Assembly: GCA_002269645.1 (NCBI GenBank)
Contig: NIVC01003654.1
Location: forward strand, 1-64,000
Direction: 5' to 3'
Source: Macrostomum lignano
Taxonomy: Eukaryota
DNA: 64,000 nucleotides
Within the stretch, counting starts at the first letter, position 1. Every line of letters begins with the position of its first letter. A model generated the notes under the pieces. It ran no database searches, was not told the origin of the DNA, and worked only from the letters and a program-made list of their open reading frames with translations. Position numbers and translations under genes: made by a program. Positions 1 to 64,000 of this stretch are shown piece after piece.

Positions 1-3000
1 GTCAGAGGCCAATCGAAATGCCGGATGCTCGTTAAAACACCTTGGATTCAGGTGGACACTCAGGTCGGCTTCATGTCCTTGGGACAGTAGTTCAGCACCT
101 GGGTTTTATTGTTTGAAGTGGCGGGAATTGAGAATCGATTGGTTGCTGGGGCCGCGGCGGGGCTGTTGCGATTGAAAACAAGAATATTGCATAGCTGATG
201 AGCAGCGCGGGGAAATCAATGCCCCCCACCTTAGTTGTGTCGATGCCTTTGGTGACGGCCCAGGACGAGTCACGTAGATAGCGGGCCCTGTACATCTGCA
301 CATCTGGAAGACAGGTGGTGGTCACGTTGCCGAAGATCGTGCGTACACCAGCGCTGCGATTCGGCTTATTTGGAAATAATTTCATTTACATGACTTTATT
401 GACTGAGACTGCACGTACAACCTCTCACAGTGACGAAAGCATCGTGGCCTTCCAAACCACAGTGACCGATGCCCAAACCACAGTGACCGATGCCCAAACC
501 ACAGTGACCGATGCCCAAACCACAGTGACCGATGCCCAAACTACGGTGACCGATGCCCAAACCACAGTGACCGATGCCCAAACCACAGTGACCGATGCCC
601 AAACCACAATGACCGATGCCCAAACCACAGTGACCGATGCCCAAACCACAGTGACGATGCCCAAACATGGATGAATGAATAGAATGGATTGCTATTCTGG
701 CTCTGGCTATTTTCGTTTTTGACTCTTTTGCATCCGGTTCCCCCCCTTGCCTTTTCATTGGTTGATGATTGCCATAGACAATTTTCGGCCTTCGCCCCTT
801 TCTTTCGATGCACAAGCGCAAAGAACTGATTTTATTGTAGACGAATCGACTCTCGAATCGTGCTTGTAGGTCTTCCCCCTTTATTTCAAAACACGAGCGA
901 AAGCGCTTGTGCATCGAAAGAAAGGGGCGAAGGCCGAAAATTGTCTATGGCAATCATCAACCAATGAAAAGGCACGGGGGGAACCGGATGCAAAAGAGTC
1001 AAAAACGAAAATAGCCAGAGCCAGAATAGCAATCCATTCTATTCATTCATCCATGTGCCCAAACTGTTAGCACTGTGATGAACTTTTATTTATTAGAGAA
1101 TGCACTTTGCTTAGTAGCCGTCAACGGCTGAGAATCCTATTGATGTCTATGGACATTTGTACAGTTTAATTCGGTGGCTTAAAGAGTTGCCAAAATATAA
1201 TTGAAAAGACCAAGCGTCTGCAGAGTTAAGCTAAAGGCTGAGACTCGATCAATTTTCTTACTCGTCCCAAAAAAAAACGAACACTGGCGACGACGGCTGG
1301 TCTTATCGAGCCTCTGGAGACAGAAGCCCCAGCGGAAATTGAGCGCTGGTTCCAACGCTTCGAAGCAGTTTCCAAGCTGAACAAGTGGGATGACACCGCT
1401 CAGAAGTTCGCCCTCATCGCACACCTCGGCAAGAAGGCCTTCGCACTGTTGGCGGATGCGCTATTGCCAGATAAGCCTGACGCCAAGACCTACGCTGATC
1501 TGAAAACTCAGCTGATCAAGGAGACGAAAGCGGCGAAATCCGAGATTGCATACCGGTACGCGTTCCATCACCTCAAGCAGGACGACGGCGAAGACGTTTC
1601 TGCCTACGCAAGAAGGCTGCGACTGGGTTCGGAGAACTGCGGCTTTTCAACCGCCGAACTGAATGACCGCCTGCGGATCAATTTATCTTCGGATTGTCGA
1701 ACAAGGAGATCGTCAGAAAGTTGCTCACGGAGAAACTGAAAGATCTGACGTGGGAAAAAGTAACTACGGTGGCCAATGCATGCGAGGCCGTAAGTCGCGG
1801 CGAGAGACAAATCTCAGGAGGCGAAATTCTACATGTCAAGTCAGATCCTCCTTCGACATCGAAAGCCCAGAAGCCAGCGTACCAGAAAAGCGACCAGAAG
1901 AACGGCCAATTGCGCCAAGTCAAGTGCTTCTGCTGCGGCAAGGAAGGACATACAAAGGACCAGTGCCACCACCGGACTAAGACATGCCTTCAGTGTGGTA
2001 AGGTTGGCCATCTCAAAGCAGTTTGCAGGTGCGGACCGAACAAAGGTGAACAACGGCCTTCAACGAGCAACAAATGGTCACAAGGAGGCGGACGGCATCC
2101 AAGGAGCAGAGTCAGAGCAATCGACGATGCAGCTGATCAAGTCGGGCACATTACATTTTCTCGACGATGACGCCGGAAGATGGTCGTGGAAGCAGAAGGA
2201 TAACGCGACATGTAGTAGTCAATGGTACGAAAATCAAGATGCTACTGGACACCGGGTCGTGCTCAACGTTCGTGTCAAGCTCGGTGTTTCAAAGCCTACT
2301 TGAACCAGCAAATGTAAGGCCCACAAGCAGACGATTCGCTGCGTATCAAGGGGATCCAGTGCTAGTGAAAGGCGAAGCTATTGTGAACGCCAAGCTAAAC
2401 TCAGTAAGTTCCGACCTAACTCTGTTTGTGGTGGACAACCCAAAAGCCGAATCTATCTATGGCCTAGATTGGATTGCTGCCCTTGAGCCAGACCTCTACA
2501 CTTTTATTACAAAATGTACGGTGCCTGAGGAAGACGGCTCGAATCCTACAACGGCGTGCTCTGTAAAAAGATTTTCTGTATCATTGGCCATTGAGGCGGG
2601 AGCAAAGCCCATCTTTTTTAAACCTCGGCAAATTCCATACGGGATTCAGGACGATGTCAAGGCCGAGTTGAAGAGAATGGAAGAGGCTGGACAGCTCCAG
2701 AAGGTGGAATCCAGCGAGTGGGCTACACCCATTGTCTGTGTTCGAAAGCAGTCTGGAAAGGTTCGGATTTGTGGTGACTACAAGGTTACCCTCAACCCAC
2801 TGCTGAAAGACATGGTGTCAACAACGCCCACAATTGACGAAGTTCTGTCAAAACTAGGCCGTGCCCGCCGATTCTCTACGTTGGACCTATCAAATGCGTA
2901 CCTCCAAGTACCGGTGGATGAAGACAGCAGCGTGATGCTGACGTGGAGCACTCCGTTCGGCTTATACAGGCCCACTGTATTGGCATATGGAGTAAAGCAA

Positions 3001-6000
3001 GTACCAGCAATTTTTCAGTCATTCATGGACAGGTTGCTTCTAAACATAGAAGGTGTCATTTCCTACCAAGATGACATTCTTGTGTGGGGTTTCAACCAAC
3101 AGAGTCATGACAACAGACTGTCCAATGTGCTTCGAATTTTATAGGAGAGTGGACTGAGCATTAACGAGGAGAAATGAACTTTTAACAAGCCATCTATCAT
3201 GTTCCTGGGATATGAGATCAGTGAAAACGGCATTCGTCCACCACCAAAGAAAGCCAAGGAGATTGCAGGATTAGAAGAGCCAAAGAATCTCAAGCAGCTG
3301 CAGTCATTTATCGGGATGGTCGATTTCTACGGACGGTGTATCAAGAATCTCGCGAGCCTGAAAGAACCTCTAACGAAACTGACCAGGTCAGGAACGAAGT
3401 GGGCATGGGGCCCAATCGAGCAGAGAGCCTTTCAGAGCATCAAGGACGAACTACACAATGCAGTCGCTCTCAAGCCTTTTGATCCATCAGATAAGATTGT
3501 TCTCACTACTGACGCGTCACCATCGGGACTTGGTGCAGTCCTCGAGCAGTCGTCCGGGCCCGTAATATTCATTTCAAAGACTCTAACTCAAGCAGAGCGC
3601 AACTATGCTCAAATTGAACGCGAGGCCCTCGCCATTGTATGGGCTGTGAAGCGCTTACACAAGTATTTGCTGGGACACAAGTTCGTCATTCGCACAGACC
3701 ACCAACCGTTAAAGTTCATCTTTGATCCTGGCAGATCCTTGTCAACTGTTGCTGCAGCGAGAGTGCAACGCTGGGCAATCACTTTGATGAGCTACGAATA
3801 CGCCATTGAGTGCAAGAGATCTGCTGAGATTCCCGTGGCCGATGCCCTGTCAAGACTGCAGAACAGCACGTCTGAAGGGGAGCAGTTTGACATTAGCTCA
3901 GTGCAGGACTGCCTACTAGATTTTCCAATCAACCAGGAGCGTTTGAGAAGACAATCGAAAGAGGATTCAGAGCTCCGGAAGTTATTCGCTCCAGTCAAGT
4001 TTGGCTGGAATGCAGAAGGACTTCGAGAACTACAACAGTTTAGCCGATTCAGGGACGAGTTAGTCATTGAGAATGGGTTGCTGTACAGAGGTATTCGGCT
4101 GGTTGTACCAAAGCAGGAGCGTTCTGCAACTTTGCGATTGCTGCACGAAGGACACATCGGACCAGAAAAGATGAAATCCATAGCTAGACAATGCGTCTGG
4201 AGGCCTGAAGTAGATCGAGACATCGAAAAGTATGCGAAAGGATGTAGTTCGTGCCAGGAAAACAAGGATCATGGGGCCACCCGACAATGGACTTCGTGGC
4301 CGGATGAGACCGAATGCTGGTCAAGAGTTCACATGGACTACGCAGGGCCTATGAAGGGAGGAAACTACATGTTGGTACTGATTGATGCGTTTAGTAAATG
4401 GGCTGAAGTTCACGTGACTAAGGGAACCACTTCATCTGAGACAATCAAGCGACTGCGAAGAACGTTCGCCCAAGAAGGCGTGCCCGTGACTATTGTTTCC
4501 GACAATGGACCTCAATTTGTATCGAAAGAAATGCAAGGTTGGTTAAAAGGAATCAACTGCCGACATGTTCTCACACCACCGTATCATCCAAGGTCAAATG
4601 GTCTGGCCGAGCGCTTTGTGAGAGATTTAAAAAATCACGTCCGAGCCGCTGAAGAAGACGACCTTCAGAGTTGCGTCGACCGGTTTCTGCTTCAATACCG
4701 GAACGCAAAACATTCTACGACCGGAAAATCGCCCTCTGAGCTGATGAGAGGTCACCTACTTCGCACCCCTGCATTTTCTCTGGCACGTGAGCCAGTCTGG
4801 GTGAAAACCTACAACAACGAGATGACAAAGTGGAAGTCTGGCGAAGTGGTGGCAACAGAGGGAAAGGTTGTGGTCGACGTTGAGCTGGAGGACGGAAGGC
4901 GTGGACGCTACCATCGTGAACAGACAAAGCCAAGGAGTTCCGGTTCCGATGACCTGGTGGAGATGGAGACTGAAGAACATGTGCACACGGATCAAGAGTC
5001 TGGTCTTCGGAGAAGTAATCGCCATCGGCAAGTACCAAGGCGACTTGAGTACCGCAAGCTTGGTGTACCTACCTAGCTGTTAACTAATGGGAAGGAGTGT
5101 TAGCACTGTGATGAACTTTTATTTATTAGAGAATGCACTTTGCTTAGTAGCCGTCAACGGCTGAGAATCCTATTGATGTCTATGGACATTTGTACAGTTC
5201 AATTCGGTGGCTTAAAGAGTTGCCAAAATATAATTGAAAAGACCAAGCGTCTGCAGAGTTAAGCTAAAGGCTGAGACTCGATCAATTTTCTTACTCGTCC
5301 CAAAAAAAAACGAACACAAACCACAGTGACCGATGCCCAAACCACGGTGACCGATGCCCAAACCACAGTGACCGATGCCCAAACCACAGTGACCGATGCC
5401 CAAACCACAGTGACCGATGCCCAAACCACAGTGACCGATGCCCAAACCACAGTGACCGATGCCCAAACCACAGTGACCGATGCCCAAACCACAGTGACCG
5501 ATGCCCAAACCACAGTGACCGATGCCCAAACCACAGTGACCGATGCCCAAACCACAGTGACCGATGCCCAAACCACAGTGACCGATGCCCAAACCACAGT
5601 GACCCATGCCCAAACCACGGTGACCGATGCCCAAACCACAGAGACTGAAGCCCAAACCACAGAGACTGAAGCCCAAACCACAGAGACTAATGCCCAAACC
5701 ACAGAGATTGAAAGCCCAAACCACAGAGACTGAAGCCCAAACCACAGAGACTTAAGCGCAAACCACAGAGACTGAAGCCCAAACCACAGAGACTAATGCC
5801 CAAACCACAGTGCCCGATGCCCAAGCCCAAACCACAAGTCAGAAATACATTCTATAAGCCGCAACCAAAGCATTAGTTTCCTTAAGATATTTATAATCAG
5901 CGACATGTATTGAGCTCATCTAGTATTGAGTGCATCTACGGCTGCACTCTCTTTGACCACTTCTAATGACTTGCCGGTAAGCACAAGCTCAATTTGCTAT

Positions 6001-9000
6001 TTCTCTCAGCAGTTCTGTTCCTCTCTCCTTCATCTCATCGCGCTAATTCGGAAGTTTTGTCTGACAAAAACTTGCGACATAAGTAGCAGATCTAGATTTA
6101 ACCTGTTGGCTAACTCGGGAAGAAAAGGGTAATGCAGACGCAGCAGCACAACCCGTCCGTCTGACCAGTCGGGGCCCTCAGCCTCCACAAAGGCAGCGGG
6201 AATGTCACTGCCTTGTTCTTAAGTGCCCAAATAACAGGCGGGCACACAGTTTAACAGCTGCGCGCTGCCCGAGAGCGGCGCTAATGACAGCCTGCTCAGC
6301 CTGTGCTCAGACGGTCATGATGTCGCTTGGGTCCTGAGTACTTGCCGGCCATAGCCGGTGGCTGAGAGAGTCATGATGAGGAAGGCGTCACCTGCTCCAC
6401 GTCCGCTGTCTCCGGGGCGGGGCAGATTTCCACTTCTGTTTTTCCCTCCTCTCTCTCGCAATGTCAATTAGCAAAATCCGAGGGAAATCGCGATCAAGGA
6501 CTGAGATTTTGGGAACTGCTTGGAAAGCGGCGAGCAGGACCGCCTGATGAATGATTAATGCAGTTAGCGGGTGCCGCATCTCCTCTTCACCCAGTCCCTC
6601 CAGCGCCCTCTCCCATTCCTCATGCGCTTTAAAATCCCCTGACAAATCAGTGAGACTGAAATAGGGATTCTTCAAGCCCCATCAAACCATGAGCACCGAG
6701 CCCCTATAGCTACAGGTCGCTCACCGCCAAGCAGCATGAAAACGACCACTACGGCTTTCTCGCCCTCGGTGTAGGGCGCTATGTTGCCGAAGCCCACGCT
6801 GGTAAGCAGAGACAGAGTGAAGTACAGCGATGTGAGATAGGCCATTGACTTGTCCGGCAGAAGCGACTGGTAGGTGTTCTTGGTCCAATTCTTGGGTTCC
6901 AGCGAGTCATTGGCCAACCGGGGAATCCAGCCGTACCAGATCTCAAGGTCCAGGTCGCGCAGCCCTATGGTGTACCAGACGCAGGCCATCCAGTGGGCCA
7001 GCAGCACGAAGCCGAATATCATTAGGATGAGCAGGGCGGCTCCGTACTCCAGGTACTGGTCAACCTTGCGGGCTACGCGACCGATGCGCAGCAGTCGCAC
7101 CACCTTAAGCGCGCTGAATAGGCTGCTGATGCCTCCCTGGTGGATGGTGATGGTCTCGTATGTTGAGAGATAAATAAAATGGTTTAATACGATATCAAGA
7201 CAGCCCTTGTCTTTAATTTGAGTTTCTGCTGTGGTCTATGGCTACTGGGTTAATTGATTTTTCTTTGACATCTTTTCGGATATCTGCTACTGAGATGACG
7301 TCTATATTAGCTGCACTTTGACGTTTATTAGGAAATCTAATGGCATCTGCTTGATGCCTTTTGACGTCTATTCAGGCAGTTTATTAAATGTTCATTAGAG
7401 CGTTCATTGACGTCTATTAGAGTGTTAGAGTATTAGGGTGTTCATTGACGTCTACTAGAGTGTTAGAGTATTAGAGTGTTCATTGACTCTACTAGAGTGT
7501 TGATTGGCGTCGACTAAAGTGTTCATTGACGTCTACTAGAGCGTTAGAGTATTAGGGTGTTCATTGACGTCTACTAGAGTGTTAGAGTATTAGAGTGTTC
7601 ATTGACTCTACTAGAGTGTTGATTGGCGTCGACTAAAGTGTTCATTGACGTCTACTAGAGCGTTAGAGTATTAGGGTGTTCATTGACGTCTACTAGAGTG
7701 TTAGAGTATTAGGGTGTTCATTGACGTCTACTAGAGTGTTAGAGTATTAGGGTGTTCGTTGACGTCTACTAGAGTGTTAGAGTATTAGGGTGTTCATTGA
7801 CGTCTACTAGAGTGTTAGAGTATTAGGGTGTTCATTGACGTCTACTAGAGTGTTAGAGTATTAGGGTGTTCATTGACGTCTACTAGAGCGTCGAATGACG
7901 CTTATAAGGCGTGTTCTTTGACGCCTGTTGAGGCGTCTACCGACGTTAAAGTCTACTGCTCACTCCCTCCCTTTTTGGAAATTTTCCTCAGTGAAAAAGG
8001 AGTGTTGCATTCTAATTATAATTGTGGCACGGCGCTTCTTTTCAAATACCCTGCCGCGTGTCGTCGAGCCTTCGAGCTTTTTTGGACCAGCTAGAGACGA
8101 GATTGAGCAGGCACACCCAGTCTCGAGTGGAATCTTGAGTCGGAAGATGTTTACTGAGCTCGATCGGTACTCGCAAATCAGTATTCTTTTGGGAATTTTG
8201 CCCTTGCCTACTAATTGCATGGAGAGTGGAGAGCCACGGAGGACATGGGATTATTGATGCATAAACGCGAGCTTTGTTGAAAATAGGGGTTTCATGTGGA
8301 CGCGATTGTTTGGGCAAAAGCAGGTAAAAAGCGATAATTTTAGGTAGCGCGCAGAGGTTCGGAAATCTATCTAGCACAACAAAAATCAAATATGAAAAAG
8401 TTAACAATTCCGTTGAGCGAACAATGGCGTTCCGCCGGGAAGGCATGCTAAAGCCTTGCTCAAGCGTAGGAATTGGCAGATACAGAGTTCAGGTTTTGCC
8501 AGCGATTATTCAGTTATGCGGGTACTAATTCCTCATTTTTGCTTTCAAAATTTGGTTTTGGTTTTTATGAGTAATTCTTTGAGTCACTCGTATTTCTAGT
8601 CATTTCGACCGTTACTCACATCTGTTGACTCCGGTTGAAAGGCATTGAACACGTCATAGGGCAGACACGAGAGCAGATCAATGACGAACCAGCCTTTCAG
8701 GTAATTGACACGAATAATCGACGGGTCGGAGATCACTTCGCCGTTCGGCCCGACAAACGTGGTGTGAAAGTTCAGCACAATGTCGATGAAGAAGATCACA
8801 TCGACGATGCTGTCCGTGACAATGAAGGAGACGTCGTCCATCGTCTTGAACTTGAAAGCTACGTTGAACGGGACCATGACCGCCGTGTAGCCCGTGAGGA
8901 TGAGGATTATCCAGTCCCAGATGGTCTTGAAGGCCGAGTAGTGCAGGATGATGTGCGGCGGCGTCTTTGGTGCCTCCTGCTTGTACTGCGGCAGGACGTC

Positions 9001-12000
9001 TGCGTGCAGCGACAGAGCCTGCAGACGGTGCAAGTTGAGGTCTAAGTATGAGAGACTGGCCAGAGAGCTGCAAAGAGCTGGAGTTCTCAACAACTGGAAA
9101 TTGACTTTGGTCACTCAAAACACAGATGTTTGTGTTTGAAGGTGGAAAGCCATGGACGGGAAAACATGCTCGGTCGTGTTTCAATTTTTGCAACAAGAAA
9201 AGTTCGAACTAAGACGGAGGAGGTCCTGTTTCCCATTATCCAATTCCACCACTGAGTACCCCAATCGGCTTTGCCAGTCGAATCCCAATTTCAACTGGGA
9301 GATTCACTTCATTACGAGACTATGCTACATGGATTTCCCGTTATCATTTCGCTTTGCCGCCAAATCTCTTTGTAATATTTTGTCCCGGCAGTGAATTCCG
9401 CTCTTCCTAGGGCGCAATAAGGGGCGAGCCTTCCGTGAGCGGCACCCGCTGCTCACTACTCGCTTCCTCTTTGTAAATCGATCCCTAGAGAGCCGGACTC
9501 GGTTCGACTTCTGCTTTTTCCCGTCCCCCCCCTCAGTTCGCCCACGAAGGATTCGTCCGTCTTGCTCAGCGGTAATTCAACTCGACATTCATCGGTCTGA
9601 GCTGCCGACCGGCTCTGGGAGGCAGTTCCGAGTTCCGACCGGCTCGCTGACAAATATTGAGACCGACTTGGCAGCTCTGTGCACGAATTCTGAGTGACAA
9701 AGAGCTCGCCCTTGCGGTCCAACCCCTATTGGCTCTCACCTGTCGTGAAATAAATTTATATTGAATTCGGTCGAGCGCAGCAGCAGCCGATGATGCTCAG
9801 ACCCGTCACTCAGACTAATTGACTCGCATCCGCGCGCACTTATTGACTCTCGCGCGACTGTTTAAGAGACTGGAAAAAAATTTACTGTCAAGGGATTAGC
9901 CCCGCAGCTAAGGGAAGTCAGTCTGCTGCATAGTAAGCATCTCACAAGAGCTCTGTTGGACAGAGAGCTGGCTTAGCAAAGGGAAAGATCTGAACTTAGA
10001 CGCTGCATTGCATCGAGGGCTTCGCTTCCCATTAGTCGAATTTTTTTCAAGCGAATCTCACAGGGATTAGGCAAGAACCACTTGAAGTTTTGCTAGGGCA
10101 GGACGGTGCACTCGCGATTCCTGCAATTTTTGTACGCCCGGTGTCGCCTCAAAACGCATTAGCAAGGTATGTAAATGTACTGCTCAGACTTTTGTGCCCC
10201 CAATCAGTGTTTTTGGCTGCAATCCAGGTGCTATCCAGTTTATAATCGTGTCTGCAATGTCTGACGAAGCTAGGAATAAATCTTTGCACAGACTGAACAC
10301 TCGCTGCTGATGTATCTATGCGGAGAGTAGCTGGAAAATTTCCCATCTAATGCTTCCCGAGGCCTACTAGTATGCCACAATGCTGACCTATGTAGAATGC
10401 ACCGTCCTGATAAAGCAGTCAGTCCATTGTGGATTAGCGAGCAAAAGAAAATGGGAAGGCACATGTCTGGCTAATGCGCTAATCCTCCGGCCATGCGGTG
10501 AGCGCTGGGCGCAGAGCTGACTTTCGCTCTACGAACCCTGGTTCGATTCCGTGCGCGGCTGCAGTTTCATCCGTGGCTTGTGCCCGAAAATTGGCCACGG
10601 GGCTTGTCTTGCCACTCAAACCCATGGGGTCAACCACCAAGGCACAAATAATGAACATGGCTGACTAATCGTCAGGAAGTCAGGCTTGTGTGAGCGTGTG
10701 TATGAGGGCGTGCTTTCGTACAGCATTGGCGCGCTTGCATGTGTTCAGGAGTCAGTGGAATGGGCTGAATTGCCTCACCCCTGGTATGTGGGACGATTTT
10801 GTTGATCCAGGTGTTTACAACTCATCTCACTGCAGTTATGATAATGATGATGATTATTATTATGCACTGAGCACCGCTCACCGAGCCAAGCTGATCCAGC
10901 CGAGAGTCATCCATGCGTCCGCCAGGGGGTACGTTAGCCATCGGCACCATGACCGAGCGGTTGCGGGTCACCGACCGGGCCAGGCGGGCGAACTTGCTGA
11001 GTCCGACTGCGGGTACAGCGGGTTTGAGTACCACTGAAGCTGCCTGCAACTTTCTAAGCCATCCTGAGTTCCTTAAGCAATTCTAGGCCACTGAAGCTAT
11101 CCTGAACTCCTGAAGCCATCCTGAACCCTTGAAGCCATCCTGAGCCCCTGAAGCCATCCTGAGCCCCTGAAGCCATCCTGAACCCCTGAAGCCATCCTGA
11201 GCCCCTGAAGCCATCCTGAGCCCCTGAAGCCATCCTGAGCCCCTGAAACCATTCTAAACCCATGAAACTATCCAGAGCCCCTGAAGCCATCCTGAGCCCC
11301 TGAAGCCATCCTGAACCCCTGAAGCCATCCTGAGCCCCTGAAGCCATCCTGAGCCCCTGAAGCCATCCTGAGCCCCTGAAACCATTCTAAACCCATGAAA
11401 CTATCCTGAGCCCCTGAAGCTATCCTGAACCCCTGAAGACATCCTGAACCCCTGAAAACATCCTGAACCCCTGAAGACATCCTGAACCCCTGAAAACATC
11501 CTGAACCCCTGAAACCATTCGAAACCCATGAAACTATCCTGAGCCCCTGAAACCATTCGAAACCCATGAAACTATCCTGAGCCCCTGAAGCCATCCTGAG
11601 CCCCTGAAGCCATCCTGAACCCCTGAAGCCATCCTGAGCCCCTGAAGCCATCCTGAGCCCCTATCTCACCGGCTGTCTGGGCCGCTTTCGCCTCCTCCTC
11701 TTCATACGGCTGCTTCAGAGCCGTGATGTCCCGGAAAGTGATGAGGTACAGAATGACCACATCCTTCTCATTCTTGATCGGAGCAATGTACATCAGCAGC
11801 CACAGCGGGGTCTCTGCAATCAGGTCGAGTTAATATTGAGCTTCATTAAAAAAAATTTTTTGACATCTCCGACACGGGAAAATATTCCCGCATTTCTAAA
11901 CAAATTCGACCTGGAACGGAGTGGAAGGAAGGAATAAACCACCTTCCACTCTAACTGCTCGAGCTGGACTGTGCTAACAAAGGAAATGACAGGAGGGCGC

Positions 12001-13727
12001 GGGAGATGGATGAGCCGGCGAGAGATGAAGAGGGAGCAGCTCGGCAGGAAAAGTGAGTGGGAGTCCCTAGCCTAATCCTCACCTGCGAGATTGTGGAGGC
12101 AAAGGATAGCTGAGCTGGTTATCAGCCGTTGCTATCCAGTTGCTAGGCTCTAACGCCCAACGCCCCGAGGTGAAGATTATGCGATTTTCTTTTACCGAAC
12201 TACTCGCCGCCCCGACAGGAGAAAATTCATTCCTTATTCTGTTTTTCTCACTGTCTGACTCAGGGGGCACACAGCCTTGGTTGAATCTCGCTTTGATCTC
12301 GGGGCTTCGCTTCTCATGTCTCTGATTATTATTTTCTCCATGCTCAATTTTGCAGCTGTGCCTACAAAAGCACTGTCTCTGCTTTGTGCGTCTTTGAGTC
12401 TTGTAAATTCTACTAGAGTTTTAAACTGAGACGTCACAGGGCACTGCTGTTTGCTGTGACATTACCGAGACTTTGGATTGACATTATCGAGACTGTAGTG
12501 ACGTTTGGAGTGACATTACCGAGACAATGCACTGCTTTTTGCAGTGACAGTAGTGAGACATTGCAGTGACGTTTGGAGTGATATAACCGAGATAGTGCAC
12601 TGCTTTTTGCAGTGACATTACCGAGACTTTGGAGTGACATTACCGAGACACTGCAGTGACGTTTGGAGTGACTACCAGAACAGTAGAGTCCAGTGACATT
12701 CGAATGACACAGGTGAAACTAGAGTGACAGCGGAGGGGACAGCAGAACAAGCATAGAGTGACATGTTGCAGTGCTTTCAGAAGTTTTCCTCACTGTTCTT
12801 CTTCAACAGCAGAATCTCCTGTTGGTCCGGCTCGCAGGATTCCAGGCTCTTGTTGATTCGCTGAATGGACTCCGGGTCTGTCTGGTCGCTGTACATGAAG
12901 TTGCAGGTGCAGGAGCGCTGCATCGCCTCCGCTCGACTGAAACCCGAAAGCTTGGAAAAGCCGTCGTTGCAATAAACAATGGGGTAGTCCACGATGCGCG
13001 CGTTCGCGAGTAGGAAACTGCTGTCTGTAAATTGGTGAGGACGAGTTTGGGAAACTGCTGTCTGTAAATTGGTGAGGACGAGTTTGGGAAACTGCTGTCT
13101 GTAAATTGGTGAGGACGAGTTTGGGAAACTGCTGTCTGTAAATTGGTGAGGACGAGTTTGGGAAACTGCTGTCTGTAAATTGTGAGGACGAGTTTGGGAA
13201 ACTGCTGTCTGTAAATTGGTAGGACGAGTTTGGGAAACTGCTGTCTGTAAATTGGTAGGACGAGTTTGGGAAACTGCTGTCTGTAAATTAGTGAGGACGA
13301 GTTTGGGAAACTGCTGTCTGTAAATTGTGTAAATTGGTGAGGACAATATGGGAAACAGATTTCTGGTAATTAACAGTTAAGTAATTAATTAATTGTGAAA
13401 CACGGATTTCGATTCAAAAGAGTAAGGGAATTATCTTTGCTGAGGCAAACAGGCTGCGTCAAAAGTACAGCAGCAAAATGCCCGGCTCTTGGCATGAAGC
13501 CTCGCAGTTTACGAACTAGTTGCAGAGATCAGGTTCATGTAGCTTCTGTAAATTTTTTACGTTCCCTTTGATCTCGAGTTTCTGCCCGAGAGAGATCTGA
13601 CTTTATTGCTTTTCTGCCTCGCTGCACTGATGCGCTGAGGCTACTCACGCTGTCCGTTGCATCGTCGGATGATGTTTTCCAGGAAGGTGTTCTGCGGAGC
13701 CACCAGGCCTCGTCGAGAGCCCGACAT
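1..13727 (-). CDS. eag: Ether-a-go-go (EAG/KCNH1/KCNH5-like) voltage-gated potassium channel, 5' part; continues beyond left edge
   Basis: Exons (minus): 13649-13727 ([29 protein letters not shown] cap), 12794-13024 ([25 protein letters not shown]), 11670-11813 ([18 protein letters not shown]), 10882-11006 ([14 protein letters not shown]), 8620-9018 ([20 protein letters not shown]1-S3), 6725-7136 (S4 [14 protein letters not shown]; pore [10 protein letters not shown]), 230-353 (S6/C-linker, damaged), <1-98 ([22 protein letters not shown]). All junctions are GT-AG and phase-consistent. Confidence 0.93.
453..665. repeat. 21-bp minisatellite (CAAACCACAGTGACCGATGCC), left part
   Basis: About 10 direct tandem copies; resumes at 5317 after the MITE and LTR insertions. 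Explains the TTVTDAQ/GLGIGHC ORFs. Confidence 0.95.
666..1055. mobile_element. hAT-like MITE / foldback element, 390 bp
   Basis: About 153-bp terminal inverted repeats (666-819 vs 903-1055, CATGGATGAATG...CATTCATCCATG); 8-bp target-site duplication TGCCCAAA at 658-665 and 1056-1063; non-coding core. Confidence 0.9.
1065..1283 (+). repeat. 5' LTR
   Basis: TGTTAG...GAACA, 219 bp; one mismatch to the 3' LTR (1167 T vs 5200 C). Confidence 0.96.
1285..1296 (+). promoter_or_regulatory. Primer-binding site TGGCGACGA (tRNA-Ser(GCU)-like)
   Basis: Starts 1 nt after the 5' LTR with TGG (complement of tRNA CCA); tRNA identity is inferred. Confidence 0.75.
1293..2170 (+). pseudogene. gag: Retrotransposon gag (frameshifted near 1675), two CCHC zinc knuckles
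   Basis: [22 protein letters not shown]..; RLR[fs]DQFIFGL; [14 protein letters not shown] and [14 protein letters not shown]; no in-frame ATG before 1449. Confidence 0.85.
2167..5076 (+). pseudogene. pol: Retrotransposon pol (protease, RT, RNase H, integrase) with two in-frame stops
   Basis: LLDTGS protease; RICGDY, YQDD RT; [17 protein letters not shown] RNase H; GHIG..CSSC zinc finger, [20 protein letters not shown] integrase; TAG at 3142-3144 and TGA at 3175-3177 in frame. Confidence 0.92.
5086..5097 (+). promoter_or_regulatory. Polypurine tract
   Basis: AATGGGAAGGAG immediately before the 3' LTR. Confidence 0.8.
5098..5316 (+). repeat. 3' LTR
   Basis: 219 bp, 218/219 identical to the 5' LTR. 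Confidence 0.96.
5317..5835. repeat. 21-bp minisatellite, right part
   Basis: Same unit as 453-665, drifting to CAAACCACAGAGACTGAAGCC after about 5635. Confidence 0.95.
7410..7890. repeat. 38-bp intronic minisatellite
   Basis: Unit TTAGGGTGTTCATTGACGTCTACTAGAGTGTTAGAGTA with variant copies. Confidence 0.9.
10489..10863 (+). mobile_element. Putative tRNA-derived SINE
   Basis: Pol III B-box GGTTCGATTCC at 10540-10550 in a tRNA-like head; ends in an (ATG)n(ATT)n tail at about 10840-10863; A-box weak, no TSD seen. Confidence 0.5.
11054..11662. repeat. 19-bp intronic minisatellite
   Basis: Unit GAAGCCATCCTGAGCCCCT; ends about 7 nt from the donor at 11669. Confidence 0.92.
12430..12770. repeat. 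Degenerate AGTGACA-core repeat
   Basis: Repeated GTGACATTACCGAGAC and AGAGTGACA motifs. Confidence 0.65.
13014..13345. repeat. 36/37-bp minisatellite spanning the EAG exon-2 splice acceptor
   Basis: 9 copies of GGAAACTGCTGTCTGTAAATTGGTGAGGACGAGTTTG; the first copy overlaps the exon. Confidence 0.95.
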
Positions 13728-15714
13728 TTTGAGACGCTACAGGAGGGACTTCGAGATCGAGATCGAGGCGGCTTGAGACTCAATGATCGGTCATCTGTGG
13801 CTGTCTAGCAGGCATTGTCAGGGCTGCGACAGAGCGGCTCATGAGCAGCAGGTGGAGACGAGCAGCAGTGCACCGGGGGGGGGGGCAATTAATTTTACCT
13901 GGCAAGGGCTAGACAGAAAAATAGCGTTCCTTCTCACTTTCACTGCCTGTTTTATTTTCTGCCTCTGTCTCTCTCAAACCTTTGCCCCTCGGTCCGTGCC
14001 AAGCCGGCTGGTGATTGGCAAGAGCGAGTCTGTCTGCACGGCAACTACAACGGTAACAGAGATAGAAGGGAAGAAGGGATAGGGAAACGGAGAGGAAGGC
14101 TTTGAGGACAGAAATACAAAGGGGGAAACGGAGGCGGGGGGGTACAAGAGGACGACTGGAACGAATGGCAGGATGGAGGATGCGAGAGGCTGGTCGGGTG
14201 AGGCTGAGTCTGCCCGCTCATGGCAAAGCCGCTGAGGGCTTGGCAGCCTCCTTAAAGATGTCGGGCCGCCATTATCGCCAAGAGCGAGAGGAGCAGTATG
14301 CTTGGATTCTGAGAACTCTTGCGGGGGTGGAGGTTGGGCCGGCTGCGTGGTAGGAAACACTGTAGCCATGACAACACGGCGAATCAATGAGGAAGGGAGT
14401 GCGTTGTTTGGGCTTGGCTGCGAGGCGTGGCTCCATGCCGTGTGTTCAGTTGGGAAGAGACGGGGCGACGGGACAGAGATGGAGTGGATTGCGGGACACA
14501 ATAAAGCATTGTGAGACCTTGGAAGACTTTGTGATGCAGGGATCAAGTAGACGCACTGCAGTGGGAGAGAAGGCACAGTTATGAGAGACGGGTGACTCTC
14601 CGGCTCAGAGTAGAAAAAAGTGGCCAAAAGAAACCAGGCCCACCCCATGAACCTCACTGCCCGTTGATGTAGTTGGCAAGCCAGCGGAGTCCCTGGCAAC
14701 GGATCTCTATCCTTCTCTTTCTGTAAGCAAGACCCTGCTTTTAGTAGATAACTGGCAAAGGGCCAATCAAAATTATTGATCCATAGCAAAGCAGAGGCTT
14801 AGTGAGAGGCGAAACTCATCTAATCCAAAATTGGAGCCGCGGCTAAAGGTGTGCAAATGGAGGCAAAATAAGCTTTGAGAACTGCTGTTTGCGCGCGCTG
14901 AGCGGCTGAATACAGCGGACGCCGGTGCATCCATTATGCACAGTCGGGGCTCGCTAGGCTGTGGGGAGCCAGCATTCATTGCCTGATGTCTCTCTCCAGA
15001 CCTGCTTCTCTCCACCCGCCCCACCTTCGCCCCCCCCCACTCTGTCAATTTAGCTTGAGGCCAAAGCGTGTATTGTGCTGCCTTGGTTACTTCCCAAAGC
15101 GTCCCCCCCACAATCTCCCTTAGCTTCCCCTCTTCTCTCTCTCTCGCGCACTTTTTCTCTTCATGCCTTCGACAAATATTCCAGAAAAAGTTGGGAACCA
15201 AAAAGCTGCTTTCGCCAGGCAGATCCAGCCTAACCTGTCTTGGAGCTCTGGTGGCAGAGGGGCTGAGCAGACTGCAGCTATTCCCTTGAGAGGCTCGCGC
15301 GTCTGCTTGGGGAGGCAATTTCTTTGAGAATCTCAATGCACTTTTTGCTAATAGGTACTGCGTTTTTCTCAAGTGTCTGAATTCTCATTTTTACGTTTTC
15401 AGCTGCGTGAGCGACAGCCGTTTGGTGATTGAACGAGTGTCCTAAAAGCACGAGAAAGTAAAGTTGGTCTTCACAAAACTGAAAATTTTATTTACTTTAC
15501 AAAGCTTACGTTAAATAACAATCAAGAACACTGTACAGCTTATTAATCAAAAAAGGTTCACTACACGGACTAATGTTAATTTAATCCAAAAAAGCAATTC
15601 AAATGGCGCAAAAATGCGTAGTGCTTTCATCCCAGATAATATCTGTAATTCGAAATTGCTAGCTGGCTACCTCGGATCCGTAATTCTTAGTCTGTTGTCG
15701 ACTCAGATCTTCTT

Positions 15715-16092
15715 GTAGTCCTTAGACGGCTGTGGACACGGATCTGTAGTCCTTAGACGGCTGTGGACACGGATCTGTAGTCCTTAGACGGCTGTGGACA
15801 CGGATCTGTAGTCCTTAGACGGCTGTGGACACGGATCTGTAGTCCTTAGACGGCTGTGGACACGGATCTGTAGTCCTTAGACGGCTGTGGACACGGATCT
15901 GTAGTCATTAGACGGCTGTGGACACGGATCTGTAGTCCTGTGTGGACACGGATCTGTAGTCCTTAGATGGCTGTGGACTGTAGGACACGGATCTGTAGTC
16001 ATTAGACGGCTGTGGACACGGATCTGTAGTCCTTAGACGGCTGTGGACACGGCTGTAGTCCTTAGACGGCTGTGGACACGGATCTGTAGTCA

Positions 16093-16112
<20 letters not shown>
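15715..16112. repeat. 31-bp minisatellite overlapping the KIF26 stop codon and 3' UTR
   Basis: Unit GTAGTCCTTAGACGGCTGTGGACACGGATCT, about 12 copies. Confidence 0.93.
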
Positions 16113-25143
<9,031 letters not shown>

Positions 25144-26274
25144 GGAGACGCCCCTTTTTCTTAGTCAGCACCTGCACACACGGGCAAGCGCTGCCGCTGC
25201 TGATAATATCTGAAGCAGGCCTGACAGAGCGCGGTAGCAGCAGCCAATGAAAATGGAGCTAAAAACTCTTCCGGGTTCCGGAATGCGCCAGAGGCATCAT
25301 AAAGTTTAAACCTATTTATTAACTGCATACGACGCAATGCGCAACTCCTAGCACGCCAGTATTTCCAGGAACCCTAATTACGAGTATTTCTTCGCTCATA
25401 AGGGCCACCTAAATTGGCTGCGGATTGAGCTTTGATTTGCCGCTAAAAATAATAACAGGTTTTCAAAAACCAGCAGATTCCGGATCCTTGTATCAGGAAA
25501 TGACGGAACGATAAGCGGACGAAGAGCCAGCGCTAAACAGTCTCAGATTTCTATTTTTTGTCGAAATAGAGTAGTCATGACAGGACTTCTGGTGCAAAGA
25601 CAACCAAATCCCCTTGGATCAACATCTATTTATACATAATGACCCTATTTCTAAAATTATCCAGCTCAATGCAATACTTACAATTGCTGATCCAAGGGTG
25701 ACACAAAAATCCCACTTAGATCAACATCTTTTTTGTCTTTTTTTGTCTGGGTGTCAGATTCGCGAAATCAATGAAAAATATTTTTGAAGACAGTTTGAAT
25801 TTGTGTTTTTTTTAAGTGTAGTGTTGGTGAATGTGTTGAAGAGTCAATCTTGGCTGTCTCGTGGAGGGATACTGGAGGGGGTTGGGCTTAAAAAATGACC
25901 AAAAACCCACCAAAACCCATCTACCATTACTCCATACTAATTAAATTAGTGGGTTTTGAGTGTCTGATTAACATTAGCCGAGTGTGCGCTCATACAGCTT
26001 GAAAGTTAAGTGGGAATTTTGTTGTCCCAGAGGGCGGGGTGCTTGTCTATTTTATTGCACTTAGATTAGCAGTTGAAATTATTGCGTTAAGGTGGCTAGT
26101 TTTAGATTTAAGAGCATTATATGCCAATAGATTTCAGCAGAGTTTGATCGAAGGGAATTTGGTTATCTTCGCATCAGAAGTCCTGTCATGACAACTACAG
26201 AAAAGTCAATCAAAAGGGCTGGACAAAGTGAAAGACAGGCGGGCGAGTCTGCTTTGGTTGAGCTGGCTGCACAG

Positions 26275-26494
26275 TCACGGGTTTCTGTCGCTTGAGTCGC
26301 ACCGGTCAGAGGGGGGCGGGCCGGTCACACCAGCCGCCGCCTCGGACTCCTCCTGCTCAGCGTACATCCGCCTCAGGCTGGCAATGCGGGCTTCCCTCTC
26401 CGCCTGGTAGGCCGACATCCGCGAGTTCACGAGCCCGTAGGCCGGGTAGACCGCCGCCGCCGCAGCCGCCGCCGTGGAGTCGCCGCCACCGCCT

Positions 26495-26538
<44 letters not shown>

Positions 26539-26681
26539 TCTCCCGGAGCGGCCGATGCGCAGGCTGTCCACCTTGTGCAGGAAGCGCGCCACAGCGAGGC
26601 ACCAGCAGGCCAGGGCCAGGCAGAACAGGACGGCATCGACGACTGTCCAGCGAGGCGGCTCCTCTTCGCTGGCTGTTTCGC
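26275..26681 (-). CDS. Terminal exon of a small single-pass membrane protein of unknown family; upstream exons unresolved
   Basis: Acceptor TTTTCTACAG then GETASEEEPPRWTVVDAVLFCLALACWCLAVARFLHKVDSLRIGRSG-polyG-...DRNP*; one TM helix followed by a basic stretch; GC-rich coding-like composition. Confidence 0.65.
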
Positions 26682-26932
26682 CTGTAGAAAAGAGACATCG
26701 CGTGCGTGATCGAACTGTTCTACTTACAGTAGAAAAATTGGGATATTGGAATTTGAAAAATGGCGCCCATTTCTATCAGCAGCACGTGACGCCTGTTATC
26801 TAGATCGCGCTGACCCCCTCCCCGGCTTTTTGTCTATAGCGATTTTTGGACGATAATTCTGCTGGCGCCTCCGACTAATCACTTCGCAGGTGAATGGGGC
26901 GGATTCCCATTATCCAAAAACAAGGTAGCCAA

Positions 26933-27060
26933 GTCACTCTCCTCGTCACTGTTCTAATCACTCTTCTAGTCACTCTTCTAGTCACTCTCCTCGTCACTAT
27001 TCTAGTCACTCTTCTAGCTCTTCTTGTCACTCTTCTAATCACATTTAGTCACTCTTCAAG
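26933..27060. repeat. 12-bp degenerate repeat
   Basis: Unit AGTCACTCTTCT. Confidence 0.75.
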
Positions 27061-28477
27061 TCATCTACGCGAAATACCCTGCGCTTGAAGATCCTTGAGT
27101 GAGTTGTGCGTCTTCTTGGAGCTCGGGAACCTTATTCGAGCTGCAGGGGCACTGAAATTCATCTTTCCCCAATGGCGGCTCTCGCGAGCGCCCACTTTTG
27201 ACTGGCTGTGGCGCAAGCGCGCTTACAAGAACAACCCGAGAGCCTTCAAAATCAAATCCTTTGAGAACTTCGATACGATTAAAATTGAGATATTTTGAGA
27301 GGGGTCTGGGATTCTGAGATTCCCCAGCAACAAGAAACTTGCAGAGAGCGGAACCTGCTGCTTGGCCCAGCCAGAATTTCCGCTGCACTAATAAAAAAAT
27401 CTGGTAGCCCAAGAGAATTGGCGAAAGCCTTTCAGACCGTTGCACCTCACTTACACCCCAGCCTGGTTACTTTGGAACTTCAAGGATTTACGTTAAAGAC
27501 AAGAGCGAGGAGCGAGGGAGTGGCGGCCGAAGCCGGGCCGGGGCGCGGCGGGGGTTCCCGGAACAGATTCCCGCGGCCAAAGTCCTTCGCGAATAAAAGC
27601 CCCCATAGATCAGTGCCAGACGGGCATCATCGCCCCTGGCCTTCTGTTCCACTGCAAAGCATCGCCAGCCTCCAGTTTGAACAATGCTGCGATGCGGCAG
27701 CGTTCGATGTGGCGAACTTTTCATCAAATTCAGCGGGAAGAAGAGGCCCCGGGCTGGCGCAGAAATGCCAGTCTGACTCTGGCGGCGACCCCCAACTGCT
27801 ATCGGGTTGGGTTGCTACCCGGATTTCCCCACAGCCCAGCTCTCTTACTGTGCGAATACTCACTCGAATTCGATTCAAACGATTCGCCGATTCCGCCGTG
27901 AGCAGCGATAGCCAGGTGAGCTGGTGGCGGCATTTCATACAGCACCGTTGCTTCTGGCAGTTTCTGCTTTCGCAGCTGTCTTCTTCTTTTCTGCTGCTTC
28001 TTGGGGGGGCTTTAGAAATGCTGGTTGAAAGGAACTCTCTCAGACCAGGGCGAGCCGCTCCTCAGCATCCGTTTGATTGGCTGCGAACTCGCTGCCGTCA
28101 CTTGCCGAGTAAAATAAGCACTGCCGGGTGGGTGAGACTACTCATGCTAGTAGAGCAGCGGAGTTTTACGCCAGAGCCTACCGCGCCGCCTGCAATTTAT
28201 CAGCTGTGCTTGGGTTTGTCAGCTAACTATTCTAAACACGAACGAGCGAAGACTCAGACCCCAATTTGCATATGCAGATTTTGTTCGGCCCGACTCGATG
28301 ACAGCGGGCGGGCATTGCGGAGCTGAAGACATCCTAGGATGGGGAAGAGCTTGTTTTTCATGCTGAACTGCTCTGGACTGGGAGATTAGAAGGCTGGTGT
28401 GGTTGGCGGGATTCAGACAGAATTGAGTCAGTGGGGGGCGTCATTTGAGGGAGAAAACAGAGAGAATAGGGCAGGCG

Positions 28478-29012
28478 ACGGAGGGTAGGAGATGGAGGGT
28501 AGGAGGGTAGGAGACGGAGGGTAAGAGGGTAGTAGAGGGAGGGTAGGAGGGTAGGAGACGGAGGGTAGGAGACGGAGGGTAGGAGACGGAGGGTAGGAGG
28601 GTAGTAGACGGAGTGTAGGAGGGTAGTAGACGGAGGGTAGGCGGAGGGTAGGGGATGGAGGGTAGGAGACGGAGGGTAGGAGACGGAGGGTAGGAGACGG
28701 GGGTAGGAGACGGAGGAGTAGGAGACGGAGGGTAGGAGACGGGGGTAGGAGACGGAGGGTAGGAGACGGAGGGTAGGAGACGGAGGGTAGGAGACGGAGG
28801 GTAGGAGACGGAGGGTAGGAGACGGAGGGTAGGAGACGGAGGGTAGGAGACGGAGGGTAGGAGACGGAGGGTAGGAGACGGAGGGTAGGAGACGGAGGGT
28901 AGGAGACGAGGGTAGGAGACGGAGGGTAGGAGACGGAGGGTAGGAGACGGAGGGTAGGAGGGTAGGAGACGGAGGGTAGGAGGGTAGGAGACGGAGGGTA
29001 GGAGACGGAGAG
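28478..29012. repeat. 14-bp purine-rich minisatellite
   Basis: Unit GGAGACGGAGGGTA. Confidence 0.93.
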
Positions 29013-29794
29013 TGCAATTTACAACCAGAGGGAACATGAGGGTGGCTGAGGGGGTGAGCAGAGAGGGGAAGAGCTGGCCGAGAGCTGAGACACAGCAGGC
29101 CAAGAGGGAGATGAAGGACTCAATGTAGACGCATTAATTGACCCCGGGGTCAGTCTGGGGATAAATGCAGCCTTGGCTCTGAAACAATCCCCAGGGGAGA
29201 GCCCTGAGCCGAGTTGCCTGTGAAAGCAGAAAAATGCGAGGCACATTTCTCAACTAGCCTTCGGGAGCACGGCGGAGCTCACTCTATTTTTATTGCTAGC
29301 CGGGTCCGGGGAGGTCAGGCGGGCAGTTCAAAGCGGCGAGATGAAGCAAAAGTTGAGGCAACCGGAGCGGGCGGGGCGGCGCGCGGAGACAGCGGCGCCG
29401 CCTTCCTGATTGACGCGCTCGGGTTCCGGGACGGAGCCCCGCCAGGAGGGAGCGGGACCTCTCTAGTCGGCATCGAGGCCAGTGTGAGCGCAGGGGGGAA
29501 GGAGAGTCCGCACTGGCTGCTGCTGAGTGGGAAAATCCCAGTGACTCCGAGCCCCCCCCCCAGCATTATTGATTGGCCCTGAGAGAATGGAGATATTATA
29601 GAAACAGAGAGGAAGCGAGCTCAGCCTGGTGGATCCGCTGTCCTCGGGCAGCCAATGAGGGTCTGAGAGCCGTACAGATCTCTCTCGGGGAATTTGAGTA
29701 GCGGTCTCAATCTCGGAGGACTCTAACGATCCGCTAGACTGTAACGCGATTTGCTGCTCACCCGGCCGGACCCTGCAGGCAACCTTGCCAGCTC

Positions 29795-30727
29795 ATGGAG
29801 ACTCAGTCGGCATTCAAAGAGGCTGAGGCGGCGGGCGACCAAGCTGCGGCTCGTGTTGACGTCATCGACCAGCTGGAGGAGGAGGAGAGGCCGCCCTCCC
29901 GTCCGACGCTGCTGCTGCCGCCGGCTGCGATGCGCCGACTGGAGCGAAAGCACCGGCGGGCGGTGCGGCGGGAGCGGCGGCGGAAGCGACGACAGGAGCG
30001 GCTGCAGTGGCAGCAGAGCTGGCCGCGGCTTCCGCGTCCGAGATGGCTGCCCGAGTGTCCGGAAACTGCCGGATGCTGCTGCATCGGATGCAGCAGAGGC
30101 GGCAATCATGAAAATCGTCCCGACGATGACGGAGACGACAGCGGCGAGTTTGAAGATGTCGAAGAGCAGCAGCTGGGCGACGGCGCTCCGCGGTGGCGTC
30201 GGCGGACGCGGCAGCGGCAGCGGAGGCGGTGGTCGCGGCTGTGCAGGTCGGCGGTGGCGGCCGCCTACCGCACGGTCTGCTTGGGCATCGGGCTGGCTGG
30301 CGTCGCCTGCCTGGCTGTGGTCGGCCTCGCCGCTGAGTCGTCCCGAGCCCTCTTGACCGCCGGCTGCCTGCTGCTGCTGGCCTGCCTGGGGCTCTGCGCC
30401 AATCAGTGCTTCCTGCAGTCCGCGGGCGGTGGCGGCACTGGCAGCACTGCTCGGCAACCGGATCAGCGCCAGCAGCAGCCTCCAGACAGCTTGGATGCCC
30501 CGGACACTGCAGCCGCAATCGACGCCTTAGTTGCTCGGCGGGTGTCCGCGGCGTTGCAGCTGCCGCAAGATCCGGCCGCGGTGGCAATTTGGCGCCGAGA
30601 GGCTGAGCGGCTGCATCATCTACACCACGAGCATCACCAGTTTCACGGGCACAGCGTGGTTCGATCACTGTCTCTGGCGCACGGCGCTGGCTGGCTGCGG
30701 CCGGCCTGGGCTGTGGATTCTCGCTGA
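29795..30727 (+). CDS. Intronless 310-aa protein with two adjacent TM helices, unknown family
   Basis: ATG-initiated GC-rich ORF; hydrophobic TVCLGIGLAGVACLAVVGLA and ALLTAGCLLLLACLGLCA; Arg-rich, acidic and His-rich tracts. Confidence 0.7.
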   Translation: METQSAFKEAEAAGDQAAARVDVIDQLEEEERPPSRPTLLLPPAAMRRLERKHRRAVRRERRRKRRQERLQWQQSWPRLPRPRWLPECPETAGCCCIGCSRGGNHENRPDDDGDDSGEFEDVEEQQLGDGAPRWRRRTRQRQRRRWSRLCRSAVAAAYRTVCLGIGLAGVACLAVVGLAAESSRALLTAGCLLLLACLGLCANQCFLQSAGGGGTGSTARQPDQRQQQPPDSLDAPDTAAAIDALVARRVSAALQLPQDPAAVAIWRREAERLHHLHHEHHQFHGHSVVRSLSLAHGAGWLRPAWAVDSR

Positions 30728-30899
30728 ACCCAGCTATACCTTGCGTGCTGCATTTATTCTTTAAGTGTTGTGAGACTGCTATTATGAGACTCTGACTCGA
30801 AGTTAGAGAATTAAAATTCCATCAACCCACTCGGGGGGTTAGAAAATTAGAGACGGAAATATTCTGCTTAAGGGAGACAGTTAGAATAAAGTAATGGTG

Positions 30900-31262
30900 C
30901 GCTAGCCAATCAGCGGGCCGCAGTGGGTTCTTGGGGATAGATAAGGATAGATAGCTACGGGGGGTAGGGAAGGGGGTGGTGGCCGGTGCGTTAGCCAATC
31001 AGCGGGCCGCAGTGGGTTCTTGGGGGTAGATAAGGATAGATAGCTACGGGGGGTAGGGAAGGGGGTGGTGGCCGGTGCGTTAGCCAATCAGCGGGCCGCA
31101 GTGGGTTCTTGGGGATAGATAAGGATAGATAGCTACGGGGGGTAGGGAAGGGGGTGGTGGCCGGTGCGCTAGCCAATCAGCGAGCAGCAGTGTGTTCTTG
31201 GGGATAGATAAGGATAGATAGCTACGGGGGCACAAATGGGGGTGGTGCGCTAGCCAATCAAC
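30900..31262. repeat. 89-bp tandem repeat with CCAAT box
   Basis: Three near-perfect copies plus a degenerate fourth, each starting TAGCCAATCAGCG. Confidence 0.88.
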
Positions 31263-31804
31263 GAGCGTATCGTGGCTAATTTATTGTAGAAAAAATGGAC
31301 AAATCGAGTCAATTATGGTACTGCAAGCTATATTAGATGGGGAATTCAGCATTGTATGGCCAAGTCATTCGGTAGAAGACGATTATTTCAATTGGAAGTC
31401 TACGCATTCCCAGAAATTCAATCAATTGCTAAATCAATTAATGAGCCAAGGGCTTCTCAAGGTCGATTCTCCTCTCCCTTTGCGTCCAAAAAATAATAAA
31501 ATCCCAAGAAATACTGCATGGAAAGAATTAGGCTGAGAAGGCTGAAATCCCTAATTATATCTGGCAGAACTGACTTCGGCAGTGACAGCCATTCAACGTG
31601 CCGGACTGCCTGGATGCTTTGAGTTCGCGAATTTCATTTCTTCTTGTTTCTGTCTGCTATTGTGCATGCAATACGCGGTTCCTCACGTTACAACAGGCCA
31701 GTCTAGCTGATCAAATCCAACAGATTTCATGAGCTTTTTCATTTTCTTAATGCGCTTGCGCCTGCGCGTAAACAATTTTAATGCCAGCTTGTGTTACAGT
31801 GCAG

Positions 31805-31814
31805 CTGTCTGTCC

Positions 31815-31904
<90 letters not shown>

Positions 31905-31910
31905 CTGTCT
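31805..31910. repeat. (CTGT)n microsatellite
   Basis: About 26 units. Confidence 0.95.
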
Positions 31911-32149
31911 GCACAATCATGAATCCCCAAAGCGTGCGGTTCAGGTCATCCCGGCAGCCGAATGTGTCTGGGGGCTTTAAATAATGGATGCGCTGCAGGG
32001 CAGACAGGGCCATAACCCGGTGTTAATCTCTGCACCGAAATTGGCTTAGAGGGGAAATTGAATAATTTATGCGAAATATGAGCCTCGCCTTGAAATGCTC
32101 TTCAGCTGCAAGGAACCCAAAAAACTTTTCTTTGTAAAGATCTGTAAAC

Positions 32150-32577
32150 ATCTGACACTTGATACCTGACACCTGACATCTGACAACTGACACCTGACAT
32201 TTGACACCTGATACCTGACACCTGACATCTGACATCTGACACCTGATACCTGACACCTGACACCTGACATCTGACATCTGATACCCGACACCTGACACCT
32301 GACACCTGACATCTGACATCTGATACCCGACACCTGACATCTGACACTTGACACCTGACATCTGACACCTGACATCTGACACCTGACATTTGACAACTGA
32401 CACCTGACATTTGACACCTGACATTTGACACCTGACATCTGACATCTGACACCTGACACCTGACATCTGACACCTGACACCTGACATCTGACACCTGACA
32501 CTTGACACCTGACACCTGACATCTGACATCTGACATCTGACACCTGACACCTGACATCTAACATCTGACACCTGACT
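32150..32577. repeat. 7-bp (GACACCT/GACATCT) array
   Basis: About 60 units. Confidence 0.92.
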
Positions 32578-33092
32578 GGGCAAGTGGAGCATTCCAGTTT
32601 TTACAAGCAGACGCAAAAAGGAAGATACTGTATACAATGAAATATCAAATTCAATTCAACACATTGAGTAATCTGCTGTGGCAAAACAGGATTCATAATT
32701 AAATCGTTGCAGCTGTCAGATTTTTATTTCCTAATATCTTGTCTGATACTCGACTCAAATTTCCGTAAAAATGTGCAGATTTATACAAAATATTTCAAAT
32801 AAGAAGCCAGAGATTTGAGTAATAAAAGTCCTTCAATTCGGAATTTCAGCTGAAAAGTACTTTCTAAGGGCAAAAGTACAAAACAACTTTCACATTACAA
32901 GCAAATCTTCACGTCTGAACGAAGCCCTGTCTCGGTCCCGTCAGGAAGTTTTAAAAAGTTCATTCTGAAGCGAGCACAAATTCGAAAGTAAAACGCTGTG
33001 CATACTACTGCAACTTATCTATAAGTAGAGTAGTTTGATGAGTCGCAGAAAAAATTTAAATAAGAAAGGAGATTCTTTCTGGCAGTCGGGAT

Positions 33093-36000
33093 TTACTCGA
33101 CAAAGCGCACCGTCTCCAGACTCCGGAGCGCCTCATCAAGCGGCTTAGCAACCGCCGGCGTCTTCAAGAATCGCTTGCGCACCGTGTTGATCAGTTCGAT
33201 CATCTGGTTGATGTCGATGACGCTCTTGACCAGCTCCGGGTACATGCACAGCTCGCGCAGCAGGCTGGCCATGGCCTCGGCCACCTCAACATTGTCCCGG
33301 TGCACGTGGAAGGCCGCCGCCAGGACTGGCAGGCCGGCCAGGCCTTCGCCAGCCGCTTCAACTGACTCGCAGTCCAGCACCGTCAGGCCGCACTCTTCGT
33401 CTGACTCGACGTAGCTGGCCAGGGCCAGGGCGGCGTTGCGCACCACCTGGAGTGACAGTGGAAGTACATTTTAGTGACATTAGTGTGATGGTAGAGTGAC
33501 AGCAAATGATAGTAGAGGGACAGTAGATGACACTAGAGTGACAGTAGTTGGCATTAGAGTGACAGTAGAGTGACAGTAGAGTGACAGTAGATGGCAGTAG
33601 AGTTACAGCAGAGTGACAGCAGGTGACGGCAGTAGAGTGACATTAGAGTGACAGTAGATGGCATTAGTGACAGTAGATAACAGTAGTGTGACATTAGAGT
33701 GACAGTAGATGGCATTAGTGACAGTAGATAACAGTAGTGTGACATTAGAGTGACAGTAGATGGCAGCAGAGAGACATTAGAGTGACAGTAGATGACAGTA
33801 GAGTGACATTAGAGTGACAGTAGATGGCATTAGTGACAGTAGATGACAGTAGAGTGACATTAGAGTGACAGTAGATGGCAGTAGATGGCAGTAGAGTGAC
33901 AGTGGAGTGACAGGTGCGGCAGACCTTAGTGAACCGCTGGTGCCTGGCCAGGGCCCGCAGCAGCAGCTCGACCACCGCGTGCTCCCCGGCCCGCTGCACA
34001 GCACTGGGCGACATGCTGAATGCCAGCAGCAGGGCGGCTCCGTGCTCCTGAGCTTCGGGCGAGTCGCCGAACGCCTTCATCGCCCGCGTCACCAGCAGGA
34101 GGCCGTCGCGTTCCAAGCAGCGCCGAGCGTTTGGCGCGTAGGCGCAGAGCGACCACAGCGCGTTGGCGGCCAGCGCGAACAGGTCTACGTCGTCCGGGGC
34201 GGCGGCGACGGCCGACAGCAGAGCGTCGATGCCGCCGGATTCGCCGACCAGCTGGGAACAGCGACGGTCAGCGGCGAAGGCCATCAGGAGGGCGGCGGCC
34301 GAGCGGAGCAGCCCGGAGCAGTAGGGGTGCTGCGACATCGCCAGCAGCACGCAGTCCACGGATTCGCGCGAGTACAGCGGCCCGCCAGGGCTGGCTCGAA
34401 TGGCGAGGTTGCCGAGCAGGCAGCAGTAGGCCGTGCACACCTGAGAGGGTCGGTGGTATTTCCAAAGTAGGCTAGTCTGGTCGAGGGTATTCCCCAATTA
34501 GACTAGTCTGGTCGAGGGAATTCCCAAATTAGGCTAGTCTGGTCGAGGGAAATCCTGAAGTAGGCTAGTCTGGCCGAGGGTATTCCCCAATTAGACTAGT
34601 CTGGTCGAGGGTATTCCCCAATTAGACTAGTCTGGCCGAGGGTATTCCCCAATTAGACTAGTCTGGCCGAGGGTATTCCCCAATTAGACTAGTCTGGCCG
34701 AGGGTATTCCCCAATTAGACTAGTCTGGCCGAGGGTATTCCCCAATTAGACTAGTGTGGTCGAGGGAATTCCCCAACTAGGCTAGTCTGGTCGAGGGAAT
34801 TCCCAAATTAGGCTAGTCTGGTCGAGGAAAATCCTGAAGTAGGCTAGTCTGACCGAGGGAATTCCTGAAGTAGGCTAGTCTTGTCGAGGGAATTCCTGAA
34901 GTAGTCTAATCTGGTCGAGGGAATTCCTGAAGTAGTCTAATCTGGTCGAGGGAATTCCTGAAGTAGTCTAATCTGGTCGAGGGAATTCCTGAAGTAGTCT
35001 AGTCTGGTCGAGGGAATTCCTGAAGTAGGCTAGTCTGGTCGAGGGAATTCTTGAAGTAGTCTAGTCTGGTCGAGGGAATTCCTGAAGTAGTCTAGTCTGG
35101 TCGAGGGAATACCTGAAGTAGTCTAGTCTGGTCGAGGGAATCCCCAATTGACCTATTCTGGCCGAAGGAATTCCCCGAGTAGGCTAGTCTGATCGAGTAT
35201 TCGCGGCAGGCTCACCTCTTCGCTAGCCAGGTGAGAGCGCAGTCCCTGATGCAGTGTGCACAGCTGCTCAGCGGTGAGGCTGCCGGCAGAGCGCAGCTGG
35301 GTGCACAGCTCTTCAAGGGCTTCGCGGAAGCAGTTCTCATTGTTGAGCTCGCGGTCAACGTACTCAAGCAACGGCTCGAGGCCGGAGTCGCGAGGAATCG
35401 GCCGGTCTTTAGTTGTGACCTGGAAAATTTGGTGCCGGGAAGTGTCAGATGATTGGGGTACTCGTAATTTTAAGGCGAACAAAAACTGTTAAAGCTGAGG
35501 ACCGTTCGCACCTGCTGCTTTCGCCGCCTGTCGGCCATGGCGGAGCCCGCAAGGTTGAGGCAGTCGCGAGCCAGCGGCGTCTCCAGCAGAGCGGCCATGG
35601 TCGGCCGGTCAGTCGGACGGACGGCCAGCAGGCCGAGGACGGCAGCCCGGAGCTCCGGCGAGTACACGGACTCGACCGGGGCGAGCGCCTCCTGGAGGAT
35701 GCGCGATGCGGCGGCAGCGGAGGCGTCTTCAGCGGAGTCCGACTCGGAGGACTTGTAGCGGAGCAGAGTTTGGCCGAGGCTCTGCCAGGACTGCTCGGTG
35801 CAGAGCATGAGGTTCAGCAGGACGCAGCCCAGGCCCCACATGTCCGCCGCCTGGGTGTAGGTTGCGGGCCGGCCAGCCTGTGGGCAGAGAAGGACGCGAG
35901 TTGAGCCAGCCAATCAGATGGGAGTTTCAGATGTGTGTACAGTCATAGTATCCATTCCATCAAAATCAGTGAGGTGGCCGCAGGCCAAAATCCAGTTTAT

Positions 36001-36734
36001 TAATTTTGAATTTAAGGGGGGGACTGAAGTAGGTGATGCGAGGACCAATCAGAAGCCAGAGAGAAGGAGAGATAAGAAATCGCAGTGAGCAAGAACGAGA
36101 TTGAACTAGACAAGTCAAGAGACAACGGCAGATTAACTTAAGGAGGTTAATAATGTAAAATAATAAGCGAAGATCTCAAAAAACGCACCTGAACTTCTGG
36201 TGCCGTGGCGTCCATGATGGCCTTGTCAGTGCGCGTGTTGGTCTGGTGATCGGCCATCAGGGTGGCTACGCAGAAGTCGCCCACAGAGATGCTCAGATCG
36301 TCTCTCAGGAAAATGTTGGACGCTCGAATATCGCCGTGGCAGAGGCCTCTGCCGTGAATGTAGGCGAGAAACTCCAGCGTCTGGCCGAACCATTTCCGCA
36401 CGATCTCCTCGTCCAGCGGTTTTTTGTCCTTGAGCTTGCGGCTGGTGATGCTCTCCAGGCTGCCGTTGGGAAAGTGGTCCATAACGAAGCAGACGTAGAC
36501 GGAGGAATGGTCGGCGTTCCAGTCCACGAAGATCTCGCGGTAGGGCGCAGCGAACGGGTGCCGGATACTCGTCAGCCGGAGCGACTCCTTGAAGGCTTTG
36601 TTGGCGGAGCTCTCGTCGTGGCATTCAACTCGCTTGAGGGCGTAGCGAAGGCGATCGGCCGTGGCGGCCTCCACCAGCAGCACGGTGCCCAGAGGCCCCG
36701 AACCGAGCTGCTTCACTACCAAGTAGTTTTCCAT
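33093..36734 (-). CDS. STKLD1: STKLD1 (SgK071)-like Ser/Thr kinase domain plus C-terminal ARM-like repeats, 661 aa
   Basis: Exons (minus): 36189-36734, 35512-35877, 35216-35419, 33925-34440, 33093-33446, all phase 0. MENY..LGSGPLG..ALKRVECHDE..YREIFVDWN..VYVCFVM, HGDIRASN, GDFC, APE, DMWGLGC; helical ARM-like C-terminus. Confidence 0.8.
33450..33912. repeat. Degenerate AGAGTGACA-core intronic repeat
   Basis: Repeated TAGAGTGACAGTAGATGGCAT variants filling the last STKLD1 intron. Confidence 0.85.
34470..35200. repeat. 31-bp intronic minisatellite
   Basis: Unit TAGTCTGGTCGAGGGAATTCCTGAAGTAGTC and variants. Confidence 0.9.
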
Positions 36735-37131
36735 TGATCAGCTGAAATCCCCGACAGGGAGGGGTGGGAAAATACAGACATGACAGCCCATTCTCAGGCG
36801 TTTAGATAGCACTTTGGAATGGATAGCAGGCAGTGAGCATCGTTGCGTAGCTTTTAGCCAAATAAAGAAGCTTGTGCCTTCGATACACTCACCGAATTCT
36901 ATAAATAGAGCCTGGACAAAAGCAATCGTCTGCAGCCCAACCGTCTATGGGCACCTGGCCCCCTCTTTTCTCTATTATAACTAACTTCTACTCACGTGTA
37001 TCAAGACTAAACCACAACTCTATAAGGCCAAGGTTTATATACATTTTTGTTATTAGACAGACTAGCATTGCAGCTGATGAATCCGGACAACTCAAGCAAT
37101 TCTTGAAGCATTCAGCTCTCAAAGCTCGAGT

Positions 37132-38424
37132 ATGTCCACAGGACGAGGCCGCTTGGCCAGCGGCTACAGCCGAGCGCGTCGCCGATTTTGCTCGCGTCGA
37201 GAGTCATTGGAAGACTTCTCAGTGCAGTCGTACAATGCGACGACGCCCAGCAAGACGACTGCCACTCAGCCTGCGGTGGCCGCGGCTGGTCAGTTCGGCA
37301 ACCTGGGCGGTCCCTACCTGCAGCAGGTGATGCCCGGCCTGCACTTGGGCCTCTCATGGCGCCAGATGTTCTTCAGCTTGTTCTTTGTCTCCATAGCACA
37401 CGGAGTATTGGCTTATTTTGCATTCATTAGCTGGCTGGGCACCACGGAAGTGCTGGTCTCCTACACCAGCTGTGCGAAGCTGTCGTATCCGAATCAAACT
37501 GCCCAGGAATGCGAGGTGACCTTCAACCTGCCGGCTCAGATTGACGGTCAGGCGTACGTGTACTTTCGCCTGTGCAATTTCCATTTAAACCATCGTCACG
37601 TGTACTCCTCGTGGAGCATGCCCCAGCTGCTCGGTAAGAAGCCGAACAATATCAAATACTCCTGCAAGAAGTTCACTTATCGCGACGAAAAGCTCGTGCT
37701 GCCGTGCGGTGCGCTGCCCAATGCCATCTTCAACGACACTGTTAACGTCACGGGACCGCTGAACTGTGAGTACGCAGGCAGTCAAACCTTGCACAGTTAA
37801 AACTCATTCAGAACTGACCTTGTAGAGATGCACTTAGACATTGTACAGTCTTACTCAACAAGCACCATTCCCAAAGCTCGAAATCCTCATTTGAACTGCA
37901 AATACGCCAACTGCCCTCTAAAAAACCTCTCAGCGGACACCAAAAACGCGACAACAATTCCCCTGTCAAGCAGCAACCTCAGCTGGCCGAGTCACACGGC
38001 TGGCCTGCACAAGGCCCTGCCGGCCAAGCTGCTGGAGAACACCGTCAAGCCCATGAACTGGCCCGAGCCGGCCGCGATTCGGTACAAGCGTCCGTTTGAA
38101 AACGCGGACGATTTATGGGTCTGGCTGGTTACGCCAGCCTTCCCCTGCTTTCGCAAACTCATTCATTGGGTGGATTCCAATGAAAGCCTGTCAGCTGGAA
38201 AGTACAAAATGTCCATCGGCTATCACTACCCAGTGGCCGGGTTCGGCGGCACGAAGAGCTTCGTCGTGGCTGGCAAGTCGCTGCTTGGCGGAAAGAACCT
38301 GGCGCTGGCTGTACTGCCGTCGGCTGTCAGCGCCGTCTACTTCCTGCTGAGCTTGTCAACTCTGATCGAGTGCTACTGCAGACTGCGGAAGAGGGCCATT
38401 GCGCTGGGCATTGTGGTTGACTAG
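37132..38424 (+). CDS. TMEM30: CDC50/TMEM30 family P4-ATPase flippase beta subunit, divergent, 374 aa
   Basis: Exons 37132-37765 and 37934-38424 (phase 1). LQQVMPG, TM1, VYFRLCNFHLNHRH, LPCGALPNAIFNDT, WLVTPAFPCFRKL, YPVAGFGGTKSFVV, LGGKNLAL, TM2. Confidence 0.88.
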
Positions 38425-38571
38425 TCCAGGGGGTCTGGGCTGTTCAGGGGAATTCTCTAGGCTGATTTCTTGCTTTATTTAAGTTAACCGATTAACGAGC
38501 GTATCATATGGGTAGCCTGTTTTACGAGCAGAAAAGACAGGGCCCTTGTAGAGTGCTTCTAGATACTAGAG

Positions 38572-38968
38572 GCAGACAGTGGAGCTACCAGGATCAGACA
38601 GTGGAGCTACCAGGATCAGACAGTGGAGCTACCAGGAGCAGACAGTGGAGCTATCAGGAGCAGACAGTGGAGCTACCAGGAGCAGACAGTGGAGCTATCA
38701 GGAGCAGACAGTGGAGCTACCAGGATCAGACAGTGGAGCTACCAGGATCAGACAGTGGAGCTACCAGGATCAGACAGTGGAGCTACCAGGAGCAGACAGT
38801 GGAGCTACAGGAGCAGACAGTGGAGCTACCAGGAGCAGACAGTGGAGCTATCAGGAGCAGACAGTGGAGCTACCAGGAGCAGACAGTGGAGCTAGCAGGA
38901 GCAGACAGTGGAGCTACCAGGATCATACAGTTGAGCTACCAGGAGCAGGTGGAGCTAGCAGGAGCAGA
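38572..38968. repeat. 22-bp minisatellite
   Basis: Unit CAGACAGTGGAGCTACCAGGAG. Confidence 0.92.
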
Positions 38969-40769
38969 CTAAGGGGAGACAGCAACAATGGAACAACCCA
39001 TTACTATTGGCTGCTCTGATGTTGTAGTTCATAGCTAATATTGGCTTTAGATAGGGTAGTCAACACAGGAGTCACTTTCAATTCTTCCATAGAACTGAGC
39101 TTGCCAATGCAGTCCAATGTTGCTCCTCTAGCAGATAGTTGGTGATTAATTTGCTCATGCTATATTCCCAATAATATATAATTTGCTCTGAAAGGCAAGC
39201 TTATTGCTAACAATTAGTTTGTTGTACCAAGAAATGTGCATGTATAAAAAGTACAAAAAGCTCCAAAATACAACTTTATGTCAAATATATCTTATATGCA
39301 TGTATATTCATGCATTTAAACTAAATTATCTCAATTAAAGGAGCCAATGAACATATGTGATCAAAGGTGCATAATATACTCCTATTTATGCCTACTTGAA
39401 GAAAAATATTACTGATAAAATATGATAAAAAATAGTATGATAAAATTGCATTGCATAATATGATAAAAAATAATACTGAATAAAAAATATTGAAGCTTCT
39501 TGCAGCTTGTGAGCAGTATAAACAAAAAACTAAAGAAATTCTTAAATTATGTAATTATTGTATAAATTCCTACTGAGCACTATGGCATGGTTAGGAAGAT
39601 AGTTTAACTCTAATTTAAAACGAGAGCAATTCAAGACAGGTTTTATAGCTTCAATTAGTTCAAAAAATCTTGGATTCGATTGAATTACAATGTCATTTAC
39701 TTTATCCATACCATAAATTTAGGTTTGAATTGATTATGTGCTATTTATGAGTTCATGAAAAGTGTGAATTTATCGCAGACTACACGAAAAGTAAACAATC
39801 ACTTTTTCTACAAAATCGAAAGCAAAAGAACAAAATAATGAGGCTGTTGGGAATAGTCTCAAAATACTTTGTCTGCGACAAGACAGCAAAAAAGTGCTAA
39901 TTTAGAAATCTGTTGGCTAAATTGTTTCAAACTAGTTAGAAATATAATACAATTTTTACCACATACAATTTTTGTATCTATTAGTTGTCCCATCAAAATT
40001 GGCCCAGCAGTTTTGGAGAAGATATCGAACTGACAAACAAACAAACAAGAATACAGACCTTAGAGATGGTAGTATATTTAGATTTAAGTCGTTGTAGTCT
40101 AACAAAGTTAAATTATTAATGTATAGTAACAGGAACTCATTGTAAAACTATCTTTTACATTGCGTCAAAACTTTTTGAAACTATTTTCAAAGTTTATGTA
40201 AGCCAGATAATATAATTACGAAAGCATGTTTTAGGGATCGTATAAAAATTTGTTAAAACTGCCTACTTTCAAACCGTCGTATTTACTTTAACCCAGTTTT
40301 TGCTATTTTGTAATAGACTAATACTCTAAAAATATTTTCTGCTAGTGGTCATTCGATTGAATTTATTTATTGCTAAAGCAATGAAAGAAATATACGAATT
40401 TTCATTAGTTTTTGTTTGCACTTGGTAGAAAAATTCCACCCACAGAAGATTTAATGTAATCAATTTTTTCGAAAAAAAACTAACTTTTAGATATTCGAAA
40501 CACAGAGAACTAATACGAGTAGCATACGATAATTCCACACCCTAATTTTTTCATGTAAAATGAATGGGTTGTTTACCGGCACTCTTATCGTACACATGTG
40601 CAAATTCACGAGCAATATATTTTTAAAAGCAAATTTAACCCTCCACCAAAACACGAATTCCCATCACCACCATGAGCCAGCATCAGACGTTGGTGCTGCC
40701 CATACTACCAACTCCCGAACAGCCAGCGGTTCCGGCTGCCGGTGCCACACTGCGCGGGCAGTTGGCCCT

Positions 40770-41125
40770 CCCTAGCCCAACCAACCTCCACGTGGGGGGG
40801 GGGCGTGGTATAACGCTCCAGAACCAGCTGGGCCACATGTGTCGCGCACGGCAGACGGATCTTCTCATCCGGCGTGTTGTACAGGATCACGTGGAGCTCC
40901 CCGGTATAGTCCGGGTCCACCACACCACCCTGCACAGTCAGGCCCCGATTGGCCCAACTTGAGCAGCTCGCGATCCATAGGTGCCTGGCGGCAGGATAAC
41001 GCAAAGGCCTGTGCGTATATGATGGCAGTATCACAGCCCTCCACGGTCCAATTTTCACTGGTAGCCAAATCGTACGTCACTGATCCTGCCCCGTGAGCCG
41101 CCGCGGCATCGCAGCGCCATGATCC
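40770..41125 (-). pseudogene. dut: dUTPase pseudogene (frameshifted)
   Basis: Across frames: MPRRLT/GAGSVTYDL..TGLCVILPPGTYG/IASCSSWANRGLTVQGGVVDPDYTGELHVILYN..HVAQLVLERYTTP, matching trimeric dUTPase motifs 1-4 with at least two frameshifts. Confidence 0.85.
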
Positions 41126-41369
41126 ACTAGCACGATGCTCAACGGGACTGTCGATCAGGCTCTGGGTGTAGTACTCATCGCGGCTGAGGGTTCATAGTTC
41201 ATTGGATTCTTATCATCTTCTAAAATGACTCTACTACTACCCTCATAATCCTCGCCCCAACAAAAAAGCTAAGCCTAGTACTAACCCCCAGTATCATCCT
41301 AGAAAACAAAAAATACATCGAGAAAGATATATTGCGAGCAAAAAACATAAACAGACAAACAATAGAGAA

Positions 41370-44170
41370 CAATTGAAGTCAACCGCCAATGACCAAATAA
41401 GAGATATGAGTAGGGATCAACCCAGGCTTGCTTCGTGTCGAAAAAGCTAAGCGCTTGCTTGAGCTGCTCAAAAAGATCTTCTGTCGCCGCGAGGTAATCG
41501 TCCGCATCGTTACTGCATGCTCCAACACTCGATCCTTCCACACATTCAAAAATACGTTGCGCTTCATACCTCTAACAATCGACTTCGACACGCCCATGCA
41601 CCGCAAATCTGACAGAGGGTTTTCCTTTGCATACATGTACACCATTGAATAGTTTTTCGGCCTTAGAAATGCAAACTCCAACGGTGTACAACATGAAACT
41701 TCATCTTTTTAAACCATTAACTTCCCTTTCTACTTTTTTGTATAAACCGGATGAGAAGGTGGATAAATACTAATGTCTAATACACCGCACTCCACCAAAT
41801 CTTTACAAATCTTTACAAACAACTTATCCCGGGGACTCGTCTCCGGGTAGGCTATAATCAATGCCAAGATAAAAAAATCCGTATATCTATCAAGCACGCG
41901 GGCAGAAGCAAGTGACTGATGACATTGAATCCTTGAATAGAAAAACTCGTAGACAAATGTCTTCGCAAGGTCCAGAATAGCGCTACTAATCAGAATTGGC
42001 TTGTTTAGCAATACTCAACGAGGAGTCCAACTCACGCCCACCAGACGGTTTGTGTACAAAATCACGTCCATAAATTCCTCTTTAGCGACGTACGTTTCTA
42101 ACTTTTCGGCACTAGTACACATGCAATAGCTCAGCCTGTCTCGAACCCGCTGCAGAAACTTGCCGTGCACCGCATTGTTTAATATTTAAAAAAATCTAGA
42201 TCGAAATCGCTGGTCGCCTCAGACCGCCGACGAATATTATGTTCAATGTATTCCTGTAAAATAGGACCTTCTACAAATTCGAGAACACGATTTACACGCG
42301 TCACACGCATGCCTAACTCGAGGTAAATACGCAATGCTCAATTATGTACAATGTACCCCTCTTTGTGTGTCACAGAGCCGATTAGCTTCCCTGTCGGAGA
42401 AGCTAATCGTTTTACGTCCTTGTATACCTCCGCATTCCTCCTTCTTGGATTAAGCTGACATTGTAGACAAACCCAATCCTGCTTCATATGCTTAGTTAGG
42501 TAAGCACTATCAGTTCTCTCATGGCCAATAGCCAGAGGTAGATCGGCAGCAGAGTCGTGCAAAAACTTCGGGTAGTACATATCGACATTCAGTAACGACC
42601 CTCGTCCATTCGCGCAATAGCTAGACAGCCAGTTCAAAAACTGACTCGACTTACTCGGATTTTCCAACTCCGCAACATCATCAACTGGTAGATTTTCATG
42701 CACTCTACGAGGCAACCAACGATAGGCTTTATACGGCAGGGCCTGCACCATAAAACTGGAGTAAAAAGAATTAGCATTAAGGTAGGCCAAGTGAGTGCCA
42801 TACGGTGCATTCTGTCACAGTCCTCTTAAATCCAGATCGTCGTCAAGGTCCAGCTGACGACGACATTCTTCTACCATAGGATTGTTTGCCATAGTAAGAT
42901 GTCGAGTGCCGAAACGAAACCCGCCTCGAATCGAAGCTTCAACCTCGGAGTACATACGAGCGTCTGAAAACAACTCTATCGGCTCCTTCACCTTCAATAG
43001 ACACGCAGCTAGACTATACATTGGCGATCCAAGAAAATGGCACACATCCAGACCGTATTCTCGTATTGCAGTCCGACGAAAACTCTCAAATGAATTGCAT
43101 AGCAGTAGTGAATCCAACAGTAAATACGCGGTCACATAGCCACGCAAATTCTCACAATCAAACTCTTGCCAACTCTGCTAAGCGCGGGTGTAGTACATCT
43201 CAGAACACTCTTGCCGGGTCATTGAATCGTAAAACAAATCTCGCGGTGGCAGTTCAGTTACACTGTCCAACTTCTCATCAGAGTCCAAGTAACATTACGG
43301 AAACACTCCGTTGGAGTTTAGGAGTTTAGGAATGGAAGTTTAGGAATGGAAGGCTTGTAGTTTAGGAATGGAACGGATCGGCCAGATCGTCCAGAGTGGA
43401 TTCTGTTGGACCGGACTGCGCGCCCGCCGCCACGCCCGCCGCCGCCGCCGCCATCGCCCCGCCGCCCGCCCCCACACGTCGTCTGTGCGTCTCTGGCGGC
43501 GACGACTGCTCGACTGTAGGTATTTTCGACGGAATATGGACAGCATGACGTCGACCTTGACAACGGTGAGGAACTTCCAGTTACTACCGCGGGACTGGAA
43601 ATTAGATAGTCCAGGGAGATGGCCTCCTCACCTGTACCTCGTACGTCTGCGTTGAGTGATGCGCTGGCCAGCTCGGGGTCGATGCGCAGGTATTTGAGGG
43701 TTGTGCATGTTCACGCTGGTGAAGGGCACCCCAGTCGCTTCGAGGACAAGTAGTTGACGCTGAGAGATCGCCGATTCAGCATCAGAGAGTGAGCCTTGAT
43801 GGTGTAGAACCTCTTGAAATGCTCGGGCAGAAACATAATATTCTCGTGGTGGTGCAATTTTTCGGTTGGGAATGCAGTTAACCAACAACAAAAGCACAGA
43901 ATATTCTGAGAGCTAGTAGTCTTTGCAGCTATTAAAACAATATTAAGGGAATCAAAAATATTGCACACAGTTCCATTGATTGAGTCAGTACTAAGGACCG
44001 TGGTAGCTTGTGGGAATTTTTTCGCGTCGTAATAGATCCGACGATCGTTTGAGCGTTATAATACTGCATGAGGGTGGGAGAATTAGTTACACGCATTTTA
44101 TGAAACCGAATTGCGTGCTCGTTGCTAGATTGAAAAAAACAGGGAGGGTTTGCACCCTAGATTGGAACAC
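41370..44170 (-). pseudogene. Fossil protein-primed family-B DNA polymerase (pPolB), Polinton/adintovirus type
   Basis: Ordered motifs: PVFFNL (about 44140), NGVFP*CYLDS..ELPPRDLFY (43312-43230), YLLLDSLLL..FESFR..YGLD, SIRGG..ANN, YLNANSFYS..QALP, VDMYYPKFLHD..DLPLA, NRVLEF, KY[L]NNAVHGK, KPI..ILDLAK..YEFFY, LRPKNYS, ALSFFDTK..FGHW; multiple stops and frameshifts. Confidence 0.88.
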
Positions 44171-44743
44171 GGGTGGTGTTTTCCCATGGAGGTCCGTTTG
44201 TAGAAAAATATCGGGGAGGGACGTTTTATTAGTGTTCGGCGTGGAGTGGTTGGTTCACAGCGTGGCGTTATCCAAATATACTAAATCCATATGCTATGTG
44301 CCGATAACAGAAATGTTGCAACCACCCCACATATTTTGAATTTCGTATCAAGGGGAGAGGCCATTGAGTTCGAGGGGAAAACTTGTGCTTCTCGCTTGCT
44401 CGATAGCTTATGCATGACATTGGCCCATGCCCAGGACAGTGCGTGACTGGAGCATTGGAAATTGCAGCCGGACTATTTTGAGGAGCTTTCACGCAGTTTT
44501 GCCTTTATTGAATACGGGAGCGAACGGCTGCGGCGAGTGGCGCGCCATATGTTGCCTGGTAAGTAGTTTTTTACCTACTCTATCTCTGTATTGTACCATA
44601 TTTTAGCAATAGAGTACTAGAGCATCATATGGCAACTTCAGTAAACAATAGACGAGACGTCCGTCCGGTCGGAGCGATTCCGTCGACTATGCAGGGGCGA
44701 TACGATCCTAACTATGGTAACAATGGGCGCGAATGTTAGTGCT

Positions 44744-44830
44744 CCTACGACATTGGTATGTAAAAGACATTCTCCTACGACATTGGTATGCAAAAGACAT
44801 TCTCCTACGACATTGGTATGTAAAATACAT
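44744..44830. repeat. 30-bp triplication
   Basis: CTCCTACGACATTGGTATGTAAAAGACATT x3. Confidence 0.85.
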
Positions 44831-47299
44831 TCAGCGTTATATTACGAGTACTTAGTGGTATTTTAACTTAATATACTACTTATCTAATGGTAGGATTACA
44901 TCAGCGCAAGGATGGCCTTGGACGAGTTAAGAGGGAAGCGGCCCGAGATTCGGAATCGTGAAGCGGGTTATGAGATAAGATACTTTTTAGTTAGTAGTCA
45001 CTAATCTATTATTTAACGGGTGTATTGTGCCTTTTAGCAACTGTCCATGGATGACAGGCTATGGTGCTACAAAATGAATGGGCCTCCAAAGTTGTCGCAC
45101 GAACGCATGACTCGCTGCCGGAAGTAGAGGCCCGTCGAAGGGAGGTAAGACAAAATATTCATGCTTTTCTTGTCGCAGAATGCACTAATTAATCATGGAA
45201 GCCCGATTCTCCTTTTAGGCCCAGGCTGCATGGGTGAGTGAGGAGGTACTTTTTTGTGAGGGTAAAATTTATGCTGTCTGTATGAAAATTAAATTATTTG
45301 TCTGATCTTTCTTGAAATCTTAGGAGCGCGAGAGGCTGTTGTTCGCGGGATTTGTAACGAGGTGCTGATACAGCGTTAATATATTTAGTGTGAAACAAGT
45401 CTATTAATGTAGACCAGCTTTACTATATGCTGCCACACATTCCAGGCTGCGGGTGTTCCGTCCGGCGATCGGAATCCGGTACAGCCTATGACGGTCAGTG
45501 ATACTTGCAAAATTAAGAAAATAAAGGCTAAAATCTTATTTGAAATTCGTGTTACAACAAAAGTTATTAATGCAACCAATTTCAAATTCCGTGTCCGCCA
45601 TTCGGTCGCGGAAATCCTCGCGGATAGTGATAGATACATTTCATAATCCTTGGTTTCAGGATGCGGGCCTGTCCAAGCCATTCCGCTCGAGGGGTTGAGT
45701 AGTCTTGAGCATACCTTTTGTTGGTACATTGCGGGCAAAGTTAGAGGAGGCTACTACTTTGGGGCAGGTTCGTTACAGACTGAGGTCTATCTATATACTT
45801 GTAAATACATGATTGTGTGTAACTTTGGTTTAGTGCAGGGTTGTTCGTATGTGCTTGTTTATTCTTTTAGTTTTGTGTGCAGTATAATCCTTAATCCGTT
45901 AGTTCCGAGTCGTTTGTTCATTGCAATGGTTTGCTAGCGGGGGACTGTGTCTCATTATCGGAAAATGACTCGTTTGTTAAGGAATGGAGAGGAGACGGTG
46001 ATACATTCGGGATTTGAGTTTGCGGTGGTGTGGTTTTTTCTGCGGTATGTTTGACAGCTTAATTGTATGGGTATACGTGTAACTATGCTATAAATTCCCT
46101 CTCATATCGACTTTCCAAGGATCGAAATGCAAGTAACTTGCTTAGGGACTACGATGCCAGCTGGCCGGGAGGGAGGGGGGAGGGCGGCAGACCGCAGGCG
46201 GAACCGCGGTGACTACGTTCGCTGTGCCAACTCCTGTCGGCCCACGGGGGGCGCTCAGGGGTATTTCTAGTATGACTTAATCAAGTGTTTAGCTTTTATT
46301 TTTACTTATTGTATTACGGTAAATTTTATTAGTGAATTCTATTTGTGTTTGCTCACTCGTTGTTGTTGTGACTTTTTTCGCCGTCTACTTTTCTACATGT
46401 TAACATAGTACGGTAAATTTATTAATGAATGCTTTTTATATAATGAATTTGGTTACTTCGTTGTTTTGTCTTCTTTCGCCGTCTACTTTTTGCATGTTAC
46501 CATCTACTGTAAACTTGCTTGCGCGCTATTATTTCTACGTGTAAAAATACATGTACAGTACATTGGCCTAGCCGTATTCGTTATTAAAATGTGCGGAGTT
46601 ATGAGTTATGCCTCAATTATTCTACATGTACTGGGGGGGGGGGTAAATGGCGCGATAACGGAGAATTGAGCTTTAAGTTAAATATTAATTTACTGGAAGT
46701 GGCATAAGCTGCATACGGCATACGCACCTCCTGCCACCCGACCTGACGAGGCTCAAGAATTATTTGAGCAGCTCTCGGTACAGGTGAAGGTAACGGCGCA
46801 GCGCGACACAGCGATAATCCTCGTAGACCCGAATGCGGTTTTGCATAGGTCCGAGCGGTCGCAAAGTGCAGGCTCGCAACTTTTTTGGGTTGCAAGCGCA
46901 GGCGGCGGAACGCGCGTGGCCGGAACGCAACACGGAGGCAGGCACTTTTTTTATTAGAGGCAGGGGGTTGTGTGCACCCTGGCGCACTTTAAGCGACATG
47001 GCGCACAATCGGCGAGAGGCATTGCTGCCCATTCCGCCGACTCCCCTGAGCAGGCACACAAGCGCGCGGATACGTACGCAGGCACACACACACAGGAGTG
47101 TACAGCGGCCCTAACTTTATATTATCGTTAGGCATGTACACTTCACTGCGCCTTGGGGGGTTGGCTCTCAAAGCCGTTAATTGCACGAGCAGAGCCAAGC
47201 CGAGATTCCAATTCAGCCCCAAATTAATGTGACTGCTGGAATCGAGCCTGGGTCGCTGGCACACCAGAGCCTGCGCTAGACCGCTGGGCTACGGCCCCC

Positions 47300-47990
47300 C
47301 TTAGGAGGCAGGCACAGCTCGATCATGTGCTGGTGCGCTTCTGCGAGCGCCGCCACGTCGTCAATTGCCGCGCCATCACGCCGCTGGCTCTTCGGTCCCA
47401 TCATCGACTCCTCGTCTGCGACCTTCGTCTTCGCGATCCGCTCTACCATCCGCCGAAGCAGCCACCGCGGCGCTATCACCACGCGCTCAAGGACGCCAAC
47501 GCGCACAGCCGCTTTGCTAGCGCTTTCAGCACTGCGCCCGGCGGCAAGCGTGGAGGTGTTGCATAATATTGTTCAGTGTGATGCGACAAGTTACAAGCTG
47601 AATAGTGACAAGCTGCAAGTGTGTGTGATTTTCGTTGCACACACGCACTTGCAGTTCACTGTGGATTTGTGAACTCCATGCGAATCACCAATAGCCGAAA
47701 AAGTTGCTCCAGTAGCAGATAGCGTAGAGCGACCCTAATCTGCTGTTATGGACTCAGAGCAAAATTGCACCCAGTCGGGTGCTGCAGACGCTCGCCAATC
47801 AGATGACACAGTTCGTCGACATGTTCCTCTCGCAAGCAAAACCTCGATTGATGATCATTGTAGTCAATATAAAATTCGAAATCTATGCTTTCGTTGAATG
47901 TTCGGGGACGCTTAATTGGCTCCTCCGACGAAATCTTCTGAATCTGACTCGTACGCTCGTAGAACATTTTCGCTCAATGGATGTGATATG
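47300..47990 (-). mobile_element. PIF/Harbinger transposase remnant, internally deleted
   Basis: SRFCLREEHVDELCHLIGERLQHPTGCNFALSP*QQIRVALRY[fs]ATGATFSAIGDSHGVHKSTV matches the HARBI1-type N-terminal HTH region; DDE core not seen. Confidence 0.75.
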
Positions 47991-48111
47991 CTTTTCAACC
48001 GATTACAGGCTTGAATAGCTCGTGGTTCACTACTCAACTTATCACACTCGAATTTACTATGACACTAGTCAACATTAGATTCTATTCAACAAACCGCTTG
48101 TAGCGCGACTA

Positions 48112-48346
48112 TTCACTATTCACTTGTAGCTTGTCGCCTACTTGTAACTAGTCAAGTCTCTATGCAACACAAGTCACCATTCACTATTCACTTGTAGCTT
48201 GTCGCCTACTTGTACGAGCGTAACTAGTCAAGTCTCTATGCAACACAAGTCACCATTCACTATTCACTTGTAGCTTGTCGCCTACTTGTAACTAGTCAAG
48301 TCTCTATGCAACACAAGTCACCATTCACTATTCACTTGTAGCTTGT
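48112..48346. repeat. 68-bp tandem repeat (about 3.3 copies)
   Basis: TTCACTATTCACTTGTAGCTTGTCGCCTAC... starting at 48112, 48180, 48256 and 48324. Confidence 0.85.
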
Positions 48347-50012
48347 AAAATATATGAAACGCCACCCTGAAGTGACACTCAAAAGAATTCCCATAGATTT
48401 TTGAGACTTAACTTGTACACATTTAGCACAAGAAAGCCTTTTTGTTCGCTTCGCGTGTAAAACTCTAAACGCTTTTGCACTCGGGATCTTGGCCATTAAC
48501 TTAAAATCCCGCTTCATGTTAGCCTTCCTTCCATTATCGGCGGAATTCAAGGGATTTATGTATCAGATTAAACATGCCTTTTGAGGGATTTATGAAAATA
48601 ACTCCCGAAAAAGGTATGTGTAATCTCGTATAAACCATAGACATTAAGACTTTACGGGATTTTATTGAATATTACCAAATAAAATCCCGGAGAACGCAAA
48701 TATTGTCACAGAAAGTCTTTATTTCTATGGATTATCTTAAGTTATGCGTTAAACGCATTTTACGTTATGGAAGACTTCAGCCGTCATAAATTCTCTGGAA
48801 AATTGAAGCCCAGCTATATTGCAAATATATACATGTACGCTCGTAAATCAAAACTTTAAATACACACCTATAAATAATTTCAACACAAAAAGACTTTTGA
48901 AATTTGCTAAGCAACTGTGACCAGCTAGTGCAGTATGACTTCTCTCATTTTTTTACTTTAGTTCATCGGTTTCCAAACTTCAAACTTTCGGCCAGCTGAA
49001 AATTCCAGCTGTTAAGTTGGTGCAAAAAAGTTTGCTGTAGGAATTCGCCGAATATGGCAATTTATGACGCATTACCGTCTTCAGTTCTTTTCTTCGCAGA
49101 TCAACAATTTTACGCCCGTAACATTACAAGTAAATTTTTGAAAATTCAGCACAAAGCATTCTCTGCCTTTCTCTCGCACTAGCTGGGAGCTTCGCCACTT
49201 TCCACTGCGTACGAGTTGTGCAGGGATGCGGTCTTGAAAAGTACATTGGGAAAATACACCAGAATTGGAGAAATTCTAGCCATGCAGGGAATTGGGAGAA
49301 CAGATCCTACTGGGACTCCATCAGTGGGGTGCGCATGCGACCCGTGCGCAGACGGCGCCAACGGGGGCCGTTTTTTTTGCATTGGAAAATGCAGCTCCAA
49401 GTCAACTATAAAGGGATTTTTGCAATGGGAGAATGGGAAGAGGAAAAAATTAGCAACTCCCACTCAAAGCCCCGCAAAGGCGGGGAGGAGGCTCCCGGCG
49501 GTCCCCAGGGCACTCATATTTCTTCTGCATTTCCTGCGCCGCCCGCCGCCACAAAGTCCTCCATCGGAGGCCGGGCCCGCCCATGCAGTGTGCCAGGGGC
49601 TGGCACTGAATCTCAGCCAATCGTTGGCTCACCTGGTTGCTCATAACCCCCCCCCACGGCTTTATTGGCAGATTTTCTCTGTTTCTACATGAATGATTTG
49701 CATTTGCTGACGCATCCTCTGGGCCAGTTTGGAGTGAAGAAACGAGTGCACCCATTCTCTCCCCCCTCTATCTGGTTTCTCTTCTTCTTCAGCCATAAGT
49801 TTTCCCGTTTTTCCTGTTAAGCGGCTCTCACACCTCCACCAATAGCGCCAGCATTTCCCCAACTGCCCATGCCTACTCATAACGGGATCGTAGTGAGTGT
49901 GTCTGTGCGCTGAGCAGGGAGCCCTGAGTTGCCCCCAGCAACCGCTTTGATGATGGCAGACCGGTAGGGGGGGGGCGAATCCGGTGCTGCGCGCGCTACG
50001 GGAACAAAATGC

Positions 50013-63045
<13,033 letters not shown>

Positions 63046-64000
63046 GTAAGCTGCTTGCGACGCTAAGTCAATGCATATGTAGGAGCGGTGGGCAACCTAC
63101 GAAAAAGTCGTTAACCACCCTTAACCTCCAAAAGTACGAGTATGATGGTAAGCAGTGCTAACCACGCCGGCACCCAAGTTGCAGTCCAGAAATATCTTGG
63201 GCCAAGGCGAGCCCTGTGTAGTCTATGGTCCGCCACTTTCCGTTCCGGTCGGCTTGGTAAGCAGAGCTTCAAAACAGCACTTGTGAAAATCTGTTCTATA
63301 ATACTTAGCGCTCAGCCAGGGATACTATAGTATAGTTTGTTACCGAATGAACAGGGCTACAGGGATTAAAACCATAATGGTAAATATTTCAACCAGACTT
63401 AATCAGCCGCCTATTTTGCCACATTCTGTTTTTTTAGTTCCGTACAAGTACAGTGCAACAGTGCGTTCATTTGAGAGACTTCGAATTGGATCTTCAATCG
63501 TTCAAACTACCAAAACTTCATAGCTTTTATAGACCGCAGTTTTATAAATCCGAATATATGATTTGCAGCCTCCTGCAGAAAACTAAGTTGCATTAACATG
63601 AAGTTTTACCACGCAGCAGAAGCTGTTTTGCGTTTATGAAATTCAGCGCTTTTGAAAGTACGTGATTTAGCGGTTGTGAAGTTTCGCGTTTATGAAAGCA
63701 GCCCCCCCCCCTCGGGGTATTTCCAGCACGCCGGGCCACCCTCTATTCCTAATGAATTGGTTAACTGAGATCGTGAATTTCAGAGGATCGCCTGAGTCAG
63801 CAGAAACTCGGTCAGCCAGCAGGAGCCCGCTACCTTCCAGCTGCCTTGATGGCATGTCTCGTTTACCGAAATTCTTTAACATGGCCTGTTGAAGGTCCTG
63901 AATATCAGCTTGGGTGACAACAAGTTTTGATCTGAGTTGAAGCCCAAATATGTGTTTGACTTTAGCTGCAAGGCTACAAGGCTCTGCAAATCACAGGCCT

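Follow-up and report, generated by a model that had tools for sequence, protein, structure and literature searches.

A short run of Macrostomum lignano DNA, positions 41370-44170 of the 64,000-nucleotide stretch analysed here (contig NIVC01003654.1 of assembly GCA_002269645.1; hereafter the window), holds what an initial annotation took for a fossil protein-primed DNA polymerase (pPolB) of an endogenous Polinton/adintovirus-like element. Our analysis supports that reading, and raises the question of which element the polymerase belonged to, what became of it, and whether the remnant still has a role. We conclude with high confidence that what remains at these positions is part of the polymerase gene of a Polinton (Maverick) copy that is dead, has lost internal segments and likely does nothing today. 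The window copy is an older sister of a 21-kb family in the same genome; the observations behind this account are sequence identity, deletions, decay, TIRs, TSDs and splice joints in contigs.

A polymerase remnant identified through an open relative

Searching the genome's DNA with window positions 41800-43300 returned 22 matches, some of them copies at 87-88% identity. One relative, on contig C1668, carries a 1482-aa stop-to-stop pPolB frame that matches DNA_pol_B_2 (PF03175, E 3.5e-20), endonuclease VII (E 8e-9) and phrog_1907 (E 2e-9); a PDB sequence search with this open frame gave no credible match. Aligned to it by tblastn, the window reaches 84% identity over aa 833-1218 (387 aa, E=0), 75% over aa 1212-1470 (266 aa), 82% over aa 1450-1482 and 90% over aa 252-282, and retains aa ~843-1482 and ~252-337 of the frame. 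The identification runs through this relative because no window fragment alone matches a pPolB profile: Pfam gave no polymerase match among 50 stop-to-stop window fragments (0 of the 6 from the polymerase), and a PHROGs scan matched none of 4 polymerase fragments. With 75-84% identity to an open-frame pPolB elsewhere in the genome, a resemblance that greatly exceeds chance, the minus-strand remnant is real.

The motifs named in the annotation all lie on the minus strand in the order claimed: GVFP*CYLDS (~43300), IRGG (~42930), ANN (~42890), YLNANSFY (~42790), ILNNAVHGK (~42185), LDRYTDFF (~41895), LRPK (41666) and FGHW (~41390). The motif A Asp is indeed lost (YLNANSFY in the window, YLDANSLY in the relative), and motif C reads LDRYTDFF against the relative's GGDTDSL. 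Other parts of the annotation need revision. Rather than nearly the whole pPolB, the window holds two parts between which 1.5 kb is deleted, the alignment jumping by that length between 43312 and 43365, so that ~505 codons are absent. These codons encoded a likely vOTU, endonuclease VII and the Exo I/II motifs; in the relative, Cys and His motifs of the likely vOTU can be seen at aa ~363 and ~468. The domain order of pPolB is as described in PMC11161782. The supposed GC-rich insertion at 43315-43530 (62% GC) belongs to the same gene, aligning at 75% with its N-terminal part, and the short tandem filler at 43323-43352 alone is unmatched. The PVFFNL stretch (~44140), likened earlier to ExoII, falls outside pPolB and maps to the right arm, which places it ~3.4 kb upstream of the relative's pPolB, and at 46.4% GC against 48.8% for the window the block is not notably AT-rich.

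Anatomy of the window copy

Colinear blocks shared with elements on C362, C297 and C1431 place the polymerase remnant inside a longer copy with the following parts.

40518-46722, unstranded: decayed, internally deleted Polinton/Maverick copy
40518-40587, plus: decayed left TIR remnant (local score 49 against the family TIR)
40712-41268, minus: frameshifted dUTPase pseudogene belonging to the element (Pfam PF00692, E 3.7e-12; 54% identity to the family dUTPase)
41377-43312, minus: C-terminal ~640 codons of pPolB, from the late exonuclease region to the end, with stops and frameshifts (tblastn 84%/75%/82%)
43323-43352, unstranded: short tandem filler (14-bp unit, 2.1 copies) where the two sides of the 1.5-kb pPolB deletion meet, in the unmatched gap 43312-43365 of the DNA alignment to the relative
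43365-43609, minus: remnant of the pPolB N-terminus, a GC-rich linker covering aa ~252-337 and 75% identical in DNA to the relative's frame; likely the end of the terminal-protein domain
43603-43882, minus: deoxynucleoside kinase remnant (59-64% identity to the family ORF, which matches PF01712 at E 7e-24)
43912-44041, minus: TBP-like gene remnant, second repeat (67% over 43 aa; family ORFs match PF00352)
44072-46041, plus: right-arm remnants with the PVFFNL stretch (68-70% DNA identity to the right arm)
46603-46722, unstranded: last traceable right-arm piece (73% to a stretch ~170 bp from the end of a mini-derivative on C529)

The copy thus spans ~6.2 kb, against 21.1 kb for the family, with 4646 of its 6205 bases in matched blocks. 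Its left TIR remnant, placed at 40518-40565 by this score, narrowly outscores the best of 200 shuffles (49 against a mean of 29 and a maximum of 47) and exceeds the second-best place in the window (34), and the palindromic core of the TIR occurs once in the window and, in the relative, at its two ends only. For a right TIR the best score in the window was 32, within the shuffle range, and no right terminus was found there; unrelated repeats (46718-47527) begin at ~46718, near the end of the last right-arm piece. Among the right-arm remnants are the opening exons of a multi-exon gene that runs opposite to pPolB, and its exon-1 remnant terminates in a GTAAGT donor.

Just after the left TIR remnant ~8 kb is missing, the whole structural module. 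Altogether, the integrase/protease/ATPase/capsid module, the ssDNA-binding-like gene and the central part of pPolB were lost through at least five internal deletions, and tblastn with the relative's integrase, protease, ATPase, PLA2 and capsid candidates found no match in the window. The annotation, which had identified no integrase, ATPase, protease, capsid or TIRs, overlooked the adjoining dUTPase, kinase and TBP-like scraps together with the left TIR remnant. Nor is the element type open, as it had stated: relatives at 83-88% DNA identity have the features of standard Polintons (TIRs, TSDs, an integrase, a protease and a probable ATPase), and it is by internal deletion that the window came to lack these genes.

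A young 21-kb Polinton family

Besides the open-frame pPolB on C1668, the genome contains TIR-bounded elements on C362 (21.1 kb) and C297 (20.3 kb), whose TIRs of 65-71 bp start with AGTAGT and are 93% complementary. They encode, in order, a protease, a probable major capsid protein, a 135-aa protein, an integrase with chromodomain, a 234-aa protein, a pX-like protein and a probable minor capsid protein, followed by a probable ATPase, PLA2, dUTPase, pPolB, kinase, TBP-like and ssDNA-binding-like (SSB-like) genes and the right arm. A 6-bp TSD flanks three sister elements on single contigs (C2529, C114 and C2542). In the young family, five 6-bp TSD words pair across different contigs, which shows the duplication and suggests that flanks were swapped between near-identical copies in the assembly; with swapped flanks, copy-specific frames may be assembly errors.

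The integrase of the relatives matches rve at E 5e-7 (30.3 bits, below the curated cut-off of 32.6) and carries a chromodomain. A protease profile built from 7 family members finds ASFV S273R (E 3.7e-13) and adenain (E 1.4e-3), with invariant His, Gln and Cys. The probable ATPase has a visible Walker A motif and a Pox_A32 match below the curated cut-off (E 0.024). PLA2 is assigned by PF08398 (E 1.6e-8), and the pX-like match (E 1.5e-4, under the cut-off) lies in a separate ORF. The candidates for the double and single jelly-roll capsid proteins are ORFs of 440 aa (major) and 328 aa (minor) in the usual module; neither has a Pfam match, a profile of the 440-aa protein has no PDB match, and both are named as probable capsid genes from position, size and motifs.

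Across the genome the major capsid candidate finds 97 matches, which group near 100, 75, 65 and 33% identity. Its top database matches are labelled Macrostomum lignano (100, 65 and 63%), followed by one other at 44% and the rest at or below 36%; IMG/VR scans with the candidate, single and aligned, found nothing. Among 37 metagenome capsid loci a protease homologue adjoins in 25 and an ATPase homologue stands beside the candidate in 9. Cargo genes occur in none of the 37, a count that says nothing about cargo rarity because the loci are short (just 10 reach 5 kb) and all end before pPolB. An Rfam search of 9 family loci gave 0 matches.

Contigs from three probable RNA runs, from three studies, show ten GT-AG joints over the right half of a young copy; the runs' RNA status is a tool's guess, none being recorded as RNA. 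Seven of the ten joints appear in two or more runs and none in the DNA run compared. They include a 117-nt in-frame kinase intron, one joint in the SSB-like gene and one near the end, and seven define the multi-exon gene on the strand opposite pPolB (locus L067 5269-7100, plus). Two exons of that gene matched nothing in PHROGs, and the LxCxE 'oncoid' motif is absent from the right-arm exons translated. The young family is multi-copy and appears to be transcribed.

On C1668 itself the left 1.6 kb recurs in inverted form at 41380-42967, in place of the right arm. A 6-mer in its flank matches the left flank on C356, which would fit either a genuine variant with long TIRs that was still able to integrate or a false join in the assembly.

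Sister families and mini-derivatives

A 14.7-kb sister family (C2542:22576-37303 and C424) has TIRs, a 6-bp TSD, integrase, protease, ATPase and capsid candidates, and its pPolB is cut to a 296-aa N-terminal frame that stops where the likely vOTU begins; this frame is probably the terminal protein only. By coordinates the short spacing holds in 25 of 26 near-identical copies, two of which were checked directly. A partner that is 96% identical (C2373, C1136) has an open 1415-aa pPolB and occurs on fewer contigs. The 14.7-kb family looks like a satellite borrowing a polymerase.

Old mini-derivatives of the same lineage lie on C529 (96156-98460), C714, C257 and C3298; that on C529 is 2.3 kb long, with both termini and no TSD. 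At C4948:6826-13857 a second gene set, with an A32 ATPase and a jelly-roll-like gene, stands directly upstream of a Polinton polymerase; its proteins partly resemble those of an element on C114, and it may be a nested element.

Decay, age and alternative readings

Over 624 compared pPolB codons the window copy shows 7 stops and 4 frame-shifting gaps, with dS 0.25, dN 0.073 and dN/dS 0.29. In a quick tree (not maximum likelihood; 59 candidate rows, 2 dropped as too short; built without plasmid or organellar polymerases) it is sister to the young family with support 100, its end branch measuring 0.11 against 0.013. The identical insertion with its flanks is found on C280 (97-99%) and on C3945 and C4734 (over 99.6%); with the three subgenomes of M. 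lignano 1.9-2.4% apart according to PMC10733133, this would fit an insertion older than the subgenome split. The C280 copy additionally bears a 2-kb mariner-like element (HTH and DDE_3 matches) inside pPolB, at C280:30119-32181. The codon comparison and the tree suggest that the window copy passed through a phase under selection and then decayed neutrally.

Was the structural module deleted in place, as we prefer, or had it been lost before this copy inserted? The copy might descend from a non-autonomous subfamily that first lost the module and was mobilised in trans, a history that we consider possible but rather unlikely. A similar TIR-to-dUTPase junction is common to C257 and C3298, but the window's other junctions are shared with none of the copies compared. 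The 2.3-kb mini-derivatives on C529 and C714 share several blocks with the window, but the C529 element lacks a TSD and each mini-derivative pair may represent one insertion on duplicate contigs. Amplification of the polymerase-deleted sister family in this genome also favours a non-autonomous origin, as does the dN/dS of 0.29, which indicates selection for a time after the split from the young family; that signal, however, is explained by an autonomous phase.

The same ratio, being below 1, and the presence of the remnant on all duplicate contigs could be taken to mean that the host domesticated the polymerase core, the dUTPase or the right-arm exons and kept them for a function. We find this very improbable: the gene carries 7 stops and 4 frameshifts, its catalytic motifs A and C are altered, nearly all the amino-acid change lies on the window's own branch, and the C280 copy took the mariner-like insertion. 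Capture of a polymerase of linear-plasmid, organellar or adenovirus type, or descent from an unrelated virus lacking an integrase, would accord with the window's lack of integrase, capsid and a complete TIR pair, but is practically dismissed by 83-88% DNA identity to elements of this genome that have TIRs and an integrase and by nearest database proteins that belong to the host-labelled family and insect Polinton-like proteins, in a tree without plasmid or organellar polymerases.

Cargo genes

dUTPase, kinase, TBP-like and SSB-like genes occur in the same order on C1680, C2529, C889, C1975 and the second element on C272, and the kinase is missing from C1136, C2373, C84, C424 and C2542. The kinase ORFs match PF01712 at E 1e-20 to 7e-24. 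The TBP-like ORFs match PF00352 at E 2e-7 to 3e-4, and their family profile finds 1230 proteins. A TBP member from another family, on C114, matches PDB TBPs at E 8e-11, and the top Foldseek rows for its low-confidence structure model (mean pLDDT 55) are all TBP, at E of 1.5e-3 or above. A TBP-kinase fusion, suggested by one C362 frame containing both, was ruled out by separate ORFs in C1680 and C2529. Across the genome 150 TBP-family matches were scored, mostly with repeated identical scores. In the distant Polinton family to which the C114 member belongs (C114:251152-265467), the strong TBP homologue (E 9e-21) is accompanied by a PC4-like gene and by a second gene of jelly-roll-like type.

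The SSB-like call rests on database gene model P0212, a spliced ORF. The protein falls with Atlas clusters of Nucleocytoviricota (0.94-0.95), in which 10-17% of members carry DUF2738, DUF5871 or Pox_I3. Its structure model, of low confidence (mean pLDDT 49), aligns to ASFV CP312R with Z 7.8, the best value and one in the range that the tool calls common (rmsd 5.6, 152 aligned), to T7 gp2.5 with Z 4.4 and to the Enc34 SSB with Z 3.5, and matches NCLDV proteins at E 2e-5. There is no sequence-level match, and its profile has no credible PDB match. The three signals are concordant but weak, and together form a consistent lead, rather than proof, that the family may encode a T7 gp2.5/NCLDV-type ssDNA-binding protein.

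Identity to a host-type locus and among family members is 38-50% for the dUTPases and 23% for the kinase, so that no cargo donor can be named. DNA-level dN/dS of cargo genes between families gave no alignment, the genes being too divergent.

Discussion

The family shares most of its plan with known Polintons/Mavericks as set out in PMC11161782 and PMC6431247: a pPolB with a long N-terminus and an inserted endonuclease, an RVE integrase, an Ulp1/adenain-type protease, a probable packaging-type ATPase, probable capsid genes, TIRs and a 6-bp TSD. The differences are that the copy in the window, besides being dead, has no structural module, and that the family has short TIRs (65-71 bp) and four further genes, for a dUTPase, a deoxynucleoside kinase, a TBP-like and an ssDNA-binding-like protein. 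With adintoviruses bearing the Mayetiola-class (Alpha) virion module (PMC8502044) it shares a parvovirus-like PLA2, a pX-like protein, protease, integrase, a probable ATPase and a gene region upstream of PolB; unlike in Alpha adintovirus PLA2X, the PLA2 and pX-like matches of the family fall in two different ORFs.

For three of the four cargo types PMC8502044 offers some precedent: its Fig. S2 maps are labelled dUTPase and SSDBP and its Fig. 5 legend (MELD virus) TBP. In its text and in the part of its supplement covered here, a kinase is not mentioned as cargo and no map with all four cargo genes appears. Maps of PLVs carry a DUF2738 label (10.1101/2022.07.28.501842). A word look-up in the available text of Polinton papers (for one of them without kinase) found no mention of dUTPase, TBP or kinase as cargo. 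In the literature searched, which excludes Repbase and most supplements, we found no paper on these elements or on the four-gene cargo set. As to the suggestion that the element may be undescribed for this lineage, these searches turned up no paper on a Macrostomum Polinton, but the relatives' proteins are already public as hypothetical proteins.

The family's SSB-like protein resembles Nucleocytoviricota ssDNA-binding proteins (ASFV CP312R, DUF2738, T7 gp2.5 type) in predicted fold and in an acidic C-terminal tail; unlike them it has no sequence-level match, and its gene is deleted from the window. ASFV CP312R reportedly binds ssDNA. Adenoviruses, like the family, combine protein-primed replication with a DNA-binding protein, a dUTPase in some genera and spliced genes near the genome ends, but they are not known to have an integrase, have a separate terminal protein and use a DNA-binding protein of another fold.

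How would such an element live and die? By analogy with established Polinton biology, the linear form of the living family would be excised or copied, possibly packaged, and integrated by the RVE integrase. Its pPolB, primed by its own N-terminal terminal-protein domain, would copy the linear form from the TIR ends by strand displacement, and host Pol II and the spliceosome would transcribe and splice the element's genes. Judged by family membership, the ssDNA-binding-like protein would coat and protect the displaced strand, the kinase and dUTPase would raise the dNTP supply and limit uracil in DNA, and the TBP-like protein would act at, or steer, element promoters; these cargo functions are predicted to suit replication in non-dividing cells. 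The window copy would owe its insertion, along with a 6-bp duplication, to the RVE integrase of the family, at a time when the host subgenomes had not yet split. Thereafter stops and frameshifts built up and other repeats replaced its right end, a decay that may have been neutral.

It has been proposed that larger eukaryotic DNA viruses descend from Polintons; if an animal lineage carries kinase, dUTPase, SSB-like and TBP-like genes, it would illustrate such gene gain in a living case. The lineage of the fossil looks active and is unusually rich in accessory genes, whose predicted products are more typical of large DNA viruses. Tentatively, and at something short of an even chance, we propose that this flatworm Polinton lineage assembled a large-DNA-virus toolkit (NCLDV-type SSB, kinase, dUTPase and TBP-like) in an integrating genome of 21 kb and expresses this toolkit from spliced transcripts. 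On the same tentative reading the lineage also sustains a satellite family, which has retained capsid, integrase and, of pPolB, the terminal-protein part only, and which borrows the polymerase in trans. The fossil is ordinary, and the cargo set makes the family a modest variant of Polintons. Because integrase-linked pPolB genes are so many (>20,000 in 960 genomes in the survey of 10.1101/2023.08.22.554363), the fossil itself matters little. The family is of more use: with its young, numerous and apparently transcribed copies in an animal kept as a laboratory model, observation alone could address whether animal Polintons form free linear DNA or particles.

Other elements at and beyond the locus

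Elsewhere in the window a Ty3/Gypsy retrotransposon with gag, protease, RT, RNase H and integrase lies at 1242-5076 (plus). Host gene pieces follow in the order ion channel (6675-7235), kinesin (18103-19326), protein kinase (36150-36737) and CDC50 (37081-38424), standing among very dense tandem repeats (65 rows). A 360-bp repeat at 46946-47302 has 3163 first-look candidates in the genome, with copies 95-97% identical. Beside the C362 Polinton, an open frame of 2229 aa at locus L016 2290-8976 (minus) gives matches to SecA DEAD-like, helicase and OTU profiles, and on C976 (locus L040 2990-3532, plus) a Fic-domain ORF (E 1e-13) lies inside or beside a polymerase-less Polinton-like module.
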